Shown here: one piece after another, positions 1-64,000 of the stretch
Layout of the letters: the number at the start of each line of letters is the position of its first letter
Position numbering within the stretch: the stretch's first letter is position 1
Source of the DNA: an uncultured delta proteobacterium
GTDB lineage: Bacteria > Desulfobacterota > Binatia > UBA9968
DNA: 64,000 bases
Direction: 5' to 3'
NCBI GenBank assembly: GCA_963745035.1
Contig: CAVUVW010000014.1
Span: forward strand, 192,001 to 256,000
Notes under the pieces: model-generated
The model's database searches: none
What the model was told of the DNA's origin: nothing
The model's input: the letters and a program-made list of their open reading frames with translations, nothing else
Program-made: the position numbers and the translations under genes

Positions 1-1
1 G

Positions 2-556
2 CCGGGCAGCACGATCTACGACACGCCGGCGGTGCTCAATGCGGCTTTCAACATTCAGATGAAACTCGTGCGCGGATTTGAAGGCGTGGCGACCATCGTC
101 AACGCCACGGAGAGCAAAGAGGTGGAGGGCTACTGCGCGAGCTGGCTCGCCATGCTGACCACGGGACGGCACCTGCAGCTTATCGACGGCGGCGTCATCA
201 AGCCGATTCTCATCATGGGCGACAAGACGCCGGATCATCCTCTCCTCAAGCGTGTGCCGGCGGCCGAAAGCTTGGCCAAGAACGAGGAAGGCAAACAGCT
301 CTTGCGGGCAATGCACGCGCCATCGCAGATCACCAATCCCTACGTCGTCCATCCCGAAGTGGCGAAGGATCGGGTCGAGGCTCTTCGCAGGGCCTTCTGG
401 GCGACGTTCAACGATGCGGAATTTCTGAGCGACGCCAAAAAGACCAAAATCGAGTTTACGCCGAGCAACGGCGAAAGAACCACGCAAGTGGTCCAATCCA
501 TTCTGAACACTCCCGCGGCGGTGCTGGCAAGAATGAAGAAGGTGCTCGTCGAGTAG
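2..556 (+). CDS. Tripartite tricarboxylate transporter substrate-binding protein (TctC/Bug family), 5'-partial
   Basis: Frame open from the window edge; C-terminal HPEVAKDRVEALRRAFWATFNDAEFL resembles the TctC-like proteins at 22197 and 23653. Confidence 0.75.
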   Translation, partial: PGSTIYDTPAVLNAAFNIQMKLVRGFEGVATIVNATESKEVEGYCASWLAMLTTGRHLQLIDGGVIKPILIMGDKTPDHPLLKRVPAAESLAKNEEGKQLLRAMHAPSQITNPYVVHPEVAKDRVEALRRAFWATFNDAEFLSDAKKTKIEFTPSNGERTTQVVQSILNTPAAVLARMKKVLVE

Positions 557-583
557 ACGTTGGAAACTGAAAGGAGCAAAGAG

Positions 584-693
584 TGGTTCGACCGTTCGAG
601 GAGCCTCACGGCAGGCTTCCCCGACGGCCTTCAGTTCCGAATCCGTCGAGGAATCAGCATGAGCGGAGAATGCTGTTAACCGTTCGTCCTGAG
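584..693. repeat. Left part of a palindromic TTCGAC...GTCGAA repeat, interrupted by IS copy 1 (continues 2116-2131)
   Basis: TGGTTCGAC...CATGAGCGG...CCGTTCGTCCTGAG here and CTAGTCGAAGGAC after the IS; same module as the intact copy at 19287-19349. Confidence 0.75.
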
Positions 694-781
694 ACTTGTA
701 TGATGGATGTCGGCTCTGAACCGGGAGTGCTCTGCTACAATGCCCGAAACGCGAAAGGCATTGTGCAAGGAGGCACTCAGC

Positions 782-1915
782 ATGGGACACAAAGCGTTTA
801 TACCACAAGAGTACGATGTGTTTGCGGGCTTGGACGTAGATAAAAGAAGCATCTCGGTGACCTTTAGCAACCATCAGCAAGGATTTGTCCGATCGTTGCA
901 CATGCCGTACAGCGTGGAGCACTTGCTCAAGCACGTACGCAAGCATTATCCCGATCAGAAGGTTGCGTTTGTCTATGAAGCTGGACCGACGGGGTATGGA
1001 TTGTATGATGGGCTTTCGGCCAGGGGTATAACTGCTTGGTGGCGGCACCTTCGATGATCCCTCGAGCTCCCGGGCAAAGAGTCAAAACCAATCGCCTCGA
1101 CAGCCGAGGGTTGTCGGAGAGCTTGCGCGGTGGACAGTTGAAGAGCATTCAGTGCCTTCGCCCATTTATCGAGAGCTTCGCCATCTCACTCAGCTGCGCG
1201 ACACCTTGGTCAGTGAAGTGGCGGGGATGAAGCAGCGGATTCAATCGCTGTTGCTGTTTGAGGGGATCGCTTTCCCAGCGGCTCCCGCTGGGAGCCGCTG
1301 GTCTTTGAAAGTGAAGAGCCAACTGAGGAAACTTCAGTGCTCTAAGAGCATGCGCTTTAAACTCGATCAGTTGCTCGACAACGTGGAGTTTTCTGAGAAG
1401 CAGGTCGTGAAAGTGACCAAAGAGATTCGCAAGCTCTGTCAGAACGATCCTGAACTGGCGCAGTGCATGAAGTATATGATGAGCGTTTGTGGCATCGGCT
1501 GGATTGTGGCCAGTCAGCTCCTGGCTCGTATCGGTGATTGGCGGGAACTTAAAAACGTGCGTCAGCTGGCAGGGTTTTTGGGGCTGGTTCCGAGTGAGGA
1601 CTCTACGGGAGAGAAAACCGATCGAGGCTCGATCACCGCACGGGACATGGCCGCCTGAGGAGTAAACTCATCCAAGCGGCCTGGTCGGCGATTCGCCAAG
1701 ATGGTGAACTTCGGGAGTTTTACAGTTCGGTATGCCGCAGACACCCGCGGCATATGGGTCCGCGAGTCGCCATCGTCGCCGTGGCGCGCAAGCTCAGCAC
1801 CCGGATTGCTGCGGTGTTGATGGAACAACGGCCCTATGTGATGAGACAAAAAGTTCATTCAGCTCCTTTGACCCAAGAGGAGACATCGCCCCAGGGAACG
1901 GCTCGACGACTTTGA
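782..1915 (+). pseudogene. IS110-family transposase/recombinase, frameshifted
   Basis: Matches the intact ORF at 20670-21806 but lacks single C residues near 1020, 1151 and 1637; real decay or sequencing error. Confidence 0.85.
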
Positions 1916-2099
1916 GAACCGGGAGAAAGAAACTCCTGACGGTTCGATCCTTGAGACAGAGATCCCGGGGCTTTGTGCCTTAGAGAGGGGCGCATTTTAA
2001 GTCAGTGTGACGGCCGGGTGCCGTGCCACGCATAGCAGCAAGTCTCTCTTGGCCGGGAAAGAAGAAGGGATAAACTAAGAGCATTCGCGGTGTAGCGAC
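1916..2099 (+). ncRNA. Putative bridge/seek RNA in the right end of IS copy 1
   Basis: 5' hairpin 1916-1945; target-like GTTCGATCCTTGAG 1942-1955; donor guides CATAGCAG 2031-2038 and CAAGTCT 2039-2045 inside a CGGCCGG/TTGGCCG stem; boundaries approximate. Confidence 0.75.
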
Positions 2100-2171
2100 T
2101 TGACATCCACATAGCAGCTAGTCGAAGGACTCCGATAATTTGTTTGGCAACCAGCTAATCGATAACCCACT

Positions 2172-3191
2172 ATGAAATTCGGCACGCATAGCCTTCCCAC
2201 TTACATGCCCGATGTCGACGGCCGGCTGCCGGACTTCTATCGCTGCATGTTCGAACAGATCGTCGAGGTGGAAAAGCTCGGCTTCGATCATGCCTGGGTG
2301 ACCGAGCATCACTTCGGCGGCTACGGCGGGACTCTGCCCCACCCTCCCACTTTTTTGTCGGCGGTTGCACAGATGACCACGCGCATTCGTCTCGGCGTGG
2401 CTGTCGCGGTACTGCCGCTGCATCGGCCGATCGATCTCGCCGAGGCCTACGCCATGGCCGACGTCGTCTCCAACGGCCGCATCGATTTCGGCATCGGCAA
2501 AGGCAGCGAGCCGGTGGAGTATCGGAAGTTCGGCGCAAGCCAGGATGAAGCGACCCAGCGGTTTCACGAAAGCGCGGAAATCATTCGCCAGGCGTGGTCG
2601 GACGAGCCGGTGAATTTTCGCGGTGAATTCTATCAATACGAAAACGTGAATATCCTGCCGAAGCCGGTGCAGCGGCCGCACCCGCCGATCTGGGTCGGCG
2701 CCACGCGGAACGAGGAAACTTTTCGCTGGGCAGGCGAGCAGGGCTACGACCTCATGACCGTGCCGTTCGTGCATCCATCGACCGAGGCGTTGCGCGAGCT
2801 GGTAAAAATCTATCGCGATGCGCTGGCGCGCAGCGGCCACGACTTCGTCGGTCGCCAGGTTCTCGGCAAGTTTCACATCTATGTGTCGGAAAGCTTCGAG
2901 CGAGGCATGCGCGAGGCTGCGCCGTTCATGAAAAACTATAGCGACATCCACCACGCGGTCGATCCGACGCGAAAACTCACCGAGCGTGACATCGGTTCGG
3001 ACATGGCGCGGGGGTTCATCATTGTCGGCGATCCGGAGCGCTGCGCCGACACGATCCGGCGCTGGCACGAAGAATCCGGCATCACGACTTTCTCCGGCAC
3101 GTTTCATTTCGGCGGCATGCCGCAAGAGCTGGCGCTCAAAAATATTCGCCTGTTCGCCGAGCGCGTGATGCCGGCGCTGAAGGATTTGTAA
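2172..3191 (+). CDS. LLM-class (luciferase-like) flavin-dependent oxidoreductase
   Basis: GFDHAWVTEHHF, TTRIRLG, PKPVQRPHPPIWVG, LFAERVMP motifs. Confidence 0.9.
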   Translation: MKFGTHSLPTYMPDVDGRLPDFYRCMFEQIVEVEKLGFDHAWVTEHHFGGYGGTLPHPPTFLSAVAQMTTRIRLGVAVAVLPLHRPIDLAEAYAMADVVSNGRIDFGIGKGSEPVEYRKFGASQDEATQRFHESAEIIRQAWSDEPVNFRGEFYQYENVNILPKPVQRPHPPIWVGATRNEETFRWAGEQGYDLMTVPFVHPSTEALRELVKIYRDALARSGHDFVGRQVLGKFHIYVSESFERGMREAAPFMKNYSDIHHAVDPTRKLTERDIGSDMARGFIIVGDPERCADTIRRWHEESGITTFSGTFHFGGMPQELALKNIRLFAERVMPALKDL

Positions 3192-3267
3192 CTTTCAGAA
3201 CTACACTGTGGCCTATCCCGTTCTGCGAGTCGAGCTGGAAAGGGGAGATTTTCCTACGCTCGTTGCA

Positions 3268-3301
3268 AATCCCCCGTTTCCCCCTTTGTCAAAGGGGGAT
3301 T
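3268..3301. repeat. Short REP-like palindrome
   Basis: TCCCCCTTTG-T-CAAAGGGGGA perfect hairpin preceded by AATCCCCC. Confidence 0.6.
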
Positions 3302-3427
3302 CATGCGGAACGTACTGAACCCAAAGGACTGTTTTGAGCGCGTTGGCAAGCCACTGGGATCTGCTTTCCTGGCATTGTATAAAAAACACACGCGCGCATT
3401 ATTCGAATTCCAAGAAAGGCATCACCC

Positions 3428-5082
3428 ATGGCGATCCATCCTCTAGCAGGAAAACCGGCTCCTCGCGAAATATTGATCGACGTCGAAGCGGTGCTCAAAG
3501 CATATTACGAACGCCGCCCGAACGTGGACGAGCCGCAGCAGCTCGTGAGTTTTGGCACCAGCGGGCATCGAGGGAGTTCCGCCGACGGCAGCTTCAACGA
3601 GGCGCACATCCTGGCCATGACCCAAGCCATCTGCGAATATCGCGCGAGCAAGAATATTTCCGGCCCGCTTTACCTGGGTAAGGATACGCATGCCGTGTCG
3701 GGACCGGCGCAGAAGACCGCGCTCGAAGTGCTCGCGGCCAACGAGGTAGAGACGATCATTCAGCGCGACGACGGCTTTACGCCAACGCCGTCCATTTCCC
3801 GCGCGATTCTCGTTCACAATCGAAATAACAAGACCGGCCTCGCCGACGGCATCGTCGTCACGCCGTCGCACAATCCGCCGGCCGATGGGGGCTTCAAATA
3901 CAATCCGCCGGAGGGCGGCCCCGCCGACACGGATATTACCGATTGGATCCAACAACGAGCCAACGATCTGTTGCGCGGCGGCAATCGGAACGTGAAAAGA
4001 ATCCCCTATGAGGCGGCGCTCAAAGCACCGACAACTGCACGAAGCTGACTTGGTCACACCCTACGTCGACGATTTGGCCAATGTCATTGATATGGAAGCG
4101 ATCCGCGCGGCGGGCATAAAGATCGGCGTCGATCCGCTCGGCGGCGCTGCGCTGCCGTACTGGCAAAAAATCGCCGAACGTTATCGCCTGGATCTTACGA
4201 TCGTCAACGACAAAATCGATCCAACTTTTCGTTTCATGACTTTGGATCACGACGGCAAAATCAGGATGGATTGTTCCAGTCCCTACGCCATGGCCGGTCT
4301 CGTGAGCCTCAAGGATCGCTTTCAAGTTGCTATGGGCAATGACGCCGACGCCGACCGTCACGGCATCGTCACGCCGTCGCACGGGCTGATGAATCCAAAC
4401 CATTATCTCGCCGTAGCGATTCACTATTTGCTCACGCACCGGCCGCAGTGGAAGAAAGAAGCTGCCGTCGGCAAAACGCTGGTGAGCAGCTTGCTCATCG
4501 ACCGGGTGGTGGAGAAGCTCGATCGAAAACTTTTCGAAGTTCCCGTCGGCTTCAAATGGTTCTCGCAAGGGACTGTTCGACGGCGATCTCTGCTTCGGCG
4601 GCGAAGAGAGCGCGGGCGCGAGCTTTCTCTGCCGCGATGGAACCGTATGGACGACGGACAAGGACGGCATCATCCTCTCTCTGTTGGCCGCGGAGATGAT
4701 TGCGACCACCGGACGCGACCCCGGTGCTTGGTACGATGAGCTCACCAAACAATTGGGTCGTCCGTTTTACGCGCGTATGGACTTGCCGGCGACCGGGGCA
4801 CAGAAGAAGGCTCTCAAATCGCTTCGTCCCGAACAGCTCGCGGCCGATGAACTTGCCGGCGAGCCGATCACGGCCAAACTAACCCGCGCGCCCGGCAACA
4901 ACGCCGAGATCGGCGGCCTCAAAGTATCGGCGAGCAGCGGTTGGTTTGCCGTACGGCCCTCGGGAACCGAAGATCTGTGCAAGATCTACGCGGAAAGCCT
5001 TCGCTCTGAAGATCATTTGAAAAAGATTCAAGACGAAGCTTTGAAGATTGCGCAGTCGGTGTTTGTTACTGGGCTGAACTGA
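3428..5082 (+). CDS. pgm: Phosphoglucomutase (alpha-D-glucose phosphate-specific), two apparent frameshifts
   Basis: [15 protein letters not shown] catalytic Ser, DADADRHG metal loop, RPSGTE; shifts near 4035 and 4570. Confidence 0.92.
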
Positions 5083-5111
5083 CGCTTGTTACTCCAGCGG
5101 CAGAAACCAAC

Positions 5112-5609
5112 GTGACCATGGCGCCGCAGATTTTTCGCTTGGCGAGTACGGCACTGTCTCTCGGCACGACCGGCGAGTGGCGACTCTCACGTTCTTTGTC
5201 AATGCAAGGAACCGCTCTCCTCGGCGCCGGCTACGCCACCGTCAGCACCATTGGTGGCATCTCCGACGAGCGGTCGAATCAATACGGCGTTGCCCCGCAG
5301 GCACTCTTGGCTTTGCGATTGATCATGGGCGAGCGCGCGTCCATCGACCTAACCGCCAACGAATACTTTGTCAGCGATGTATCCGGAAGCCGTGGCGATC
5401 ACGACAACGTCATACGAGCGGACGCGTCGATCACGTGGCGCATTCTTCGCGAGCATGCAGTCTCAATAAGATATCAGTTGTCCCGACGTGACTCGGATTT
5501 CCGCCAGCTAGGCAGTAGCGTCCAGAGCAGAGGCACGGTCGGGATCTTTTATACGCTTCTCGGTCGTGATCGGTTCGGCACCGGCGATTGGAAGCGCAAT
5601 GGAGATTAG
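5112..5609 (+). pseudogene. Probable C-terminal fragment of an outer-membrane beta-barrel protein (DUF3943-like)
   Basis: Alternating amphipathic strands (YGVAPQALLALRLIMG, IRADASITWRI, GTVGIFYTLLG); no signal peptide or clear RBS; family from recall only. Confidence 0.4.
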
Positions 5610-5828
5610 AAAGCGATATTCCGAGAAAATCTGTCTCGCCTTGCTGTGATGGCTTGAATGCTAATTGAGAAAAGACCTCAGCGCAGTCCTGGCCCATTTC
5701 CGGCGCTTTGAACCGACATAACTCCCCGACCATTTGACCGGCGGCCTTCGGAAAAGAAAAACGTTTCCGCAATGACGAATATGGCCTAACTGCACCAGTC
5801 GATGATGACCGAGTGTTCCGCGGGTGCG

Positions 5829-6803
5829 TCATCGCACCAGCGACGGCAGCCGATTTTTGAGGATTGCTTCCGCCTCCGTCACGATCTCTGCAACCACATC
5901 CTTGACGCTCTTGATGGAATCGATCAAGCCCGCGTCTTGACCGAACGACAGCGACGCATTGTCGATATCGCCGGCGGCGCGCGCTGCCGCAACTTCTTTG
6001 CTCACTTCGCTCGCGTTTTGCCGCAGCGCCCATTCGCGGCCGGCCCAGCGCTCGATAAACTTGTTGCGCTGCGCGCGCGACATTGCTCCGGGCCAGACCC
6101 GTTGGCTGGCGAGATCGGGAATCTCGGTGAGCACAGTGTCGTGGCCGTCGCTCTTGACGATCGCCTGTTTGAAGTTGGCGTGAATCGGCGCCTCGGGCGT
6201 CGCCATGAAACGGGTGCCAAGCAGGACGCCTTCCGCACCGAGCGCCAGCGCGGCGGCAAGACCGCGGCCATCGGCGATGCCGCCCGCGGAGAGCACCGGC
6301 AATGGCGCTACGGCTTTGACCATCATCGGCACCAGCGGCAATGATGCCATCCACACGACGTGGCCGCCGGCTTCCGTTCCCTGCGCGACAAGCACGTCCG
6401 CGCCGGCTTCGGCGGCGCGCAGCGCTTCCGGCACTTCGCCGGCCATGTACATGACCTTGCAGCCGGCGTCGTGTGCGCGCGCGAAATAGTCTCGCAAGTT
6501 TTGATCTTTGCGCGCCCACGCAAAGGCCGCCACGTCCGGCCGCGCGCGTAAAGTGACGGCGAACATGTCCTCCTTAATTTGAAACAAGAGATGGTTGACA
6601 CCGAAGGGCTTCTCCGTCCGTTCGTGAATCGCCGCGATCTCCGACTCCAATGTCGCGGCGTTGAACGCCGAGGTGCCGAGCGTGCCGAAGCCGCCCGCGT
6701 TGGACACCGCCGCGACCAGCGGCGCCGTGGTGGCGGTGCCCATGCCGCCCAGAACGATTGGATGCGGAATGCCGAGTAGATCACAAATGCGCGTGTGGAT
6801 CAT
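5829..6803 (-). CDS. Nitronate monooxygenase / FabK-like flavoprotein
   Basis: PIVLGGM, AQGTEAGGH, SAGGIADGRG, GVLLGTRF. Confidence 0.88.
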   Translation of the reverse strand: MIHTRICDLLGIPHPIVLGGMGTATTAPLVAAVSNAGGFGTLGTSAFNAATLESEIAAIHERTEKPFGVNHLLFQIKEDMFAVTLRARPDVAAFAWARKDQNLRDYFARAHDAGCKVMYMAGEVPEALRAAEAGADVLVAQGTEAGGHVVWMASLPLVPMMVKAVAPLPVLSAGGIADGRGLAAALALGAEGVLLGTRFMATPEAPIHANFKQAIVKSDGHDTVLTEIPDLASQRVWPGAMSRAQRNKFIERWAGREWALRQNASEVSKEVAAARAAGDIDNASLSFGQDAGLIDSIKSVKDVVAEIVTEAEAILKNRLPSLVR

Positions 6804-6837
6804 GGCGCCTCCAGGTCAATCGGAAAATTCGAATACC

Positions 6838-6910
6838 TCACCGCGGAGGCGCTGAGGACGCGGAGAGGAAGCAGAAAATACTCTCTGCGAACTCTGCGCC
6901 TTTGCGGTGA
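6838..6910. repeat. Palindromic intergenic repeat of 9-nt subunits
   Basis: TCACCGCGGAGGCGCTGAGGACGCGGAGAG pairs with CTCTCTGCGAACTCTGCGCCTTTGCGGTGA. Confidence 0.75.
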
Positions 6911-6928
6911 AACTCTTTAGGTGCAAGC

Positions 6929-8020
6929 TCACGGGTCGGCTTTCGGAAAATTCAGCGCGTCGATCTCGAACTTCCTCAATTCCGGCATGACTTGCTCGGT
7001 AAAAAGCTGGAGCGACTTGAGCGCCTGCTTTTGTGTCAGCTCGCCGAACGTGAACTCGCCGAGAAATGTGTCGGCGCCGGCTTCGCCAGCGATTTTTTTG
7101 ATTTGTCCCACAACGGTTTCCGGCGAGCCGCAGATGAATGAGCCTTCAGCAATGGAGTGCTCCATGTCCATCAATTCCTGCCTGCGGCCGCCGTCGAGGA
7201 TCGTCGATAAACCGGTGGCGGCGTGGGCGCCATAGGTGCGCGCGCCGCCGCGGCGCTCCCAGAAATTCTTCCAGTGAAACTCGCCTTCGCCGCGAGCCTG
7301 CCCGTCGGTTTCCGCGACATAGATTTCGCGCATCAAGCCGATGTGTGGTTTGGGCCCGGCGGGTGGCCTCCTGCGATATACTTCCCGGTATTCATCGAAG
7401 GCCTTGCGCGCCGCTTTCATGCCGGCGGGAACCCATTGGACGGTGCTCACGCCGGTGGAGGCCGCTTCTTCGATGGAATCCTTACTCCGGGTCGGCATCC
7501 ACAGCGGCGGATGAGGTTTTTGCACGAGCGGGATGGCGAGGTCCACATCTTTACACTTGAAATAACGGCCTTCAAAGGTGAACGTCTCGTGCGTCCACAG
7601 CCCTTTGATGATGCGCAAAGCCTCCAGGGTCATCTCGCGCTTCTGCTCCCATGATATGTTGTACGCCGCAAAGCTGAACGGCCCGATGCCGGCGCCGAAG
7701 CCGCATTCGAGACGTCCTTCGGTAAGATTGTCGAGCAAGGCGACTTCCTCGGCGACGCGGATCGGATTCCACAGCGGCAGTACATAAACCAGCGGGCCGA
7801 GGCGGATCTTCTTCGTTCGTTGGGACGCTGCGCCGAGAAAAGTTCCCGGACTGGGACACTCGGAAAAACCCATGTCGAAATGATGCTCGGCGACGAAATA
7901 GAAATCCATGCCCGCGTGATCGGCGCATTCCAAGACCTCCAGATGGCTCTTGTAGAGATCGACGTACGAGCGGGCCGGAACATCGTGCTTCTGCATGTGA
8001 TCGAACAGTCCGAGTTTCAT
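6929..8020 (-). CDS. LLM-class flavin-dependent oxidoreductase
   Basis: FVAEHHF, TKKIRLG, QKPHPPLW, LFTEQVMP. Confidence 0.9.
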   Translation of the reverse strand: MKLGLFDHMQKHDVPARSYVDLYKSHLEVLECADHAGMDFYFVAEHHFDMGFSECPSPGTFLGAASQRTKKIRLGPLVYVLPLWNPIRVAEEVALLDNLTEGRLECGFGAGIGPFSFAAYNISWEQKREMTLEALRIIKGLWTHETFTFEGRYFKCKDVDLAIPLVQKPHPPLWMPTRSKDSIEEAASTGVSTVQWVPAGMKAARKAFDEYREVYRRRPPAGPKPHIGLMREIYVAETDGQARGEGEFHWKNFWERRGGARTYGAHAATGLSTILDGGRRQELMDMEHSIAEGSFICGSPETVVGQIKKIAGEAGADTFLGEFTFGELTQKQALKSLQLFTEQVMPELRKFEIDALNFPKADP

Positions 8021-8032
8021 CGTGGATGGTTC

Positions 8033-9021
8033 CTATTTTGCCAAGGATTGCTCTTTTTCGATTTCCTGGAGCAGCGAGTTGTCGAACATCTTTTCGAGCG
8101 CGAGCTTTTTCACTTCCGCGCTGACTTCGGCGCGAAAATCGATGATCGAAGTCAGCCCCGCGAGCGAGACATAGGGAACGCGGAGCGCGTAATCCTTCAC
8201 ATTTTCTTTGTACGTCGCGTCGAGGGTTTCAGCCGTCGCTGGTGCGCGTATACTTGCCGATCGCTTTCTTGGCCACCGCCGGCTCCCGGATCGCCAGATC
8301 ATAGGCGGCGATGGTGGCGCGCAGCAGGCGCTTCAGCTCTTCGCGCTTGGCGCGAGCCTGCGAACTTTTGACGATGATGCAGCCATAGTCGAAGGGCAGC
8401 GCGATGGTTTCGGTCGTGAGCAGTTCCCGGAAGCCCAACCGCCGGGCCTGCAGCGTGAGCGGCAAGCGAAATCGACCCGCCTTGCACCAGATTTTTCTGC
8501 ATGCCGGCGATGATCTCCTGGGTGCCGCCGAGCTGAATCACGGCTACATCTTTGATCGGCTGGAGGCGGTTCTTTCTCAAAACGTGGCGCGCGACGAAGT
8601 CGGAGAAGGCCCCAAAGCGCGAGACCCCGACGGCTTTGCCTTTGAGCGCCGCAATGTTGGCGATCGGCGCGGTCGTAAAAAACGAAGTCTGTCCGGTGTC
8701 GTACTGGCACCCCACCATCATGAGATCGGCGCCGGCGAGATTGGCGTCGACAACCGCGCCGGCGGCGGAGTAAACAACATCGACATCGCCGGCGAGCAGC
8801 GCCTGCACCGCCGTCGTGCTCGAGCCGATGAACAGCAGCTCCATATCGACGCCGTGTTTTTGATAGAGCCCGGACTCCTTGCCGACCCAGAGAATGGCAA
8901 AGGTTCCGGAAAAGGCGGTGTAAGCGACGCGCAGCTTTTGCGCGCTCGCACGGCTCGCCCCGGATAGCAATATCGCGGCAAGCGCAAGAATCGAGACAAC
9001 GCCTTTGATCGATCGTCTCAT
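8033..9021 (-). CDS. ABC substrate-binding protein (SsuA/NMT1/THI5-like), apparent frameshifts
   Basis: Signal peptide; GLYQKHGVDMELL, LKGKAVGVSRFG; split over ORFs 8299-9021, 8229-8465, 8033-8302. Confidence 0.8.
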
Positions 9022-9272
9022 GATAGGCCCGTATGCCGGGAAGACGGCTCCCGTAGATCATGTTTGATCCATGCATGTCAAGATTCGCTTCCTGCAGAAG
9101 ACGAGTGGCAATCTTCTGGTTGACAATCACTTTCGACGCGCCGATATTTTCGTGACGATTCGGCTTGATATTGAACCTCTCCGACAGATGGTCGCGACGC
9201 TCCGAGAAAACTGATACCTCTTACCTTCGCCTCCCCGGTTCGTGATAGATTCGAATCCCGCGAAAGGATCGC

Positions 9273-10260
9273 ATGGCCATGCTGCGCTATCATCTCACTG
9301 TCTCTTTGTTCTTGGGCGGCGCCCTGCTCGCGTCTCCCGCCGGAGCCGAAAAGATTAGATCAGCGGTGCCGGGATTGAACCTGAACTACCTATCCATCTT
9401 CACCGCTGAAGCGCGTGGATTTTTCAAGGACGAGAATCTGGAGAATGAAACCATCGTCATTGGCGGGCCCGCCGGGATCGCCGCGCTGGTGAGCGGCGAC
9501 GTGGATTTTAGCGGCGCCGGCGGCAGCGGGCTGCGCGCGGCGGTCAAAGGCGCGCCGCTGAAGGCGATCCTGTACCAGACCGAGAGGCCGACGTGGTATC
9601 TCGTCGTGCACCCGAGCATTGCTCAGGTCAGCGATCTCAAGGGCAAGCGCATCGGTGTGGCGTTGATCGGCGATAGCGAAGACCGCTTCACCACGCTGTT
9701 TGCCGAGCGCGGCGGTTTGTCTGCCAAGGACTTGACGAAAATCACCCTCGGCACGAGCCCCGGCGACAAGATACTCGCTCTCAAATCGGGAGCGGTCTCC
9801 GCCGTCGTGCTGGATCCGGCGGGAACCATCGTCGCCGAGCGGGAAGGGCTGCGCAGCCTCGCGTACTTGGGTGACGTGTTTCCCATTGCCCTTTCAGGGC
9901 TACGTCGCTACCGACAAAAAGATCGCGGAAAATTCAGCGCAACTTAAGCGCTGGATCAGAGCTATGGTCCGGTCCTTGATGTTCATCCGCGAGCAGCCCG
10001 AAGACGCCGCGGATATCGGCATGAAAAAATTGCCGTTCGGCAAGATCACCAAGCCCATGTTGATCGATGCGATCAAGGCATGGCTGCGCGCCCTGCCCCA
10101 AGGGGTCCCGGGCCTGCCGTCCGCGGAGGGCGTGAAAAATATTCTCGAGTACGAAGTCCGGCTGCCGATGAAAATGACTGAGTCTTTGTCGGCGGAAAAG
10201 TTTCTCGATCTGCGCTGGATCGCCGAAGTCAAGAAAGAGTTGGAGCAGAAGCGCAGGTAA
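9273..10260 (+). CDS. ABC substrate-binding protein (SsuA/NMT1-like), apparent frameshift near 9885
   Basis: Signal peptide; GFFKDENLE, DLKGKRIGV; continues in ORF 9871-10260. Confidence 0.8.
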
Positions 10261-10314
10261 TGCCGCACGCACGCGCTGTCGCCCCGGGCAAGCAGCAAAA
10301 TTGGAGGATATTTT

Positions 10315-11456
10315 ATGGTAACAGAGGAACTCGCATCGTTGCGCGTCGATCAGGTCGGCAGTCTGTTAAGGCCGCAAAGATTGAAGGACGCGTTCGCCGA
10401 TTACGGCCGCGGTAAAATCAGCGAAGATGATTTGAAAAGAGCCCAAGACGACGCGATCCGCGACGTCGTGACGAAACAGGCCGCGCACAATCTACCGATC
10501 ATCGTCGACGGCGAATTTCGCCGTACGAGCTTCATGGAAAGCTTCGCCGTGGTTGCCGGGGTGGAGGAATGGCAGACCGGCGTGAAGACCTACCATGAGA
10601 TCCTGGCGCGCCAGGATACCGACGACTCGGTTTCCCACAAAGGCCAGGACCCGATTCTGCTCAATCGCAAGCGCGTCACCGAACGCTTGCGCCTGGTGCG
10701 CAATTCGCTGCTCGACGACTACCGCTTCACGCAGGGGCTCACCAACCGTGCGGTCAAAGTGACGTTGATCAGCGCCGACCGGATCAGCCAATGCTATGAC
10801 AGCGAGGCCTCGCGCGCCGTCTATCCCAACGTCGAAGAATTCCTCAGCGACGTGGTGGCGGTGCAGCGGCAGCATGATCGGCGAATTGGCCCAGGCGGAT
10901 TGCCGCTACATCGGCATCGACGGGCCGGGTTACACGGCGTACGTCGATCCGGATTCGCTCGCCGCCATGCGCTCGCGCGGTGAAAACCCGCAAAGTAATT
11001 TGGCCCGCTCCATTGCCGTTGACAACGAAATCATTGGAGACTTTCCAGGAGATCACCTTCGGCATCCATATTTGCCGCGGCAACCGGCAGAGCATGTGGC
11101 ACCGTGAAGGACACTATGACGCTATCGCGGAGACGCTCTTCAACGGCCTGCGCCACCAGCGCCTGCTGCTGGAGTACGACACCGAGCGCGCCGGCGGTTT
11201 CGCGCCGCTGCGCTTCGTGCCGAAAGGCAAGATCGCCGTGCTCGGCTTGATCACCACCAAGGTCGGCCGGGTGGAGAGCGTCGACGAACTGCGCCGGCGC
11301 ATCGATGAAGCCGCGCGCTACCTGCCGCTCGAGCAACTAGCGCTCAGCCCGCAGTGCGGCTTCGCCTCAAGCCTGCGCGGCAATCTCCTGACCGAAGAGG
11401 AGCAGTTCCGCAAGTTGGACGTGATGCTGGAGACGGCAAGAAAGGTGTGGGGTTAA
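10315..11456 (+). CDS. Cobalamin-independent methionine synthase II family protein (single-barrel MetE-like), apparent frameshifts
   Basis: DQVGSLLRP, DGEFRR, HICRGN, LEYD, LSPQCGF zinc motifs across three ORFs. Confidence 0.85.
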
Positions 11457-11842
11457 ACAAGCAAAATTTCCGAGCGCCGGGCGCTCGCCGGCGCCGACAC
11501 TCGGAAACCGGCCTTATCGGCCTCGATCGCCCGCTTCGCGCAGCGACCAAGCCGGCCGCTGCTGCGCGCAGAACCGTTTGGCCGAGGTCGACTTCCCGGC
11601 GCGAGCCTTCCAAGTCGACTTGAACTTTGAAGCAATGCCGCAGCGCGCAAACAATAATTCTCGGACGGGCGGAGGTCGATTTCATTGATTCCGGGACGGA
11701 GATTGACGTTTCGGACCTGAGCGACGACATCGTTCCCTTCTCGGACCACGATCTCCGTCTCGCACCTCCCGGATATTCTTGCTGCTCACCGTTGGATAGC
11801 GAGGGCAAACGAGTTCAAATCGTCCGGATAGCTCGATCGCGG

Positions 11843-12722
11843 CTAGGGTTTTGTCCAGCCATAGAGCTTTGCCGGGTTGTTCTGCGAGGATCGAATCGCG
11901 AACTTGTTCATCCGGAGCCGCCGCCAGGAGGAAATCGAGAAGATCTCCGTCGTTGGGCATGGGCACGGAAATTCCCGCGTGCGGCCAGTTGCTGCCCCAG
12001 ATCACATGAGAGGGCCGAGCTTCAATGACTGCGCGCACAACGTCGGCCATGTCGCCGTATTCCGGCGGACCGGATTTCGACAATTGGTAAAAACTGTAGA
12101 GGTTGATCCAGGCGTGCTCTTCACTTTTTAGAATCGACAGCAGCTCGCGGAATTCGCGATCATCTTGGTTCCGTCCGGGCTCGGCATGCGCCACATGGTC
12201 GAAAACGTAGGGCATCGCGAGCGAGCGCAGGAAAGGCATGGCATCAATAACTTCTGCCATCGATTGTGCGAGAAACTCGACGTGCCAATCAAAGTCCGCG
12301 ACCCGTGCCGACATGGCTTGAGCGTCTGCGAACGACAAACCGCCCTTGCCGTTCGCCTTGACCCGAAAACCGGTGATGCCGCCGTTTTTAAGGCGCAGCA
12401 ACTCAGTATCGTTCATCGCGGGATCGAGGAGTGCCAAGCCTTTGAAATTGCCGTTCATGCGCGCGAGCGCGTCCAGCGTCACCTGATTGTCAGTGCCGTT
12501 GGCGCTGCCGGTGACGATGACCGCTCGCTCCAAACCGAGAGTCCGGTGCACTTTCAAGTAATCGTCGAGCGTCGAATGAGGATCGGGATCGTAGTTTCTC
12601 TCGGCGACGAGCGGGTAGCGCTCGAGCGGCCCGTAGACGTGGAGATGCGTGTCGCACGCGCCCGGCGGCGCGATGAGCCTGGGCCGTCTGGTATTCGGAT
12701 CGGGACGATGAACCGCACGCAT
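11843..12722 (-). CDS. Amidohydrolase family protein (2-pyrone-4,6-dicarboxylate lactonase-like)
   Basis: GACDTHLHVYG, VFDHVA, WGSNWPH; shift near 11880 hides the NPAKLYG C-terminus ending at TAG 11843. Confidence 0.8.
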
Positions 12723-12959
12723 CTTGCAACCGCCGAGTCACGCCAATGTAGTCCAACCGGCGAGCCAAATGCCAGGGGAAAGAAGCCCCGACAGTGAATC
12801 ACTTTGGCAATCCGCGCCGCCCAGGATAAACTCCGTGCGAGATCTTTCCCCGACTGAGCCACTACCGAAGTCCGATCCGGCTTGACGTAACTTTGACGAT
12901 TGCCCTATCTTGTTTTGCGCAAGACGATGTCTGAGATAATTTTTCCGAAAGGAGGCGTT

Positions 12960-14132
12960 ATGGCGGCAACCAATGGCAATCTAAATTTGTTTCTGTTGAA
13001 GGCCGACGGGCTGGCGCGGTGTCGTTGGGACGGAAAATCCGAGGGCGTCGAGGAGCTCAACAGCGCCCTGGAAGGCGAGACGGTGCGCGAAGTGGCGCGC
13101 GACCCGTTCCATCCGCGGCGCGTGTATGCGGCGACCTTGACCGAGATCCACGTCAGCGAGGACGACGGCGCAAGTTGGCAGTGGCTTCCCTCGGGCGGCA
13201 TCGATTATCGGGATATTTGGACGATGGCGGTGCATCCGACGCGCGCCGACGAGATCTACGTCGGCACTTTGCCGGCGGCGGTGTATGTGAGTGAAAACGG
13301 CGGAAGGTCGTTCCGCGAGCTTGCGGCCTTTCGCGCTCTGCCCGACTATCACAAGTGGACTTTTCCACCGGGCGCTCATGTCGCCCACACACGCTGCATC
13401 ACCCTGGATGCGCGCGTGCCCGACGAGATCCTCGTCGGCATCGAGGAGGGCGGCGTGGCGCGCAGCCGCGACCGTGGCGCGACCTGGGAAGACATCAGCG
13501 GCCCGGCGAGCGCGACCGCGTTTCCGAAGATCAACGATCCCGCCGGCATCGTGCCTTATGAAATGGGCCGGCACGAAGACGGCCGCGTGTATCGCGACGT
13601 GCACTGGGTGACGCGCCACCCAACTCGTTTGGAGACGCTTTTTGCAAGCACCGGGATCGGCACGTATCAGACCGAGGACGGCGGAAAAACCTGGGTCAAG
13701 TGCGAGTACGGCATGGGGCGCGCGTATGCGATTCCCATGTCCAACCATCATGCGGCGCCGGATCGACTCTTTCTCGGCGCGGCGGAAAATGGCCCCGCGT
13801 CCTGGCCCGGCCACCGCACCGTGCGCGCCGGACCCTACAACACGGTAAGATTCAGCCGCAATCTATCGGCGCAAACCGGCGGCGCCAAGACGCAGATTTT
13901 GCGCAGCGACGACGGCGGTAAAACCTGGGACCGGCTAGACGGCGGATTGCCGGCGGGCCACTCGCACATGACCTGCGGATTTGCCGCGCATCCCGAAGAT
14001 GACCGGACGCTGTGCGTCGGGTACACGGACGGATCGATTTACACCACCGCCGACGGCGGTGACACATGGAGTCGGCTCAAAGTCGCAGAAAGCAAGCTCT
14101 ACGGCCTCCGGCTCCTCGCCGCGGCTTCATGA
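12960..14132 (+). CDS. BNR/Asp-box repeat beta-propeller protein
   Basis: Repeated S/T-x-D-x-G-x-T/S-W boxes; SD GGAGG before ATG 12960. Confidence 0.8.
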   Translation: MAATNGNLNLFLLKADGLARCRWDGKSEGVEELNSALEGETVREVARDPFHPRRVYAATLTEIHVSEDDGASWQWLPSGGIDYRDIWTMAVHPTRADEIYVGTLPAAVYVSENGGRSFRELAAFRALPDYHKWTFPPGAHVAHTRCITLDARVPDEILVGIEEGGVARSRDRGATWEDISGPASATAFPKINDPAGIVPYEMGRHEDGRVYRDVHWVTRHPTRLETLFASTGIGTYQTEDGGKTWVKCEYGMGRAYAIPMSNHHAAPDRLFLGAAENGPASWPGHRTVRAGPYNTVRFSRNLSAQTGGAKTQILRSDDGGKTWDRLDGGLPAGHSHMTCGFAAHPEDDRTLCVGYTDGSIYTTADGGDTWSRLKVAESKLYGLRLLAAAS

Positions 14133-14222
14133 GTTATTGCAAACCCGGAAAAAGTGAGCCGCTTGCCTGCCCTTAAGACCAGCTTCGAGAAAATATAAAC
14201 CTGTTCTGGAGTGTAAAAGTAG

Positions 14223-14251
14223 TTGACAGACCCGCAACAATGCTGCACAAT
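14223..14251 (+). promoter_or_regulatory. Putative sigma70 promoter of pal
   Basis: TTGACA-17 nt-CACAAT. Confidence 0.5.
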
Positions 14252-14295
14252 CGGCCATCAAAAGCAGTCCACTATGGACGGAAGGTGGAGACAAG

Positions 14296-14865
14296 ATGAG
14301 GACGCGAAAGCCGATTTTGCAGTATGGGGCGAGTTCGTTGGTTGTGGCATTCCTAATTTCCTGCGGCAACCCGGCAAACCCGCCGCCGCCTAAATGGACG
14401 GCTGAAAACCAGAGCGCAGAGGCTACAAAACCGGCTCCCAAAGCGGCCCCTTCGAAGCCCGAACCAGGTACGACTTCCAGTTTAGATAATCTGCGCTCAG
14501 GCGATAGCGCCACCGGCGGGCCGCTCAAAGACGTGAGCTTCAACTTTGATAGCGCCGAGCTCTCCGAGAGCGCGCGCGCCACGCTCAAGGCAAACGCCGA
14601 CTGGCTCAAGGGCAATCCCACGGCGCGCGTGCAGATCGAAGGTCATTGTGATGAACGGGGAGCGGCAGATTACAACATGGCGCTCGGCGCCAAGCGCGCC
14701 CAGGCGGCGATGGACTACTTGACCACTCTGGGCATCGCGGGAAATCGCCTCTCGACGATCAGCTACGGCGAAGAAATTCCTGTTTGTAAAGAGAAGGCCG
14801 AAGACTGCTGGGCGAAGAATCGCCGCGCGCGCTTTGTCGTCGCGCCGAGCAAGCCGACTTCCTGA
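14296..14865 (+). CDS. pal: Peptidoglycan-associated lipoprotein
   Basis: Lipobox LISC; OmpA-like domain FNFDS, IEGHCDERG, YNMALGAKRA, TISYGEE, NRRA. Confidence 0.88.
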   Translation: MRTRKPILQYGASSLVVAFLISCGNPANPPPPKWTAENQSAEATKPAPKAAPSKPEPGTTSSLDNLRSGDSATGGPLKDVSFNFDSAELSESARATLKANADWLKGNPTARVQIEGHCDERGAADYNMALGAKRAQAAMDYLTTLGIAGNRLSTISYGEEIPVCKEKAEDCWAKNRRARFVVAPSKPTS

Positions 14866-14889
14866 TCTCCGCGAACGTTGTCGCTACCT

Positions 14890-14925
14890 AAAAAAGCCCG
14901 CGTCGAAAGGCGCGGGCTTTTTTTT
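14890..14925 (+). terminator. Rho-independent terminator (bidirectional form)
   Basis: A6-GCCCGCGTC-GAAA-GGCGCGGGC-T8. Confidence 0.9.
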
Positions 14926-15091
14926 GGTCCAATGAAGCTGCGCGAAATCCATTGCGGCGCTCCCTTTGCGATCATCCCCTCGACTTCAGAAACATAGCAT
15001 CTAATTGACACCGCTTCCGGCGCTTTGTTAGGGTCGCAAACGGCACATCGATTGCGCCATCCTCGAGCGCTCAACGGAGGACTCTTTTCTC

Positions 15092-16105
15092 ATGACGCCA
15101 AGCAAGAGCTTCGCGATGATTCTTGCGCTGCTGCTCAGCGTCCCGATTGCGGCCGCGGCATCGGCCCAGACACTCGACAGCTTCCGCGTTTCCTACGGCG
15201 GCTACAACGAGACCGCCGCGCCCATGTGGGTGGGCATCGACAAGGGAATTTTCAAAAAATACGGCATTGACGCCTCGATGATTCAGGTGCGCAGCGGCGC
15301 CCTAAGTGTGGCAGCGCTCGTTGCCAGAGAAGTTGACGCCGTCTGGCCAGCGCAGTCGACCATACTCAGCACGGTTTTCGGCGGCGTCAAGCTGGGCTGT
15401 ATCGCCAGCCCGATCAACAAGATTCCCCGCCTGCTGGTGGTTCGCAAGGACATCAACACCATCGAGGATCTGCGCGGCAAAGTCGTCGGCGTGCAGAGCA
15501 TCGGCGGCGGCTTTTGGCTGCAGACGATGATCATCTTCGATTCGCTCGGCATCGATCCCGACAAGCACGGACTGAAGTTCCGGGTGATCGGCGACGGGCC
15601 GGTGATCGCCCAGGCGCTCACGACAGGCAATATCGATGTCGCCGCGATGACCTATTCTCTCAGCGAGGCCGCGCTCAAGGCCGGATTCAGATCCATGATC
15701 GACGCGGCGGAGCTCAAGGCGCCGTATCAGGGGCCGAGCGTGTGCGCGTTGAAAGACGGGCTGGCGAACCGCCAGGATTTTTTTCTTCGGCTCACAAAGG
15801 GGCTGGCCGAAGCGACGGCGTTCATCCTGGACAGCGGCAACAAGGCCGAGGTGGTCAAAACGCTGATGAAGCACTTGCGCTTGGCAAAACCCGAGGAAGG
15901 CGAGTCTTCGTACAAAGTGCTCCGGCTCATGACGACACTGGACTTGGCGCCCAATCCGGCCGCATTCAAGATCGTGCAGCGCATCGTCGCGAAGGTGAAT
16001 CCAAAAATCAGCCAGGTCGATATCGATCAGATTATTGACGGCAGCTACGTCCGCAATCTCGAATCGAGTGGTTTCCTGGCGGAACTGCGGCGAAAGAGCA
16101 AATGA
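15092..16105 (+). CDS. ABC substrate-binding protein (SsuA/NMT1-like)
   Basis: Signal peptide; GIFKKYGID, DLRGKVVGV. Confidence 0.85.
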   Translation: MTPSKSFAMILALLLSVPIAAAASAQTLDSFRVSYGGYNETAAPMWVGIDKGIFKKYGIDASMIQVRSGALSVAALVAREVDAVWPAQSTILSTVFGGVKLGCIASPINKIPRLLVVRKDINTIEDLRGKVVGVQSIGGGFWLQTMIIFDSLGIDPDKHGLKFRVIGDGPVIAQALTTGNIDVAAMTYSLSEAALKAGFRSMIDAAELKAPYQGPSVCALKDGLANRQDFFLRLTKGLAEATAFILDSGNKAEVVKTLMKHLRLAKPEEGESSYKVLRLMTTLDLAPNPAAFKIVQRIVAKVNPKISQVDIDQIIDGSYVRNLESSGFLAELRRKSK

Positions 16106-16120
16106 GCAGAATGGCGGCAA

Positions 16121-17086
16121 TCAGCCGAACAGCTCCAATGTCTCTTCGGCGAACAGCTCGGCGATAGCGAATCTTCGCCGGGTGAGACCCTGCTCGTGAG
16201 AGTAGCGCGCCGCTGCCTCCAAGGTCGGCAGATTCTTCGTGACGCCATAGGGCGAGATATCGTCACCTAGCAGTTGGCGGGCATATTCCAAATCCAAGTT
16301 CGACCACGGCATGGCGGAGAGGCCTTCTTCGTAGGCTTCGAAGGCCAGACGCTTCGCCGACTCAAATCCCTCGGTCAATCGCGCGGCGATCGACGGCTCT
16401 TGCTCGTAGATCGCGCGCCGGATCACCACCATGTGCATGATGGGGAAGATTTTGGTTTTGCGATAGTAGTCTGCTTCGACCGCGCGGCTGTCGGGAAAGA
16501 GCCGTCGCACCCGCGGCGAGCCATTGAGAAACGGCCTCGGCGGCTGAGTTACGGCGACGGCATCGAGCTCGCCTTCTTCGAGGAGACCATCGAGCGTTTT
16601 GTCCTTGCCGATGCTGTCGATCCGAATACCCGCCGGGATCTCGATCGGCACATGCTCCGAACGCCGGCGAAACCAGTGGATGTCTTGGGGCGCAACGCCA
16701 TATTCGTGCTGCAAAAATCCTCGCGTAAAGAGCAGTGCCGTCATTGAGTAATCGGCGATGCCGACTTTCTTTCCTTTGAGGTCTTCCGGTCTCTCGATAC
16801 CCGAGCGGGTGTTGATCCAGACATAGGAGTGGCGAAACACGCGGGAGGGAAAAACCGGAATCGCGACGAAGCGCCGATCGTCCTTGCCGAGCGCAATCAT
16901 GTAGTTCGACAGCGACATTTCCGCGGCATCGTAAGCTTCGTCGCGCAGCATGCGCAGGAATATCTGCGACGGCGGCGAGAGATGGACGAACTTGAGATCC
17001 ACGCCGTCGACTTGAATCTGGCCATTGGCCAAAGCGCGGATGTGGTCGTACTCCCGGCAGCCGATTGTGATGGTTCGATTTGCCAC
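16121..17086 (-). CDS. 4,5-dihydroxyphthalate decarboxylase-like protein (PBP2 fold, no signal peptide)
   Basis: YDAAEMSLS, IPVFPSRVFRHS, IFPIMHMVVIR, PYGV motifs. Confidence 0.75.
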   Translation of the reverse strand: MANRTITIGCREYDHIRALANGQIQVDGVDLKFVHLSPPSQIFLRMLRDEAYDAAEMSLSNYMIALGKDDRRFVAIPVFPSRVFRHSYVWINTRSGIERPEDLKGKKVGIADYSMTALLFTRGFLQHEYGVAPQDIHWFRRRSEHVPIEIPAGIRIDSIGKDKTLDGLLEEGELDAVAVTQPPRPFLNGSPRVRRLFPDSRAVEADYYRKTKIFPIMHMVVIRRAIYEQEPSIAARLTEGFESAKRLAFEAYEEGLSAMPWSNLDLEYARQLLGDDISPYGVTKNLPTLEAAARYSHEQGLTRRRFAIAELFAEETLELFG

Positions 17087-17157
17087 GCTTTCCTCCTAAC
17101 GGTCCTCGATGGACCAGAATTTAGGTGGAACAGCGCTCAGAAGTCAAAGGATAATTA

Positions 17158-17352
17158 CTATTCGAAGGTGTGATAAACGTCGGGGAATATGTGGACCTTG
17201 ACTGAAGCCCTCGGCTGCTTCGCCAGCGTCTTGCAGGGCGAAAGTCGTTCCTCTCTTTCCAGATCTCCGATGATGACAATGGTTGGAATCGTCTTGGAGT
17301 ACGACAGCAAGTTGCGACAATCACCGTAAAGACTGACCGCTGCCTTTACAAT
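17158..17352 (-). pseudogene. C-terminal remnant of a dienelactone-hydrolase-like alpha/beta hydrolase
   Basis: Manual translation IVKAAVSLYGDC...IPTIVIIGDLE...VHIFPDVYHTFE*; no start codon. Confidence 0.55.
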
Positions 17353-17376
17353 TCAGAGCGCCATGCGCCTTGTCGA

Positions 17377-18351
17377 CTATTTCTTCGCTTTCTCGGCGAA
17401 CGTCCAGTCGCGGACGGACTGCGGACCGAGGCTGGTCTTGGATTTTTCCTTCAACCGGAACGTGCCGACGGCGAGCAGGTCGTTGACGATGGCGTCGGGG
17501 AGAGTCAGGTCGGGATTGTACTCGTCGCGGTAAAGCTTGAACAGGTTATCAGCGGTGGCGGCGTCGACGCGCATGATTCTTTGAAACACCGACTGTCGGT
17601 ATTCGGGATTCTGCAGCAAATAGAGCGTCGCCAAGCGCAGCGCGCGCAAGAGCCGGACGATTTCATCCGGATCTTTTTCCATCTTTTTCTGGGTCGCACC
17701 GATGCCGGTGATCGGAATGCGCACGAGCTCTCCCAACTCGCGCGCCGTCATGATCACGCGCAGTCCCTGCTTCTCAGCCGCAAACTCTGCGGGGCTGGTG
17801 ATCACCGTCGCGTCCACGCTGCCACTCACCACCGCCGCCAGACGCTCGGGAGTGCCGCCGCCGATGGCGAGGATGGTGAGATCTTTGTTGGGATCCATGC
17901 CGCTCCGGCTGATGGCGGCGTAGGCGGCGTAGTCAGCCGAGCTGCCGAACGAGTTGATACCGATTTTCTTGCCGCGCAGCGCTTTGACGCTCTCAATCTC
18001 CGGCCGCGCGACCATGAAGTACGAGCTGCTCTTGGTAACCGCGGCCAAGATTTTCACCGGTAGACCGCGCGCCGACGCGCCGGTGAGAAACGGCAGAATT
18101 GTGGCGTAATCCAGCTCGCCGGCCAGCAGCGCGGTAAGCATGAGATTGGTGCCGCGAAAAGTGATGAGCTGAACCTTCAGCCCTTCTTTCTCGAAGAATC
18201 CCCTCTCTTTGGCGACGACATACGGCAAGGTCGTCCAACTCCCCTGCCCGGACCAGCCGAGATTGACATCCTTGGTCTGCCCCGCCGCCGCGTCGACGAA
18301 GCAAAGGAGTAACGGCACCAGCACGATGAACAGTAGTTTCTCTTTTCTCAT
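17377..18351 (-). CDS. ABC substrate-binding protein (SsuA/NMT1-like)
   Basis: Signal peptide; GFFEKEGLKV, LRGKKIGINSFGS. Confidence 0.85.
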   Translation of the reverse strand: MRKEKLLFIVLVPLLLCFVDAAAGQTKDVNLGWSGQGSWTTLPYVVAKERGFFEKEGLKVQLITFRGTNLMLTALLAGELDYATILPFLTGASARGLPVKILAAVTKSSSYFMVARPEIESVKALRGKKIGINSFGSSADYAAYAAISRSGMDPNKDLTILAIGGGTPERLAAVVSGSVDATVITSPAEFAAEKQGLRVIMTARELGELVRIPITGIGATQKKMEKDPDEIVRLLRALRLATLYLLQNPEYRQSVFQRIMRVDAATADNLFKLYRDEYNPDLTLPDAIVNDLLAVGTFRLKEKSKTSLGPQSVRDWTFAEKAKK

Positions 18352-18374
18352 GACCGTCTCCGTTCAAGCGGCCG

Positions 18375-19193
18375 CTACTTATCGCCTAAATCCATCACGC
18401 CTGAAACCGGCCGGAGTTTTTTGTCGATGAATTGTTTCAGACCGGGGCGGCCGCCGTGTTCGCGGATCGTGCGCTCGGAGATCAAGTTAGAAATCTCGAA
18501 GGCGACGTCAGGCGCCGAGTAAGAGCTGTAGTACCACGCTTCCTTAACGGCCTTGAGCGCCGGCGGGCTTTTCTCGGCGAGGCATTTGGCGAGGTCTGCC
18601 ACTTCCTTGTCGAGATCCGCGCGCGGCACGACCCGCGATATGAGGCCGAGCCGCTCGGCCTCGCGCGCCTGCATCATCTTGCCGGTGAGCGCGTAATAAA
18701 GCCCGTGCTTGGGCTGAAGGTGCTCGGTCATCACGTAGGTGGTTTCGCCGGCGGGGAAATGACCGAAGTTGACCTCGGGTAGACCGAAGAGCGCGTCTTC
18801 CGAGGCGATCGCGATATCGCAGCCGGCGGTCACGGTCAACGCGCCGCCGAGGCACCAGCCGGTGATGCGGGCAATGACGGGCTTCGGCAACGTCCGCAGC
18901 ATCTCGCCGCGCCAGAGTCGCACCTTCTGGCGTAGCTCGTCGCGCACGCGCTCCGGCTGTTTGTCCATCTCGAGGGAATACTGTTTCAGGTCCTGGCCCG
19001 CGCAGAAGTTTTCGCCGGCGCCGGTGAGCACGATCACCCGCGTCTCGGTGTCGTAGCGGAGCTCGGTGAGCAGATCGAACATTTCCATGTGCAGCTGCGG
19101 GCTCATCGCGTTGCGCTTTTCCGGACGGTTGAATGCAATCGTCGTGATGCCGTTTTCTTTGGTCACGAGCAAGGTCTCATAGTTTGTCGCCAT
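18375..19193 (-). CDS. Enoyl-CoA hydratase/crotonase, hydroxycinnamoyl-CoA hydratase-lyase-like
   Basis: NRPEKRNAMSPQL, FCAGQDLK, GWCLGG, FGLPEVNFG. Confidence 0.82.
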   Translation of the reverse strand: MATNYETLLVTKENGITTIAFNRPEKRNAMSPQLHMEMFDLLTELRYDTETRVIVLTGAGENFCAGQDLKQYSLEMDKQPERVRDELRQKVRLWRGEMLRTLPKPVIARITGWCLGGALTVTAGCDIAIASEDALFGLPEVNFGHFPAGETTYVMTEHLQPKHGLYYALTGKMMQAREAERLGLISRVVPRADLDKEVADLAKCLAEKSPPALKAVKEAWYYSSYSAPDVAFEISNLISERTIREHGGRPGLKQFIDKKLRPVSGVMDLGDK

Positions 19194-19272
19194 GTTTTTC
19201 TCCTTTGGCTGATGTTCTCTCAGTTCTCAATTGACATAGCACTGCGTTGTTGAATATTCATCTTGGATGAAG

Positions 19273-19432
19273 GTTCAAGCTATTCAATGGTTCGACACGC
19301 TCACCATGAGCGGCTCGGATTCCGCTCGTCCTCAGCGAAGTCGAAGGATGGGCTCCGTTCAAAACGTCTTGAACGGTTTGAACGGAGGCATCGCGCCGGT
19401 TGAACGGAGTGACCGAAGGGAACGGTTGAACG
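19273..19432. repeat. Composite GTTCAA/TTGAAC repeat with a nested TTCGAC...GTCGAA hairpin; unoccupied homolog of the IS site
   Basis: Colinear with 20509-20581 plus 22009-22104; site reads GTCCTC-AG-CGAAGTCGAAGG. Confidence 0.9.
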
Positions 19433-19450
19433 CACAGTTTGGAGGAGCAA

Positions 19451-20494
19451 ATGAAGTCATCAATCCTGGCGATTCTGCTTGTGATGCTCGCGGTCGAGGT
19501 TGGATGGTGCCAATCCGCGCCGCCCAAGACCGCCGCCGACCTGGCGAAATATATGGGCGCCGATCGCGAGCGCGTGCTTTACGACGGCGCGAAAAAGGAA
19601 GGCAAGCTCGTCTGGTACACGTCGCTCACCATCTATAAAGAGATGGCCAAGTCCTTCGAAGCGCGCTATCCCGGCGTCACCGTGGAGCCCTATCGCGCCA
19701 CCGCGGTGAATCTCGTCAGCCGGATACTCAGCGAGGGACAAAGCAAGCGCTACCTCGTCGATGTCATCGAGACCACGCCAGGCTCGCTGATGCTGGTACG
19801 CGATAACAAGCTGCTCTTGCCCTACAACTCGCCGCATCTCGCCGCCTATCCGGAAAACTCGAAGGACAAGGCGCCGGGCGGTTTGTTCTACACCAGCGTG
19901 GATCGCGAATCGTACGCCGGCATCGGTTACAACAAAAATGCGATTCCAGCCGCCGACGTGCCGAAAAGCTGGAACGACCTGCTCAAGCCTTCGCTCAAAG
20001 GCAAGATCAGCATCAGCAACGAGGAAATCGCCACGCGGGTGGTCGGCTCGATGCTGAAAGAAAAAGGCGAAGGATTCATCAAGCAACTGGCGGCCCAGGA
20101 GATCAAACAGCACGGTCTCCCCGCGCTCGGCCTGAACGAGCTGATCGTCTCGGGCGAGGTGCCGCTCTCGTTTACCGCCGTCGACAGCAACGTGCGATTG
20201 GCCGCCGCGAGGGGCGCGCCCATCGCGTGGCTCCCCGGCGATCTCGTGCCCGCCAACGCGGGCAGCCTGGGCGCCTTCTTACATCCGCCGCATCCGCACG
20301 CGGCGCTGCTGTTCATCGATTTCATGATCGGTCCGGAAGGGCAAAAATTGTTCTCGGAAAAATACGGCTACGGCAGCCCGCGCAAGGAGCACCCCTTCAA
20401 ACGTTGGTATCCCGAGCAGGGACTATCGAGCTATGACTACGCCAACACCATCGAGAAGTGGAACAAGATTTTGCTGCAAATATCGAGGAAATGA
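19451..20494 (+). CDS. Extracellular solute-binding protein (AfuA/Fe3+-like family)
   Basis: Signal peptide; AKKEGKLVWYTS, PHPHAALLFIDF. Confidence 0.85.
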   Translation: MKSSILAILLVMLAVEVGWCQSAPPKTAADLAKYMGADRERVLYDGAKKEGKLVWYTSLTIYKEMAKSFEARYPGVTVEPYRATAVNLVSRILSEGQSKRYLVDVIETTPGSLMLVRDNKLLLPYNSPHLAAYPENSKDKAPGGLFYTSVDRESYAGIGYNKNAIPAADVPKSWNDLLKPSLKGKISISNEEIATRVVGSMLKEKGEGFIKQLAAQEIKQHGLPALGLNELIVSGEVPLSFTAVDSNVRLAAARGAPIAWLPGDLVPANAGSLGAFLHPPHPHAALLFIDFMIGPEGQKLFSEKYGYGSPRKEHPFKRWYPEQGLSSYDYANTIEKWNKILLQISRK

Positions 20495-20612
20495 ACGCTC
20501 TAGCAAGTGTTCAAAACGTTCAAGCCGTTCAATGGTTCGACACGCTCACCATGAGCGGCTCGGTTTGCCGCTCGTCCTGAGACTTGTATGATGGATGTCG
20601 GCTCTGAACCGG

Positions 20613-20666
20613 GAGTGCTCTGCTACAATGCCCGAAACGCGAAAGGCATTGTGCAAGGAGGCACTC
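20613..20666 (+). promoter_or_regulatory. Left-end hairpin covering the transposase Shine-Dalgarno (also 725-778)
   Basis: GAGTGC/GCACTC and ACAATGCC/GGCATTGT stems enclose AAGGAGG just before the ATG. Confidence 0.65.
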
Positions 20667-20669
20667 AGC

Positions 20670-21806
20670 ATGGGACACAAAGCGTTTATACCACAAGAGT
20701 ACGATGTGTTTGCGGGCTTGGACGTAGATAAAAGAAGCATCTCGGTGACCTTTAGCAACCATCAGCAAGGATTTGTCCGATCGTTGCACATGCCGTACAG
20801 CGTGGAGCACTTGCTCAAGCACGTACGCAAGCATTATCCCGATCAGAAGGTTGCGTTTGTCTATGAAGCTGGACCGACGGGGTATGGATTGTATGATGGG
20901 CTTTCGGCCCAGGGGTATAACTGCTTGGTGGCGGCACCTTCGATGATCCCTCGAGCTCCCGGGCAAAGAGTCAAAACCAATCGCCTCGACAGCCGAGGGT
21001 TGTCGGAGAGCTTGCGCGGTGGACAGTTGAAGAGCATTCACGTGCCTTCGCCCATTTATCGAGAGCTTCGCCATCTCACCCAGCTGCGCGACACCTTGGT
21101 CAGTGAAGTGGCGGGGATGAAGCAGCGGATTCAATCGCTGTTGCTGTTTGAGGGGATCGCTTTCCCAGCGGCTCCCGCTGGGAGCCGCTGGTCTTTGAAA
21201 GTGAAGAGCCAACTGAGGAAACTTCAGTGCTCTAAGAGCATGCGCTTTAAACTCGATCAGTTGCTCGACAACGTGGAGTTTTCTGAGAAGCAGGTCGTGA
21301 AAGTGACCAAAGAGATTCGCAAGCTCTGTCAGAACGATCCTGAACTGGCGCAGTGCATGAAGTATATGATGAGCGTTTGTGGCATCGGCTGGATTGTGGC
21401 CAGTCAGCTCCTGGCTCGTATCGGTGATTGGCGGGAACTTAAAAACGTGCGTCAGCTGGCAGGGTTTTTGGGGCTGGTTCCGAGTGAGGACTCTACGGGA
21501 GAGAAAACCGATCGAGGCTCGATCACCCGCACGGGACATGGCCGCCTGAGGAGTAAACTCATCCAAGCGGCCTGGTCGGCGATTCGCCAAGATGGTGAAC
21601 TTCGGGAGTTTTACAGTTCGGTATGCCGCAGACACCCGCGGCATATGGGTCCGCGAGTCGCCATCGTCGCCGTGGCGCGCAAGCTCAGCACCCGGATTGC
21701 TGCGGTGTTGATGGAACAACGGCCCTATGTGATGAGACAAAAAGTTCATTCAGCTCCTTTGACCCAAGAGGAGACATCGCCCCAGGGAACGGCTCGACGA
21801 CTTTGA
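20670..21806 (+). CDS. IS110-family transposase (RuvC-like DEDD domain plus Tnp20 domain), 378 aa
   Basis: AGLDVDK, YEAGPTG, KTNRLD, CGIG, GLVPSEDSTG, GSITRTG, AIVAVARKL; SD AAGGAGG. Confidence 0.96.
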   Translation: MGHKAFIPQEYDVFAGLDVDKRSISVTFSNHQQGFVRSLHMPYSVEHLLKHVRKHYPDQKVAFVYEAGPTGYGLYDGLSAQGYNCLVAAPSMIPRAPGQRVKTNRLDSRGLSESLRGGQLKSIHVPSPIYRELRHLTQLRDTLVSEVAGMKQRIQSLLLFEGIAFPAAPAGSRWSLKVKSQLRKLQCSKSMRFKLDQLLDNVEFSEKQVVKVTKEIRKLCQNDPELAQCMKYMMSVCGIGWIVASQLLARIGDWRELKNVRQLAGFLGLVPSEDSTGEKTDRGSITRTGHGRLRSKLIQAAWSAIRQDGELREFYSSVCRRHPRHMGPRVAIVAVARKLSTRIAAVLMEQRPYVMRQKVHSAPLTQEETSPQGTARRL

Positions 21807-21990
21807 GAACCGGGAGAAACAAACTCCTGACGGTTCGATCCTTGAGACAGAGATCCCGGGGCTTTGTGCCTTAGAGAGGGGCGCATTTTAAGTCAGTGTG
21901 ACGGCCGGGTGCCGTGCCACGCATAGCAGCAAGTCTCTCTTGGCCGGGAAAGAAGAAGGGATAAACTAAGAGCATTCGCGGTGTAGCGAC
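21807..21990 (+). ncRNA. Putative bridge/seek RNA in the right end of IS copy 2
   Basis: Donor guides CATAGCAG 21922-21929 and CAAGTCT 21930-21936; target-like GTTCGATCCTTGAG 21833-21846; several hairpins; boundaries approximate. Confidence 0.78.
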
Positions 21991-21996
21991 TTGACA
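21991..21996 (+). promoter_or_regulatory. -35 half of the circle-junction promoter (-10 TATGAT at 20587-20592; copy 1: 2100-2105 and 699-704)
   Basis: Joined ends read TTGACA-TCCACATAGCAGACTTG (17 nt)-TATGAT. Confidence 0.85.
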
Positions 21997-22126
21997 TCCA
22001 CATAGCAGCGAAGTCGAAGGATTCGCTCCGCTCAAACGTTTTGAACGGCTTGAACGCAGGCGCCGCGCCGGTTGAACGGAGTGACCGAAGGGAACGATTG
22101 AACGATGACTGCCGGCCGGCATTCCC

Positions 22127-22156
22127 TTGACACCTCCGTCAGGCGCACCCTATGAT
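22127..22156 (+). promoter_or_regulatory. Putative sigma70 promoter of the TctC-like gene
   Basis: TTGACA-18 nt-TATGAT. Confidence 0.6.
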
Positions 22157-22196
22157 CCGCGGGTGTTTCCGTTCTAATCGTAGGACCGGAGGGCCG

Positions 22197-23225
22197 ATGA
22201 AACGCTTCGCGTGCGTGCTATTATTTTTGCTGGCATCGACTAGCAATCTCCAAGCTCAGACCCCGTTCTATCAAGGCAAAACTATCCGGATCATCGTCGG
22301 CAATCTCGCCGGTGACGCCTACGATCTTTGGGCGCGAATCTTCGCGCAGCACATGGGCAAATACATCCCGGGAAATCCCACCTTCATCGTGCAGAACATG
22401 ACCGGAGCGGGAGGAGTGGTCGCGGCCAATTACGTTTATTCCGTGGCGAAGCCCGATGGGCTGACGCTGGGCACTTTCGGACCGTCGATGTACTTCGACC
22501 AACTGGCCAGGCGTCCCGAAGTGAAGTTCGACTGGGCGAAATTCACCTGGATCGGCACGCCGGAACAGACGGAATTTATCTTGATCATGCGGACCGATAC
22601 GCCGTACCAATCGATCGAGGACGTGCGCAAGGCCGCGCAGCCGCCGAAATGCGGCGCCACCGGCACGAGCACTTCCGGTTACTACATGCCGAAGTTTCTG
22701 GACGATGGGCTGGGGATCAAGTTCAACATCGTCACCGGGTATCCCGGCGGCGGCGAGATCGATCTCGGCATCGAGCGCGGCGAGCTGCAGTGCCGCAATC
22801 TGACGATCAGCACCTACTTCGCGCGCGAGCCTTTTCTAACCTGGCACAAGAAAGGTTTTGTCCGGCCGATCCTGCAAACGGCGAAGAAAAGAGATCCGCT
22901 CGTTTCCGACGTGCCCTCCATCTATGAGCTCATGGACCAACTCAAAACGCCTGAGGCGACGCGGCGAGTAGCGACCGTCTTGCTCGCGCCCGCGGTTTTC
23001 GGCCGGCCCATGGTGGCGACGCCGGGCGTGCCGCCGGACCGCGTGAAAATGCTGCGTGATGCCTATCACCGCTCGCTCAAAGACCCCGCGCTGCTCGAAG
23101 ACTTGAAGAAGCGGCGTTGGTCGGTGGACGCGATCAGCGGCGAGGAGCTGGCGAAGCTCGCGAAAGAAGTGGTGACCCAGCCGCCCGATGTCGTCGAGCG
23201 GATGATGAAACTCTTGGGTAACTAA
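22197..23225 (+). CDS. Tripartite tricarboxylate transporter substrate-binding protein (TctC/Bug family)
   Basis: FYQGKTIRIIVG, IPGNPTFIVQNMTGAGG, AKPDGLTLG, VTGYPG. Confidence 0.88.
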   Translation: MKRFACVLLFLLASTSNLQAQTPFYQGKTIRIIVGNLAGDAYDLWARIFAQHMGKYIPGNPTFIVQNMTGAGGVVAANYVYSVAKPDGLTLGTFGPSMYFDQLARRPEVKFDWAKFTWIGTPEQTEFILIMRTDTPYQSIEDVRKAAQPPKCGATGTSTSGYYMPKFLDDGLGIKFNIVTGYPGGGEIDLGIERGELQCRNLTISTYFAREPFLTWHKKGFVRPILQTAKKRDPLVSDVPSIYELMDQLKTPEATRRVATVLLAPAVFGRPMVATPGVPPDRVKMLRDAYHRSLKDPALLEDLKKRRWSVDAISGEELAKLAKEVVTQPPDVVERMMKLLGN

Positions 23226-23231
23226 GCTGAG

Positions 23232-23272
23232 CGTTCAAGTCGTTCAACCGCTGCTCTCCGTTCCAACCGTTT
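23232..23272. repeat. GTTCAA-family repeat, short form
   Basis: CGTTCAAGTCGTTCAACCGCTGCTCTCCGTTCCAACCGTTT. Confidence 0.75.
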
Positions 23273-23289
23273 CGATAACGAGATTGCCA

Positions 23290-23574
23290 ATGAAATCGGA
23301 TGTCGAAAAAACTATTGAAGCCAGAGTAGCCGCTGCGTTCGAAGATATTCTCGCCGAGACTGGCGCTAACGCCAGGGATGAAATTCTGCGGGCCGCTCGC
23401 GACATGGTAAAGACCGTATGGACGGGTAAGATTTATGCCGCCTTGCCGAAGGATAAGACCACGATTCCTGAATACTTCCTCGACGCGGAACTCGAGCAGT
23501 TGCTAAACGAAGCCATCGAAGAATGTTATGCGCGGATATGCTCGATAGCAGAGCGGGCAAAAGAGCAATTGTAG
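23290..23574 (+). CDS. Hypothetical helical protein
   Basis: 94-aa ORF filling the intergenic space; no family recognised. Confidence 0.5.
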   Translation: MKSDVEKTIEARVAAAFEDILAETGANARDEILRAARDMVKTVWTGKIYAALPKDKTTIPEYFLDAELEQLLNEAIEECYARICSIAERAKEQL

Positions 23575-23652
23575 CGATCCGCTACTGCCCTCCTTGAATT
23601 CGGAAGAAGTCCCGCTCCCGTCTCAGACTCGTTTTTCAACGGCTCAAGACTT

Positions 23653-24714
23653 TCATTGTTGCGCCATCTTCTTCACGATCTCGCGCGTTGGGCCTGTGGC
23701 GGCGCGAAAAACCGCGGCGTTGACGCGCTCCGCTTCTTCGCCGACAAAGGTCAGCGGCTGGAATTGCAGCATGCGTTCCGCCTCGGCTTTGAAGTCCGGG
23801 TCGGCGAAAGTGGCGGCGAATGCTTTTCGCATGATTTGCAGCAAGTCGTTGGGCGTTTTCGGCGGTGCAGTGATGAAGCGCAGCATGGTGCGCGAGCCGC
23901 CGGAGATCTTGTAAGCGTCGGCCAAAGGTCCGGACGGATCGCTGCCTTTCACCTTCCGGTAGAACTCGGGGAAAGACGGCAGCTCGGATCGAGTATCGCG
24001 CACCGTGCCGCCCTCGGGTCCGAGCAGGCCTTCCTGATAAAGCGGCACCACCGTGCCTTCGCGGACCATCAATGTGCCGCCCGTATTGTAGCCGGTCAAA
24101 CTTTCGGAGGTGACGTTGATCTCGCCGCGCTGCACGGCCACGCGAAGCTCGGCGACGCCCGCGTAACCCGTGACGTATCGGTAAGGAACGCCCAGGAGAT
24201 CGAACGCGAGACGCAGCGCCAGGTCTTTGTTGTTCTCGCGCGTGAAGCCGCCGACGATGATCGGCTTCGCCGGCTTTAGTATATCCGCCGCGTTTTTCAC
24301 CTCGGTATCCGTGCGCACATAGACAATCGAGGTCTCGGCGGCGCCGGCGATGATCGGCATCTTGTTCAGATCGTAGCGCACGCCCGAGCCGCCGAGGATT
24401 TGCGGCAAGTACATGCCGGAGAAAACACCGATGGTGAGCCCGTCGGGTTTGGCGATCTCGTAAACGTAGTTGGCGCCGATGATGCCGCCGGCGCCGGACA
24501 TGTTTTGCACCACGACCGCCGGGTTGCCGGCAACATGCTTGGGAAAGTAGCGGGCGATAAGCCTGCCGAATACATCCGTGGGACCGCCGGCCGAGAAGTT
24601 TATGAGAAAGCGTACAGTCTTGCCCTTGTAGTAGGGCTCTTGAGCATCGCTGCTTGTAAAGTGGCCCTGGAGCAGAAAGATGAGCAACCCGACGGCAAGA
24701 ACTCGTTTGTTCAT
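23653..24714 (-). CDS. Tripartite tricarboxylate transporter substrate-binding protein (TctC/Bug family)
   Basis: YYKGKTVR, AGGPTD, GNPAVVVQNMSGAGG, AKPDGLTIG. Confidence 0.88.
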   Translation of the reverse strand: MNKRVLAVGLLIFLLQGHFTSSDAQEPYYKGKTVRFLINFSAGGPTDVFGRLIARYFPKHVAGNPAVVVQNMSGAGGIIGANYVYEIAKPDGLTIGVFSGMYLPQILGGSGVRYDLNKMPIIAGAAETSIVYVRTDTEVKNAADILKPAKPIIVGGFTRENNKDLALRLAFDLLGVPYRYVTGYAGVAELRVAVQRGEINVTSESLTGYNTGGTLMVREGTVVPLYQEGLLGPEGGTVRDTRSELPSFPEFYRKVKGSDPSGPLADAYKISGGSRTMLRFITAPPKTPNDLLQIMRKAFAATFADPDFKAEAERMLQFQPLTFVGEEAERVNAAVFRAATGPTREIVKKMAQQ

Positions 24715-24795
24715 GGCTTGCTCCTGGTTCGCACGCGACAAAGTGAGGCGGATACTATCGCCCGGCACGTCGGGAGGTCAAGGAACACTTCAAGA

Positions 24796-24988
24796 GTTCA
24801 AATCGTTCAATCCGTTCAACCGCTGCGCTCCGTTCAAAACGTTCAAATCAATGCAGGCGTCATGCAGGAGCCAAAAAGGCACCAGTCCGGAAACGCGTTC
24901 AAAAACGTTTTGCACGGCTTGAACGCAGGTCCTGAGGAAACTCGAAGGACGCCGATTGAACGGAGTGACCGAAGAGAACGGTTGAACG
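24796..24988. repeat. GTTCAA/TTGAAC repeat, long form, containing an unoccupied IS-target-like site
   Basis: GTTCAACCGCTGCGCTCCGTTCAAAACGTT left arm, TTGAACGGAGTGACCGAAGAGAACGGTTGAACG right arm; GTCCTG-AG-GAAACTCGAAGGAC at 24929-24950. Confidence 0.85.
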
Positions 24989-25079
24989 CCGAATCCCACT
25001 GGGCAGTCACAGCTATTTCCAATCGGAACAAGAAGATATAAATGGTCGAAGACAGATGCCTGAGAGGAGAAACGGATCA

Positions 25080-26240
25080 GTGAAGCGCAGCACTCAAAGA
25101 ATTCTCACCACTCACGTCGGGAGCTTGCCCCGTCCCGCTGATATTTTGGAAATGAACGATGCTAGAGCGAACAGCCGCGCCGTCGATCACGCGACGTGGA
25201 GCGTGCGGGTGAAGAGCGCGATCGCGGAAGTCGTGCGGCTGCAGCGCGAGGCCGGCGTGGACATCGTCAACGACGGCGAGCTTTCCAAGTCGAGCTGGTC
25301 GAGCTACGTCAACGAGCGTCTCGGTGGATTTGCCGAGAGCGTCTCCCGGGGGCAAGGCTCCTTGGCGAAGGGCCGGGATAAGAAAGCCTTTCAAGAATTC
25401 TACGACGAGTACGACCGAATCCAACCTTTCAGAACCGTCAACGGCTCGCGCTGGACCGATTTGGTTTGTAACGCGCCGGTCGCGTACACGGGCCAGGCTG
25501 CGGTACAGATGGACATAGATAACCTGAAGGCGGCCTGTGCCTCCGCGGAAACGGACGAGGCGTTCATCACCGCCGTCGCCCCCGGCTCGATCATTACCAG
25601 GCGGATCAATCGATATTATCCGAACGACGAAGCCTTCCTTTTCGCCATTGCCGACGCGATGAAAACAGAGTACCAGGCCATCGTCGACGCCGGCTTCCTG
25701 CTGCAGATCGACGATCCGCAGCTTGTGACGCGCTACGACGCGGAAGATCCTCCGCCCGATGCCGAACAGTACCGCAGGCTCGCCGCAGTGCGTGTCGCGG
25801 CGCTCAACCATGCGCTGGCGGATATTCCACAGGACCGCGTGCGCTACCATATCTGCTGGGGCGGCTGGCACGGGCCGCACACGACGGACCTGCCGCTAAG
25901 AGATATCGTTGGCCTGCTGCTCGAGATCCGCGCCGGCGCCTATTTGATCGAGGCGGCCAACGCGCGCCACGAGCACGAGTGGCGCGTGTGGGAAAAAATA
26001 AAACTTCCGCCGGGCAAGATTCTCATCCCCGGCGTCGTCAGCCACGCCACCAACGTCGTCGAGCATCCCGAATTGGTAGCCGAGCGCATCCTGCGCTTTG
26101 CCAACTTGGTCGGCCGCGAGAACGTCATCGCCGGCACCGACTGCGGCCTCGGCGGACGACTCCATCGCCAGCTTGTCTGGGCGAAGCTCAAGTCACTATC
26201 GGAAGGCGCGCGCCTGGCGAGCCGGCAACTCTGGAGCTGA
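25080..26240 (+). CDS. Cobalamin-independent methionine synthase II family protein
   Basis: TTHVGSLPRP, VNDGE, LQIDDP, HICWG, EAANARHEHEW, GTDCG. Confidence 0.88.
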   Translation: MKRSTQRILTTHVGSLPRPADILEMNDARANSRAVDHATWSVRVKSAIAEVVRLQREAGVDIVNDGELSKSSWSSYVNERLGGFAESVSRGQGSLAKGRDKKAFQEFYDEYDRIQPFRTVNGSRWTDLVCNAPVAYTGQAAVQMDIDNLKAACASAETDEAFITAVAPGSIITRRINRYYPNDEAFLFAIADAMKTEYQAIVDAGFLLQIDDPQLVTRYDAEDPPPDAEQYRRLAAVRVAALNHALADIPQDRVRYHICWGGWHGPHTTDLPLRDIVGLLLEIRAGAYLIEAANARHEHEWRVWEKIKLPPGKILIPGVVSHATNVVEHPELVAERILRFANLVGRENVIAGTDCGLGGRLHRQLVWAKLKSLSEGARLASRQLWS

Positions 26241-26255
26241 GCAATGGAAATGCTT

Positions 26256-26307
26256 CGTTCAAACCGTTCAAGCCGTTCAACCGCTGCGCTCCGTTCAAAA
26301 CGTTTAA
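26256..26307. repeat. GTTCAA-family repeat, short form
   Basis: CGTTCAAACCGTTCAAGCCGTTCAACCGCTGCGCTCCGTTCAAAACGTTTAA. Confidence 0.8.
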
Positions 26308-26506
26308 GCAGAGACGCTTCCAAATGCGGCTTCGCCGCTCTAATGCAAAACCGAGATCGGAATATTTCGGGCAAGGACCGCAAGAAGCGCCAGATGTCAT
26401 TTCGACAACGGGAGAAATCTTCATAGTCTTCTGCCCTCGGGTTAAAGGCGCCTTGGACGAGAATAATAGTCTTGGTGCGACAATCCGATTGCTAACGAGG
26501 TCTGGA

Positions 26507-27505
26507 ATGACTTGTCGACGATGCTTCTTCGCTTTCGCTATTTTTGTCATGATCGGTACATCCGATCTGCACGCGCAAGGACCGCAGAGGATTCTCTTTC
26601 CTTATTCCGTGGTCAATTACAGCAGTTTGCCGTGGATGATCGCCAAGGATGCCGGGCTTTTTCGCAAGCACGACCTCGATGTTGATCTTATCTTCATGGG
26701 ATCGTCGGCGCTGATCATTCAGTCGATGCTTTCCGGCTCGGTGCCGGTCGCCGGCGTGGCGGGTCCGGCGATCATCTCCAGCGTCGTGAGCGGCGGCGAT
26801 GTGGTCACGGTCGCCAACCTCGCTCCGCTCACCATCGCGCTGATGGTGAAGCCGTCCATCGAAAAGCCGGAGGATCTGCGCGGCAAAAAGATCGGCGTGC
26901 CGCGGTTGGGCGCGGTCGCGCACTTCGCGATTCGCATGATTCTCGATCGCCACGGCATCAAAGATGCCACGATCCTGCAAATGGGCAGCCAGCCCGAAGC
27001 CGCCGCCGGCATGCGCCGCGACGCCATCGACGGCGCAATGATCTCGCTGCCATTGAACTACGTGCTGGCCAAGGAAGGTTATCGCCAGCTCGTTGGCCCT
27101 GAAGATTACCGAAAGCTGGGCATCCAGTTTATTTCCCAGGGCATCTCCGCGCGGAAATCGTACATCGCCAAGAATCGCGACGTGGTGTTGCGGCTGATGA
27201 AGGCGACCATGGAAGGATTGAAACTGATGGCGGCCCAGGAAAGCCAGGCAAAAAAGATTCTTGCCAAGTACACGCGGCAAACCGATCCCGAGTCCCTCGA
27301 CCGCGCCTATCGCTTCGGCCTCGAGACCCTCAACAAAGATCCGACGATCCCGCGCGAAGCGATCGTCTCCATGGTGCGTCTCATGGCCGACCTCGGCCTC
27401 GTCGATCGCGCAGCGGCAACCAACACCGCGCCCGAAGCGTTCTACGACAACAGCTTCGCCGATGAAATGAGGCGTACGGGGTTTTTGGCCGGACTATGGA
27501 AATAG
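26507..27505 (+). CDS. ABC substrate-binding protein (SsuA/NMT1-like)
   Basis: Signal peptide from MTCRR; GLFRKHDLDV, DLRGKKIGV. Confidence 0.85.
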   Translation: MTCRRCFFAFAIFVMIGTSDLHAQGPQRILFPYSVVNYSSLPWMIAKDAGLFRKHDLDVDLIFMGSSALIIQSMLSGSVPVAGVAGPAIISSVVSGGDVVTVANLAPLTIALMVKPSIEKPEDLRGKKIGVPRLGAVAHFAIRMILDRHGIKDATILQMGSQPEAAAGMRRDAIDGAMISLPLNYVLAKEGYRQLVGPEDYRKLGIQFISQGISARKSYIAKNRDVVLRLMKATMEGLKLMAAQESQAKKILAKYTRQTDPESLDRAYRFGLETLNKDPTIPREAIVSMVRLMADLGLVDRAAATNTAPEAFYDNSFADEMRRTGFLAGLWK

Positions 27506-27785
27506 CGGAAGTGAGGCGAATCCTCCATGAGCCGGTCATTGAATTCGACTATGACCATCAGGGCAGGATCCACGAGATAAAATTGCCGGACGAACGGATT
27601 ATACTAGGTTCGAATACAAGTAGCGACCGCGCTGACCCAAGACGAGTAATCCATCCATCATAGGGAACCTGCCGCGACGCTGTTGACCAAATTACGATAT
27701 CGGATCTAACTGAGCGACGTTCGACGTCGATCCTAAAGCCACGCCAGCCTTTCTTGAGCGTACGGTTTCGTGTTAGACGAAGGAC

Positions 27786-29108
27786 ATGGACAACGTCGAT
27801 GCGAGTCGAGCTGCCGCACGCCTGCCGCTGTCCGTTCCATTTTATTATGGCTGGTTCATCGTCGCGCTGAGTTTTCTCGCCAATCTGACCGCCGCTGGGA
27901 TACGCTCGGCGCCCTCGGTGCTGATTCATCCCTTCGAAGCCGAGTTCGGCTGGTCGCGAACCGCGATCGCCACGGCCGCAAGTCTCAATCTCTTACTGCT
28001 CGGGCTGTTTGCGCCCATCGGCGGCTGGTTGATCGATCGACTCGGCGCGCGCCGCGTCATCCTCGGTTGTCTCGCGACCATCGTCGCGGGATTGATCGGC
28101 ACGGTTTTCGTCCAAGAGCTTTGGCAGCTCATTATTCTCTGGGGAGTCGTCCTGGGCGTCGCCACCGGTGTCACGCCGCCGCTCGGCGCCAGCATCGCGA
28201 GCCGCTGGTTCGTCGACCGGCGCGGCCTCGCCATCGGCATCATGACCAACGCCAACGCGGCGGGGCAGGTTGTCTATCTGCCGCTGCTGATGGCGATCAT
28301 CGTCGGCAGCGGCTGGCGCAGCGCGCTTTGGGCGATGGCGGCGGCCTCGGCCGTCTTACTGCCGGCGATTTGGTTTTGGATGCGCGATAGGCCCGCCGAC
28401 GTGGGGCTCGAGCCTTACACTGCCGCGCGGCCGAGCGATGCAAGGAAGCGCGGGATTTACGCGCGCGGCGAGATCCGTCCGATGTCGATATCGAGCATCT
28501 CCGAAGTATTCAAGACGTCGACGTTCTGGATTTTGAGCGGCTGTTTTTTTATCTGCGGCGTCACCGCCAACGGGCTCATCGGCACGCACTTGATTCCGCA
28601 CGCGATCGAGCGCGGCATACCGCAGATGACCGCGGCCATGGCCGTGGGGATCATGGGCGGGGCGAGCTTTGTCGGCACGACGTTTTCCGGCTGGATGGTC
28701 GATCGCGTCGATCCGCGCAAAGTGCTCGCGGTAGTCTACGCTTTGCGCGGCTCATCGCTTTTCATTCTACCGTACGTGTCGGAATCGCCGGGTCTGTTTC
28801 TCTTCGCGGTCCTCTACGGACTTGACTGGTACGCGTCGGGTCCGGCGACGACGACGATTATCGCGCGCATCTTCGGGCCGGAGCGGGTCGGCAGCATTTT
28901 CGGCCTGGTGTTCGTCTTCCACCAACTCGGCGGCGCCGGCGCGGCGATCGGCGGCGGCTGGGCACGCGTTCATTTCGGCGATTATCAATACGCCTTTCTC
29001 GCCGGCGGATGTCTGGGATTGCTCGCGGCTTGCCTGGCTCTCACGGTGCGCTCGACCGAGCGGCCTGCCGCCGCCATGCCTTTAAAAACGGAATTCGCCG
29101 GAGCGTGA
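27786..29108 (+). CDS. MFS transporter
   Basis: About 12 hydrophobic segments; motif A GWLIDRLGARR; FYYGW, EFGWSR. Confidence 0.9.
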   Translation: MDNVDASRAAARLPLSVPFYYGWFIVALSFLANLTAAGIRSAPSVLIHPFEAEFGWSRTAIATAASLNLLLLGLFAPIGGWLIDRLGARRVILGCLATIVAGLIGTVFVQELWQLIILWGVVLGVATGVTPPLGASIASRWFVDRRGLAIGIMTNANAAGQVVYLPLLMAIIVGSGWRSALWAMAAASAVLLPAIWFWMRDRPADVGLEPYTAARPSDARKRGIYARGEIRPMSISSISEVFKTSTFWILSGCFFICGVTANGLIGTHLIPHAIERGIPQMTAAMAVGIMGGASFVGTTFSGWMVDRVDPRKVLAVVYALRGSSLFILPYVSESPGLFLFAVLYGLDWYASGPATTTIIARIFGPERVGSIFGLVFVFHQLGGAGAAIGGGWARVHFGDYQYAFLAGGCLGLLAACLALTVRSTERPAAAMPLKTEFAGA

Positions 29109-29398
29109 AAGCAGCGTGCGGGTTTCTAGTTGGAGTTTGCGTTCAACCGCCATGCGGATCATTGACGGAACCCGCGCGCGGCGCGCCCTGAGACGGAGGG
29201 CAAGGGCGCGACATCTGGAATGCTTTCGCGAGCCTCTACACAAACCAGTGAACCGTCAGCCGCGGCTCGGCCTAACGCAGAGGTCGGTCGCCGCTCGTGA
29301 TTTTGGTGTTCGAGCCTCACCTTGTTTGGTAGCCGGTGGGTTGATAATTTCCCCCGACCCGAATATTGCAGTTCGACATAAGATCAGAGGAGCTAGAC

Positions 29399-30229
29399 AT
29401 GGAGATCCAATTACAACAGCTCGGCAAGCGGGCCTTTGCCGTGATCGGCGAAGACGGCAATACAAACTTCGGCATTGTGCGCGGCGATGACGGCTCTGCG
29501 CTGCTGATCGATGCCGATATCCGGCGTATGGATGAGATCGACGAGGGGCTTAAGCGCGCCGATTGCCGCAGTGTCAGATACCTGTTTATCACCCACGAGA
29601 ACTTCGATCATTGTTCGGCCAATTACTTTTACGAGCAATCCGGCACCGTGGTGATCGCAAGCCGGGGCTGCATGGAGGCGTTGGTCGATGATGGCGACGC
29701 CAAATTCTCAGAGATGTCGAGCCGATCACCGGAGCTGTTCACGCGCTACCCGGGATTGAAGATGAGTCTGCCGCAGGTAGTTTTTCCCGATACGCTCACC
29801 GTGCGCTTGCCCGGCGCCACTGTGCAACTGCGCCATTTCAATCAGAGTCACAGCCGCGGCGACGCGACGGCCTATTATGCCGAGGAAGAAATTTTTTTCG
29901 CCGGTGATCTGCTGTATACCCAATATCATCCGGTCACGATCTATGGCCGAATCCCGAGCTGGATCGACACACTGGCGGGACTCGACAGTTTCAGTTACTC
30001 CAAGATCGTCCCCGGGCACGGGCCGTGCGGCGAGACTCTCGCCGTGGGCCGGCAACAAATTCAGGAATTCAAAATCTATCTGGAGATATTTTTGCGCCGG
30101 CTCGAGCAGGCGAGGTCCGGAGACAAAACCGCGCAGGAGATCATCGACGAAACGCACACCGCGTATCCGTCATTCGGCAAGCGCTGGATGGTCAAAAGAA
30201 ATGTCGAGTATTTTCTCGGCCACGTTTAA
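29399..30229 (+). CDS. MBL-fold metallo-hydrolase
   Basis: LLIDA, THENFDH, SHSRGD, FAGDL, IVPGHG. Confidence 0.82.
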   Translation: MEIQLQQLGKRAFAVIGEDGNTNFGIVRGDDGSALLIDADIRRMDEIDEGLKRADCRSVRYLFITHENFDHCSANYFYEQSGTVVIASRGCMEALVDDGDAKFSEMSSRSPELFTRYPGLKMSLPQVVFPDTLTVRLPGATVQLRHFNQSHSRGDATAYYAEEEIFFAGDLLYTQYHPVTIYGRIPSWIDTLAGLDSFSYSKIVPGHGPCGETLAVGRQQIQEFKIYLEIFLRRLEQARSGDKTAQEIIDETHTAYPSFGKRWMVKRNVEYFLGHV

Positions 30230-30411
30230 GATTGTAGAAAGATTACACGCCCTAGTCGCACATGGCGGGGATCTTTGTCAGCTACCGTGGGGACGATAGC
30301 CGAGACATTGGTGGACCGGCTGGCGCCAGGACGATACGGCCGAGCAGGTCACCGGAGACCAATGGAGGCCGCTGACAAAAAATTTCTTTGCGGCGCATCG
30401 CCGCGCAAGGC

Positions 30412-30442
30412 AAAAAAAAGGGAGGCGTTTCGCCTCCCTTTT
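30412..30442 (-). terminator. Rho-independent terminator of hsp20
   Basis: GGGAGGCG/CGCCTCCC stem; A8 on the plus strand gives the U tract. Confidence 0.85.
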
Positions 30443-30459
30443 GGATGGTGCAGGAACCG

Positions 30460-30900
30460 TTACTGCACGTTGATCTGGATCTGCCGCGGCTTGGCCTCTT
30501 CCGCCTTTGCTACCCGGACCTCGAGGATACCGTCTTTGTAGCTGGCTTCGATGCCGTCCTGCTTCGCGTTCTCGGGCAGGGTGAATGAACGCCAGAACTT
30601 GGCGGCGACCCGTTCTACGTGGCGGTATTCCACGCCGTCCGCCGGCTTCTCGGACTTCATCTCCCCGCTGAGCACCAGCGATCCGTCTTTTACTTCGACT
30701 TTGATGTCTTCCTTTTTCATGCCGGGAAGCTCAGCGCGAATCAGATACGCATCCTTGCTTTCCAGGACATCCACAGCGGGATGCCACTTCGACAAACTCC
30801 GTTGTGCCGGAGCGCGATCGAAAGCGCCATCGAAAAGGTCGTCAAAGACGGAATGCAGATTGCCCAAACCCGTAAATGGTTCCCATCTTACTAGTTCCAT
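30460..30900 (-). CDS. Small heat-shock protein (Hsp20/alpha-crystallin)
   Basis: PAVDV, AELPG, F.RSFTLP, ASYKDGILEV. Confidence 0.93.
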   Translation of the reverse strand: MELVRWEPFTGLGNLHSVFDDLFDGAFDRAPAQRSLSKWHPAVDVLESKDAYLIRAELPGMKKEDIKVEVKDGSLVLSGEMKSEKPADGVEYRHVERVAAKFWRSFTLPENAKQDGIEASYKDGILEVRVAKAEEAKPRQIQINVQ

Positions 30901-31103
30901 AACTGTTTCCTCCTTTATGACAGAAAACTAAGCACGCCTTTTCAGACCGTCAAGCCGCTTGACAAAGGGCCTTGCCGTGCTTAATGGCGGTTTTTCTTTG
31001 GCCAATATTTAGCTGCGCGGGAAAGGGTCGTTCGAGGTTCAAAGCTTCAAGGCTTCGCGCCGGCGCAGGAAATTCGCCTAGCACCGAGAAGTTTTTTGGC
31101 CGG

Positions 31104-32295
31104 TCAGACTTCGATGAAGGCGAGCTCGCGCTTGCCGAGCCTTCTGGCGCCGTGGGCCTCGATGGCGACGGTGTCGCCGGCGCGAATGGAGTCGCGCATG
31201 AAGCCTTGCTTGCAGGCGGGTTTCAAGATGAACACGTGGCCCTCTTTGATCTTCTGCTCCTGCTCGGGAAAATCCGTGCGCGCGCCCCAGAGCATGGGCG
31301 CGTCCTCGCCGAGGCCGCGGCCGTGCAGGAGCGCGCCGTCAGGCTCGTAGCCGGCGGCCTGCACTTCGTCGCGGTAGAACTTGGCGACGGCGCCGAAGGT
31401 GACGCCGGGTTTCAAGAACCGCAGCATGCGCTCGAAAATCACTCTGGGTCGCATCGAAGATTTTCTCCAGCTCTTTGGGCTTGGGGCCGAGGGAGATCGG
31501 CTGCAGCGCCTGGGCGATGTAGCCGGCGTATTTGCCTTCGACTTCGGTGTTGATCAGATCGCCGGGCTTTAACCTGCGCGTGGTGAAGACGCGCTGCGCC
31601 CACGGCACTTCCGGACCGCCGGAGCCGAACAGCATCATGGTGATCGGCTCGCCGCCGCGCCGGACGATCTCGCGCAGCATCTCGGCGATCAACTCGTGCT
31701 CGCCGACGCCCGGCTTGGCGTTCGCGATCAACGCCTCGTTGGCGTGGCCGATAATTTCGGCGGCCTTTTCGATGAACGCCACTTCTTCGGCGCTCTTGAC
31801 CGCGCGGACTTCCTGCATCACGTCCGTGCCGTTGGCGAATTGCGCTTGCGGCAGCGCGCCGCGAATCTTCTCGATCGTCCCCCAGGGCACGACTCCTTCG
31901 GGCGCGCGCACGAGACCCGAAAGGCCGACGATGCCGACCCGCTCGGCGCGGAGCTCTTTCAGACGCTCGATCATGGGCTCGCCGTAAGAGCGGCGCGAGG
32001 GGCGGATATCGGCAACCCAATCTTGCGCCAGTCCCCACCATTCGATCTCGTTGGCGCCGCGCACGACTGCGGTGACGTTGCCTTCGAGAGGGAGCACGCA
32101 ACCGACTTCAGTTTGCGCCCCGCCGATCTGCGTGATGTACCTCGTGTCGCAGCCGAACTGGTCCCAGTGGCCCTGATGGGGTAGTGCGATGAGCGCGTCG
32201 AAGCCGGCCCGCTTCATTTCCTCGCGCAGCCGGCGCCAGCGCCGGTCCCGTTCCGTCAACGAGAATGTCGGGATGATCGGTTTTTCGAGGGCCAT
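31104..32295 (-). CDS. M24 family (Xaa-Pro peptidase/creatinase-like) protein, apparent frameshift near 31445
   Basis: Creatinase-type N-terminus, RAVKSAEE, AKPGVGE, HGRGL. Confidence 0.78.
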
Positions 32296-32432
32296 GGCAG
32301 CTTTTTCTTTTCAGGTCAAAGAATCGAGTCGCTTGCGGTCGGCGCGCAGGGGCGGCGGATGCTTTGCGGAATTCTTATAAAGAGATTTGGATGCGCCGGC
32401 AGCCAGAACGCGCTTAGCGCCGCCAACGCTCG

Positions 32433-33329
32433 CTATTTTTGGATCTTCATGCCCTTGTCGAAGCTCGATATGCCTCGGCCCTGCTTCTCGCGGTTGGCGA
32501 TGGTGCGCTGCCACTTTTCTTCGTCGGACATCAGCGACCAGTCTTCCGCGCCGAGCGCGGTGATCTGCAAATAATTCGTATCGGGGTCGAAAAAATAGAT
32601 GCTGCGCTCGCCCGGGGGGCGCAGGCCGTCGCCGGCGCGAAAGTCGCCGAGGGAGCGGCCGCCCAGGCGGGGAATCCGTTCGAGCATGACGTCGTAATCT
32701 TCCTGGCTGACGTTGAACGCGACGTGGCAGGCGCGGCCTTTTTTCTTGGTGCGCTCGGAGAGCTCGGCCACGGGCTTCAGGCCGAGCATCTGGCCGTTGG
32801 CGAACTCGAAAAGCGTCTCGCCGCGCACTGCGGCGATGGGCTTTAGTCCCAAGGCTTCGACATAGAAGCGTTGGGCGCGGGCGAGATCGGCGGTCTCGAA
32901 GATTACGTGGCTGATGCCGTCCTTTGGCGCCAGCGGCTTTCGGCGCAGACAAAGCTCGATGTGATTGTCGTCGGGATCGATGAATTGCACTGCCTTGACG
33001 AAGGGCGACTCAACTCCGTGGGTTTCGAGTTCGCCGCATTTCGCGCCGCTGGCCCGGAGTCGCCCCAGCGCGGCGTCGAATGCCGGCTCGTCGGGCAAGC
33101 CGATGGCATAGCGCGGCGCGCCGCTGTCTGACGCGGGCACCGAAACGCCGGGCAATGTCAGGCCGACGATGTTCTCGCCGGCCTGGACATAGGTGTGGCG
33201 CGGCGAGCCGTCGGCGTTCTTTCGCTGCGTGAGAAACGTGAGGCCGACCGTTTCGAGATAAAATTTTTCCGAGCGCGGCAGATCGCGCACGGGAAAGGCG
33301 ACGTGGTCCAGAGTTTCTGCGCGGAACAT
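32433..33329 (-). CDS. VOC/glyoxalase family protein (two domains)
   Basis: LDHVAFPVRDL..S..FY, FIDPDDNHIEL, ISHV, HVAF, YFFDPDTN. Confidence 0.85.
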   Translation of the reverse strand: MFRAETLDHVAFPVRDLPRSEKFYLETVGLTFLTQRKNADGSPRHTYVQAGENIVGLTLPGVSVPASDSGAPRYAIGLPDEPAFDAALGRLRASGAKCGELETHGVESPFVKAVQFIDPDDNHIELCLRRKPLAPKDGISHVIFETADLARAQRFYVEALGLKPIAAVRGETLFEFANGQMLGLKPVAELSERTKKKGRACHVAFNVSQEDYDVMLERIPRLGGRSLGDFRAGDGLRPPGERSIYFFDPDTNYLQITALGAEDWSLMSDEEKWQRTIANREKQGRGISSFDKGMKIQK

Positions 33330-33344
33330 TGCTTCCTCCGGCGA

Positions 33345-34442
33345 TCAATGACCCGATGATTTTCTCTTCAAGACGACTTCGTCGAGAATCTGCACGCCGT
33401 CTTTGATCAGTTTGGCGTTTTGCTCCAGGGTATTGATCTGGACGCGCGGCGTGCCCAAAAGATTCTGCAGCTCTTTCATGCGCGGGTAGATCGGCTCGAC
33501 TTTGGGATGGGTCACCACCCGCCCTTCCTGCGCGATCAGACGCTGCCCTTCCTCGGAAATCATGAAATCATAGAAGAGCGCGCCGGCATGCGGGTGGGGC
33601 GCCTGGCGCGCCATGGTCAGCGGATAGATCAGCGCCGGGATCAAATCTTGCGCGACCCAATCGATGGGCGCGTTCTTCGCGCGCAGTCCTTCGGTGTTGT
33701 AGGCGTAGCTGGTCACCGCGAGCGGCGCTTCGCCGGCCATCATCATTTGCGCCGTGGTGTCGCGGCCGACGCGCACCAAGAGCTGCTGCTGGCTCAACCG
33801 GGTAAAGTAGCCGAGGGTTTTCTCCTTGCCCCAGGCGCCGAGAAGCGCGGTGACTTCCTCGACGGAAGATTCGTCGAAGAGAATTTCCCCTTTCCATTTC
33901 GGATTCAGCAATTCCTCCCAACTTTTCGGCACGTCTTTCTGACTGAGCTTGCGTGGATTATACGAAAAGACGCGAAACGCGTAATTCATGTTGGTGTAAA
34001 ACGGCGACTTGGCGTGGGCCGGAAAAACCTCCCGTACCGGCGTGTCGTAGCGGCCGATGACGTTTCTTTCCAGAAAGATCGGCAGCAGATCAAAGGACGG
34101 CTTGATGACATCGACCAGGTGCCTGCCGGCATTGGCTTCCGAAACGACTCTCTGGGTAACCTGGCGGGTTTTCGAGCGCCAAAAATTCGCGTTGATAAAA
34201 GGATATTTCTTTCTGAAGGCCTGGATATAGCGGGTCGCGTTCTCGATGCCCGAGTTGGTATACCAAACCATCTCGCCTTCTTTCCTGGCGCCCTCGAGGA
34301 GTCTTTTCTCGCGCTCGGCCGCGGGCAGCTTCTCCAACGACTTCCAAACCGCTTCGGCGCTGTTGGCGTGGGCGGCCTTCGCGCCGGACAACATCGGACT
34401 GAAACCGAGCATCATCAGCAGAATTACAAATGGGCGTACCAT
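33345..34442 (-). CDS. Extracellular solute-binding protein (AfuA-like)
   Basis: Signal peptide; ARKEGEMVWYT, PKSWEELLNPKWKG, APHPHAGALF. Confidence 0.85.
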   Translation of the reverse strand: MVRPFVILLMMLGFSPMLSGAKAAHANSAEAVWKSLEKLPAAEREKRLLEGARKEGEMVWYTNSGIENATRYIQAFRKKYPFINANFWRSKTRQVTQRVVSEANAGRHLVDVIKPSFDLLPIFLERNVIGRYDTPVREVFPAHAKSPFYTNMNYAFRVFSYNPRKLSQKDVPKSWEELLNPKWKGEILFDESSVEEVTALLGAWGKEKTLGYFTRLSQQQLLVRVGRDTTAQMMMAGEAPLAVTSYAYNTEGLRAKNAPIDWVAQDLIPALIYPLTMARQAPHPHAGALFYDFMISEEGQRLIAQEGRVVTHPKVEPIYPRMKELQNLLGTPRVQINTLEQNAKLIKDGVQILDEVVLKRKSSGH

Positions 34443-34598
34443 CGGACTATCCTCCCTGGCGGGAAAACCTTATTGCATGAAGACCATCGCGTCAATCGGG
34501 GTGACGAGATCGAGATCGTTCGCATGGCGGGCCAACGATTCCCCGCAGCTCGCTGCGGGATTCATTCGACGAAACGCTCATAAGACAAAAAAACTGCG

Positions 34599-34627
34599 TT
34601 GACACCCGCGGATGGCGGCGATATAGG
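34599..34627 (+). promoter_or_regulatory. Putative sigma70 promoter
   Basis: TTGACA-17 nt-TATAGG upstream of 34672. Confidence 0.5.
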
Positions 34628-34671
34628 GCGACCAAGCGGGCAGAAAGAATCGCCTGTTGGAGGATCGAAAA

Positions 34672-35721
34672 ATGAGCATCGGCGCATTCGTCGTTTTGGT
34701 TCTCTTGCTTTCACCGTTGCAAGCGTGGTCGCAGGCGCGCAAGCCGGCGTCGTTGGCGGAGCTGGTGAGTTACATGGGCGCAGACCGCGAGCAGGTGCTC
34801 TACGCCGGCGCGAAGGCGGAAGGAAAGCTCATGTGGTACACCTCGCTCGCCGGCGGCTCCTACAAAGCGCTCATAACCGCCTTCGAAGCCAAGTATCCCG
34901 GCGTCCGGGTTGACGTTTATCGCGCCGGCGGCAGCGACCTGGTGGTGCGGTTGAGCGAAGAGTACAAAGCCAGACGCCATCTGGTGGATACGATCGAGAC
35001 TACAGAGGGCAATCTGATGTTCATGCGCGATGCGGGTCTCCTACAGCCCTACAATTCGCCGGTGCTCAAGAACTACCCGGACGAGGCCAAGGAAGCGGCG
35101 GCAAAGGGGCTCTACTACTGGGCGCTCGCCCGGGAGTCCTATATCGGCTTTACCTACAACAAGAATCTCCTCGCCGCCGCGGCGGTGCCGAAGAACTTCG
35201 ACGGTCTTTTCCACCCGGACCTCAAAGATAAGATGGGCATGCCGCTGGGGGGAGCCTCGGGCAGCAGGGCCATCGGCGCGATGGTCAAAGCCAAAGGCGA
35301 AGAGTTCGTTAAAAAGCTGAAAGAGCAGCAGATGAAGCTCTATTCTCTCGATGCTCCGGCGCTCGTCAACGTGATCGCCGCCGGCGAAGTCGTCGCCTCG
35401 CCGGCAATTTTCCAGAGCCACACCTGGCTTGCTGCTACGAAAGGCGCGCCGGTGGAATGGGTGCCGATGGAACTCGTGCCCAATAACGTGGGCAGCGCGG
35501 CCATCGCCGTTAGACCGCCAAATCCTCATGGCGCGGTCTTGATGGCTGATTTTCTCCTGGGAAAGGAGGGTCAGAACATACTGGAAAAGTTTCACTACGG
35601 CAGCGCGACCAAGGAGCAACCGTTCAAACGTTGGCGCCCGGAGCGGGGACTGACGACGGAAAAGTACGAAAAGGAAATCGACCACTGGGAAAAGCTGGTT
35701 CAGCAAATTGGCCGCAAATAG
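34672..35721 (+). CDS. Extracellular solute-binding protein (AfuA-like), close paralog of 19451-20494
   Basis: Shared YMGADRE.VLY.GAK.EGKL.WYTSL, RESY, PFKRW.PE.GL. Confidence 0.87.
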   Translation: MSIGAFVVLVLLLSPLQAWSQARKPASLAELVSYMGADREQVLYAGAKAEGKLMWYTSLAGGSYKALITAFEAKYPGVRVDVYRAGGSDLVVRLSEEYKARRHLVDTIETTEGNLMFMRDAGLLQPYNSPVLKNYPDEAKEAAAKGLYYWALARESYIGFTYNKNLLAAAAVPKNFDGLFHPDLKDKMGMPLGGASGSRAIGAMVKAKGEEFVKKLKEQQMKLYSLDAPALVNVIAAGEVVASPAIFQSHTWLAATKGAPVEWVPMELVPNNVGSAAIAVRPPNPHGAVLMADFLLGKEGQNILEKFHYGSATKEQPFKRWRPERGLTTEKYEKEIDHWEKLVQQIGRK

Positions 35722-35830
35722 CCGCGCGCTGTCCGGCGTCGGAGCGCGCCGTAATACGAGCGGCGCAATCGCTCTTCCGCTCGGCGAAAACCCGCGATCG
35801 GGCGCGGCAGGCGATGCGCGAAGGACTTTG

Positions 35831-36553
35831 ATGATGGCGGAGAAAAAACTCACCGGCAAGATTGCGCGGGAACGGATTTGTCTGATGGAAGCGCCGCGCC
35901 CGCCGTCGGGAATCATCGAGGGCTTGCGCGCGCTGGGCGACGCCAGCGGCATCATTTCCGATGTCATGGACGAGCTTGGCATCATTGGCGTAGTCGGCGC
36001 ATCCGTGCTGAAGCCGACCGTCGCCGGGTCATGCATCGTCGGGCCGGCGCTCACGGTGCGCAATATTCTCCAGCGCGAGCATGTCTATGAAGCCGCGCGC
36101 CGGCACGTGAACAAGATGGCCGAGTTCGAAGCGCACAATCTGGCTCTGCCGGGCGACGTCGTCGTCATCGACGGCGTCGCCGGCATCTCGAACATGGGCG
36201 GCATCTCGGCGCAGACCGGCAAGCGCCAGGGCGAAGCCGGCGCCATCGTATTCGGCGGCGTGCGCGACGTCGGTCATTCGCGCCGGGTCGGCTACCCAAT
36301 CTGGGCCTCTGAAATCACTCCGGTCACCGGCAAGTGGCGCATCGAAACCGTCGAGATCAACGGCGAGGTGGTTGTTGCCGGCGTGCGCGTGGCGCCGGGC
36401 GATATCGTGCTCGCCGACGACACCGGCGTGTGCTTTATCCCGCGCGCCCGCGCCGCCGAGGTGCTGGCGCTCGCCCAACAGAAATCCGCCGCCGAAGAAG
36501 CCAAATGCAAAGCGATCGACGACGGCGTCGGAGTCGCCGATCTTCCCGCGTGA
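35831..36553 (+). CDS. RraA / HMG-aldolase family protein
   Basis: ISDVMD, GPALTV, PGDVVVIDG, GGVRD, VAPGDIVLADDTGV. Confidence 0.85.
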   Translation: MMAEKKLTGKIARERICLMEAPRPPSGIIEGLRALGDASGIISDVMDELGIIGVVGASVLKPTVAGSCIVGPALTVRNILQREHVYEAARRHVNKMAEFEAHNLALPGDVVVIDGVAGISNMGGISAQTGKRQGEAGAIVFGGVRDVGHSRRVGYPIWASEITPVTGKWRIETVEINGEVVVAGVRVAPGDIVLADDTGVCFIPRARAAEVLALAQQKSAAEEAKCKAIDDGVGVADLPA

Positions 36554-36779
36554 GCTTACTTGGCTGAAATAAGTGGGCGCAGGCGCGTGCCGGGGCTTTG
36601 CTAGGAAGCACTTCCGGCTCGATCGGCATCACTTCCATCTTTAAATTTCGGTTCCCCCCGCGGCAATTTCCTGAGGTTACGTTGCCTTAAGGACCGGCGC
36701 TCCGTATAACTTTTGCGTGGGCGCGTGCGCGCCCGGCTTTTCATCATGGTGGCAGCTCGCAAGCAGGGAGATGGAAATC

Positions 36780-37523
36780 ATGGACTGGATCACAAGCCCG
36801 GAAGCCTGGATCGCCTTTGGCACGTTGTTGGCGTTGGAGATCGTGCTTGGCATCGACAATGTCGTATTCATCTCGATTCTCGCCGGCAAGCTGCCGGCCA
36901 ATCAGCAGGCCAACGCCCGCTATCTCGGCCTTGCGCTGGCGATGGTGACGCGCATCCTGCTCTTGTTCTCGATTTCCTGGATGGTGCGGCTCACGGCGCC
37001 GCTATTCACGGTTTTTGAAATGGAGATCTCCGGGCGTGATTTGATCCTGATCACCGGCGGGCTGTTTCTGATCGGCAAAAGCACCCATGAAATTCACCAG
37101 CGGCTCGAAGGCGAGCACGGGCACGCCGCGGCGGCGGTGGCGCCGACCTTCGCCAGTGTGATCGTACAGATCCTGCTGCTCGACGTGGTGTTTTCTCTCG
37201 ATTCGGTCATCACCGCCGTCGGCATGGTCAATCAGATCGGCATCATGGTCTCGGCGGTGGTGGTTGCGGTGATCGTGATGATCGCCTTTGCCGGCGCGAT
37301 CGGGCGCTTCGTCGAGCGCCATCCGACGGTCAAAATGCTCGCGCTCAGTTTTCTTTTGCTGATCGGCATGACGCTCATGGCCGAAGGCTTCGACCAGCAT
37401 ATCTCGAAGGGCTATATTTATTCGGCGATGGCATTTTCGGTGTTTGTCGAGATTCTCAACCTGCGCGCGAAAAAGGTCGGCGCCGAGCCGGTCAGGCTGC
37501 ACAGGCCCTACGTCGAAGGTTGA
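36780..37523 (+). CDS. TerC family membrane protein
   Basis: LEIVLGIDNVVFI, DVVFSLDSVITAVG, HPTVKMLALSFL, KGYIY. Confidence 0.92.
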   Translation: MDWITSPEAWIAFGTLLALEIVLGIDNVVFISILAGKLPANQQANARYLGLALAMVTRILLLFSISWMVRLTAPLFTVFEMEISGRDLILITGGLFLIGKSTHEIHQRLEGEHGHAAAAVAPTFASVIVQILLLDVVFSLDSVITAVGMVNQIGIMVSAVVVAVIVMIAFAGAIGRFVERHPTVKMLALSFLLLIGMTLMAEGFDQHISKGYIYSAMAFSVFVEILNLRAKKVGAEPVRLHRPYVEG

Positions 37524-37567
37524 GTCCGGCGCCGCGCCGCGGTCAGATTGAGCTGCCTCCGCGCTCG

Positions 37568-38695
37568 CTAAGAAACAGCGAACGGAATCCGCGTGATGTC
37601 GAGATTCGCGGTGAAACTCTCAGGCGCCGGCAGCTTCATCGCGGCGTTGTGGATGATTAGCGGCACTTGAGATTCGTGCAGCGAGCCGTGCGAGCGATAG
37701 GTCGGCTCCAACTCTTCGCTCGACGAATCGAGATCGCCGAACACGGTGTCGTGATCGCCGATGACGACCAGATCGCCGATCCGTTCGGGCATCAGATGAA
37801 AGCGCCGGGCCGCCTCGGCGCGGCTGAGAACCTCTTCGATGCCGTGAAGTCCGGCAATCGTCCGCGCCGCCTTTTCCTGATCGGCCGGTGAGTTGAGCCA
37901 GACCCACGCCGCGCCGCCGAAGGTGCGGTGATGTTTCACGTAGCGGTCTTTTTCCGCCGACAAAGCGAAGCGCAGCGGCACGTCCCGTTCGGCGCAGGCC
38001 CGCGCCAGGTCCCAACAGCGTTTTTTATAGTTCATGCCATGGTCCGCCGTGAGCAGAAACGCGGCGTCCGGCGCGCCGGCGCGCGCCGCGCCGATGAGCT
38101 CGTCCAGGCGCGCGAGATGCTCCTGGGATTCGCTCGCCGCCGCTGGCCACATGTGCATCGGATAGTCCGTCGTGTGCACGTAGAGCAGCCGGATATCGGG
38201 CCGGTGGAGCAGAATGTCGATCGCCACATCCCAGAGCCAATAATTGATCTCCCGGCTGTAAATATCGGGCGGCTGGCCGAACCGGTCGATGAAATCGGCG
38301 GGCGGATTTTCCGCGGCGACCGCGACGGTGGCGCCGCGCGAAAGCAGGCGAATGGTTTTTTGCTTGCACGTGAGCAGCGCGGATGGAATTCCCCGCGCCG
38401 CCGCGCGCTCCAGGATGGTCGGCATGCGAATGAACTCCGCGCTTTCCATATAATCGGCCGCGCCGGTTTTTTCGTCGAAATAGGAATTGCCGGTGATGCC
38501 GTGCTCTTTCGGCCAGGCGCCGCAGCAGATCGACACGTTATTGGCGTTGGTGACGGTAGGATAGACGGCGCCGACTGCGCGAAACAGGCCGTCCCCGGCC
38601 ATGGATTTCATCACCGGTAATGAACTGTTTTCGAAATAGTCCGTGCCGAATCCATCGATCATGCCGATCACGACTCGCTGCTTTTCGACGATCAT
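37568..38695 (-). CDS. phnA: Phosphonoacetate hydrolase (alkaline phosphatase superfamily)
   Basis: IDG, PTVTNANNVSI, TTDYPMH, TADHGM, RIGDLVV, RSHGS; follows a phosphonate transporter. Confidence 0.75.
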   Translation of the reverse strand: MIVEKQRVVIGMIDGFGTDYFENSSLPVMKSMAGDGLFRAVGAVYPTVTNANNVSICCGAWPKEHGITGNSYFDEKTGAADYMESAEFIRMPTILERAAARGIPSALLTCKQKTIRLLSRGATVAVAAENPPADFIDRFGQPPDIYSREINYWLWDVAIDILLHRPDIRLLYVHTTDYPMHMWPAAASESQEHLARLDELIGAARAGAPDAAFLLTADHGMNYKKRCWDLARACAERDVPLRFALSAEKDRYVKHHRTFGGAAWVWLNSPADQEKAARTIAGLHGIEEVLSRAEAARRFHLMPERIGDLVVIGDHDTVFGDLDSSSEELEPTYRSHGSLHESQVPLIIHNAAMKLPAPESFTANLDITRIPFAVS

Positions 38696-38720
38696 GATTT
38701 TCTCCTTTGAAGCGAATTGT

Positions 38721-39518
38721 TTACAGAATGCGCCGCCGCACCGCGCCGCTTACTTGCTCGACGGCGATCACCAGGGCAAAAATGGCAAGAATCGCCGTGG
38801 CGGCCTGATTGTACTGGAAAAGGTCCATGGAGACTTTGAGCTCGATGCCGATGCCGCCGGCGCCGACCAAGCCGAGAATAACCGACGAGCGCGTCGCTTT
38901 CTCGAGGCTGAAGAGCGCGCTGTTGACGAACGACGGCAGCGCCGCCGGCACCACGGCGCAGAAGATCACGTCGGCGCCGCGCGCGCCGCCGGCGCGCAGC
39001 GCTTCCTGCGGGCCGGGCTGCACCTCTTCCATCGCCTCGGCGAAAAAGCGGCCGCAAAAGCCCATCGTGTCGACCATGATCGCCAGGGTTCCGGCGAACG
39101 GCCCGAGCCCGACCGCGACGACGAACAACAGCGCCCAAACCAAGTCCGGCACGGTGCGAAAGAGCGAGATGAGTCCCCGCGCCGCGAAGTAAATTATTCG
39201 GTGCGGCGCATGAACGCGGCTGGCAAAGACGGCGAGAAAAAAGCTTCCGGCGATGCCCAGCGCGGTGCCGACAAACGCCATTTGAAAGGTTTCGAGCAGG
39301 GCGGCGGCGATGCGGTCGATGCGCTGCAAATCCGGTGGAAACATTTCCGCTACGATGCGGCGAATTTCCGGCAGGCCGTCGAGCAATTGCGCCGGCGACA
39401 GGCCGACGCTCTGCATCGAGTAGACAAAAGCCAGGAGGGTAAGCAGCAGAGCGAAAGAACCGAGACCGGGAAACTGAAAGCGCGCCGGCAGCGGCGCGGA
39501 CTCAGCTTGGCGATTCAT
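38721..39518 (-). CDS. phnE: Phosphonate ABC transporter permease
   Basis: MFPPD, LLETFQMA, RTVPDLVWAL, GLGPFAG, LGLVGAGGIG. Confidence 0.9.
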   Translation of the reverse strand: MNRQAESAPLPARFQFPGLGSFALLLTLLAFVYSMQSVGLSPAQLLDGLPEIRRIVAEMFPPDLQRIDRIAAALLETFQMAFVGTALGIAGSFFLAVFASRVHAPHRIIYFAARGLISLFRTVPDLVWALLFVVAVGLGPFAGTLAIMVDTMGFCGRFFAEAMEEVQPGPQEALRAGGARGADVIFCAVVPAALPSFVNSALFSLEKATRSSVILGLVGAGGIGIELKVSMDLFQYNQAATAILAIFALVIAVEQVSGAVRRRIL

Positions 39519-40314
39519 ACAATTCCCTGAGCGCGGCCAGGTTCTGTGATTTCGCCGGAGCGTCGAGCTGCAGCGCGCCGCCGCGCAGCGCCAGAAGCCG
39601 ATCCCCGTACTGAACGGCGTGTTGCAGATTGTGCGAGGTGAAAACGAACGTCAGGCGCGCTTTTTCCATCAAGCGCCCGAACAGCTCCATCACTTCTTCC
39701 GCCGCGCGCGGGTCGAGGCTGGCGACCGGCTCGTCGGCGATGACGATGCGCGGCTCCTGCATGAGCGCGCGGGCGATGGCGACGCGCTGGGATTGTCCGC
39801 CGGAAAGACGATCGGCCCGCCGTCCGGCGAAACTTGCCAAGCCGACCAAGTCGAGGCAGTGCATCGCTTTGGCCCTTTCGGCTCGCGGCGCCCATTGCTG
39901 AAACCAACAGCGACTGCCCATTTTTCCGAGCGAGCCGTGGAGAACGTTGGTCAAAACCGACAGACGCGGCACCAGGTTATGCTGCTGAAAGACGAAGCCG
40001 ACCTGGGCGCGGAGCGCGCGCAAATCGCGCGCGCGCAACGCCGGCAGGTCGCAACCGAACAACCGCGCGGTGCCGCTGTCGAGCGGGCTCAAACCCACGC
40101 AACAGCGCAGCAGAGTCGATTTGCCGGCGCCGTTGGCGCCGATCAGCGCCACCGCTTCTCCCGGGAAGATCTCGAAGCTGACGCCGTCGAGCACGGCAGT
40201 CTGGGCGGCAAAGCTCTTGCGCAGATTGACCGCGGCCAAATCGGCGGGGCGTGCGCGCTCGACGGCTGCCGCGCAGCCGGCCGCGACGCCGAGGGCGGTG
40301 GAGATAGCGCCCAT
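39502..40314 (-). CDS. phnC: Phosphonate ABC transporter ATP-binding protein
   Basis: GANGAGKS, FQQHNLVPRLSVLTNV, LSGGQSQRVAIARAL, ADEPVASLDP. Confidence 0.9.
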   Translation of the reverse strand: MGAISTALGVAAGCAAAVERARPADLAAVNLRKSFAAQTAVLDGVSFEIFPGEAVALIGANGAGKSTLLRCCVGLSPLDSGTARLFGCDLPALRARDLRALRAQVGFVFQQHNLVPRLSVLTNVLHGSLGKMGSRCWFQQWAPRAERAKAMHCLDLVGLASFAGRRADRLSGGQSQRVAIARALMQEPRIVIADEPVASLDPRAAEEVMELFGRLMEKARLTFVFTSHNLQHAVQYGDRLLALRGGALQLDAPAKSQNLAALRELYESPS

Positions 40315-41234
40315 TACTCGCCACCGACGAATTTGGCGTACTGCGTGTGGCCGATCGTCGCGTACATCGATCGCACGGAGTTGTAATCCCGGTCTTCGAT
40401 GCGCGTGATGAACTTCATGCCTTTGTACTTCTGCGTGTCCTTGCCGGTGAGAATCGCCTGAACCAACTCCTTGGAGTTGCTTTGAAAGCCGCCCCTGAGT
40501 TTTTCGACCAGTTTCTTGTCCACGTGGGCGCCCGCCAGCAGCGGGTCATTGGGCAGGTCCGGACCGCGGGCGATGACCTTAAAAGCCGCGGGCTCAAGCT
40601 TGTCCTTGTCGCGCAGCGTGAGGTAGTTGCTGTTGGTCATGCCGAAGGCGGCGATGTCGCCGCGTTTAAGCGCCTCCCAGCCGACGTTGGTGCCGACATG
40701 CTGCGCCTGAATATCTTTCAGCGGATCGAGGCCGGCGTCTTTGAGGAGCTGCATCGGTCCGAGGTGTTTGGAAGTCGAGCCGACGTCGCCGAAGGCGACC
40801 TTCTTTCGTTTCAAGTCCTTGATCGAAACGATGCCGTTGTCCGCCATGGCGATCAGCGCGGCGAAATAGTCGGGCCGCGAAAAGCCGACGATCGGATAGG
40901 CGTTGGTGCGGCTGCGGAAAATGATGTACTCGGCGGGGCCGGTGAGCACGACGTCGATCTTCTGCGACTTTAAAGCTTCGACCGCCGCGGTGCGATTGGC
41001 CACCGGAAAAAATTTCAAATCGATGCCCGTCGCTTCCCGCAAGGCTTTTTGAAATGCGCCGTATTCGGTTTGTAGCTCTTCCAGGCCGACGATGTCGGTC
41101 ACGGCGAAGCGCAGCTCTTGCGCGTGTGCTCCTCGCTCCGGCCAAAGCGCCAACGAGCAGATCGCCCATGCAAGAAAAATCAGCCGCGCCGTATGTGCGC
41201 GCGACTTGGAAAATCGCAGGCAAAAATATTTCAT
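40314..41234 (-). CDS. phnD: Phosphate/phosphite/phosphonate ABC substrate-binding protein
   Basis: Signal peptide; GPAEY, VAFGDVGSTSKHLGP, LPND; overlaps phnC start. Confidence 0.85.
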   Translation of the reverse strand: MKYFCLRFSKSRAHTARLIFLAWAICSLALWPERGAHAQELRFAVTDIVGLEELQTEYGAFQKALREATGIDLKFFPVANRTAAVEALKSQKIDVVLTGPAEYIIFRSRTNAYPIVGFSRPDYFAALIAMADNGIVSIKDLKRKKVAFGDVGSTSKHLGPMQLLKDAGLDPLKDIQAQHVGTNVGWEALKRGDIAAFGMTNSNYLTLRDKDKLEPAAFKVIARGPDLPNDPLLAGAHVDKKLVEKLRGGFQSNSKELVQAILTGKDTQKYKGMKFITRIEDRDYNSVRSMYATIGHTQYAKFVGGE

Positions 41235-41278
41235 AGACCCTCCCGTCGAGAACGTTTGCGCCGCATTTGATCCGACCG

Positions 41279-41318
41279 AGGTTACGCGCAGGTTACAGGT
41301 CGTCGAACATTCGGTAAC
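41279..41318 (-). promoter_or_regulatory. Pho-box-like 11-nt-period direct repeats upstream of phnD
   Basis: Minus strand GTTACC, then CTGTAACCT-GC-GCGTAACCT; half-sites 22 and 11 nt apart. Confidence 0.55.
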
Positions 41319-41378
41319 GAGGAGTTCTTGACCTGCTATACGCCAGCGCTCTCCTCACTCCTGCGGACCATGTCAGAG

Positions 41379-41484
41379 TGTCATTCTGAGGTCATTCGGC
41401 CAGGCGCAGGATAACTCCGCCGAAGAATCTGCTTTTTTGCAAGCCGTCGGAAAAGCAGATGCTTCACTTTCGCTCAGCATGACA
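41379..41484. repeat. TGTCATTCTGAG...CTCAGCATGACA palindromic repeat
   Basis: Terminal inverted arms plus internal GAAGAATCTGCTTTT/AAAAGCAGATGCTTC stem. Confidence 0.8.
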
Positions 41485-41728
41485 TTCAAGTGATTTGTAG
41501 TATTGCGACACAGTCCGAAAAGCGGCGAGGGAATTCATGCCGCTTCATCGATCCGTTATCCACAAAGCTGGCACCAGAACGTGCCAGAAATTTGCAGCAC
41601 GCGGGACTCGATTCCGGGAGGTGATTGGCCTTCGCCCCAGCATGGCACTGCAGAGAACAGCGTCGGGGCGGCGGATGAACTAAAGAAGCTGGGAGATTTC
41701 GGCGCGCGGTTCTCTTGCGCCGGCGCGA

Positions 41729-42013
41729 TCACTCGGCGAGCAACTTTCGGATCTCGCGCAGTTCTTTTTGCTGCGCGGCGCTCAAGCGGGGATATTCAAT
41801 CTTCAAGTCTTGCAGTGCGTCCAGGACGACTTGCGAGATGATCAACGGGCGTTGGCTTTATCGTCGGCCGGGACGACGTACCACGGCGACTCGCGCGTGC
41901 TGGTGGCGCTCAGGCACGCCGCATAGGCCTTCATGTATTCCTTCCAGTGCTTGCGTTCTTCGACATCGGACGCGAAAATCTTTGCCGTCGACGGCGCCGC
42001 TGCGCTGGCTCAT
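41729..42013 (-). pseudogene. ppk2: Polyphosphate kinase 2 family gene with a large internal deletion
   Basis: [15 protein letters not shown] joined to [16 protein letters not shown]...[20 protein letters not shown] / [11 protein letters not shown]...YP; ATGA overlap with the upstream gene. Confidence 0.75.
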
Positions 42014-42667
42014 AAGCGGAAGTCTTCCAAAATCGGTTGGGCTTCGGTCGGGACGCCGGCTGCCGGTTGCTTTAAGCGGCGTTGCTTCGGCAGCGGCGCG
42101 GAGAGCGCGGCGGCTTCCATATAACTCAGCTCCCTCGCTTCCCGCACGCAGCGCAGCAGCAAGCCGCCGCGGCTCATGTCGCCGCGGCCGATGAATTCTT
42201 CCGGAACGCGCAGCCGCCTGCCGAAAATCGGTCGCCAGGATATCCAGATATTTCCCGGTCGCAAGGCTGCCGAGGAGAACGATTTCGCAATCTTCTCCCG
42301 TTTGCGCGGCGAGCTTCTTGGCGCTGCGTCGAAGCGCGGTGCAGTAGGGCTTGTTTTTGACATGAATGCGGCCGCGGCTGTAGCCGCGCAGCCCGGCGAG
42401 TCGAATCACCCTGTCGTGCGGGACGAGACCGGCGGTCGGTGTGATCAGCCAGACCCCGGGGCAGCCGGACGGCGGCGCGGCGAAGGCGAGGGCGTAGGCG
42501 AGCTTGCCGCGAAAATAGAGCGCGCTCAAAAAACTGAATACTTCGCCCAACGGCGCGCCGCCGGCGCGCAGGCGTTGCGCCAGCTCAGACCGGCTGGTTT
42601 TCTTGAGCACCCAGCGGGCGCGCAGGCCGTTGCAATCCGCCGGCGACAGCACGAAGACCCGCTTCAT
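42010..42667 (-). CDS. Hypothetical protein coupled to polX, apparent frameshift near 42230
   Basis: MKRVFVLSPA, LGEVFSFLSALYFRGKLAYA, VLLGSLATGKY then FIGRGDMSRGGLLLRC; start overlaps polX stop. Confidence 0.7.
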
Positions 42668-44382
42668 GGATGAACGGTCCGCATGAATGCTTCGGTATCG
42701 AGGGTGTTTAGTATTTCGCCGGGGCTGAGCCAACCGCGCCGCGCCATGGCCACGCCGAACGGCAGATAACCCAACCCGGCAATCGAATGGGCGTCGGTGG
42801 AGACGATGAACTTGATCTCGCGCTCCCGCGCCGCGCGAACCCAGCGCGGCTCGAGATCGAGGCGGCGCGGATCGCCGTTGATTTCGATGGCGCAGCGACT
42901 TTCGGCGACGGCGTCGAGGATTTCCTCCATGTGGCACTCGAACGGCGGCCGCGATTGCAGCATGCGCCCCAGCGGATGGCCCCAAATTTTAAACAGCGGC
43001 AGGGAAAGCGCGCGCCGCAGACGCGCGGTCATCTGCCCGGCGTCCATCTTGTGGCGCGAGTGGATGCTCGCGATGATGATATCGAATTTTTCCAAAATAT
43101 AGTCCGGATAGTCGAGGGAACCGTCGGCGAGGATGTCCGACTCGGTGCCTTTCAAAAGCTTGATCTGCACGCCTTCCTGCACCCGCTCGATCTCATCCCA
43201 CTGCGCGCGCAGGCGATCGATGTTAACGCCGCGCGCATAAAAGGCGCTCGGCGAGTGATCGGTGATCGTCAGATAAGCCATGCCCATGGCCTCGGCTGCG
43301 CGCGCCATCTCTTCGATGGTGTTGCGGCCGTCGGAATAGATCGTGTGGCAGTGGGTCATGCCGCGCAGGTCCTTTTCGCTTACGAGCCGCGGCAGCCTGC
43401 CCGCTTGAGCGGCCTCGATTTCGCCTTGGTCTTCGCGCAGCTCCGGCGCAATCGGCGGAAGCCCCGCCCGGCGATAGATTTCGTCCTCGTTTTTGACGTG
43501 CGCTTCGGTGCGGGAGCGCCCCTGCGCGCCGTGGCCGGTTTGGTGGGCCTGCGCCAGCGCATGCAGTCTCGCGATATGGCGCGACGAGCCCGTGTGGGTG
43601 TGAAGAGCGACGACATGCTCCTCGGGCATCACGATCACAAGCTCGGCGGCCAAACCGCACGCCAGTCGCGCAACGCAGCGTGTGTCTTCAAGCGTTTCCG
43701 CGCGCGCGAGCGCGGGGTAGGCGAGGAACCGATCGAGCACGGCGCGGGGCTGAACGCTCGCGGCAACGACGCGGATCTGCCGGACGGTTTCGTGGCGGCG
43801 CCGGAGTGCTCCGGCGACATCGGCTTTGACGAGTTCCGGACAACCGCGCAGGTATGCAATCAGCCGCTCGGCCTCTTCGAGCGCGCCGTTCAGCAAAAAG
43901 ACGCCGTCTTTCAGTTGCTCGATCTTATCATCGAGCTTATCGATGTCCGCGAGCAGCTTCGCCTGGGACTTCACGCCGAAGCCTTTCACCTTGCCAACAA
44001 GCCCCGCCTGACACGCCGCTCTCAGGCCGGCGACGCTGTCGATCTGTAAAGCGTCATGGAGAACGGCGATTTTCTTGAGGCTTAGCCCGGGCACAGCGCT
44101 CAACTCGAGCGCGCCCGGCGGCAGCTCGCCGCGGAGTTGATCGAGCAGCCGGCATTCGTCCGTCAGATAGATTTCTTCAATGATCGCTGCCAGCGCGCTG
44201 CCGATCCCCGGGATTTGCCGCAGGCGTTGAGCTTTTACCAGCGCACTCAAATCGCCTTCGAGGTTTTCCAGCGCGGCCGCGCCGCGCTCATATGCCTGGG
44301 CCTTGAACGGATTTTCGCCTTTGATTTTCAGCAGGCCGGCGATCATGCGGAGATCGCCGGCAATTTCGAATCTATCCTTCAC
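42664..44382 (-). CDS. polX: PolX-PHP (DNA polymerase/3'-5' exonuclease) with degenerate polymerase site
   Basis: GENPFKAQAY, IPGIG, APELRED; PHP motifs HCHT, TDHS, GTESDI, GHP, STDAH. Confidence 0.9.
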   Translation of the reverse strand: MKDRFEIAGDLRMIAGLLKIKGENPFKAQAYERGAAALENLEGDLSALVKAQRLRQIPGIGSALAAIIEEIYLTDECRLLDQLRGELPPGALELSAVPGLSLKKIAVLHDALQIDSVAGLRAACQAGLVGKVKGFGVKSQAKLLADIDKLDDKIEQLKDGVFLLNGALEEAERLIAYLRGCPELVKADVAGALRRRHETVRQIRVVAASVQPRAVLDRFLAYPALARAETLEDTRCVARLACGLAAELVIVMPEEHVVALHTHTGSSRHIARLHALAQAHQTGHGAQGRSRTEAHVKNEDEIYRRAGLPPIAPELREDQGEIEAAQAGRLPRLVSEKDLRGMTHCHTIYSDGRNTIEEMARAAEAMGMAYLTITDHSPSAFYARGVNIDRLRAQWDEIERVQEGVQIKLLKGTESDILADGSLDYPDYILEKFDIIIASIHSRHKMDAGQMTARLRRALSLPLFKIWGHPLGRMLQSRPPFECHMEEILDAVAESRCAIEINGDPRRLDLEPRWVRAAREREIKFIVSTDAHSIAGLGYLPFGVAMARRGWLSPGEILNTLDTEAFMRTVHP

Positions 44383-44681
44383 GATACGTCCTCTTCGGCG
44401 CCCGCGGAACGAGCGTCCCATAAACGGGTGCGATCAGTCTATAACTACCGGCTACGATCTCAAGCGTCGAACGAGCGCTCCGGAAAGAGTGGCGCAATGC
44501 TTCGTTTGACGCTAAAGAAAGTCAGGCGGGCGATGCGCGATCAGAAGTAAAAACGTAACGAGGGAGCGAAAACGGCGAGACCGTGCTTAGCGGAGATTTT
44601 GGAGAATCTCGAATTCAAAAGTAAACAAGCTTTGGGCTGATTAAGATTCGCTTCGCGCGGCAGAAACAATTGCCCGAGCGG

Positions 44682-44852
44682 TCAGGCGTCCCACCGGGCG
44701 CGCACCCAAAACCCCGCGAGGACCGCGGTGGTTCCGATTGCCGCAAGCATCCATTCGATGCCATAACGAGGGAGGTAGTACGCCTCGAGCAGACCAAGGG
44801 CGTAAAGCGCGAGGATCATCGAGGCGCGTCGGATCCGTCTTCGCCATTTCAT
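44682..44852 (-). CDS. Small putative membrane protein (56 aa)
   Basis: MKWRRRIRRASMILALYALGLLEAYYLPRYGIEWMLAAIGTTAVLAGFWVRARWDA; basic N-terminus and two hydrophobic segments; below the ORF-track cutoff. Confidence 0.5.
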   Translation of the reverse strand: MKWRRRIRRASMILALYALGLLEAYYLPRYGIEWMLAAIGTTAVLAGFWVRARWDA

Positions 44853-45187
44853 GCCACTGCGTAAGGCATAAACCGTACCACGTTCAAGATGAGGAATTTA
44901 TGCCACAGGGAGGCGGTTCTCACGACAGAACATGACAGAGTGTCGGCCAAATTGTTTGAACTCTGACGATATTGTCTCTCCGACGAAAAATGGCCAAGCT
45001 ACCGACAATGCGCGACCGTGCGCGATCAAGGTTGTACCTCGCCGCCGAGCTAAAGCCGCGACGGTCGGATCCGGAATAAAGCGGGAGTAGGTGGGCCTTT
45101 CTAGGAAAAAGCCATTGGTTGAGTAATACCCAACCAACCAATCGATGCGGCGAGGGTGCAGGCGTAGCCTAACGAGAGGAGCAATTC

Positions 45188-46567
45188 ATGACGGCACATT
45201 TTGACGCGATAGTGATCGGCACCGGACAGGCTGGGCCGGCTCTGGCGGCGCGCCTTGCGGAAGCGGGAATGAAAGTCGCCGTGATCGAACGCAACCGCTT
45301 CGGCGGCACGTGCGTCAATACCGGCTGCATTCCCACGAAAACTTTGGTGGCGAGCGCTTATGCGGCGCAGCTCGCGCGCCGCGGCGCCGAGTACGGCGTG
45401 GCCATCGGCGGCTCGGTGCAGGTCGATATGAAGCGGGTGAAGGCGCGCAAGGACGAAATCGCCGGCCGCTCGATGCAAGGCGTGGAGAATTGGGTGCGCG
45501 GCCTCAAAAACGGCGCCGTCTACCACGGACACGCGCGCTTTGAGGGGCCGCGCGCCGTGCGCGTCAACGGCGAGCTGCTCGAAGCCGATAAGATCTTCAT
45601 CAACGTCGGCGGGCGGGCGTTGGTGCCGCCGATGCCCGGCTTGGATCAGGCGCGCTATCTCACCAATTCAAGCATGATGGACGTGGACTTTCTGCCGGAG
45701 CACCTGATTATCGTCGGCGGCAGCTATATCGGCCTTGAATTCGGTCAGATGTACCGGCGCTTCGGTTCGAAAGTGACGATCGTCGAGATGGGCGAGCGCT
45801 TGATCGCACGCGAGGACTCGGACGTTTCTCAGGCGGTGAAAGAAATTCTCGAAGCCGAAGGCATCGAGGTGCGTCTGAATGCCAAATGTATTTCGGTTCG
45901 CAAAGCCGATACTGGCGTCATCGTCGGGTTGGATTGCGCCGACGACAATCGCCAAGCCCAGGGCTCTCATTTGTTGCTCGCCGTCGGCCGCGTGCCGAAC
46001 ACCGACGACTTGGGATTGGATAAAGCCGGCGTGGAGACAGATAAAGCCGGTTATATCAAAGTTGATGATCAGCTACGGACCAGCGTTCCCGGCATTTGGG
46101 CGCTCGGCGATTGCAACGGCAAGGGCGCTTTTACTCATACTTCATACAACGACTTTGAAATCGTTGCGGCCAATATTCTCGACAACGATCCACGCAAGGT
46201 GTCGGATCGGATCATGGCTTATGGCCTATTCATCGATCCGCCGCTGGGCCGCGCCGGCATGACCGCAGCGCAAGTAAAAGCGTCGGGTCGTAAGGCGCTG
46301 GTCGGCACACGACCGATGACGCGGGTGGGGCGCGCTGTGGAAAAGGGTGAGACTCAGGGGTTCATGAAGGTGATCGTCGATGCCGAGAGCAAGGAAATTC
46401 TTGGTGCGGCTATTCTTGGCGTTACCGGCGACGAAGTGATTCACTCCCTGCTCGATGTGATGTATGCCAAAGCGCCATACACGACGATCAGCCGCGCGAT
46501 GCATATTCATCCCACGGTATCGGAACTCGTGCCGACGCTCCTGCAAGACCTGAAGCCGCTCGAGTGA
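45188..46567 (+). CDS. Pyridine nucleotide-disulfide oxidoreductase (MerA/RclA-like, no C-terminal Cys pair)
   Basis: IGTGQAG, GGTCVNTGCIPTK, GGSYIGLE, ALGD, HPTVSE. Confidence 0.88.
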   Translation: MTAHFDAIVIGTGQAGPALAARLAEAGMKVAVIERNRFGGTCVNTGCIPTKTLVASAYAAQLARRGAEYGVAIGGSVQVDMKRVKARKDEIAGRSMQGVENWVRGLKNGAVYHGHARFEGPRAVRVNGELLEADKIFINVGGRALVPPMPGLDQARYLTNSSMMDVDFLPEHLIIVGGSYIGLEFGQMYRRFGSKVTIVEMGERLIAREDSDVSQAVKEILEAEGIEVRLNAKCISVRKADTGVIVGLDCADDNRQAQGSHLLLAVGRVPNTDDLGLDKAGVETDKAGYIKVDDQLRTSVPGIWALGDCNGKGAFTHTSYNDFEIVAANILDNDPRKVSDRIMAYGLFIDPPLGRAGMTAAQVKASGRKALVGTRPMTRVGRAVEKGETQGFMKVIVDAESKEILGAAILGVTGDEVIHSLLDVMYAKAPYTTISRAMHIHPTVSELVPTLLQDLKPLE

Positions 46568-46815
46568 AATTCGGGTTTCATGACAGCGGCTGCTACGGCG
46601 GCGAGATGTTTCGCGAACAAAACCCCGCAGTATCCCTCGCAACCACTCGCTTTCCTAACTCGCAACCCGCTCGCGACAACCGTCCTCCAGCTTCGCTCAC
46701 AAGCGGCTGCAAAGACTCGTGCAAATTGACTCCAACTAAGAAACGTTGATATGCCTTCCGGACAGCGGCGTTGCGGCCGAATGCTTAATGCTCTATCCAC
46801 TGTTCGGAGGTGAAC

Positions 46816-48495
46816 ATGGCGCGAGTGACGGGAAGCCATCTGATCTGCAAAGCGCTCAAGCTCGAAGGCGTAAAAAATATCTTCGGCTTGGCCGGCGATC
46901 ATATTTTGCCGGTGCTCGACGTGATGGCGGATCAGGACTTCCGCATCATCGATACCCGTCATGAACAAGCCGCCGTGCACATGGCGGATGCATGGAGCCG
47001 CATCACCGAGCAGCCCGGCGTGTGCATGTACACCACGCCTGGATTCGCCAACGCCATTCCCGGCCTGACCAACGCCATGCATACCGAAGGACCGGTCATC
47101 TCGATCGCGGGCTGCGGCGATACCCACGACTTGGGGCGCGGCGCGCAGCAGGAAATCGACCAGGTCGGCATGGCCGCGCCCATGTGCAAAGGCTCGTTCA
47201 TGGTGCACGACGTGCGCAGAATTCCCGAGTTTATTGCGCGCGCGATGCGTTTGGCATTTAGCGGACGGCGTGGGCCGGTGCACCTGACGATACCGGTCGA
47301 CGTGCAGGAGCAGAGCGTCGAAGAAAATGAAATCGTCTTCACTCAACCCGCCGCCTATCGCGCTAAAGAGACCGTTCTCGCCAATCCCGAACTGGTGCGC
47401 CAGGCAATCGCGCTGCTGAACAAAGCACAAAAACCGCTGGTCATCGCCGGCAGCGCCGCGGGTTATACTTTGGACGGCTCGGCCATGCAGCGCTTCGTCG
47501 AAACCACGCGCCTGCCGGTGGTGACCGAAGAGCAATCGCGCGGCCTCATCTCCGACGATCATCCTTATGCGTTTGGCTATTTCGAGCGCGGCTTGAATCG
47601 CGCCGCGGGCAAGCTGCGTGACGCCGATGCGGTCCTGCTGCTCGGCCGCAAGCAAGACTTCGTCATCGGCTTTTGCCGGCCGCCGCATGTTGCGGCGAAC
47701 GCCAAGATTATCCAGATCGATCCTTCGCCGCTCGAGATCGGCCGGAGCCGCGGCGTCGACGTCGGCATGGTCGGCGACGTGACGAGCGTCTTGGAGCAGA
47801 TGACCAAGGAAGCGCAGAATCATCAGTGGAAAGACCTGCCGTGGTTGGACGAGCTGCGTGCGGTGCGCGCGGCGCAGGCGGAATGGGCGGAAAATCTCGC
47901 GCGGCCGCAAACGCCGATGCATGCTCTGTTCGTTCACAAGACGCTCAAATCTTTGCTCCGGCCCGACGATTGCCTGGTTTTCGACGGCGGTGACTTCTGC
48001 CACTTCGGACGATCGTTTCTGCCGGCGCTCAAGCCGAAACACTGGTTCAACGTGTCCAGTTTGGGCATGTTGGGTTCTTCCCTGCCGACCGCCCTGGCGG
48101 CCAAGGTAGCTTATCCCGATTCACGCGTATTCATGCTGAGCGGCGACGGCGCCTTCGGTTTCAACGGCATGGAGTTCGATACCGCCGTGCGCCACAAGCT
48201 CAATCTCGTCGCCCTCATCGGCAACGACTCCGCCTGGGGCATCGACCGGCAGATTCAATTGGGCTTATACGGCCGCGCCGTCGCCACCGACTTGCTGCAG
48301 ACGCGCTACGATCAGATGGTGCAAGGCTTGGGCGGATACGGCGAATTTGTCGAACGGCCCGACGACTTAAAGCCTGCGCTGGAGCGAGCGCTGGCGTCCA
48401 ATAAGCCCGCGCTCCTGAACGTTGCCGTCCAGCGCGCCATCAGCCCGCGCGCTGAGGCCGCCATCGGCCGGCGCAAAGCGGCGGCGCAGAAGTAG
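46816..48495 (+). CDS. Thiamine pyrophosphate-dependent enzyme (acetolactate synthase / 2-hydroxyacyl-CoA lyase-like)
   Basis: RHEQAA, GPVHLTIP, GDGAFGFNGMEFDT...N. Confidence 0.9.
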   Translation: MARVTGSHLICKALKLEGVKNIFGLAGDHILPVLDVMADQDFRIIDTRHEQAAVHMADAWSRITEQPGVCMYTTPGFANAIPGLTNAMHTEGPVISIAGCGDTHDLGRGAQQEIDQVGMAAPMCKGSFMVHDVRRIPEFIARAMRLAFSGRRGPVHLTIPVDVQEQSVEENEIVFTQPAAYRAKETVLANPELVRQAIALLNKAQKPLVIAGSAAGYTLDGSAMQRFVETTRLPVVTEEQSRGLISDDHPYAFGYFERGLNRAAGKLRDADAVLLLGRKQDFVIGFCRPPHVAANAKIIQIDPSPLEIGRSRGVDVGMVGDVTSVLEQMTKEAQNHQWKDLPWLDELRAVRAAQAEWAENLARPQTPMHALFVHKTLKSLLRPDDCLVFDGGDFCHFGRSFLPALKPKHWFNVSSLGMLGSSLPTALAAKVAYPDSRVFMLSGDGAFGFNGMEFDTAVRHKLNLVALIGNDSAWGIDRQIQLGLYGRAVATDLLQTRYDQMVQGLGGYGEFVERPDDLKPALERALASNKPALLNVAVQRAISPRAEAAIGRRKAAAQK

Positions 48496-48580
48496 CTCGA
48501 ACGACTTCGAGCTCTCACATCGTTGATTCGACACCTTCGCGGCATAGTCTCCGTTCGGAGACTGGAAACGGGGAGGCTCC

Positions 48581-49591
48581 ATGAAGAAAAATCGAACGCG
48601 CCGTAAAAACCGGCTCGGCACGATTTGCGTCTTGGCACTCCAGCTCACGCTGCCAATACCGATCCTGGGAGCGGAGCGAATGCATACGGCGTATTTTTCA
48701 CCCGCCCCCGGCGCGTCGGCGGTTATTTGGGTAGCCAAAGAAGCGCGGCTGTTTGAAAAACACGGCCTGGACGTGGCGCCCGTGCTGATTCCGAGCAGCG
48801 TGCGAACCTTGCAAGCGATCCTGGCCGGCGAGAGCGCGATTGCCGAGAGCGCCGGACCGGCCGCCGCCAGCGCTCGTCTTGCCGGAGGCGACATCGTCGC
48901 GCTTGCCGGCAGCGTCAATATCCTGACCTACTATTTCGTCACCCTGCCGAACATCAAACGGGCGGAAGATCTCAAAGGGAAGATCGGCGCCAATCAAAGT
49001 CCCGGCACGATAGCCGATTTTGCGCTGCGCGTGAGCTTGAGAAAGCTCGGGCTCGACCCGGTGAAAGACGTGAGCTTGCGCTCGATCGGCGTCCTCTACG
49101 ATCGCATCGCGGCGATGCAAAAAGGCATCGTGCAGTTCACGGTGCTCACCGAAGCGGAAAAGCCGATCGTCGACAAGTTCGGCTACTCGGTTTTGCTCGA
49201 TCTGATCGCGCTCAAAATCCCGTTTCCGCAGCGCGCCATTTACACCACAGGAAAATACATAAAAGAGCAGCCTGACACGGTGCGGCGCTACATGCGCGCG
49301 TACGTCGAGGCGATCCACTATTTCAAAACCCGCAAGGAGGAAACCATTCAAATCCTGCGCAAATATTCGCGCGTGGAGGACCGCGGCGTGCTTGAACATA
49401 CCCAGAGCTGGTTCACCCAGAACATGCCGGACTATCCTTATCCGCCGCTTGAAGGCTACCAGACGGTGCTGCAGGAAATGGCGTCGAGCAATCCCAAAGC
49501 GTCTTCGTTGAATGCCAAAGATCTCGTCGATGCGCGTTTCGTGAAAGAGCTGGAGGACGGCGGCTTCGTTGCAGGTCTCGGCAAGAAGTAG
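48581..49591 (+). CDS. ABC substrate-binding protein (SsuA/NMT1-like)
   Basis: LFEKHGLDV, DLKGKIG, GLDPVKDV. Confidence 0.85.
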   Translation: MKKNRTRRKNRLGTICVLALQLTLPIPILGAERMHTAYFSPAPGASAVIWVAKEARLFEKHGLDVAPVLIPSSVRTLQAILAGESAIAESAGPAAASARLAGGDIVALAGSVNILTYYFVTLPNIKRAEDLKGKIGANQSPGTIADFALRVSLRKLGLDPVKDVSLRSIGVLYDRIAAMQKGIVQFTVLTEAEKPIVDKFGYSVLLDLIALKIPFPQRAIYTTGKYIKEQPDTVRRYMRAYVEAIHYFKTRKEETIQILRKYSRVEDRGVLEHTQSWFTQNMPDYPYPPLEGYQTVLQEMASSNPKASSLNAKDLVDARFVKELEDGGFVAGLGKK

Positions 49592-49682
49592 CGCTGCGTT
49601 GCGGAACTGAGTTGAGAAGAATCGCACAACATTCGAATCAACAGGGTAATACATTTTATCGCGGTATCGAGTCGGAGGTCTC

Positions 49683-50716
49683 ATGAAACACTCGCGTTTG
49701 TTTGGCGCGGTGGTGTTGCTTCTTGTACTCGGCCTCATGGCGCGCTAGCGGCGGCGCAGGAGACGATGCGGGTTGCGATCCCCTTGTTTCCCACGGCCGC
49801 ATTCCCCGTCTTGGTGGCCAACGATCGCGGATTTTTTCAGAAAGAGGGACTCACCGTCGAGCCGATCCGGATCAACAGCGCGCCGACGACTTACCAAGCG
49901 CTCATTTCCGGCGACGTTCACGCGGTGGCGGGCGCGCCGACGGGGCTGCTTCCCAGCCACGCGCAAGGCGCGGACGTCATCGCTCTGGGGAGCTGGGACA
50001 ACCTGGTTCCGTACATCTGGGTCACGCGCGACAAGATCAGCGATGTCCGCGAGCTGCGCGGGAAAAAGGTCGGCGTCAATCGCGCCGGCAGCAAACCCTG
50101 GCTCATCATCCACGTGCTGCTGCAGGACGCCGGTCTCGACCCGGCCAAGGATTTGACCTTGCTGCAGATGGGCGGGGGCTCGCAGGAACGAGTGGCCGCT
50201 TTGATGCGCGGCGGCATCGATGCCACCCTCGCCGATGCGCTTTTCGAGCCGATCATGAAGAAGCGCGGATTTTCCATCTTGCGCACCAAGACCACACCTT
50301 TCATGAATGCGCCGATCGCGGCCAAACGATCCTACATCGCGAGCCACCGGCCGGCGATGAAGAAATTCGTCAAAGCGTTTGCCGACGCGACGCGCTACAT
50401 GATCGACAACAGAGAAGGCACGCTCCGCCCCCTGACTCAGCTGCTCAACACCAACGATCCGGAGGTGACGGACTTCGCCTACCAGTATCTGCACGCCAAC
50501 TCCGAGGCTTCGCTCTACCCGCCGGAGGCTGCGGTCCAAAATCTGATCCGGATGTCCGGCTACATGGATAAAAAATTGGCGTCGATCACTGCCAACAGAA
50601 TTTTGGATCTGTCGCTTCTCGAAGAGATCGGCACCAAACGGCACAGCGCGCGCAGAAATAGCCGTGGTTTACGGGCTTTCCCACGTCGCGCCATGTCCGT
50701 CCCAGCGATGAGGTGA
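49683..50716 (+). CDS. ABC substrate-binding protein (SsuA/NMT1-like), apparent frameshift in the signal peptide
   Basis: GGAGG-ATG at 49683; GFFQKEGLTV, LRGKKVGV, GLDPAKDL. Confidence 0.8.
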
Positions 50717-50773
50717 AATATTGAGGTCTCTTCGGTATCTTGAAGTCCTTCGCCTAAGGCAAAGAGGAGGTTT

Positions 50774-50881
50774 GTCTTGCCGGCGGAGGCCGGCATCCAG
50801 GTTTGCATTCGGTTCAAGTACAAAAAGAGACTGGATTCCGTCCCCGGATCGAGTCCGGGGCAGGCTGTGCGCCGGACTGAC
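50774..50881. repeat. REP-like palindromic repeat with nested hairpin
   Basis: GTCTTGCCGGCGGAGGCCGGCATCCAG...CTGGATTCCG, inner CCCCGGA-TCGAG-TCCGGGG, ending CGCCGGACTGAC. Confidence 0.7.
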
Positions 50882-50950
50882 GGGAACGCGCTTCGATTTT
50901 AAGTCGACGCTATCAAAATTTCTCTCTAGGTCGACGAAATTCAGAATTAC

Positions 50951-51704
50951 CTAGCGCGTGCTCGCATAATATTCGACCCGGCGCTCGACAAACGCCACGG
51001 CTTCCGATACTGCAAAGGCAAAGGTGAACACCACGATCACCAGCGCCCAGAATTCCTCCATGAGGAAGTGCTGCGAGTAAAGCTCGAACAGTTCCCCCAC
51101 GCCGATGATGGCGATCAAGAGTTGACCGATCACCACGCCCTTGACTCCGCGGATGACGCTAAGGCGCACGCCGGCGAGGATCTCCGGCAGCGCGCATAAA
51201 AATAGCACCTTCGTATAAAGCTGGCGGCGGGTCGCGCCGAAGCAGCGGGCCATTTCGACGAGCGAGCGGTCCGCCTGCTTTATGCCGACGTGGGTGTCGA
51301 TGACAATCACGAAGACCGCGAATAGAAATACCGTGACGACGACGGTCGCTTCGCCGATACCGATAACTGCCATGAGGATCGGCACTAACGCGGAGATCGG
51401 CGCGCTGATGAAGATATTGACCCAAAGACCGAGGATCTTTCCCACACTTGCGACTCTGCGCCATGAGCACGCCGAGCGGAATACCGACGAGCAAGGCCAA
51501 AGACATGCCGAGCGCGAAGGAGCGCAGCGAAATTGCGACCGCAGTGCTGAATTTCGGCGTCGGGATGATCGTAATACCGGCGGCGATTACCCCGGAAAAA
51601 GGCGGCACGATCGTCGACAGTTTTGCCCGTCCGACAATCTCCCAGACGACGAACCAGACCAGCAGCGAGAAAAGGATAGGAATCCGCTTGCCAAAAATAA
51701 TCAT
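50951..51704 (-). CDS. NitT/TauT ABC transporter permease, apparent frameshift near 51455
   Basis: WEIVGR..IVPPFS; EAA-like LVEMARCFGATRRQL; two ORFs. Confidence 0.85.
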
Positions 51705-51732
51705 GCCAGCTCACGAATCAGGCGAAATGCAA

Positions 51733-51778
51733 TTGGAGTAATGGAGTGTTGGATCGAAACCATCACTCCAACACTCCA
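51733..51778. repeat. TGGAGTAA/ACTCCA 9-nt-unit palindromic repeat
   Basis: TTGGAGTAATGGAGTGTTGG...CATCACTCCAACACTCCA; relatives at 53365, 55629, 61893. Confidence 0.75.
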
Positions 51779-51783
51779 TCTCC

Positions 51784-52548
51784 TCACACGTACTGCTTCA
51801 GAATCTGCCATATCCGGTCCACCGTATCGAGGTAATTCTTATCGCGGCGAATCTCGTCCGGGTTCTTCCCCTGCCGGGCGATATCGGGCTCGACGATCTG
51901 CGACACTCTTCCCGGGCGTGGCGATAGAAGCACGATCCGATCCGAAAGATAGACAGCCTCTTCGATGCTGTGGGTCACGAAGATTACGGTTTTCTTTTTG
52001 TGCCTGAGCAGATCGAGGAGCTCTTCTTGAAACTTCCGCCGGGTTTGCTCATCGACCGAAGAAAAAGGTTCGTCCATTAAAATAATATCGGCGTCCACCG
52101 TGAGAGCGCGCGCCAGGCCCACCCGCTGGCGCATGCCGCCCGAGAGCTGATGGGGATAGGTCGATTCGAAGGACTTGAGTCCGACCTCATCGATATGCTT
52201 ACGCGCGACTTGTTCCCGCTCGCTTTTCGCCAGACCGCGCAACTCAAGACCGAAGGCCACGTTGCGCAACACATTGGCCCACGGCAGGAGCGCAAAGTCT
52301 TGAAAGACAAACGCTCGCTCGGGACCCGGGCCATCAACCCTTTTGCCCTTGACCCAAACTTCACCCAGGCTGGGCGGAATCAATCCGGCGATAATCTTGA
52401 GAAGGGTTGTCTTGCCGCACCCACTCGGTCCGAGAAATGTGCTCAAGTTGCCCTGCGGCAGAGCCAAGTCGATGCTCGTCAACGCCTCGACCCCGCCTTC
52501 GTAGGTCTTGCCAACGGCTTTGACTTCGATGGCGGCGTCAGCCGGCAT
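51784..52548 (-). CDS. NitT/TauT ABC transporter ATP-binding protein
   Basis: GPSGCGKT, YPHQLSGGMRQR, MDEPF, FVTHSIEEAV. Confidence 0.93.
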   Translation of the reverse strand: MPADAAIEVKAVGKTYEGGVEALTSIDLALPQGNLSTFLGPSGCGKTTLLKIIAGLIPPSLGEVWVKGKRVDGPGPERAFVFQDFALLPWANVLRNVAFGLELRGLAKSEREQVARKHIDEVGLKSFESTYPHQLSGGMRQRVGLARALTVDADIILMDEPFSSVDEQTRRKFQEELLDLLRHKKKTVIFVTHSIEEAVYLSDRIVLLSPRPGRVSQIVEPDIARQGKNPDEIRRDKNYLDTVDRIWQILKQYV

Positions 52549-53314
52549 GCTCGACTCCCCGGATCTCAGGCGGAAAGAGCTTGCGTTCGAGTTTCTCGAG
52601 GAGGTGGATGGTCAAGGCGGCAAAGATAATGATCGAAGCGATGACGGCAAACATATTCGGGTAATCCGCCACCGAACTGTTATACGTGATGAGATCGCCG
52701 ATGCCGGTCGGTGTAATCAGCAACTCCGCGATCACAATGCCGATGAATCCCATCGCCAGTCCGAGCCGCAGCCCGGCGAAGATCAATGCGCCGGCATGCG
52801 GCAGAATGATCTTGACGATTTCCTGCCGCCTCGTGCCGAGAAAGGCGCGGCACATCTGAATGAGCGAAGGGTTGGCGTTGCGGATTCCTTTGTAAGAATT
52901 CATCACGATGACCGGTGAAGCCAATATTACGACGGCGAGCACTTTGGAAGTTAGGCCGATCCCGTATGTATAAGTAAGGAGCGGGATGATCGCCGCCATG
53001 GGCGCGGCCTGAAGCACGATCATGATCGGCAGGGTGAGCCACTCGACCGAGCGCGACAGTCCCATCGCGATGCCAAAGCCGATGCCGGCGACGCTCGACA
53101 ACGCGATGCCGAGCACCAACGGTTGCAGCGTTATCAAATAAGCCTTAACGAGGCTGCCGTCGCCAATCATGAAAAGGAGCGCCAGCAAGGTCTGGCTGAA
53201 CGGTGGAAAGGCGAGACTGATCGGCCAGCGGCCGGCAATCTCCCAAACACCGAACACGATAGCGAAGGAGATCAGTTGCCAGGCGAAAGCGGAGAGGGAG
53301 CGATGTTGTGGCAC
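52538..53314 (-). CDS. NitT/TauT ABC transporter permease
   Basis: VWEIAGR, FPPFS, IFAGLRLG, VIAEL. Confidence 0.9.
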   Translation of the reverse strand: MPQHRSLSAFAWQLISFAIVFGVWEIAGRWPISLAFPPFSQTLLALLFMIGDGSLVKAYLITLQPLVLGIALSSVAGIGFGIAMGLSRSVEWLTLPIMIVLQAAPMAAIIPLLTYTYGIGLTSKVLAVVILASPVIVMNSYKGIRNANPSLIQMCRAFLGTRRQEIVKIILPHAGALIFAGLRLGLAMGFIGIVIAELLITPTGIGDLITYNSSVADYPNMFAVIASIIIFAALTIHLLEKLERKLFPPEIRGVEHAG

Positions 53315-53364
53315 GGAAACAATTTCTGAAAGCCAGTCAAAAATTTTTCAACTTCAGGATCGGG

Positions 53365-53420
53365 GGAGTAATGGAGTTAACAAATTACAAACCCAACACT
53401 CCATTACTCCATAACTCCAA
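53365..53420. repeat. TGGAGTAA/ACTCCA repeat
   Basis: GGAGTAATGGAGTTA...CCAACACTCCATTACTCCATAACTCCAA. Confidence 0.75.
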
Positions 53421-53426
53421 CGCGCC

Positions 53427-54413
53427 TCACTTGACATTGGCGAGCGCCGCTTTAAGCGCGGAGAAGTGCCAGAAGTCATCCTCTTTCAGATTCTCCCCTT
53501 TGAGGGCTCCGGACAGGCTGTAGAACTCGAGATCGTTCTTCGCGGCATTGGCAAGTCCGCCGTCATTGGGGAATACGCCGTTTTGCACCGCCTCCTGGAA
53601 ATAAGGAAGAATCTCCTCTTCCATCTTTGCCGGGAGGTCTTTCAACAAACCCAGCTTCTTGCGCTCGTCGAGAACCCACTTGGGGTTGGCATTGATGGCG
53701 CGATTCACCTTGACCAGCTCTTCGATGAAGATTCTCAAGGCCGCCTGGTTCTTATCGATAAAGTCGCGCATGGCGAACAGCGCTTCATCGCTCGCCTTCA
53801 CGTCGCCCAGCGGCAGAATGATGAATTTGTCGGCTGCCTCTTTCATCACCATGTTTTTGTTGGACGCGTCGAGAATCGTCGCCTTGATATTGCCCTTCAA
53901 GAGCGCCAGGGCGCGCACCTGCGAGCCGGGAACGTAGCTCACGTTCTTATACTTGATGCCGTGCTGCTTGGCGGCGAGAATCATAATCGCTTCGGTGCCC
54001 GAGCCGCGGCCCTGAACCGCGATCTCCTGGCCGTCGAGGTCTTTCCAACTCTTGTAGCTCTCCTTGTTGACCACCGGGAAAAACTGCAGCGCGCTCAACT
54101 GGTAAAACATGCGGATCGGCGCGCCCAGTTTTTGCAGCGCCGCGTAGGGCGTGCCCTGCCCGACGTCGGCTTGGCCGTTGATCACGGCTTGAGTGGCGAG
54201 CTCTTCGCTTTTGAAAGCGGTGATTTCGACGTCGACCCCGCGCGGCTTGGCGTGCTCGGCGGCGATCAAAAGCGGCAGCTCGTCGATCGAAATAACATCG
54301 CCCAAAGCATAGCGGATCTTGGTCCTGCCTTGGGCATCCGCCTGGCCAGCCAATCCGGCGATCAACGCCGCCACCATCAGAAGATTGACAATCGACTTCT
54401 CCATTCGAATCAT
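53427..54413 (-). CDS. NitT/TauT ABC substrate-binding protein
   Basis: Signal peptide; SWKDLDGQEIAVQGRGSGT; first gene of the ABC operon. Confidence 0.85.
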   Translation of the reverse strand: MIRMEKSIVNLLMVAALIAGLAGQADAQGRTKIRYALGDVISIDELPLLIAAEHAKPRGVDVEITAFKSEELATQAVINGQADVGQGTPYAALQKLGAPIRMFYQLSALQFFPVVNKESYKSWKDLDGQEIAVQGRGSGTEAIMILAAKQHGIKYKNVSYVPGSQVRALALLKGNIKATILDASNKNMVMKEAADKFIILPLGDVKASDEALFAMRDFIDKNQAALRIFIEELVKVNRAINANPKWVLDERKKLGLLKDLPAKMEEEILPYFQEAVQNGVFPNDGGLANAAKNDLEFYSLSGALKGENLKEDDFWHFSALKAALANVK

Positions 54414-54609
54414 CGCAGCCACCTCCTGTTCATGATCTGGAATCGCGGGAGTACCGCACAACCGGCCCCGCTGTCAAGCCGTTTTTTGCTCTCAAACTCG
54501 CGATTATACTTCAGCTTGACAAGCTGATTGACGCTTGATTAGCGTCCCATTTACCTGAGCTGCGTCGCCCGTACTATCACGCGCCCTAAGTCATAGAGGA
54601 GGAATAGAT

Positions 54610-55629
54610 ATGCCGGTTCTCCTACTTGGACTGTTTTTGCTGCTCGGTACTCTCAAATGCGCCGTTGCGGCGCCCATCGACGATTTGGTCGCAGCGGCGA
54701 GGAAAGAAGGAGTGATCGAGATGCTCGCTCCTTCCACGACAGGCGACAAGGGCGCGCAAGCGCTGGGCAACGCCTTCAACAAGAAGTACGGCCTCAACAT
54801 AAAAGTAAACTACACTCCGTCTTCCAACATGACCGGCGACGTCGCCAAGTTGGTCATGGGCGCGGCCTCGCGCGCCACGCCGGAATGGGATGTCATGCTT
54901 GTCACCGACGCGCACCACGCTACTTTGTGGGGAAAACAACTTCATCAGACATTCGATTATGCGAAACTTGGCGTGGCCCGGGAATTGATTCAGTACGACA
55001 ACGGCGTCATCAGCTTGGCCAACCAGTTCGTGCTGCCTGCTTACAACAAGACCGTCCTACGCGCGCAAGACGTGCCGAAGCGGTGGGAAGATCTTCTCGA
55101 TGCGAAATGGAAAGGTGGAAAGCTCGGCGTATCGACCGCGACCCACCACTTGTCGCGCTTGGCGGTAGGGCCCTGGGGCGAGGCCAAAACCTCGGAGTTT
55201 GTCGGCGCGATCGCCAAACAGGAACCGATTCTCGGAACGCTGGCGAATCTTTATAACCGGCTTCTCCTCGGTGAAATCTTGCTGATCTCGACCCTCACGG
55301 ACAGTTTCATCTCTCAAGCGAAGCGCGACAGTGCCCCGATCGTCTTCGCGGAAGGCTTGGATCCGGTGATCTCCCCCACTTACAACGCCGGTGTGCCCAA
55401 AGGCGCGCGCCATCCCAACGTCGGACATCTCTTTGCGGTTTTTCTGACAGACTTGGAAGCGCAAGAAGTCTGGGAAAAGTTCAACGGTCAGACCTCGGCC
55501 CTCATTCCCGGCACGACTGCTTACAAGTACGCTCAAGGAAAACGTCTTCTGCAGATGACGCAGAATCAAGCGCAAACCGTCGACCGGCTGGCGCGGCAGT
55601 ACGGCAAGGTGCTGGGGTTCGAGAGATAG
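54610..55629 (+). CDS. Extracellular solute-binding protein (AfuA-like)
   Basis: AARKEG, PKRWEDLLDAKWKG, ARHPNVG. Confidence 0.83.
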   Translation: MPVLLLGLFLLLGTLKCAVAAPIDDLVAAARKEGVIEMLAPSTTGDKGAQALGNAFNKKYGLNIKVNYTPSSNMTGDVAKLVMGAASRATPEWDVMLVTDAHHATLWGKQLHQTFDYAKLGVARELIQYDNGVISLANQFVLPAYNKTVLRAQDVPKRWEDLLDAKWKGGKLGVSTATHHLSRLAVGPWGEAKTSEFVGAIAKQEPILGTLANLYNRLLLGEILLISTLTDSFISQAKRDSAPIVFAEGLDPVISPTYNAGVPKGARHPNVGHLFAVFLTDLEAQEVWEKFNGQTSALIPGTTAYKYAQGKRLLQMTQNQAQTVDRLARQYGKVLGFER

Positions 55630-55785
55630 GGAGAATGGAGTGGAGAATGGAGTGATGGTCCCTCGTTCGGCCGCAGAATAATGCAATTTTGCGCCAAATG
55701 CGAATTTCCAAACTCAAAAATCGAAGATCCGGTAAAGAAATGGCGAAAAGAAAGAGTTTCGGTCGCGGATTTCGGATTTGAGCGA

Positions 55786-56850
55786 TTATTCACTCGCGCC
55801 GGAGCGCAATCTTACCGATTCGTTGGACCCCTCGCTGTTGATCACGTCGATCATTTGGCGCAGGCGGGCGTAGTCTTCATGGTTAAAGCGCATGACGAGT
55901 CGGTGCAAGTGGAGCGTGTTGGCGTCGTTGGCTTCGGCCGAGAGCGGCTCACTTTGCCGGACTTCGCCGATCACGATATCGCGAAAGTCGCGGTTGAGCC
56001 GGTCGATCAACTCGGGGGAAGGCGGATCGTTGAGACGAATGACCAGCTCGTGCTCGACGAAACGGTAGGAATGAAAATTACGATAAAAGCTCACGATTTC
56101 CTCGAGCGCGGCCGGGGCGCTGGTGTGGATTCTGAAAAAAGTCATCTCCCGCTCGTTGATGTAGCCACGGCTCATCACGTCGGCGCGAAGAAACTCCTGC
56201 CAGCGCGACCAGTACGCGCCGCCCGGCACGTCCATCAAAATGATCGGCACGAGCTGAGTCTTGCCGGTCTGCGCCAGAGTGATGGATTCCATCAGCTCGT
56301 CGTGGGTCCCAAAGCCGCCGGGAAAAATAACCACCGCGTCGGCTTCTTTGACGAACATGAGCTTGCGCGTGAAGAAGAAATGAAAGTTCATCAGCTTGGG
56401 GTCGTTGCGGATGAACGGGTTGGCGTCCTGCACCGACGGCAAACGGATGTTGACGCCGAAGCTCTTTTCTCTTCCGGCGCCCTCGTGGCCGGCCTGCATG
56501 ATGCCCGGTCCGGCGCCGGTGATCACCATAAAGCCGGCGTCCGCTAATTGCTGTCCGACGCTGCGCGCCAGATGGTAATGAGCATCTTCTTCGGGAACGC
56601 GCGTCGAGCCGAAGATGCTCACCTTGCGAATGTGCCGGTAGGGCGCGAAGATGCGAAACGCGTGGCGCAGCTCCTGGAGAGTGCGGTTCAAGATTTTCAG
56701 ATCGCCGCGCTCGGCATTGTCCTGAGCGAGCTTGAGCAGCGTGCGCAGGATCCCGGCGAACTGATCGGCGTTGACGAAATCATTTTGCGACTCCAGCCAT
56801 GCTTCGATCTGCGCTCCGAGATCGGCTAAACTTTTGTTTTGCTGTTCCAT
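55786..56850 (-). CDS. LOG family protein (TIGR00730-like Rossmann fold)
   Basis: VSIFGSTR, ITGAGPGIM, FFTRKLMF, PGGFGTHDE. Confidence 0.88.
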   Translation of the reverse strand: MEQQNKSLADLGAQIEAWLESQNDFVNADQFAGILRTLLKLAQDNAERGDLKILNRTLQELRHAFRIFAPYRHIRKVSIFGSTRVPEEDAHYHLARSVGQQLADAGFMVITGAGPGIMQAGHEGAGREKSFGVNIRLPSVQDANPFIRNDPKLMNFHFFFTRKLMFVKEADAVVIFPGGFGTHDELMESITLAQTGKTQLVPIILMDVPGGAYWSRWQEFLRADVMSRGYINEREMTFFRIHTSAPAALEEIVSFYRNFHSYRFVEHELVIRLNDPPSPELIDRLNRDFRDIVIGEVRQSEPLSAEANDANTLHLHRLVMRFNHEDYARLRQMIDVINSEGSNESVRLRSGASE

Positions 56851-57062
56851 CGACTTATTTACTTTCACGGCGAACGTTTTCGTCTGGGTTTTGATCATAC
56901 GAACGGCTCTTAAACAGCCACGGGATCATAGCTTCTCTATCAGTATAGACGATGAGCCGCTCTCAGCCTAGGCGATGCCGTTACACTGCGGATTTCCACA
57001 TTGATTTAGCTTGACAACGCGTGCCACAATCAAGTCTTAGATTTGCGGGCGGGATTTCGCCG

Positions 57063-57965
57063 ATGTTTGGAAGCGACGGTTCGGACTCACCGGCGGCGGT
57101 GAAAGTCACGGTCGTCTACGAGGCTTGGCGCGCTCATCCACTCGCCTGGATTCATCGGGCCGAAGCGCGCTCGATCATCGAAGAATTGCGGCGCGCCGGA
57201 TACGTGGTTCAAACCGAGCGACTGGGCCATGACGCCGCGGCGAACTCTCTTGCCGAGCGGCCTTTGTTGCGGCTTTCCGATCCCGTGATGCGCGCCGCCG
57301 TGCAGGCGCTGACGCGCTCTCGGAAGGCCTATTTCGGGCCGAGCGCCGCGGTCATGGAGCGCTGCTACGACAAGTACGAAGCGCATCGGCTCGCGGCGGC
57401 TCACGAGGTTGACTGTCCCAGCACGATCCTTGCGGATCAACCCGGAGAGATTCCATTCCCGCTCGTGTTAAAGCCGCGGCGCGGATCGGATTCGATCGGC
57501 CTGCGGATTGTCCGCGCCGGTTCGATTCCCGCGCGCTTTCAGACCGACGAATACATCGTCCAACGGCAGATTCGCGGGCACGAGCTGACCGTCGCGGTTT
57601 TCGGCGATCGCGCCGGCCTGCCGCTGCGTATTCTTCTGCCGGACGGAACGCCGTATTCTTTTTTGCGCAAATATCTGCGGCGTCCGCCGCGGATGCCGGT
57701 CGCAGACGCGGACCTCGTTGGACGAGTACGCCGCGCGGCCGCGAAAATCGCCCGGATCTTCGGAGTCGACTGGGCGGCGCGCATCGATCTGATTCATGAA
57801 AGGTCCACCGATCGGTTGTGGTTTCTCGAATGCGACGCGGCGCCGCTCGTCGGCGCGCGCTCGGCGTTCGCCGCCAGTTTCGAAGCGGCGGGCGTAGCTC
57901 GCGGCCAACAACTGCGCATGCTCTTGGGTGAAGCCGTGAAAGACTCGCCGGGTGGAGCTCATTGA
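57063..57965 (+). CDS. ATP-grasp protein (D-Ala-D-Ala ligase-like)
   Basis: YFGPS, CYDK, FPLVLKPRRGSDSIG, GHELTVAV, ARIDL, FLECD; start uncertain. Confidence 0.7.
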   Translation: MFGSDGSDSPAAVKVTVVYEAWRAHPLAWIHRAEARSIIEELRRAGYVVQTERLGHDAAANSLAERPLLRLSDPVMRAAVQALTRSRKAYFGPSAAVMERCYDKYEAHRLAAAHEVDCPSTILADQPGEIPFPLVLKPRRGSDSIGLRIVRAGSIPARFQTDEYIVQRQIRGHELTVAVFGDRAGLPLRILLPDGTPYSFLRKYLRRPPRMPVADADLVGRVRRAAAKIARIFGVDWAARIDLIHERSTDRLWFLECDAAPLVGARSAFAASFEAAGVARGQQLRMLLGEAVKDSPGGAH

Positions 57966-58101
57966 AAATAATTCCAACGACTTATCGCGGCAGGCGATGA
58001 CCCGATCGCGCGGAAGTTGATAGCGCCGGGAAAAAGACATGCGACGTTGCTTGCGATCGCAAAGATTTTACGCATACTGGAAGCCTGAAAGCGTCTTGAG
58101 A

Positions 58102-58533
58102 ATGGCCGGCGTCATCAGAAAAACTACACCGTGGAAAAGCCGGGCTCCCGTCGAGCAGGTTGCGCTGGATGAGTGCGGCTACCCGACCGGCATGGTCTGG
58201 TGTCCGATGAAGATGAGCGGCATGGCGCTGATGAAATGCGCCGAGATGCAGAAAGAGTTGGGCTGCGGCAGTCTCAAGCAGTTCAAAATTTTAACCACCG
58301 CCAGGCCCGGCAGCGTGCCGTTTTACTGGCCCTGGCTGCGGCGCGGGCGCGAGTGTCCGGAGCGGGCCGGTGAAAAAGAAGTGCGCGAGTTGCGGCTGGC
58401 GTTGAGCCCGCTCAAGTTGGTGGAAAAGAGCCGGAAGAATCCCCGCGCCTATCGCTGCCCGCACTGCGGCGGCCGCAAAGCGTTCGGCGCCCGCCAGTGC
58501 CGGCGCTGCTGGCGCCGCGCCGTGGAACGCTGA
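58102..58533 (+). CDS. Cysteine-rich hypothetical protein with a C-terminal zinc ribbon
   Basis: CPHC-x10-CRRC plus five more Cys; basic. Confidence 0.6.
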   Translation: MAGVIRKTTPWKSRAPVEQVALDECGYPTGMVWCPMKMSGMALMKCAEMQKELGCGSLKQFKILTTARPGSVPFYWPWLRRGRECPERAGEKEVRELRLALSPLKLVEKSRKNPRAYRCPHCGGRKAFGARQCRRCWRRAVER

Positions 58534-58646
58534 CCGCGCCTCTCGATGCTCTGACAAGCTCAGCATGCACGGTGGTTTTCATCAATCGAGCCAAGTTCCA
58601 TTCCGCTCGGCTGGGCTTGGCGAATAGCCCGCAGAGCTTTTCCACA

Positions 58647-59738
58647 CTAATCTAATCGGTAGAATCGCGCGGCGTTGCCGCGCAGGATCGCCTGTTTGGC
58701 GGCTGCGCTGATTTCTTCGCGCTCGCGCAGCTCGCGGATTTCCTTCTTGACCGTTTGGGTGTTCACCTCGTGCGGAAAGTCCGAGGAAAACATGAACGCT
58801 TGCTCGCCCGCTATTTTGATGGCGTAAGCCAAATCGGATTCGCCTCCTTCGATGCCCACGACCAGGCGGCCGGCTTTGATGAGCGCGCGCAGGTAATCGG
58901 CGACGGTTTGGCCTTCGGGCAGGTGCAGCAATTCGCCGCGTGGGTTGATGGGCGTGCCCGCCTCATAGGATCGAGACAGGCGCTCGAGCGCCATGAGAAA
59001 CCAGAGCGGACCGCCTTCGAGATACGCGACGCGCAGTCCGGCAAAGCGGTCGAAGAGATTGTTCAAGACCATTTCCGCCAACGCAATCGCGAGCGACATC
59101 GGGTGGCCGATCGCGTTGGCGCCGGTGGAAACGTTCATCGTATCCATGCCCAAATCCCAATGCCCGCCGCCGTGAACGACAATCGGACAGCCCAAGCGCG
59201 CCGCCTCCTCGTACACCGGCCAGTAAGGCTTTGCGCCCAGATTTAACTGCACGCCGGTGGCCGGAAAGAGCACGGCGGAAAAGCCCAGCTCGGTATAGGC
59301 GCGGTTTAGCTCGGCCAACGCCGCTTCGGCGTCATGCATCGGCAAAAGCGCGACGCCTTTAAAGCGCCGGTCGCGCGCCAGATACGTCTCGGCGAGCCAG
59401 TCGTTGTACGCCCGCGCCGCGCCGAGCGCGTAGTCGCGATCGACGATGCGGCCGATGCGCTGACCGGCGGTGGGGAAAAGAACGGCGTAGTCGAACCCGA
59501 TCTGATCCATGAATTCCGTCCAGCCGGCGGGTCCGGGATTTTGAAACCGGCCGTCGGGCGTGGTGGCGAAGGCGCCGGGCGGCGTTCGCGTGAGCGAATA
59601 TTGTATGTGGCTGTTCAGCGGAAATACGCCGTTCCGCAATCGCGCGCCGAGCGCGCTGTAAGGAAAATGACGGGCGATGGCTTCGCCGTCCTCGAAAATA
59701 TGGCCATCGCCGTCGATCATTCTTGCTTGCTGCTGCAT
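58647..59738 (-). CDS. Amidohydrolase family protein (amidohydro_2)
   Basis: IDGDGHIFE, VLFPT, AYNDWLAE, IVVHG, FSSDFPH, GNAARFY. Confidence 0.88.
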   Translation of the reverse strand: MQQQARMIDGDGHIFEDGEAIARHFPYSALGARLRNGVFPLNSHIQYSLTRTPPGAFATTPDGRFQNPGPAGWTEFMDQIGFDYAVLFPTAGQRIGRIVDRDYALGAARAYNDWLAETYLARDRRFKGVALLPMHDAEAALAELNRAYTELGFSAVLFPATGVQLNLGAKPYWPVYEEAARLGCPIVVHGGGHWDLGMDTMNVSTGANAIGHPMSLAIALAEMVLNNLFDRFAGLRVAYLEGGPLWFLMALERLSRSYEAGTPINPRGELLHLPEGQTVADYLRALIKAGRLVVGIEGGESDLAYAIKIAGEQAFMFSSDFPHEVNTQTVKKEIRELREREEISAAAKQAILRGNAARFYRLD

Positions 59739-59880
59739 CGGGGTCCTCCTCCGACTCGGCCCGGCGGTGTTGACGAAGCTCCAGCGAGTGCGCCGGGTTG
59801 AGAATCCCGCAAATTACCATCCGCCGAAGAAAGTTGTCAAATTACTCGGCGCGGTAGGCTGAATTAACGAACCAGCACGT

Positions 59881-60924
59881 TTACAAAATTCGGTTAAACC
59901 ACAGGAGCGAGAGCAAGCCGGACACCAGCGCGGCGACGGCGGCGGCTGCGGCGAAGAGCGAGCTGATCTCCATGTCCTTTTTCTCCAGCAAAAAGCGCGC
60001 ATTCAACGACTCGTAGACTTTCCTCAGATCGCCTGCCGTGCCGGCATAAAAATATTCGCCGCGGGTCATGCTGGCGATCGTCTTGAGGGTTTCCTCGTCG
60101 AGGCGGACGCGCATGGACCAGCCTTCGAAGCCGATGGTCTCGCCGCTTTTTGTGCCGAAGCCGACGGTGAAGATGCGCACGCCGCGGTCAGCGGCCATGC
60201 GCGCCGCTTCGATGGAATCCGGACCCGTGGTTCTCTGCCCGTCGGTGAGCAGGATGATCGCGGCGGAGGCGTAAGAGCCGGGCGGAACCGGCTTGAAATC
60301 CTTTTTCTCCGCTTTTCCGGCCTGGTCGAGGGGCACACCGCGGGCGCCGCCGCGGCCGTAAATCAACGAGCTCACATCGATGCCGGCATCGGGAAAGATC
60401 GTCGCCAGCGAGACGATGATGCCGCTGCCGATCGCGGTGGCGCGCTGCAACTGGAAGCGGTCGATCGCGGCGATGATGTCCTCGCGATTCTGCGTGGGTG
60501 CCTGAACGACCGAAGCGGTTCCGGCAAAGGACACCACCCCGATGCGCACGTTGGAGGGCTGGTCCTTGACGAACGCTTTCGCCGCGTTCTGCGACGCGGT
60601 GATGCGATTGGGCTGCACGTCGGTGGCGCGCATGCTGCCGGAGACGTCCATGGCAAGAATGATGGTGCGATGCTGCGACGGCAAGGTCACCACCGCGGCG
60701 GGACGGGCGATGGCGAGAATCATCGCGGTGAGCGCCAGCAGAAACAGCAGCGGCGGGATGTGCCGACGATATTTCTGCCCGGTTCCCATCGCCTCTTTGA
60801 CCATGCTCAGGCTCGCATAGCGGAGCGCCGCGCGCTGCTTGCGGCGCAGCAGATAGAAATAGCCGGCCACGCACGCGGGCACGAGCACAAGCAGCCAAAG
60901 CATCTCAGGCCATAGAAACTTCAT
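59881..60924 (-). CDS. VWA domain protein (BatA-like)
   Basis: N-terminal F.WP..L helix, MIDAS DVSGSM, TAIG, LLTDG. Confidence 0.9.
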   Translation of the reverse strand: MKFLWPEMLWLLVLVPACVAGYFYLLRRKQRAALRYASLSMVKEAMGTGQKYRRHIPPLLFLLALTAMILAIARPAAVVTLPSQHRTIILAMDVSGSMRATDVQPNRITASQNAAKAFVKDQPSNVRIGVVSFAGTASVVQAPTQNREDIIAAIDRFQLQRATAIGSGIIVSLATIFPDAGIDVSSLIYGRGGARGVPLDQAGKAEKKDFKPVPPGSYASAAIILLTDGQRTTGPDSIEAARMAADRGVRIFTVGFGTKSGETIGFEGWSMRVRLDEETLKTIASMTRGEYFYAGTAGDLRKVYESLNARFLLEKKDMEISSLFAAAAAVAALVSGLLSLLWFNRIL

Positions 60925-61870
60925 GGCGTCCTCGCAAATGTTTGGGCAGGCTCCCGCCCGCGGCTAACTGGCTGCGCCGCTTGCGCAGGTCGGCGAAGCG
61001 CAAGATCGCGTCGACCAACTCGTCCTCGGTCGACAATTCGAGGGCGTCGACGCCGGCATCGCCGAAGGCCGAGCGCAGCTCGCGCTCGCGCTGCTCGGCC
61101 AAAGCCGCGAAGCGCTTGCGGAAGCCGCGATCGTGCGTATCGACGAACAATTGCTCGCCGGTTTCGGCGTCGCGCATCACCAGCAGTCCGAGATCGGGCA
61201 GGTCCATTTCCAATGGATCGTACAGGCGCACCGCGATCACTTCATGGCGCCGCGCCAAGTGGGCAAGAGTCTTGGTCCAGCCCGGCGCGCTGATGAAATC
61301 GGAGACCACGAATACGAGCGAGCGGCGCTGCATGACGCGAAAGGCCGTGCGCAGCAACTCGTCCAGCTTGGTCGCCGACGGGCGCGCGGACTCGGAACGT
61401 GAAACCATCCTGTGCAGGATGTGCAGGGCGTGGCGCCGGCCGCTGCGCGCCGGAATTACGGTATCGACCTTGTCGCCATAAAACAGCGCGCCGACCCGAT
61501 TGCCGTGCCGGGTGAGAAGCCGGGTGAGCACGGCGACGAACTCGACGGAGACCGCCCCCTTTTTTACCCGCGAGCCAAATTCCACCGAAGGACTCAAATC
61601 GAGCAGGAACCAGGCCGTCACTTCGCGGTCCTCGTTGTAGACGCGCACGTGAGGGGACTGGAGACGCGCGGTCACATTCCAATCGATGTAGCGGACATCG
61701 TCGTGATATTGATACTCGCGCAGATCGGCAAGGTCGAGCCCGAATCCGCGAAACAATGTTTGGTAGTTGCCGTGCAGCAAGCCATCGAGGCGCCGGATCA
61801 CGGTCCACTCGAGGCGCCGCAGGATGTTCTCCGCCGCGGCAGCGCGGGTCGTTGGTTGAGAAAAACTCAC
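60905..61870 (-). CDS. DUF58 domain protein
   Basis: LREYQYHDDVRYIDWNVTAR, EDRE, LDLSPS, VSDF. Confidence 0.9.
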   Translation of the reverse strand: MSFSQPTTRAAAAENILRRLEWTVIRRLDGLLHGNYQTLFRGFGLDLADLREYQYHDDVRYIDWNVTARLQSPHVRVYNEDREVTAWFLLDLSPSVEFGSRVKKGAVSVEFVAVLTRLLTRHGNRVGALFYGDKVDTVIPARSGRRHALHILHRMVSRSESARPSATKLDELLRTAFRVMQRRSLVFVVSDFISAPGWTKTLAHLARRHEVIAVRLYDPLEMDLPDLGLLVMRDAETGEQLFVDTHDRGFRKRFAALAEQRERELRSAFGDAGVDALELSTEDELVDAILRFADLRKRRSQLAAGGSLPKHLRGRHEVSMA

Positions 61871-61892
61871 GGTCTCCGCCTCGCGGAAAATA

Positions 61893-61952
61893 ATTGGACT
61901 GGATGAAGACCCAACACTCGGGTGTTCCGGCACTCCAGCATTCCGATACTCC
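61893..61952. repeat. Degenerate ACTCCA-family repeat
   Basis: CCAACACTC...GCACTCCAGCATTCCGATACTCC between moxR and the DUF58 gene. Confidence 0.55.
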
Positions 61953-61964
61953 GTTACGATATCC

Positions 61965-62981
61965 CTACGAGCTGGCCGCGACTTTGATGTGGCTCTCCAG
62001 CGGCTTATCGGGGGCCGCGATGCGCTGCATGATGCGGCGGACCAGATCGTCCGGGGTTATGCCTTCGGCAAGCGCCTCGTAGGTGAGCACCAGCCGGTGG
62101 CGAAATACGTCCGGCACCAAGTCTTTGACATCTTCGGGCAAGACATAGGTGCGCCCGCGCAGGAACGCCAGCGCACGTGCTCCCTCGACCAGATGAATCG
62201 AGGCGCGGGGACTGGCGCCGAACGACAAATACTTGCCGACGTCGCTGACGCCAAAGCGCTCGGGGTCGCGGGTCGCAAAGGCCAGCCGGACGGCGTACTG
62301 CTTGAGCGCCGGATCGACGTAGCCGTTTTGACACTCGCGCTGGAGCGCGTTTAGCTGCTCGGTGGTGGCGATCGGCGCAAGCTCGTTGGGCGTGCCGGTC
62401 ACCCGGTCGACGATGACGAACTCTTCTTCTTCCGTCGGATAGCCGACCAGCACCTTCATCATGAAGCGATCGACCTGGGCCTCGGGCAGCGGATAGGTGC
62501 CTTCGGTCTCGATCGGATTCTGCGTCGCCATCACCAAAAACGGTTCGGGCACGCGATGGGTCTCGCCAGCGATCGTCACCTGGCGCTCCTGCATCACCTC
62601 GAGCAGCGCGCTCTGCACTTTGGCCGGCGCGCGGTTGATCTCGTCGGCGAGCAGCAGATTGGCGAAGACCGGTCCGAGCGAGGTGGCGAAGTCGCCGGTT
62701 TTCTGATTGTAGATGCGCGTGCCCACCAGATCGGCGGGCACCAGGTCGGGCGTGAACTGGATCCGCCGAAACGAGCCGCGAATGGTTCGCGCCAGGGTCT
62801 TGACGGTAAGGGTCTTGGCAAGCCCGGGTACGCCCTCGACGAGCAGATGACCCTGTGCCAGCACGGCGACGAGCACGCGCTCGAGGAAATGGTCCTGGCC
62901 GACGATCACCTTTTTCACCTCGTAGAGGATGCGCTCCATGAGCGCGGCAACTTCGCTGCGGTTGTTTTCGCGGTTGTCCAT
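61965..62981 (-). CDS. moxR: MoxR family AAA+ ATPase
   Basis: EGVPGLAKT, RIQFTPDL.PAD, LADEINRAPAKVQSALLE, ATQNPIE.EGTYPLPEAQ.DRF. Confidence 0.93.
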   Translation of the reverse strand: MDNRENNRSEVAALMERILYEVKKVIVGQDHFLERVLVAVLAQGHLLVEGVPGLAKTLTVKTLARTIRGSFRRIQFTPDLVPADLVGTRIYNQKTGDFATSLGPVFANLLLADEINRAPAKVQSALLEVMQERQVTIAGETHRVPEPFLVMATQNPIETEGTYPLPEAQVDRFMMKVLVGYPTEEEEFVIVDRVTGTPNELAPIATTEQLNALQRECQNGYVDPALKQYAVRLAFATRDPERFGVSDVGKYLSFGASPRASIHLVEGARALAFLRGRTYVLPEDVKDLVPDVFRHRLVLTYEALAEGITPDDLVRRIMQRIAAPDKPLESHIKVAASS

Positions 62982-63087
62982 GAGAATGTTGGGGGCGTTA
63001 CGAAGCCCGGAACGGGGTCGCGCGCCTCGGTTCCGTTATTCGTGCCATGTCTCCTCTCTATCCTATCCGGTTTGATTTCGATCGCCG

Positions 63088-63999
63088 CTAGAAAGGCGGT
63101 ATTCCCGCAGCGGCGGCGGCATTTTCAATTGGCACGGCAAAACCGATGCCGACAAAGAATCGCTGGTCCGTCGGATTGAGAATCGCCGTGACGATGCCGA
63201 CTACTTCTCCCTGCGCGGTCACGAGCGGCCCGCCGGAGCTGCCCGGGTTTGCCGCGGCGTCGAACTGGATGAGGTTGGTCAGCAGGCGCTTGCCTTCCGG
63301 CGAGACAAACTCGCGGCGCAAACCGGACACGACCCCGGCCGTGACCGACGGGCCGATGCCGAACGGAAAACCGACGGCGACAACCCGATCGCCCAGCGCC
63401 AAGTCCCCCGTCGAGCGCATTGTCGCTGCGACCAAATCGTCAGGAATCTTCTGCGCCTGCAAGACCGCGAGATCGTGCTCCGGCTGTATGCCTGCGACCG
63501 TCGCGTCGGCTTCGAGTCCGTCGGCGAATACCACTTGCACGCGCTTGGCGCCGAGCACGACGTGGAGATTGGTGAGGATGATCCCCTTATCGACGATGAC
63601 CACGCCGGTGCCCACGCCTCTTTCGAGGTCGTCGCCGCCGGCTTTATCGGCTTCCAAACGGCGCACCCGAACGATGGACGGACGGATGACCTCATAGGCT
63701 TTCGCCGCGGGAGAAGGGAGCGCGTTGTTTTCCAGCGTATGAAGAACCGCGGCGCTGATGTCTTCCTGGGTGATTTCGCGCGATGAAGGCATAAGCGCGG
63801 CATGGGTAAGAACAACCAGCAAAGCCAGCAGACCGGCGGCGCCGACCCAGAGGAGCCGGTCGTAGCGCGCGGCAAAGTCGCGCCAGCGCGACCGGAGAGA
63901 AGGCCCGGCGGTTGTTCGGACCGCAGGCTCTGCCGTCGTCGGAGGGGAAATTTCGCGCCGTTCAGCCGAGCTTTGCGAACCCAGCGTCGACGAACGCCT
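63088..63999 (-). CDS. Membrane-anchored trypsin-like (S1C) serine protease, 5'-partial
   Basis: GTGV, LTNLHVV, DLAVL, IQFDAAANPGSSGGPL; frame open to the window edge. Confidence 0.88.
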   Translation of the reverse strand, partial: RRSSTLGSQSSAERREISPPTTAEPAVRTTAGPSLRSRWRDFAARYDRLLWVGAAGLLALLVVLTHAALMPSSREITQEDISAAVLHTLENNALPSPAAKAYEVIRPSIVRVRRLEADKAGGDDLERGVGTGVVIVDKGIILTNLHVVLGAKRVQVVFADGLEADATVAGIQPEHDLAVLQAQKIPDDLVAATMRSTGDLALGDRVVAVGFPFGIGPSVTAGVVSGLRREFVSPEGKRLLTNLIQFDAAANPGSSGGPLVTAQGEVVGIVTAILNPTDQRFFVGIGFAVPIENAAAAAGIPPF

Positions 64000-64000
64000 G

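Follow-up and report, generated by a model that had tools for sequence, protein, structure and literature searches.

Two IS1111-type insertion sequences at one AG of a repeated host hairpin, and a predicted self-encoded guide RNA that probably selects it

We report that the two mobile elements in the window, i.e. the whole 64,000-nucleotide stretch of DNA analysed here (from an uncultured delta proteobacterium), represent one insertion sequence (IS), a member of the IS110 family of the IS1111 type, and that a guide RNA encoded by the element itself probably picks the AG in a repeated host hairpin at which both are inserted; we give this reading a probability of roughly 0.88. RNA-guided insertion at the AG of a hairpin is a kind of behaviour already known for the IS110 family, of which the element is a further member. 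An earlier note on this DNA missed both the family and the mechanism, in which the specificity would reside in guide segments of the element's 3' non-coding RNA. The parts of the two copies are as follows (coordinates are window positions unless a contig is named).

20580-22008, plus strand: IS copy 2, 1429 bp including one AG core per end, transposase ORF intact
692-2117, plus strand: IS copy 1, 1426 bp, ORF broken by three 1-nt deletions (aligned to window positions 20908, 21041 and 21526), which may be decay or assembly error
20670-21806, plus strand: transposase gene, 378 aa, ATG at 20670 with AGGAGG 8 nt upstream, domains DEDD_Tnp_IS110 and Transposase_20
20592-20599, plus strand: left subterminal inverted repeat TGGATGTC, partner of 21993-22000
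21993-22000, plus strand: right subterminal inverted repeat GACATCCA, partner of 20592-20599
21991-21996, plus strand: TTGACA, candidate -35 box as read from the sequence, with TATGAT (20587-20592) at 17 nt as putative -10 box

Family membership is seen directly in the profile matches of the transposase. Specifically, residues 40-183 of the 403-aa frame match PF01548 (DEDD_Tnp_IS110; E 2e-14, 54.1 bits, cut-off 29 bits), the C-terminal part matches PF02371 (Transposase_20; E 1.5e-21, 77 bits), the conserved S/T-G expected in the latter is present in the translation as GLVPSEDSTG, and the NCBIfam profile NF033542 "IS110 family RNA-guided transposase" is matched over positions 1-343 of 343 with 218 bits (cut-off 140 bits). 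Partial pairwise alignments to PDB sequences gave E values of 3e-14 for the ISCro4 transposase (9t56) and 2.7e-11 for the IS621 transposase (8wt6). The element has no terminal inverted repeats and a 2-nt AG core with no longer duplication, and empty sites carry a single AG. Its placement in the IS1111 group is by the described features of that group, namely subterminal inverted repeats (8 bp here, inside the group range of 7-17 bp) and a longer non-coding region downstream of tnp, which in IS copy 2 is 202 nt 3' of the stop codon (21807-22008) vs 90 nt 5' of the start codon (20580-20669).

The two window copies (1.43 kb, 99.65% identity over 1429 bp) share their orientation and their insertion point, the AG of ..TCGTCCTG-AG-C..AGTCGAAGGA. 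In copy 1 the left flank ..ccgttcgtcctg abuts the IS end AGACTTGT and the IS end CATAGCAG abuts the right flank ctagtcgaagga; in copy 2 the same two IS ends, AGACTTGT and CATAGCAG, abut ..ccgctcgtcctg and cgaagtcgaagga, respectively. The AG is thus present at both junctions of each copy, giving a 2-nt core with nothing further duplicated, and the sequences confirm the coordinates, common AG and orientation reported earlier. The shared AG is not chance. The whole 7.4-Mb genome holds five copies of the IS with identical guides, all five at the motif xxCCTG/GTTG-AG-C..AGTCGAAG and in the same orientation, and five insertions at one motif are likewise a direct observation. Had one IS been copied together with its flanks by duplication or gene conversion, the window copies would not represent separate targeted insertions, and copy 2 does lie in a ~180-nt intergenic repeat that is itself duplicated nearby (19260-19440). 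However, the flanks diverge within ~12 nt on both sides, the two right flanks are one base apart in length, and the three further copies lie on other contigs with unrelated wider flanks; we consider such copying extremely improbable and, since the flanks differ past ~12 nt on each side, take the window copies to be independent insertions.

The target lies in a hairpin of the host.

19291-19345, plus strand: host hairpin with the target, stems TTCGAC/GTCGAA, GCTC/CAGC (GCTCA/TGAGC in the site-2 copy) and GAGCGGC/GCCGCTC

This hairpin is contained in the ~180-nt intergenic repeat at 19260-19440, the second copy of which (20505-20579 and 22007-22110) is interrupted by IS copy 2. As DNA the repeat folds at -14.3 kcal/mol (z -2.1), a stability reached by 4/200 shuffles. 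Searching the genome by regular expression for modules of the TGAG..(G/C)(T/C)CGAAGG type gave 148 matches including the five occupied sites, some share of which is chance, while nhmmer with the ~180-nt composite repeat gave 30 mostly partial matches; the short hairpin module is the better repeat unit. By this count and the hairpin fold, the target repeat is multicopy, intergenic and palindromic, as REP elements are. The claim that targeting is strictly site- and orientation-specific for a multicopy hairpin module holds for 5/5 copies in the genome and for most copies of related IS; for the most part it also agrees with the fact that CTC-AG and AG-G variants, where insertions would have spoken against it, are occupied by none of the five copies.

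The right end of the element, around 21750-21950 and overlapping the end of the transposase gene, is predicted to encode an RNA with the following parts.

21779-21862, plus strand: target-binding domain of a predicted bridge/seek RNA, 84 nt, closing stem GCCCCAGGG/CCCGGGGC, from the alignment and consensus fold of 14 related right ends
21798-21805, plus strand: right-target guide "T" CGACUUUG, overlapping the stop codon, its complement being CAAAGTCG on the top strand of the right flank
21806-21836, plus strand: conserved hairpin between the target guides, from the fold of related right ends
21837-21848 (match given as 21837-21846), plus strand: left-target guide "B" GAUCCUUGAG, which reads in the same sense as ..TCCTG-AG of the left flank but has an additional U
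21863-21950, plus strand: predicted donor-binding domain, with AAGUC (21890-21894), CAUAGCAG (21922-21929) and CAAGUCU (21930-21936)

The final 28 nt of the transposase gene, stop codon included, also belong to the predicted target-binding domain, in which the guide matching the top strand is placed 5' of the one matching the bottom strand. At two sites the right guide fits CAAAGTCG with 8/8 positions, and at one further site with 7/8 and a G.U pair; the left guide matches TCCTG-AG only with a 1-nt bulge (U) in the RNA, and the two bases following it, AC, equal the first two IS bases after the core. In the donor loop, AAGUC is complementary to GACTT of the left end and CAUAGCAG equals the right end plus core, followed by CAAGUCU. 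Single-sequence folding of the right end was not more stable than that of shuffles (z +0.26), little pair covariation backs the predicted fold because the stems are almost invariant among relatives, and Rfam 15 gave no match within the IS at E<=1; in 20400-22200 the sole hit was a flank match to uup RNA below threshold. Over 21759-21870 the contigs of one RNA library reach a depth of 31-35, vs ~4 over the ORF, but DNA runs rise there too, more mildly, and these contigs stem from relatives as they have 8-10 differences; they give a weak hint of transcription. A segment considered as left guide, CUCCUGA (21824-21830), was dropped since it is invariant among relatives and inside the conserved hairpin.

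Relatives provide the comparison in which guides and flanks vary together. Of 89 further genomes in the bacterial family of the host, 12 have one at E<=1e-50, while 400 further genomes sampled from the same phylum gave no match at E<=1e-60; the relatives of use for the comparison all came from the family. In the alignment their right ends are nearly invariant apart from two short blocks. Reverse-complemented, the first block reproduces the G of the core and the 7 nt of right flank that follow it, in 8/8 positions in lineages L018, L020 and L022 and in three G456 copies, and in 7/8 in L015 and L017, with poor matches in L014 (5/8) and L023 (4/8). Moreover, the target of L020 and L022, GGCGGTCG/GGCGATTG-AG-CGCAACGAA, is unrelated to the others, with matching changes in both blocks. 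When guides were shuffled among 11 lineages, 0-1 of 5000 shuffles reached the observed match, and with 10 lineages (one unpublished genome left out) 1-2 of 5000 did so for the right guide and 18-19 of 5000 for the left guide; these counts overstate independence because the lineages are related, with roughly five independent guide changes. In the donor loop, AAGUC/CGAGU tracks the change of the left end in L015, other lineages have no clean fit, and the nucleotide after CAUAGCAG covaries with position +1 (C versus U) across lineages. One relative, L008, is inserted at CCCTA-AG, where a G.T wobble is possible.

This covariation of guides and flanks is a direct observation, and it bears on whether the transposase alone might read the motif, the right-end matches being coincidental. 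Recognition by protein only would account for the right-flank CGAAGG, which lies outside the guide yet recurs at most sites and in most lineages (CGAA even in L020 and L022), and for the varying register of the right guide. Against this, the right end is conserved but for two blocks, which vary together with the flanks, up to the complete switch in L020 and L022, and RNA guidance has been demonstrated for members of the family (PMC11208160; PMC11187229). We therefore regard recognition without RNA as very unlikely and guidance by the predicted RNA as the preferred reading.

Guide match also predicts which sites of the genome are occupied. Among 7261 CCTG/CTTG-AG sites, with contiguous pairing next to the core required, both sites with a right-guide match of 8/8 are occupied (2/2), compared with 1/18 at 7/8 and 1/7241 at 6/8 or fewer, an enrichment at the best guide matches that is observed directly. 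The signal became clear once contiguous core-adjacent pairing was demanded; a plain match count over both guides and all AG sites had discriminated poorly (2/17 occupied at score 13, 2/110 at score 12). Counted by mismatches to the consensus of occupied sites the numbers occupied are 4/5, 0/5, 0/12 and 0/24, but this table is circular, the consensus being built from those same sites, and is not our main evidence.

Two close relatives of the target in the window are empty.

19322-19348, plus strand: empty homolog of site 2, CCGCTCGTCCTC-AG-CGAAGTCGAAGGA, core AG at 19334-19335, C at 19333 (-1)
24929-24950, plus strand: empty related site, GTCCTG-AG-GAAACTCGAAGGA, G at 24937 (+1) and also C for G at +5

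The first equals the reconstructed site 2 save at -1, and the differences at 19333 and 24937 are as had been claimed; the more distant relatives on the minus strand near 41475 (ATGCTG-AG-CGAAAGTGAAGCAT) and 58560 (ATGCTG-AG-CTTGTCAGAGCAT) are empty as well, again in agreement with the earlier note. That note had gone on to read the two close empty sites as natural escape variants that map the specificity, i.e. vacant because the core-adjacent changes (-1 G>C, +1 C>G) block insertion. In its favour, both positions belong to target stretches that the predicted RNA reads: -1 is covered by the left guide (UGAG), where C would set G opposite G without wobble, in contrast to L008 at CCCTA-AG, and at three of the five sites the right guide has its 3' G paired with +1. 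A substitution at -1 or +1 should therefore lower insertion, a weaker claim that is plausible. Furthermore, no copy is present at consensus variants with one or two mismatches (0/5 and 0/12, the consensus again being defined from occupied sites), ISPpu10 accepted no mismatch at the guide position adjoining the core (bioRxiv 10.64898/2026.03.19.712850), and IS621 is described as poorly tolerant of single mismatches (PMC11208160). On the other hand, the site C14:999133-999152 (minus strand), GTCCTG-AG-CGAAGTCGAAGG, is empty although identical over 20 nt to occupied site 2, and only 1/5 sites in the guide-match class of this occupied twin is filled, so that an empty site one match step lower carries no weight. 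The C26 copy is inserted at CCGTTG-AG-CAAGTCGAAGA, whose left half agrees with GTCCTG at only 2/6 positions (ungapped); the left half thus tolerates change. The 24929 site differs at +5 too, there are five insertions only and emptiness is the default state, and there is no sign of selection for escape. Hence, while the predicted RNA reads both -1 and +1, the empty look-alikes cannot be taken as proven escape variants; the idea is only partly supported, appears rather unlikely to us and should not be carried forward on present evidence. Among assembled contigs mapped to the locus neither an empty allele of site 2 nor a circle junction was seen, an absence that is uninformative there, and the C at IS-skipping joints (20563>22006 and 20578>22006) is that of the paralogous empty element at 19333, which these joints hence represent. 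The IS itself occurs in contigs of sequencing runs belonging to three or more studies.

As to mechanism, the DEDD/serine recombinase would be expected to excise the element as a circle joined at one AG core, which would then recombine with a chromosomal AG chosen by the right-end RNA, provided that this RNA is transcribed and that the transposase binds it. In the right flank, CGACUUUG would pair with the top strand, and past the conserved hairpin GAUCCUUGAG would pair with the bottom strand of the left flank and core, whereas the second loop would hold the matches to the element's own ends. Across the circle junction TTGACA and TATGAT may form a promoter (-35/17 nt/-10), as judged from the two motifs and their spacing. 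The preferred address would be GTCCTG-AG-C(A/G)AAGTCG, located in the 3' half of the hairpin module, and because the module occurs many times in the genome, independent copies would land at the same AG. Insertion would be rare and stochastic, leaving the best-matching sites largely filled and slightly poorer ones empty.

The register of the right guide varies: it is +1..+8 at three sites of this IS, the other two have 5-6/8 in the standard register (5/8 at copy 1), and in four G018 copies the best fit is at +1, +1, +3 and +4. It is conceivable, though doubtful, that the right guide of this clade has no fixed distance from the crossover and instead anchors on GTCG at the base of the 3' arm of the hairpin, 3 to 8 nt from AG, the left guide always having a bulged U. 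If so, the recombinase-RNA complex would accept bulges as well as shifts of the register by 1-4 nt, or the hairpin in its folded state would help to position the cut, a structural second key as recently proposed for ISPpu10 (bioRxiv 10.64898/2026.03.19.712850).

Guide segments in the non-coding RNA of IS110-family elements have been known since 2024 (PMC11208160; PMC11187229), and the shared AG and the palindrome require, for annotation, no new mechanism. The element provides a clean natural example of IS1111-type RNA-guided site choice in a soil bacterium, where guides deduced from relatives alone predict the occupied ones among thousands of candidate sites; for the bridge-recombinase field, features that may be of use are a guide overlapping the stop codon, a bulge in the left guide and a right guide whose register varies.

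ISPpu10 and ISPpu9 of Pseudomonas putida are alike in family and in using one position of REP hairpins (bioRxiv 10.64898/2026.03.19.712850; PMC12288879; Tobes and Pareja 2006, PMC1525189), with a target in or beside a stem-loop and core-adjacent mismatches least tolerated, and differ as described in host, repeat and CT core (bioRxiv 10.64898/2026.03.19.712850). In comparison with their REP target, the hairpin module here was present within ~1.5 kb at none of four examined Y1-transposase (RAYT-like) loci, out of five PF01797 matches in the genome. IS621 of E. coli (Durrant et al. 2024, PMC11208160; Hiraizumi et al. 2024, PMC11208158) belongs to the same protein family (8wt6, E value above), and its published descriptions agree in the 2-nt core shared by donor and target, separate target and donor loops (predicted here), palindromic repeats as target, possible handshake-like nucleotides and the circle-junction promoter (putative here); it differs by having its RNA in the left end upstream of the gene, reversed guide order and a CT instead of AG core, and is described without long subterminal repeats (PMC11208160).

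A close likeness in the features compared is to the IS1111 seekRNA elements ISEc11, ISKpn4, ISPa11 and ISPst6 as described by Siddiquee et al. 2024 (PMC11187229): a DEDD transposase with the GL-P----S/TG motif, subterminal inverted repeats, a long non-coding region downstream of tnp, a short RNA (here a predicted one) with the top-strand match 5' of the bottom-strand match, and a precise site with no duplication past the core. Unlike in these, the predicted RNA domain begins inside the coding sequence, the target matches abut without overlap (right guide +1..+8 at three sites, left guide up to the core) and the target is a different repeat. Finally, the transposase has 378 aa vs the 330-350 aa given for the IS1111 group, and the stem-closed domain measures 84 nt vs the published 82-96 nt for IS1111 seekRNAs (PMC11187229).

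The two IS copies in the window, at 692-2117 and 20580-22008, are inserted at one and the same AG with no duplication beyond this 2-nt core, as the earlier note described. This observation is real, and its mechanism is RNA-guided recombination as already known for the IS110/IS1111 family; the element is a new member of this family, and the assignment of its guides is well supported. The two copies are 99.65% identical, and both start with AGACTTGT and end with CATAGCAG, which gives AG at both junctions and no further duplication. Their wider flanks differ and hence they represent independent insertions.

IS copies in the window and their flanks
692-2117, IS copy 1: left flank ..CCGTTCGTCCTG, right flank CTAGTCGAAGGA
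20580-22008, IS copy 2: left flank ..CCGCTCGTCCTG, right flank CGAAGTCGAAGGA

The source genome is a 7.4-Mb assembly of 28 contigs, in which the window corresponds to C14:192001-256000, and blastn identified five copies of the IS, all in the same orientation.

Target sites of the five genomic copies (left half, core, right half)
Copy at window 20580: GTCCTG, AG, CGAAGTCGAAGG
Copy at window 692: GTCCTG, AG, CTAGTCGAAGG
Copy on contig C2: GTCCTG, AG, CAAAGTCGAAGG
Copy on contig C10: GTCCTG, AG, CAAAGTCGAAGG
Copy on contig C26: CCGTTG, AG, CAAGTCGAAGA

Nine alignment columns vary among the copies; only one of them, located in the loop of a hairpin (21820), belongs to the right non-coding end, and the guides are therefore identical in all five. 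The reading frame is intact in three copies and broken in copy 1 (three 1-nt deletions) and in the C10 copy (G000 C10:57670-59100; a 2-nt insertion), through either real decay or assembly error. Copy 1 also has the poorest guide match among the five occupied sites.

The transposase (378 aa from the ATG at 20670) carries the PF01548 and PF02371 domains, scores 218 bits (cut-off 140) against NCBIfam NF033542, "IS110 family RNA-guided transposase", and its matches among solved structures include the transposases of ISCro4 and IS621. The element lacks terminal inverted repeats and carries a subterminal inverted pair of 8 bp (TGGATGTC/GACATCCA), non-coding stretches of 90 nt 5' and 202 nt 3' of the gene, and the transposase motif GLVPSEDSTG. 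According to the published group description (PMC11187229, PMC11208160), these features are marks of the IS1111 group; the protein exceeds the length of 330-350 aa given for that group. TTGACA (21991-21996, near the right tip) and TATGAT (20587-20592, near the left tip) would be exactly 17 nt apart in a circle joined on one AG; if the element circularises, such a junction would create a consensus-like promoter directed towards the transposase gene, with the subterminal repeat overlapping its putative -35 box.

Of 89 other genomes from the same bacterial family, 12 contain relatives at 54-92% protein identity; 400 additional genomes sampled from the phylum yielded none at E<=1e-60. The right ends of these relatives align with almost no change over the stretch that begins approximately 50 nt within the gene and extends to the tip, save for two short blocks.

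Predicted guide RNA features at the right end
21798-21805: block 1 (right guide), CG plus six variable bases, directly 5' of a conserved hairpin
21837-21846: block 2 (left guide), directly 3' of the same hairpin
Target-guide domain: 84 nt, closed by the stem GCCCCAGGG/CCCGGGGC
21863-21950: second (predicted donor-binding) domain, with three matches, CAUAGCAG, AAGUC and CAAGUCU

In the relatives, the reverse complement of block 1 corresponds to the core G followed by seven right-flank bases, with 8/8 matches in lineages L018, L020 and L022 and in three copies of genome G456, and 7/8 in L015 and L017. In the window element this reverse complement reads CAAAGTCG and is the same as the sequence starting at +1 (the first base after the core) in the right flanks of the C2 and C10 copies; with one G.U pair allowed, it also fits the right flank of window copy 2. 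Block 2 runs in the same sense as the left flank and core; in the window element, GAUCCUUGAG fits TCCTG-AG with one extra U, and the one-base bulge recurs in L020 (GCGGUUCGAG vs GCGGTCG-AG) and in L022. The target sequence of these two lineages is quite different, and both blocks are altered to fit. According to PMC11187229, the top-strand match of IS1111 seekRNAs is located 5' of the bottom-strand match, i.e. the same guide order as in the window element. When guides were shuffled among 11 lineages, the observed match was reached in 0-1 of 5000 trials (1-2 of 5000 for the right guide and 18-19 of 5000 for the left guide when the unpublished-genome lineage was omitted); these figures overstate independence, since the lineages are related and independent guide changes number roughly five. 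L018, from the unpublished genome G476, supplies one 8/8 right-guide match and one row of the match table and 11-lineage shuffle, and only left flanks and guide sequences were drawn from L016 (G462) and L004 (G005), also unpublished; the main conclusions stand without all three.

The right guide overlaps the stop codon, such that a guide change alters the C-terminus and length of the protein, e.g. RRL* in the window element and RRPVPGEQDS* in G018. The DNA of the last ~55 nt of the gene (21753-21806), which includes a hairpin, GCTCCT..AGGAGAC, is almost invariant among relatives with only 72-92% protein identity. On the donor side, CAUAGCAG equals the right end plus core, and AAGUC pairs with GACTT of the left end. 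The base 3' of CAUAGCAG is C in lineages with C at target +1 and U in the two lineages with T, a covariation resembling the IS621 handshake guides (PMC11208158); on the donor side the fit is otherwise not clean. In L025 (G456:C27) the last 118 nt of the right end are tandemly duplicated (oriented positions about 2714-2956) with the junction CATAGCAG|TCAGTG falling on an AG inside the donor-binding region, which may reflect aberrant self-targeted recombination. L015 (G471:C24) ends with CATAGCAA in place of CATAGCAG; on its left it is flanked by tandemly repeated GAGACAGTGTAT, similar to the element's own left end, and it may be situated in the remnant of another copy.

The register of the right guide is not constant. 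For the window IS, +1 to +8 fit at three sites, and at the other two, where the flank is one base shorter, only 5-6 of 8 positions fit when the guide is placed as in the other lineages; the best fit is at +1, +1, +3 and +4 for the four copies of G018. The shift may partly be due to the repeated GAC in the guide and GTC in the targets, and the right half may partly be positioned by the hairpin rather than by a fixed ruler; a structural contribution of the target stem-loop was recently proposed for ISPpu10 (bioRxiv 10.64898/2026.03.19.712850).

The guide explains occupancy in the source genome. With the five copies removed computationally, 7261 CCTG/CTTG-AG sites were counted, of which 2/2 were occupied at 8/8 right-guide match, 1/18 at 7/8 and 1/7241 at 6/8 or fewer; the C26 copy (left GTTG) falls outside this set. 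When G.U or G.T was counted as a match, three of eight sites at 8/8 were occupied. Among 8858 AG..CGAA(GG/GA/AG) sites, occupancy was 4/18 for those ranking best by both guides and 1/8840 for the remainder.

The empty sites are as the earlier note described: the homolog at 19322-19348 differs from the reconstructed target of copy 2 only by its C at 19333, position 24937 is G in the site at 24929-24950 (which also carries C for G at +5), and two minus-strand ATGCTG-AG-C relatives are real and unoccupied. The note took the empty copies as natural escape variants that map the specificity, with core-adjacent substitutions blocking insertion. Both -1 and +1 are read by the RNA and the substitutions at 19333 and 24937 should therefore lower insertion, in agreement with the published mismatch scans of ISPpu10 (bioRxiv 10.64898/2026.03.19.712850) and IS621. 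However, a site identical over 20 nt to the occupied twin (the target of copy 2) is empty (C14:999133-999152), of the five sites that share the guide-match class of the twin only one holds an IS copy, the insertion on C26 shows tolerance of a left flank with only 2/6 GTCCTG positions matched (ungapped), and one relative is inserted at CCCTA-AG. Moreover, the insertions are only five in total, and empty is the normal state of a site. Escape variation is thus not established, and the data do not show that the core-adjacent substitutions cause the emptiness of these two sites. This perfect, unoccupied target, GTCCTG-AG-CGAAGTCGAAGG, lies beyond the window on the minus strand (G000 C14:999133-999152) and is the natural spot in which to seek new insertions or polymorphism within the source community.

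Three studies, of rhizosphere, winery and soil, have DNA runs with contigs matching the IS at 99% or more; neither an empty allele of the copy 2 site nor a circle junction was seen among the assembled contigs. In contigs of one RNA library the depth was 31-35 over 21759-21870 vs about 4 over the gene, at best a weak hint of expression, given that these contigs derive from relatives (8-10 differences, other guide blocks included) and that the DNA runs also show a smaller rise there.

The targeted sequence forms the 3' part of a hairpin within an intergenic repeat of ~180 nt that separates periplasmic binding protein genes in the window. A short module, (Y)CCTG-AG-(C/G)..(G/C)(T/C)CGAAGG, far outnumbers the long repeat and is found in several different contexts (148 regular-expression matches including the five occupied sites, some being chance), and its outer bases are often paired (TCCT..AGGA, CCCT..AGGG). 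None of four Y1-transposase loci examined had the module nearby, and we therefore term the target REP-like rather than a proven REP. The composite repeat, with GTTCAA runs on one side of the hairpin and TTGAACG on the other, recurs between neighbouring periplasmic solute-binding protein genes.

Composite intergenic repeat in the window
19260-19440
20505-20579 plus 22007-22110
23224-23274
24796-24990
26257-26307

Two of these copies have sub-threshold Rfam matches to uup RNA (RF03060; 22-23 bits vs a gathering score of 36.8) at 19343-19410 and 22016-22082, just 3' of the target hairpin.

Follow-up and report, generated by a model that had tools for sequence, protein, structure and literature searches.

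We describe an insertion sequence of the IS1111 group whose ends probably each carry one half of a sigma-70-type promoter, which the circular form of the element would reassemble so that it faces the transposase gene. In the chromosome, the putative -35 hexamer TTGACA at the right end points outward, and the putative -10 hexamer TATGAT, located 5 nt inside the left end, stands without a good -35 ahead of it. In an excised circle the ends would meet via one AG, and the two hexamers would come to lie 17 nt from each other, facing inward. Transcription from the junction is predicted to start near positions 20599-20601 and to extend across a leader of 70 nt and the transposase gene into the seekRNA/bridge RNA, which overlaps the 3′ end of this gene and continues beyond it. 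The circle would in this way raise the expression of its own insertion machinery, and integration would dismantle the junction promoter again. From the documented behaviour of the family we infer that circles form, that the promoter is active, that the gene and the guide RNA are transcribed together, and how large the boost would be. ISEc11, IS621 and ISPpu10 already have documented junction promoters, and the one predicted here is another case in a new element. The finding itself is ordinary: a circle-assembled promoter, a means of control already known from IS110/IS1111 elements, would also be built into a widespread soil lineage. All positions are those of the window, the whole stretch of 64,000 nt that was analysed, and the element, its features and its target sites are given on the + strand.

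Identity, ends and target of the element

The element is a member of the IS1111 group of the IS110 family, with an RNA-guided DEDD-type transposase, and its insertion site is a REP-like target. It extends from 20582 to 22008 (1427 bp including one AG core). The 7.43-Mb genome contains five near-identical copies with identical ends and different flanks. A second copy is found in the window at 694-2117 (1424 bp, + strand), with three 1-nt deletions as compared to the studied copy. The AG core dinucleotide is present at both junctions (20580-20581 on the left, 22007-22008 on the right) and borders both sides in 5/5 copies, the left and right junctions having nothing longer in common. An uninterrupted paralogous target site (19324-19347), within an intact copy of the REP-like element, contains a single AG at 19334-19335. 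A shared core of 2 nt, site-specific insertion and no longer target duplication are the traits of the IS110 family, and they were all observed here. The left target half is GTCCTG (20574-20579); TCCTG was found in four of the five copies and CGTTG in the remaining one, and relatives from metagenomes have similar left flanks. The right target half CGAAGTCGAAGG (22009-22020) is complementary to the guide at 21798-21805. After the AG, the right flank reads C-N2-3-GTCGAAG in all five copies, with the final G in four of them. The next gene downstream carries its own TTGACA-18-TATGAT at 22127-22156.

The tips of the element are followed, 5-6 nt inward, by subterminal inverted repeats made of an 8-bp and a 4-bp part with a 1-nt bulge between them, which falls within the 7-17 bp typical of the IS1111 group. 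The left repeat (20587-20599) consists of TATG (20587-20590), an extra A (20591) and TGGATGTC (20592-20599), and the right repeat (21993-22004) of GACATCCA (21993-22000) followed by CATA (22001-22004). The left non-coding end measures 88 nt (20582-20669) versus 202 nt for the right one (21807-22008); the longer non-coding region, with the guide RNA, thus lies 3′ of the transposase gene, as in other members of the group. Because one donor guide reads the right end together with the AG, and the other the AG together with the left end, the substrate of recombination has one AG. The ends and the single AG core assigned by an earlier sequence-only reading are therefore borne out by the five copies with identical ends, by the empty site with one AG and by donor guides running through one AG. 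The same reading had taken the 17-nt spacing between the hexamers as independent support for the ends. This argument is circular, and the ends rest on the other evidence.

The transposase gene (20670-21806) starts with an ATG at 20670 and comprises 378 codons and a stop. It is preceded by the ribosome-binding site AAGGAGG (20655-20661), 8 nt ahead of the ATG and conserved in relatives. The protein combines the N-terminal DEDD/RuvC-like domain and the C-terminal Transposase_20 domain of the IS110 family (PF01548, 54.3 bits for a cut-off of 29; PF02371, 76.9 bits for a cut-off of 21.3). It also matches NF033542 along the entire profile (217.9 bits for a cut-off of 140; positions 1-343 of 343), as well as the chains of the ISCro4 and IS621 transposases. 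These profile matches agree with the initial assignment of the element to the IS110/IS1111 type.

Putative promoter halves and the predicted circle junction

The putative -35 half, TTGACA, is located at 21991-21996 in the right end and is followed by 10 nt (21997-22006) and the AG (22007-22008). The putative -10 half, TATGAT, is located at 20587-20592 in the left end and is preceded by the AG (20580-20581) and 5 nt (20582-20586). A junction built from slices of the window, with the ends joined by one AG, gave TTGACA-17-TATGAT, which matches the consensus at 11 of 12 positions. The same junction yielded nothing at or above 10/12 with spacers of 15, 16, 18 or 19 nt. The claim of two hexamers held 17 nt apart by one AG can thus be read directly from the positions. 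The hexamers also overlap the inverted repeats as proposed: TTGACA shares 4 nt with the right repeat, and TATGAT covers TATG and 1 nt of the left repeat. The arrangement is that of a junction promoter, with the -35 in the right end, the -10 in the left end, a spacing within 16-18 nt once joined and an orientation on the + strand toward the transposase gene.

We then compared this match with the background of the genome. Sites scoring at least 11/12 numbered 13 for a spacer of 17 nt and 49 for spacers of 16-18 nt (7.43 Mb, both strands, 14.85 million positions). The number expected with an AG within the spacer is about 5e-5, a value based on the genome-wide background rate, the IS ends being less G+C-rich than the genome. 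The junction match exceeds chance expectation. A reversed-sequence control contained 13 sites at spacers 16-18 versus the 49 of the real genome, and 19 of these 49 are located outside long open frames, a fraction that makes up 11% of the genome. It thus seems that the host makes use of this consensus, to which the TTGACA-18-TATGAT of the next gene downstream also points. In the five integrated copies, the best -35 match located 16-18 nt before the -10 reaches only 1-4 of 6 positions, versus 6/6 in the circle.

Outward -35 hexamers of other IS families can activate neighbouring genes, and by analogy the right-end TTGACA of integrated copies might activate the genes to its right through a -10 in the flank. 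The conserved target 17 nt past TTGACA is, however, TCGAAG, which matches TATAAT at 3/6 positions only, and the downstream gene has a TTGACA-18-TATGAT of its own (22127-22156). We regard an activating role of this kind as highly improbable.

The two hexamers are conserved among relatives. In 82 of them the left-end hexamer is TATGAT (66), TATGAG (14), TATGAA (1) or CATGAT (1), and TTGACA is kept in 68 of the 69 recognisable right ends. The distance from hexamer to tip is constant within the matched end blocks. The sequence GACATCCA is conserved at 97-100% per position in 39 distinct right ends, and the CTT that opens the right-end block, just ahead of the inverted repeat, is conserved at 100% with no partner in the repeat. 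The one-base asymmetry of the inverted repeat yields TATGAT instead of TATGTG. Since the hexamers lie in or beside the inverted repeats, next to the region pairing with the donor guides, their conservation could stem from recombination alone. They would then be kept only as parts of the recombination site, their likeness to a promoter would be incidental, and the working promoter, in the integrated copy and in the circle alike, would be a resident -10 at 20624-20629. The hexamer TATGAG, a -10 without its final T, favours such an explanation. Its 14 carriers have at least five different right-target guides, which indicates that this variant lineage moved to new targets. Three observations argue against it. 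Chance would very rarely place a 6/6 -35 at a distance of exactly 17 nt from a 5/6 -10. The CTT conserved in the right end lacks a counterpart in the inverted repeat. Finally, a distant relative with 35% protein identity and different ends, present in three copies in genome G264, again yields a promoter-like pair, TTGACA-18-CATAAT, if an AG core is assumed. Altogether, we consider it unlikely that the hexamers serve recombination only, and the junction promoter remains the preferred reading. A further group (L017/L020/L021), with TTGCTT around 16 nt from TATGAT, was left uncounted because its right boundary is ambiguous.

Circle junctions were searched for in three sets of sequences. A 30-nt junction probe gave no match with up to 2 mismatches on both strands of the 28 contigs of the assembly, and a 24-nt probe gave none with up to 3 mismatches in 120 fetched loci. 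Over 20400-22200, no joint from right end to left end was present in the Logan contigs of X1, X5 and X7 (DNA) and X15 (RNA), a search that covered four of the 24 listed runs at the level of contigs, which drop rare forms and carry no RNA ends. Joints skipping 1427-1502 nt (for instance from 20578 to 22006 in X15, depth 3.2) and two back-joints from 22055 to 20509 were considered as products of excision and rejected, as both types fit, with mismatches, other copies of the REP-like element.

The leader and its candidate resident -10

The leader contains a candidate resident -10, TACAAT (20624-20629), preceded by TGc and with no -35. Its pattern TAnnnT is conserved: T1, A2 and T6 are invariant in 56/56 distinct 5′ leaders, while positions 3-5 vary to give ten types of hexamer. 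Such an invariant frame with a variable middle is expected of a -10, and it counts in favour of a resident element acting as the working promoter. The best -35 match located at 16-18 nt from it does not exceed 3/6 in any of the 57 distinct left ends scored, and the TG is found ahead of TAnnnT in only part of the relatives; a promoter of this kind would therefore be weak. The junction and resident promoters are, moreover, not mutually exclusive.

Upstream of this hexamer, the anti-Shine-Dalgarno stretch GAGTGCTCT (20613-20621) is predicted to pair with nucleotides 20657-20666 in the minimum free energy fold, and the resident TAnnnT is located between the two pairing halves. Transcripts from the resident -10 would not contain this stretch, another point in favour of the resident hexamer as the working promoter. 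In the 56 relatives the energy of the duplex averages -10.8 kcal/mol, and each haplotype favours its own partner over that of the other (-10.9 vs -8.5 kcal/mol for GTGC, n=37; -11.7 vs -9.1 for GTCC, n=15), a gain of around 2.5 kcal/mol in a comparison of two haplotypes from kin that are not independent. These data could mean that the junction promoter is active and its transcripts are poorly translated, the leader folding back onto the ribosome-binding site; the circle would then boost mainly the guide RNA, and translatable mRNA for the transposase would originate at the resident -10. The z-score of the leader fold is, however, only -1.76 for the single sequence, and the stem was not returned by RNAalifold on the 56-sequence alignment. 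Besides, any Shine-Dalgarno sequence pairs with a CU-rich stretch. We hold this fold-back control to be possible yet rather improbable, and a junction promoter that serves both gene and guide RNA is retained as the main proposal.

The resident -10 and the anti-Shine-Dalgarno pairing nevertheless suggest that the transposase is not made only, or mainly, from junction transcripts. The sequence-only reading had proposed strong expression from the circle exclusively. This statement is weakened by the resident TAnnnT, by the anti-Shine-Dalgarno pairing and by TATGAG in 14/82 relatives.

Guide RNA, known systems and the clade

A seekRNA/bridge RNA of about 190 nt is predicted at 21760-21945, overlapping the last 15 codons of the transposase gene. 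Its closing stem pairs 21764-21775 with 21933-21943 in both the consensus and the single-sequence folds, and the region forms a conserved block in relatives. Rfam provided no family matching the guide RNA, the only two hits being sub-threshold 'uup' matches in the REP-like flanks. The right-target guide CGACTTTG (21798-21805) overlaps the stop codon and is the complement of the right flank's + strand. The left-target guide ATCCTTG, followed by AG and AC (21838-21848), is in the sense of the left junction with one extra T. Guides and flanks vary together in a set of about 70 relatives. For the right-target guide, the longest exact match to its own flank averages 5.5, compared to 3.83 for shuffled partners (maximum 4.37 in 1000 shuffles). 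For the left-target guide (21838-21844) the mean match is 3.4, compared to 2.99 (maximum 3.38 in 1000). The guide complementary to the top strand thus precedes, in 5′ position, the one matching the bottom strand, which is the order of the IS1111 group. The left-donor guide CATAGCAG (21922-21930) is in the sense of the right end up to and including the AG, with one further base that tracks the first base of the right flank, and the right-donor guide AAGTCT (21931-21936) is the reverse complement of AG and the 4 nt with which the left end begins. The conserved structured block, the predicted fold and the covariation of guides with flanks corroborate the placement of a guide RNA downstream of the gene encoding the transposase. 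The ends, core, target and guide RNA are now fixed for the element, an aid to annotation, and the ~70 natural relatives in which guides and flanks are matched constitute a small natural record of retargeting by an RNA-guided recombinase.

Several other assignments in this region were discarded. CTCCTGA (21824-21830) as the left-target guide does not vary with the left flank and pairs inside a stem. The hairpin 21865-21885 as a terminator is part of the guide RNA and has a run of T that relatives do not conserve. The donor guide showed no clean covariation with the left-end variant ACCTG. Deeper bins at 21742-21863 in X15 (RNA) were not retained as expression of the guide RNA: the three DNA runs all show the same excess over the gene, which points to a sequence common to many relatives and not to transcription.

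The source on ISEc11 is said to be Prosseda et al. 2006. As stated in the portions consulted of four papers, junction promoters are established in IS110/IS1111 circles (PMC11187229, PMC13626964, PMC12288879, PMC11208160), in line with the premise of the initial proposal. In ISEc11 (IS1111 family, E. coli/Shigella), the abutted ends of the circle form a -35/-10 junction promoter, and the element showed no further promoter as far as the available excerpt of PMC11187229 goes. According to the same excerpt, ISEc11 resembles the present element by its DEDD-type transposase, its subterminal inverted repeats, a longer non-coding region with a seekRNA 3′ of the gene, and a top-strand-complementary guide 5′ of the bottom-strand-matching one (PMC11187229). 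It differs by a short linear target as opposed to the REP-like element, and by a circle and a promoter that were demonstrated at the bench (PMC11187229) and are predicted here. The present element also has the conserved internal -10-like hexamer. ISPa11, another IS1111-family member, shares a REP element as target, a circle (predicted in our case) and a seekRNA downstream of the gene; the host and the REP are different (PMC11187229, in part).

In Pseudomonas putida, the accessible sections of PMC12288879 report a strong hybrid promoter for ISPpu10 and, for ISPpu9, circles that form without a junction promoter. Both elements have repetitive extragenic palindromes as targets and an AG dinucleotide as the point of recombination, as here, but they are described as IS110-family with a bridge RNA upstream of the gene, and reporter fusions were tested there while the present junction promoter is predicted (PMC12288879, same sections). 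ISPpu9, with its native promoter, is a precedent in favour of the hexamers serving recombination only (PMC12288879, same sections). For IS621 (IS110 group, E. coli), a junction promoter was shown by RNA-seq (PMC13626964, in part). From the extracts of PMC11208160 and PMC13626964, its bridge RNA has target and donor loops whose guides span both sides of a 2-nt core, and its integrated form is weakly expressed with a boost after excision, which is predicted for the present element. The same extracts place the IS621 bridge RNA in the left end, right behind the junction promoter, and give CT as the core, versus AG here (PMC11208160, PMC13626964). The present guide RNA comes after the gene and must consequently be co-transcribed or processed. 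The similarity between the two transposases is weak (46.4 bits, E 2.7e-11).

The catalytic residues of IS621 are, we presume, D11, E60, D102, D105 and the nucleophile S241. Residues were mapped by alignment to chain 8wt6_A, assuming a 2-residue offset in the deposited chain. On this offset-dependent alignment, the present clade differs from IS621 (PDB 8wt6) at two of these positions. An Asn stands opposite D102, within KTNR[LI]D in 80/80 loci of the clade, versus D in 24/24 distant relatives. A Thr following a Ser stands opposite S241, as STG in 76/77 clade loci versus SG in 22/25 distant relatives. This soil clade is evidently mobile and was retargeted many times. It is conceivable that these features, a D-E-N-D motif and a Thr in place of the nucleophile in a mobile and much retargeted clade, go together with a two-promoter design and define a variant lineage of bridge/seek-RNA recombinases. 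In such a design, the resident -10-only promoter would provide a translatable transposase mRNA, the leader of the junction promoter would fold onto the ribosome-binding site, and excision would mostly boost the guide RNA and not the protein. Taken as a whole, this combination appears doubtful to us. The apparently unusual residues of the clade at two catalytic positions might nevertheless interest those who engineer bridge recombinases.

Ends, core and target of the element

Direct reading of the window sequence confirmed all the letters quoted for the two ends of the insertion sequence. The right end carries TTGACA (21991-21996), followed by 10 nt and then by AG (22007-22008), and the left end carries TATGAT (20587-20592), preceded by AG (20580-20581) and 5 nt. 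The inverted repeats pair TGGATGTC (20592-20599) with GACATCCA (21993-22000) and TATG (20587-20590) with CATA (22001-22004), the left arm having one additional A at 20591.

Five copies of the element were found in the genome (7.43 Mb, 28 contigs), with identical ends and different outer flanks. They differ at eight places, none of them in the ends, and the differences comprise five base substitutions, three single-base deletions confined to a single copy, and a 2-nt insertion. Each copy is bordered on the left by (G)TCCTG-AG (CGTTG-AG in one copy) and on the right by AG-C(2-3 nt)GTCGAAG, and the left and right junctions of the five copies share nothing but AG. The element spans 1427 bp (20582-22008) if a single AG is included. 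At the studied locus it splits a REP-like palindromic element of around 170-200 bp (20465-20579 and 22009-22110), the centre of which reads ..GTCCT(C/G)-AG-CGAAGTCGAAGG..; an intact paralogue (19262-19435), 1.2 kb upstream, contains GTCCTC-AG-CGAAGTCGAAGG with one AG (19324-19347). The end assignment and the single AG core proposed in the sequence-only reading are right, on the basis of the five copies, this empty paralogous site and the donor guides of the guide RNA. Because of the copies and the empty site, the ends hold independently of the promoter.

A search of the genome for the target core gave 76 matches under loose and 13 under strict criteria. Relatives of the insertion sequence occupy like sites in soil metagenome contigs as well as in MAGs that carry the labels Binatia, Sulfotelmatobacter and delta proteobacterium, and the right half of the REP-like element gives sub-threshold Rfam 'uup' matches. 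In the second copy in the window (694-2117, 1424 bp), the transposase gene lacks single nucleotides at three places compared with the studied copy, which reflects either frameshifts or assembly errors. In the copy on C10, a contig of the same genome, 2 nt are inserted close to the 3′ end of the transposase gene. In two fetched related loci, the left half-target and AG are duplicated in tandem directly left of the element, as a 21-nt unit in L006 (around 118-161) and a 12-nt unit in L008 (around 1083-1108), each present twice and each beginning with AC, as does the left end. These duplications may be traces of half-site recombination.

The predicted promoter across the circle junction

Joining window slices of the right end and the left end through a single AG produced TTGACA-17-TATGAT, as had been claimed, with 11 of 12 positions matching TTGACA/TATAAT; at spacers of 15, 16, 18 and 19 nt, no match across the junction reached 10/12. 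Sites of at least 11/12 occur 13 times at spacer 17 and 49 times at spacers 16-18 in the 14.85 million positions of the genome. At these rates, around 5 × 10⁻⁵ such sites whose spacer contains the core would be expected; the estimate rests on the genome-wide background, and the G+C content of the ends is lower than that of the genome. The 49 sites at spacers 16-18 compare with 13 in the reversed sequence, and 19 of the 49 fall in DNA free of long open frames, which makes up 11% of the genome. These figures suggest that the host works with the canonical consensus; the support is moderate, since intergenic DNA is also more A+T-rich. One of the 11/12 sites, TTGACA-18-TATGAT (22127-22156), precedes the gene of a TctC-family binding protein (22152-23225), the next gene right of the insertion sequence.

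The integrated copies are poorer in this respect than the junction, which has a -35 of 6/6 placed 17 nt before TATGAT. Within 16-18 nt of that hexamer, the five copies offer at most 4/6: TTGCCG at 16 nt in the studied locus, TTAACC at 17 nt in the second window copy, and no more than 2/6 in the remaining three. The joined ends were absent from the genome assembly, from 120 fetched loci and from the Logan contigs of four runs; contigs, the form of all the runs available, drop rare forms and reveal no RNA ends, and this absence weighs neither for nor against a circle.

Conservation of the two promoter halves was followed in 85 related loci (80 metagenome contigs and the fetched loci L006 to L010), where a left end was recognisable in 82 and a right end in 69, five further 'right end' matches being spurious. 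TTGACA is kept in 68 of the 69 right ends (TTCACA in L010), and the left hexamer is TATGAT in 66 loci, TATGAG in 14, TATGAA in one and CATGAT in one. No change of length between hexamer and tip was seen within the matched end blocks. Among 39 distinct sequences, conservation is 95-100% at each position of the right-end block CTTGACATCCACATAGCAG and falls sharply just upstream. The CTT that opens the block lacks a counterpart in the left repeat, where the matching positions are only 43-82% conserved, and the additional A of the left repeat yields TATGAT instead of TATGTG. Such asymmetries would be expected if the ends served both as promoter and as recombination sites. The ends of a relative of only 35% protein identity are quite unlike these and were defined from three copies (L014, L035 and L039) within a single complete genome; they would again form TTGACA-18-CATAAT if the core there is AG, as assumed by analogy.

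According to PMC11187229, members of IS1111 and IS110 form circles whose abutted ends create a promoter, found active in a few cases and presumed to transcribe the non-coding region together with the transposase gene; in ISEc11 it was the only promoter seen. The bridge RNA of IS621 is transcribed from the reconstituted junction promoter, as detected by RNA-seq, and the integrated form is weakly expressed through read-through (PMC13626964). For ISPpu10, PMC12288879 describes a strong hybrid promoter and recombination at AG. Read from its sequence, the present element agrees with this pattern feature by feature. Judged by this fit, it belongs to the known kind, and its predicted junction promoter is a further case of an already documented device.

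Guide RNA and transposase

Relatives of 71-93% nucleotide identity conserve a block at around 21744-21945, which is predicted to fold into a multi-branched guide RNA closed by a stem (21764-21775/21933-21943); it matched no Rfam family. Four guide segments were found within it. The right-target guide CGACTTTG (21798-21805) is the complement of the + strand right flank, which reads CAAAGTCG in two copies and CGAAGTCG at the studied locus, where pairing requires one G-U. The left-target guide ATCCTTG-AG-AC (21838-21848) matches the left junction in sense orientation, apart from one additional T. The left-donor guide CATAGCAG (21922-21929) matches the right end through AG, likewise in sense orientation, and the base after it tracks the first right-flank base among relatives. 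The right-donor guide AAGTCT (21931-21936) is the reverse complement of AG and the first four left-end bases. Both donor guides run through one AG, and they independently predict a donor substrate of right end, one AG and left end, hence the 17-nt spacing.

Both target guides covary with the flanks in the 85 related loci. The mean longest exact match of the right guide was 5.5 (54 distinct guide/flank pairs, 67 loci), against 3.83 after shuffling (maximum 4.37 in 1000 shuffles), and that of the left guide was 3.4 (50 distinct pairs, 69 loci) against 2.99 (maximum 3.38), a significance that is overstated because the loci are kin. Clear single cases are the guide CGTTGCGC with the flank GCGCAACG and the guide CGGCTGGC with the flank GCCAGCCG. 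The order, a segment complementary to the top strand 5′ of one complementary to the bottom strand, is that described in PMC11187229 for the IS1111 seekRNAs.

The transposase open frame was hit by the profiles PF01548 and PF02371 and by the NCBIfam equivalog 'IS110 family RNA-guided transposase' (217.9 bits, cut-off 140), and it also resembles the solved transposases of ISCro4 and IS621. Its start is likely the ATG at 20670, 8 nt past AAGGAGG (20655-20661). A longer frame begins at ATG 20595, upstream of the predicted start of the junction transcript, and could not be encoded by such transcripts. The stop codon (21804-21806) falls within the right-target guide, which is programmable, and the final 15 codons sit in the outer stem of the guide RNA, so that retargeting alters the C-terminal tail and the stop position of the protein. 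The subterminal repeats and the non-coding ends of 88 nt (left) and 202 nt (right) identify the element as a member of the IS1111 group in the sense of PMC11187229 and PMC11208160.

Two conserved positions of the transposase are unusual, numbered here in a translation from 20661, three codons ahead of the likely ATG and hence shifted by +3, and compared with IS621 D102 and S241, the third residue of the DEDD motif and the serine nucleophile. At residues 104-110 (20970-20990), Asn aligns with D102; KTNR[LI]D is found in 80/80 metagenome loci of the clade, against Asp at this position in 24/24 distant relatives. At residues 278-280 (21492-21500), Thr, preceded by Ser, aligns with S241, with STG in 76 of 77 clade loci and SG in 22 of 25 distant relatives. 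The clade with Asn and Thr is evidently mobile. In L009, a related locus of 71% nucleotide identity, the transposase frame (1100-2500) is broken, with seven stops in the matched frame.

Possible expression outside the circle

The sequence-only reading had the transposase and guide RNA strongly expressed only from the circle; this interpretation is right in kind, but 'only from the circle' is possibly too strong. In the TATGAG lineage, where the final T of the -10 is missing, the right-target guides are of at least five kinds, and the lineage has therefore been moving. A junction promoter is not universal in the family either, ISPpu9 being without one according to PMC12288879.

The left end also contains a candidate resident -10-only promoter. 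In 56 of 56 aligned distinct 5′ leaders, T1, A2 and T6 are kept in a hexamer (20624-20629, here TACAAT after TGc) whose positions 3-5 vary (TACAAT, TATAGT, TATGAT, TATAAT, TACAGT, TAAAGT, TAAAAT, TATACT, TACACT), a pattern that has the signature of a -10 element; the best -35 match for it is at most 3/6. With this -10-like signature and a poor -35, the left end likely has a weak resident promoter, as does ISPpu10 (PMC12288879). The hexamer lies around 25 nt upstream of the ribosome-binding site.

In the leader of the junction transcript, GAGTGCTCT (20613-20621) is predicted to pair with the Shine-Dalgarno region (20657-20666), the duplex having a mean energy of -10.8 kcal/mol over the 56 leaders. 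For two leader haplotypes, pairing with the own partner is better by around 2.5 kcal/mol than with the cross-partner. RNAalifold on the 56 leaders did not return this stem, and the pairing is for that reason only a lead. It would affect any transcript begun upstream of 20613. The resident TAnnnT lies between the two pairing halves, so that its transcripts would escape; if the pairing is real, the circle promoter would raise guide RNA levels further than protein levels. The pairing is reminiscent of IS10, where a fold-back protects against read-through. At this locus, the gene upstream of the insertion sequence (19439-20494) encodes a solute-binding protein on the same strand, and read-through into the element is therefore possible.

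Follow-up and report, generated by a model that had tools for sequence, protein, structure and literature searches.

The RNA encoded at the right end of the insertion sequence (IS) described here appears to be an ordinary two-loop seekRNA/bridge RNA of the IS1111 group, and the 15-mer at 21922-21936, which matches both strands of the element's own end junction, would lie within its donor loop. We give this reading, which was reached by comparison of sequences, a probability of roughly 0.8. The element itself is most likely an abundant environmental member of the IS1111 group (IS110 family) with a conventional two-loop RNA. The original prediction held that the 15-mer consists of two donor guides fused without a hairpin in a compact architecture. 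This is probably wrong: left ends change in relatives without compensation, base 21930 tracks the flank, distant elements show no adjacent match, and there is a separate candidate guide at 21889-21894. The comparison reported below corrects an attractive but unsupported reading.

The element, its ends and its target site

All positions refer to the window, the whole 64,000-nucleotide stretch of DNA that was analysed. The main features of the element are:

20582-22008, + strand: intact IS copy, 1427 bp; ends identical in five copies, unoccupied site with a single AG
694-2117, + strand: second IS copy in the window, from alignment of both copies
20670-21806, + strand: IS110-family transposase, DEDD/RuvC-type, 378 aa (PF01548, 1.7e-14; PF02371, 1.5e-21)
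20587-20599, + strand: left subterminal inverted repeat, 12/13 with one indel (right end, reverse-complemented, aligned locally to the left end)
21991-22005, + strand: -35 box TTGACA (21991-21996), overlapping the right subterminal inverted repeat (21994-22005), from the sequence

The genome holds five copies of the IS with common ends, two of which are in the window. The copies start ACTTGTATG... and end ...CACATAGCAG; they are flanked on the left by ...GTCCTGAG and on the right by C(A/G)AAGTCGAAGG. Alignment with the copy at 20582-22008 showed that the transposase frame of copy 694-2117 is broken by three 1-base deletions and that its guide-RNA region is the same except for one hairpin-loop base. 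An unoccupied site in the same genome (C14, minus strand, 59602) consists of the left flank and the right flank with a single AG. Since the flanks are joined there with one AG, the element is 1427 bp long, no target duplication is made and AG is common to element and target. Here the core AG is counted once, at 22007-22008, and the AG at 20580-20581 is assigned to the target. The five copies with common ends and the one unoccupied site support the AG core and the element ends that had been proposed for this DNA, and the 378-aa protein is likewise present, with both of its Pfam domains. The target is a dispersed REP-like repeat (...GTCCTG-AG-C..GTCGAAGG).

The non-coding parts of the element measure 88 nt at the left end before the start codon and 202 nt at the right end after the stop. 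Between the subterminal inverted repeat and the element end there are 5 bases on the left (7 including AG) and 3 on the right. The TTGACA -35 box is kept in all relatives and in distant elements, and TATGAT at 20587-20592 would serve as the -10 box in a promoter created by joining the IS ends. At the sequence level, the joined ends read TTGACA, a spacer of 12 + 5 = 17 nt, and TATGAT, an arrangement that corresponds to the junction promoter described for the IS110 family (PMC11187229; PMC12288879, accessible portion).

An alternative upstream ATG at 20595 would extend the transposase to 403 aa. The protein scored 218 bits, against a cutoff of 140, with the NCBIfam model NF033542 ("IS110 family RNA-guided transposase"), and PF01548 and PF02371 were also above cutoff. 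Its closest solved relatives in the PDB are the transposases of ISCro4 (3e-14) and IS621 (2.7e-11). Transposases of the IS1111 group are known for a C-terminal domain with a GL-P----S(T)G motif and for a length of about 330-350 aa (PMC11187229); GLVPSEDSTG is found within our translation, and the length of 378 aa exceeds the quoted range. As features of the IS110 family, the element has both transposase domains and inserts site-specifically at a common core without target duplication. As features of the IS1111 group, it has subterminal inverted repeats (group range 7-17 bp) and a long non-coding region with guides downstream of the transposase gene. These group marks are taken from PMC11187229 and from the accessible portion of PMC11208160.

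Related loci

In metagenomes, 5584 of 8000 scored sequences were relatives of the protein (E <= 1e-20). Among 401 genomes of the phylum, the search returned distant homologues only, at 27-37% protein identity, and none at 40-70%. Three loci from genomes and the best 80 of 414 from metagenomes were compared (74-94% identity, with all metagenome loci at 74% or more). Both flanks were available in 73 sources, the five own copies included, and these 73 represent 71 different insertion sites; L035 and L076, which share their insertion sites with L034 and L075, had been dropped before the counts. Two rearranged loci, L103 (an insertion of ~210 bp in the RNA region) and L060 (a 45-nt deletion), were left out of the right-target pairing, of the run and handshake statistics and of the tree (n = 69). 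Base-by-base conservation and pairing were counted over 58 distinct sequences. The 71 unique insertions of the relatives all lie within variants of one hairpin-like dispersed repeat.

The predicted target-binding module

The 5′ half of the predicted RNA and the linker that follows it have these features:

21779-21862, + strand: target-binding module, the size of a "short seekRNA" (RNAalifold consensus, 58 sequences)
21798-21805, + strand: right-target guide CGACUUUG, complementary to the top strand at right-flank +1 to +8
21807-21836, + strand: conserved hairpin between the two target guides (RNAalifold consensus)
21838-21848, + strand: left-target guide AUCCUUGAG + AC; the guide (21838-21846) is in the sense of left flank + core, with one bulged base
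21866-21884, + strand: linker hairpin joining the target and donor modules (consensus helix 5, 99.1% paired)

In the RNAalifold consensus, both guides sit in an internal loop, and its closing stems (21779-21787/21855-21862 and 21793-21795/21850-21852) are 98.9-100% paired in the 58 sequences. The hairpin between the guides is the sole helix region with two-sided changes (2 pairs).

The right-target guide, which overlaps the transposase stop codon, follows the insertion site. When each guide was compared with its own flank, the mean contiguous pairing run was 5.32, versus 2.19 ± 0.20 (max 2.8) in 1000 shuffles (n = 69), and 7-8 pairs were found in 42 of the 69 insertions, which together carry 27 distinct guide 8-mers. 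In the genome studied here, the partner of CGACUUUG is CAAAGTCG for the C2 and C10 copies and CGAAGTCG, with one G-U, for copy 20582-22008. The guides of relatives fit flanks of their own, with GACAGG-C facing CCTGTC, GAGAGC-C facing GCTCTC, GGCUUCG-C facing CGAAGCC, and CGACGUUG facing C(A/G)A(T/C)GTCG.

The left-target guide tracks left-flank positions -7 to -5 given one bulged RNA base. Matching sets of guide and flank include UCC-U-UGAG/TCCTGAG, CCC-U-UGAG/CCCTGAG and UGC-U-UGAG/TGCTGAG, and further sets are GCGAU-U-UGAG/GCGATTGAG and UCCGCAG/TCCACAG. The gain is modest: with one bulge allowed, the run was 6.58, versus 5.59 ± 0.11 (max 6.04) in shuffles. The AC at 21847-21848 is identical to the start of the left end in 66 of 69 insertions, with almost no variation to test it against; by its position we take it to be a putative handshake-type extension of the left-target guide. 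An RNA-RNA pairing of GAGAC (21844-21848) with GUCUC (21933-21937) was also considered and was rejected, as three loci with an altered 21848 keep the tail unchanged.

Guide/flank covariation and conservation uphold the earlier assignment of this region to an element-encoded guide RNA of the IS110 family (IS1111 group).

The probable donor-binding module

The 3′ half of the predicted RNA has these features:

21889-21894, + strand: probable right-donor guide UAAGUC, 5′ in the loop; complement of top-strand core G + left-end bases 1-5
21896-21920, + strand: hairpin between the two donor guides; 7 pairs in 58/58, loop variable
21922-21929, + strand: predicted left-donor guide (C)AUAGCAG, in the sense of the element's last bases + core
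21930, + strand: predicted donor-loop handshake base, equal to the first right-flank base
21932-21941, + strand: invariant tail AGUCUCUCUU (58/58 invariant, one gap)

The 15-mer was found twice in the window, at 21922-21936 and 2031-2045, as had been noted before, and in none of 100 shuffles. Its first eight bases, CATAGCAG (21922-21929), are the last 8 bases of the element (22001-22008), that is, right end plus core. The remaining CAAGTCT (21930-21936) corresponds, as reverse complement, to AG with element bases 1-5 (20580-20586).

Results for the first half support the original assignment of a donor guide to it. The bases AUAGCAG (21923-21929) are invariant in the 58 relatives, bar one A>G in which a wobble is kept. 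In distant elements, the segment homologous to AUAGCAG is that element's own right end (ATATCAG in 6 loci; ATAACAG, ATAAGAG and ATAGGAAAG in 1 each), where the ends were inferred from repeats, mostly in single copies, and within-family donor ends are nearly constant. Distant loci with no usable repeats or ends (L005, L008, L012-L014, L020, L022, L027 and L030) were outside this cross-clade comparison. We predict that (C)AUAGCAG acts as the donor guide for right end plus core, in sense orientation. Covariation of guide and junction among homologues, which had been named as a check, was seen across clades for this half and the right end, and was not seen for the second half and the left end.

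The first base of the second half behaves differently. Base 21930 equals right-flank +1 in 68 of 71 insertions, and in 67 of 69 without the rearranged L103 and L060 (shuffle mean 38.5, max 48). Among the 58 relatives, 41 have C at this position, 15 have G and 2 have T. On a transposase tree built from the coding body alone, 21930 changes at least 9 times and flank +1 at least 11 times. Among six independent pairs on well-supported branches, the two bases co-change in 5-6, with 0 opposite cases (median p 0.031). In IS621, the donor-loop handshake guide pairs with the target base that adjoins the core after strand exchange (PMC11208158, accessible portion). We suggest that 21930 is a handshake position as in IS621 and no pairing partner of the left end. 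The match of CAAGTCT to core plus left end, exact in the window element, is not maintained in relatives, in which 21930 and 21931 vary. Of the two donor guides placed within the 15-mer by the original prediction, (C)AUAGCAG has therefore stood up, with its match to the own right end in distant elements, and CAAGTCT has not, with 21930 tracking the flank.

The right-donor guide is probably found at 21889-21894, on the other side of the hairpin. This segment is UAAGUC in the window copy and CAAGUC or CGAGUA in relatives. Across clades, the candidate guide covaries with left-end base 2 (G-C, A-T): the 5′-side motif is A(A/G)GUCA with AG-AC.. (L007, L032, L010, L015, and the same in the window element's family), AAAUCA with AG-AT.. 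(L006, L009) and GGAUCA with AG-ATC.. (L021). Within the family the segment is imperfectly kept, 21893 being non-pairing in 6 of 58 sequences and 21894 being C in 35 of 58, and the left-end variants with ACCTG are without compensation here too. In L003, ACTCG together with CGAGU (21889-21893) was considered as a compensatory change and rejected, as CGAGU is also common with ACTTG through a G-T wobble. So placed, the donor loop mirrors the design of the target loop: guide, C, A, hairpin, G, sense guide ending in AG, and handshake base.

RNA fold and strand

The original prediction enclosed the 15-mer in a stem of CGGCCGG (21902-21908) and TTGGCCG (21940-21946). This stem can be drawn in the window copy, yet 48.4% of cells are paired in the 58 relatives, and 142 of 500 shuffles were as high; the proposal is not supported. 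The CGGCCGG arm instead forms the variable loop and stem of the local hairpin at 21896-21920. The MFE structure pairs the tail with 21874-21882 in a helix that is 98.8% paired and shows no covariation. AGAGAG/CUCUCU and the longer MFE helix were considered as closing stems of the donor loop; both are compatible with the data, and neither shows covariation. Two-sided changes occur in 2 of 33 consensus pairs, the structure having been derived from the same sequences. Single-sequence folding stability was unremarkable (MFE z = 0.30, -0.76 and 0.01). At three pairs of the consensus, G-U is found in 48, 57 and 40 sequences, which indicates that only a + strand RNA would form the structure. A search of 20400-22300 with Rfam 15 (E up to 10) gave four chance-level matches (uup, CRISPR repeat, UCA1 and sR14), all below gathering, and no bridge-RNA family.

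Proposed organization of the RNA

Taking these results together, we propose a + strand RNA that would start at ~21779, still inside the transposase gene near its 3′ end, and extend to 21941 or beyond. Its two modules would share one design, consisting of a top-strand guide, an A, a hairpin, a G, and a bottom-strand guide that ends in the core AG and is followed by 1-2 handshake bases. In the target module, 21798-21805 would pair with the right flank and 21838-21846 with the left flank plus core, and the AC would match the left end. In the donor module, 21889-21894 would pair with core G and the left end and 21923-21929 with the right end plus core, and 21930 would match right-flank +1. The handshake base 21930 would then be re-set at each retargeting of the element. 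That the RNA is produced and bound by the transposase, and that recombination would follow the course known from IS621 or ISEc11, is inferred.

Alternative explanations of the second half

One feature stays unaccounted for under the two-loop reading, namely the 7-8 nt over which the tail is complementary to the left junction; AGUCUCUCUU is complementary to the core and left-end bases 1-3. Most likely this complementarity is incidental or structural.

A specific form of the structural explanation, which is compatible with the two-loop reading and which we rate as a serious possibility at a little under even odds, is that the complementarity is a by-product of RNA structure. The donor loop would be closed by a helix in which GUCUCUCUU provides the 3′ strand and GAGAGGGGC (21874-21882) the 5′ strand, and the resemblance to the left junction would be due to the GAGAC in that junction. 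This helix is present in MFE folds of both the whole RNA and its 3′ half, and the one-sided changes seen among its 98.8% paired cells turn G-U into A-U. However, it has no two-sided change, the closest relatives (L002, L034 and L036) are without 3 bases of its 5′ strand, and it excludes the equally conserved linker hairpin, with which it would compete as an alternative long-range helix.

Alternatively, the invariant AAGUCUC that follows the handshake base could be a genuine extra guide for the left junction's top strand (the flank base before the core, the core itself and bases 1-4 of the left end), which we consider unlikely. If this were true, an unbroken stretch on the 3′ side of the donor loop would cover both DNA strands around the crossover. 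Such a guide could serve excision, with substrates bound across both loops, or could keep the exchanged strand in place. As an addition specific to this family, it would extend the four-guide standard and would come close to what was first proposed for this DNA.

That proposal itself, in which CAUAGCAG and CAAGUCU are left and right donor guides that abut without a hairpin in a compact architecture distinct from IS621, is in our view quite unlikely. It would explain the exact 8 + 7 nt match in the window element. It would also explain why AGUCU, with its complementarity to the core and to bases 1-3 of the left end, is invariant in 58/58 sequences, as is its DNA partner in most loci, and why the complementarity of the longer AAGUCUC takes in the last base of the left flank, the core and bases 1-4 of the left end. 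Moreover, many IS1111 bridge RNAs carry donor-binding bases in a multi-loop instead of a simple internal loop (Durrant et al., PMC11208160, accessible portion). Several observations speak against it. Base 21930 tracks the right flank instead of the left end, and the 58 sequences have A (37), C (20) or G (1) at 21931, unrelated to the left end, which is constant meanwhile. The left ends are mostly ACTTG, with ACCTG in 9 loci and ACTCG in 1 locus, and no compensating change was found at 21930-21932. In distant elements, a ..GAUCA-like motif comes next after the donor guide, and the reverse complement of the own left end was found after the donor guide in 0 of the 8 distant RNAs examined (6 with a mapped left end). 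The proposed closing stem is 48.4% paired, as noted above, and a hairpin separates both guides in the target loop of the same RNA.

Finally, it is very unlikely that the internal copy of the right end is no guide and acts as a second recombination end: (CCAC..)ATAGCAG is common to the internal and terminal copies, and in ISPpu9 duplicated end boxes ending in AG recombine in several combinations to give several alternative circles (PMC12288879, accessible portion), but 0 of 83 related loci end at the internal copy, the right end is complete wherever a locus reaches it, the internal copy is without the inverted repeat and the -35 box, and neither the flank tracking by 21930 nor the matched target guides nearby would be accounted for.

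Comparison with known systems

The two-loop RNA predicted here resembles the seekRNAs of the IS1111 elements ISEc11, ISPa11 and ISKpn4 (Siddiquee et al. 2024, PMC11187229) in many respects. Those elements also have subterminal inverted repeats with a 7-base extension before the left repeat (in the window element, 7 bases when AG is included), a long non-coding stretch that follows the transposase gene, and natural retargeting through guide changes. In them, too, a hairpin separates the two matches, the one to the top strand being the more 5′. IS1111 seekRNAs have a short form of 82-96 nt and a long form of 145-172 nt (PMC11187229), and the window element has, like them, a target module of ~82 nt within an RNA of ~165 nt. 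As for ISPa11, its target is of the REP type (PMC11187229). Unlike the IS1111 elements of PMC11187229, it has a distantly related transposase of 378 aa and a right-target guide that overlaps the stop codon, and it is known here from sequence alone. What the longer RNA does is left open in that paper; in the window element, the 3′ half holds the copy of the right end and the flank-tracking base. With ISEc11, the short seekRNA alone supported transposition (PMC11187229), from which it follows that the donor loop may be dispensable in the IS1111 group.

In common with the IS621 bridge RNA, as given in the accessible portions of PMC11208160 and PMC11208158, the predicted RNA has two loops with one guide for each DNA strand and a hairpin between the guides. 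In both, the core lies within the 3′-side guides, and the 3′-side handshake bases pair with non-cognate DNA beside the core. The core of the window element is CT when read on the other strand, like the IS621 core (PMC11208158, accessible portion), and, when it is read in this way, the order of the guides and the positions of the handshake bases coincide with those of the IS621 bridge RNA. In this frame, the bottom strand would be the partner of the 5′-side guides and the top strand that of the 3′-side guides, which hold the handshake bases, just as in IS621. Unlike IS621, which has its RNA at the left end, the window element has it at the right end, and with respect to the transposase gene its frame is a mirror image; this mirrored frame accounts for the apparent reversal of target-match order from the IS110 group to the IS1111 group. 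The 5′-side guides of the window element, unlike those of IS621, reach one core base only (..C-A before the hairpin), its 5′-side donor guide is 5-6 nt long, and it has long subterminal repeats.

ISPpu9 and ISPpu10 of Pseudomonas putida (PMC12288879, accessible portion) are likewise IS110-family elements inserted in REP sequences, with an invariant AG recombined at both ends. Unlike the window element, ISPpu9 belongs to the IS110 group, is without terminal repeats and has an upstream bridge RNA, extra small RNAs and duplicated end boxes, according to the same portion of that source.

Implications

RNA-guided recombinases of the groups IS110 and IS1111 are under development as genome-writing tools. 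To our knowledge, structural knowledge of such recombinases comes entirely from the IS110 group (IS621 and ISCro4). The loci compared here provide a natural retargeting series of a soil-borne family, with 27 distinct right-target guides among 69 insertions and a donor-loop base that was re-set together with the target at least 9 times. Comparative evidence suggests that the 3′ half of the long IS1111 seekRNA would be a donor loop with the handshake logic of IS621 in a mirrored frame. A demonstration of the IS1111 donor loop was not found in the literature searched, and the predicted IS1111 guides of PMC11208160 (Extended Data Fig. 10c) or its supplements may already show this layout. A donor-loop handshake for the IS1111 group was predicted earlier, and there is no new principle here. 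For the design of IS1111-type editors, the series offers rules on which bases must change together on retargeting and draws attention to the guide that overlaps the stop codon.

Occurrence in sequencing runs

Most of the element is present in 14 DNA runs (soil, rhizosphere and winery metagenomes), and parts of it in six RNA-library runs. In all four RNA-library runs compared, which come from three studies, contigs cover 21781-21861, 21759-21862, 21759-21870 and 21753-21902, and two reach 21925 and 21928. The contigs have variant letters at guide positions 21801-21805 and 21839-21840. They are a weak hint of an expressed guide RNA, as contigs show neither RNA ends, strand nor level and RNA libraries can contain DNA. 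A circle junction, with the right end joined to the left end, was found in none of the contigs of the four RNA-library runs. Four joints in X15 skip the element; these look like other copies of the repeat family.

Target repeat and guides

The target of the element is a dispersed REP-like repeat of the form ..CCGTTCG.CCTGAGC...GTCGAAGG.., which is seen on both sides of the intact copy (20500-20581 and 22009-22100 of the window) and genome-wide. A loose pattern search returned 24-28 copies of this repeat in the genome, and a single perfect unoccupied target site was found, on the minus strand of C14 in the same genome (position 59602). A weak match to the Rfam family 'uup' at 22016-22082 corresponds to one arm of the repeat. 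Longer inverted units carrying GTTCAA(A)ACG.. motifs were also observed on the repeat's flanks.

Contigs assembled from RNA libraries (runs X15, X16 and X18) carried several alternative letters exactly at guide positions 21801-21805 and 21839-21840. This suggests that the same soils host coexisting family members with different targets. At 21798-21806 the right-target guide and the end of the transposase gene (its final codons and the stop) overlap; therefore, retargeting alters the C-terminal residues of the protein and shifts its stop. Across this point the sequence of relatives is ...GGCAGAACC....

Variant copies and related elements

Copy 1 of the element (694-2117) has a transposase gene whose frame is broken by three 1-base deletions, near 1020, 1152 and 1639; this copy also carries two substitutions. 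In its otherwise intact RNA region, only a single hairpin-loop base differs. Copy 1 may be a decayed copy that is still able to supply or use RNA in trans; alternatively, the single-base deletions may be assembly errors.

Of two further related elements, one (L103, 1647 bp) has an insertion of ~210 bp within the RNA region, and the other (L060, 1388 bp) is missing a 45-nt stretch that takes in the linker hairpin together with the donor loop's 5′ side. As natural variants, they may reveal which parts of the RNA are dispensable.

In two other relatives, the left flank and the first bases of the element are tandemly duplicated. At L001 (100-165) a 21-base unit ending in ..GTCCTGAGAC is present twice, as is the 12-base unit GAGACAGTGTAT at L003 (1385-1410). 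Recombination at the left junction, either aborted or repeated, may have left these duplications as scars.

Finally, in one distant genome a distant IS1111-type element is present twice (L007 and L028), both times within a 163-bp repeated unit, which is also present alone nearby. The target there may be a miniature repeat element.
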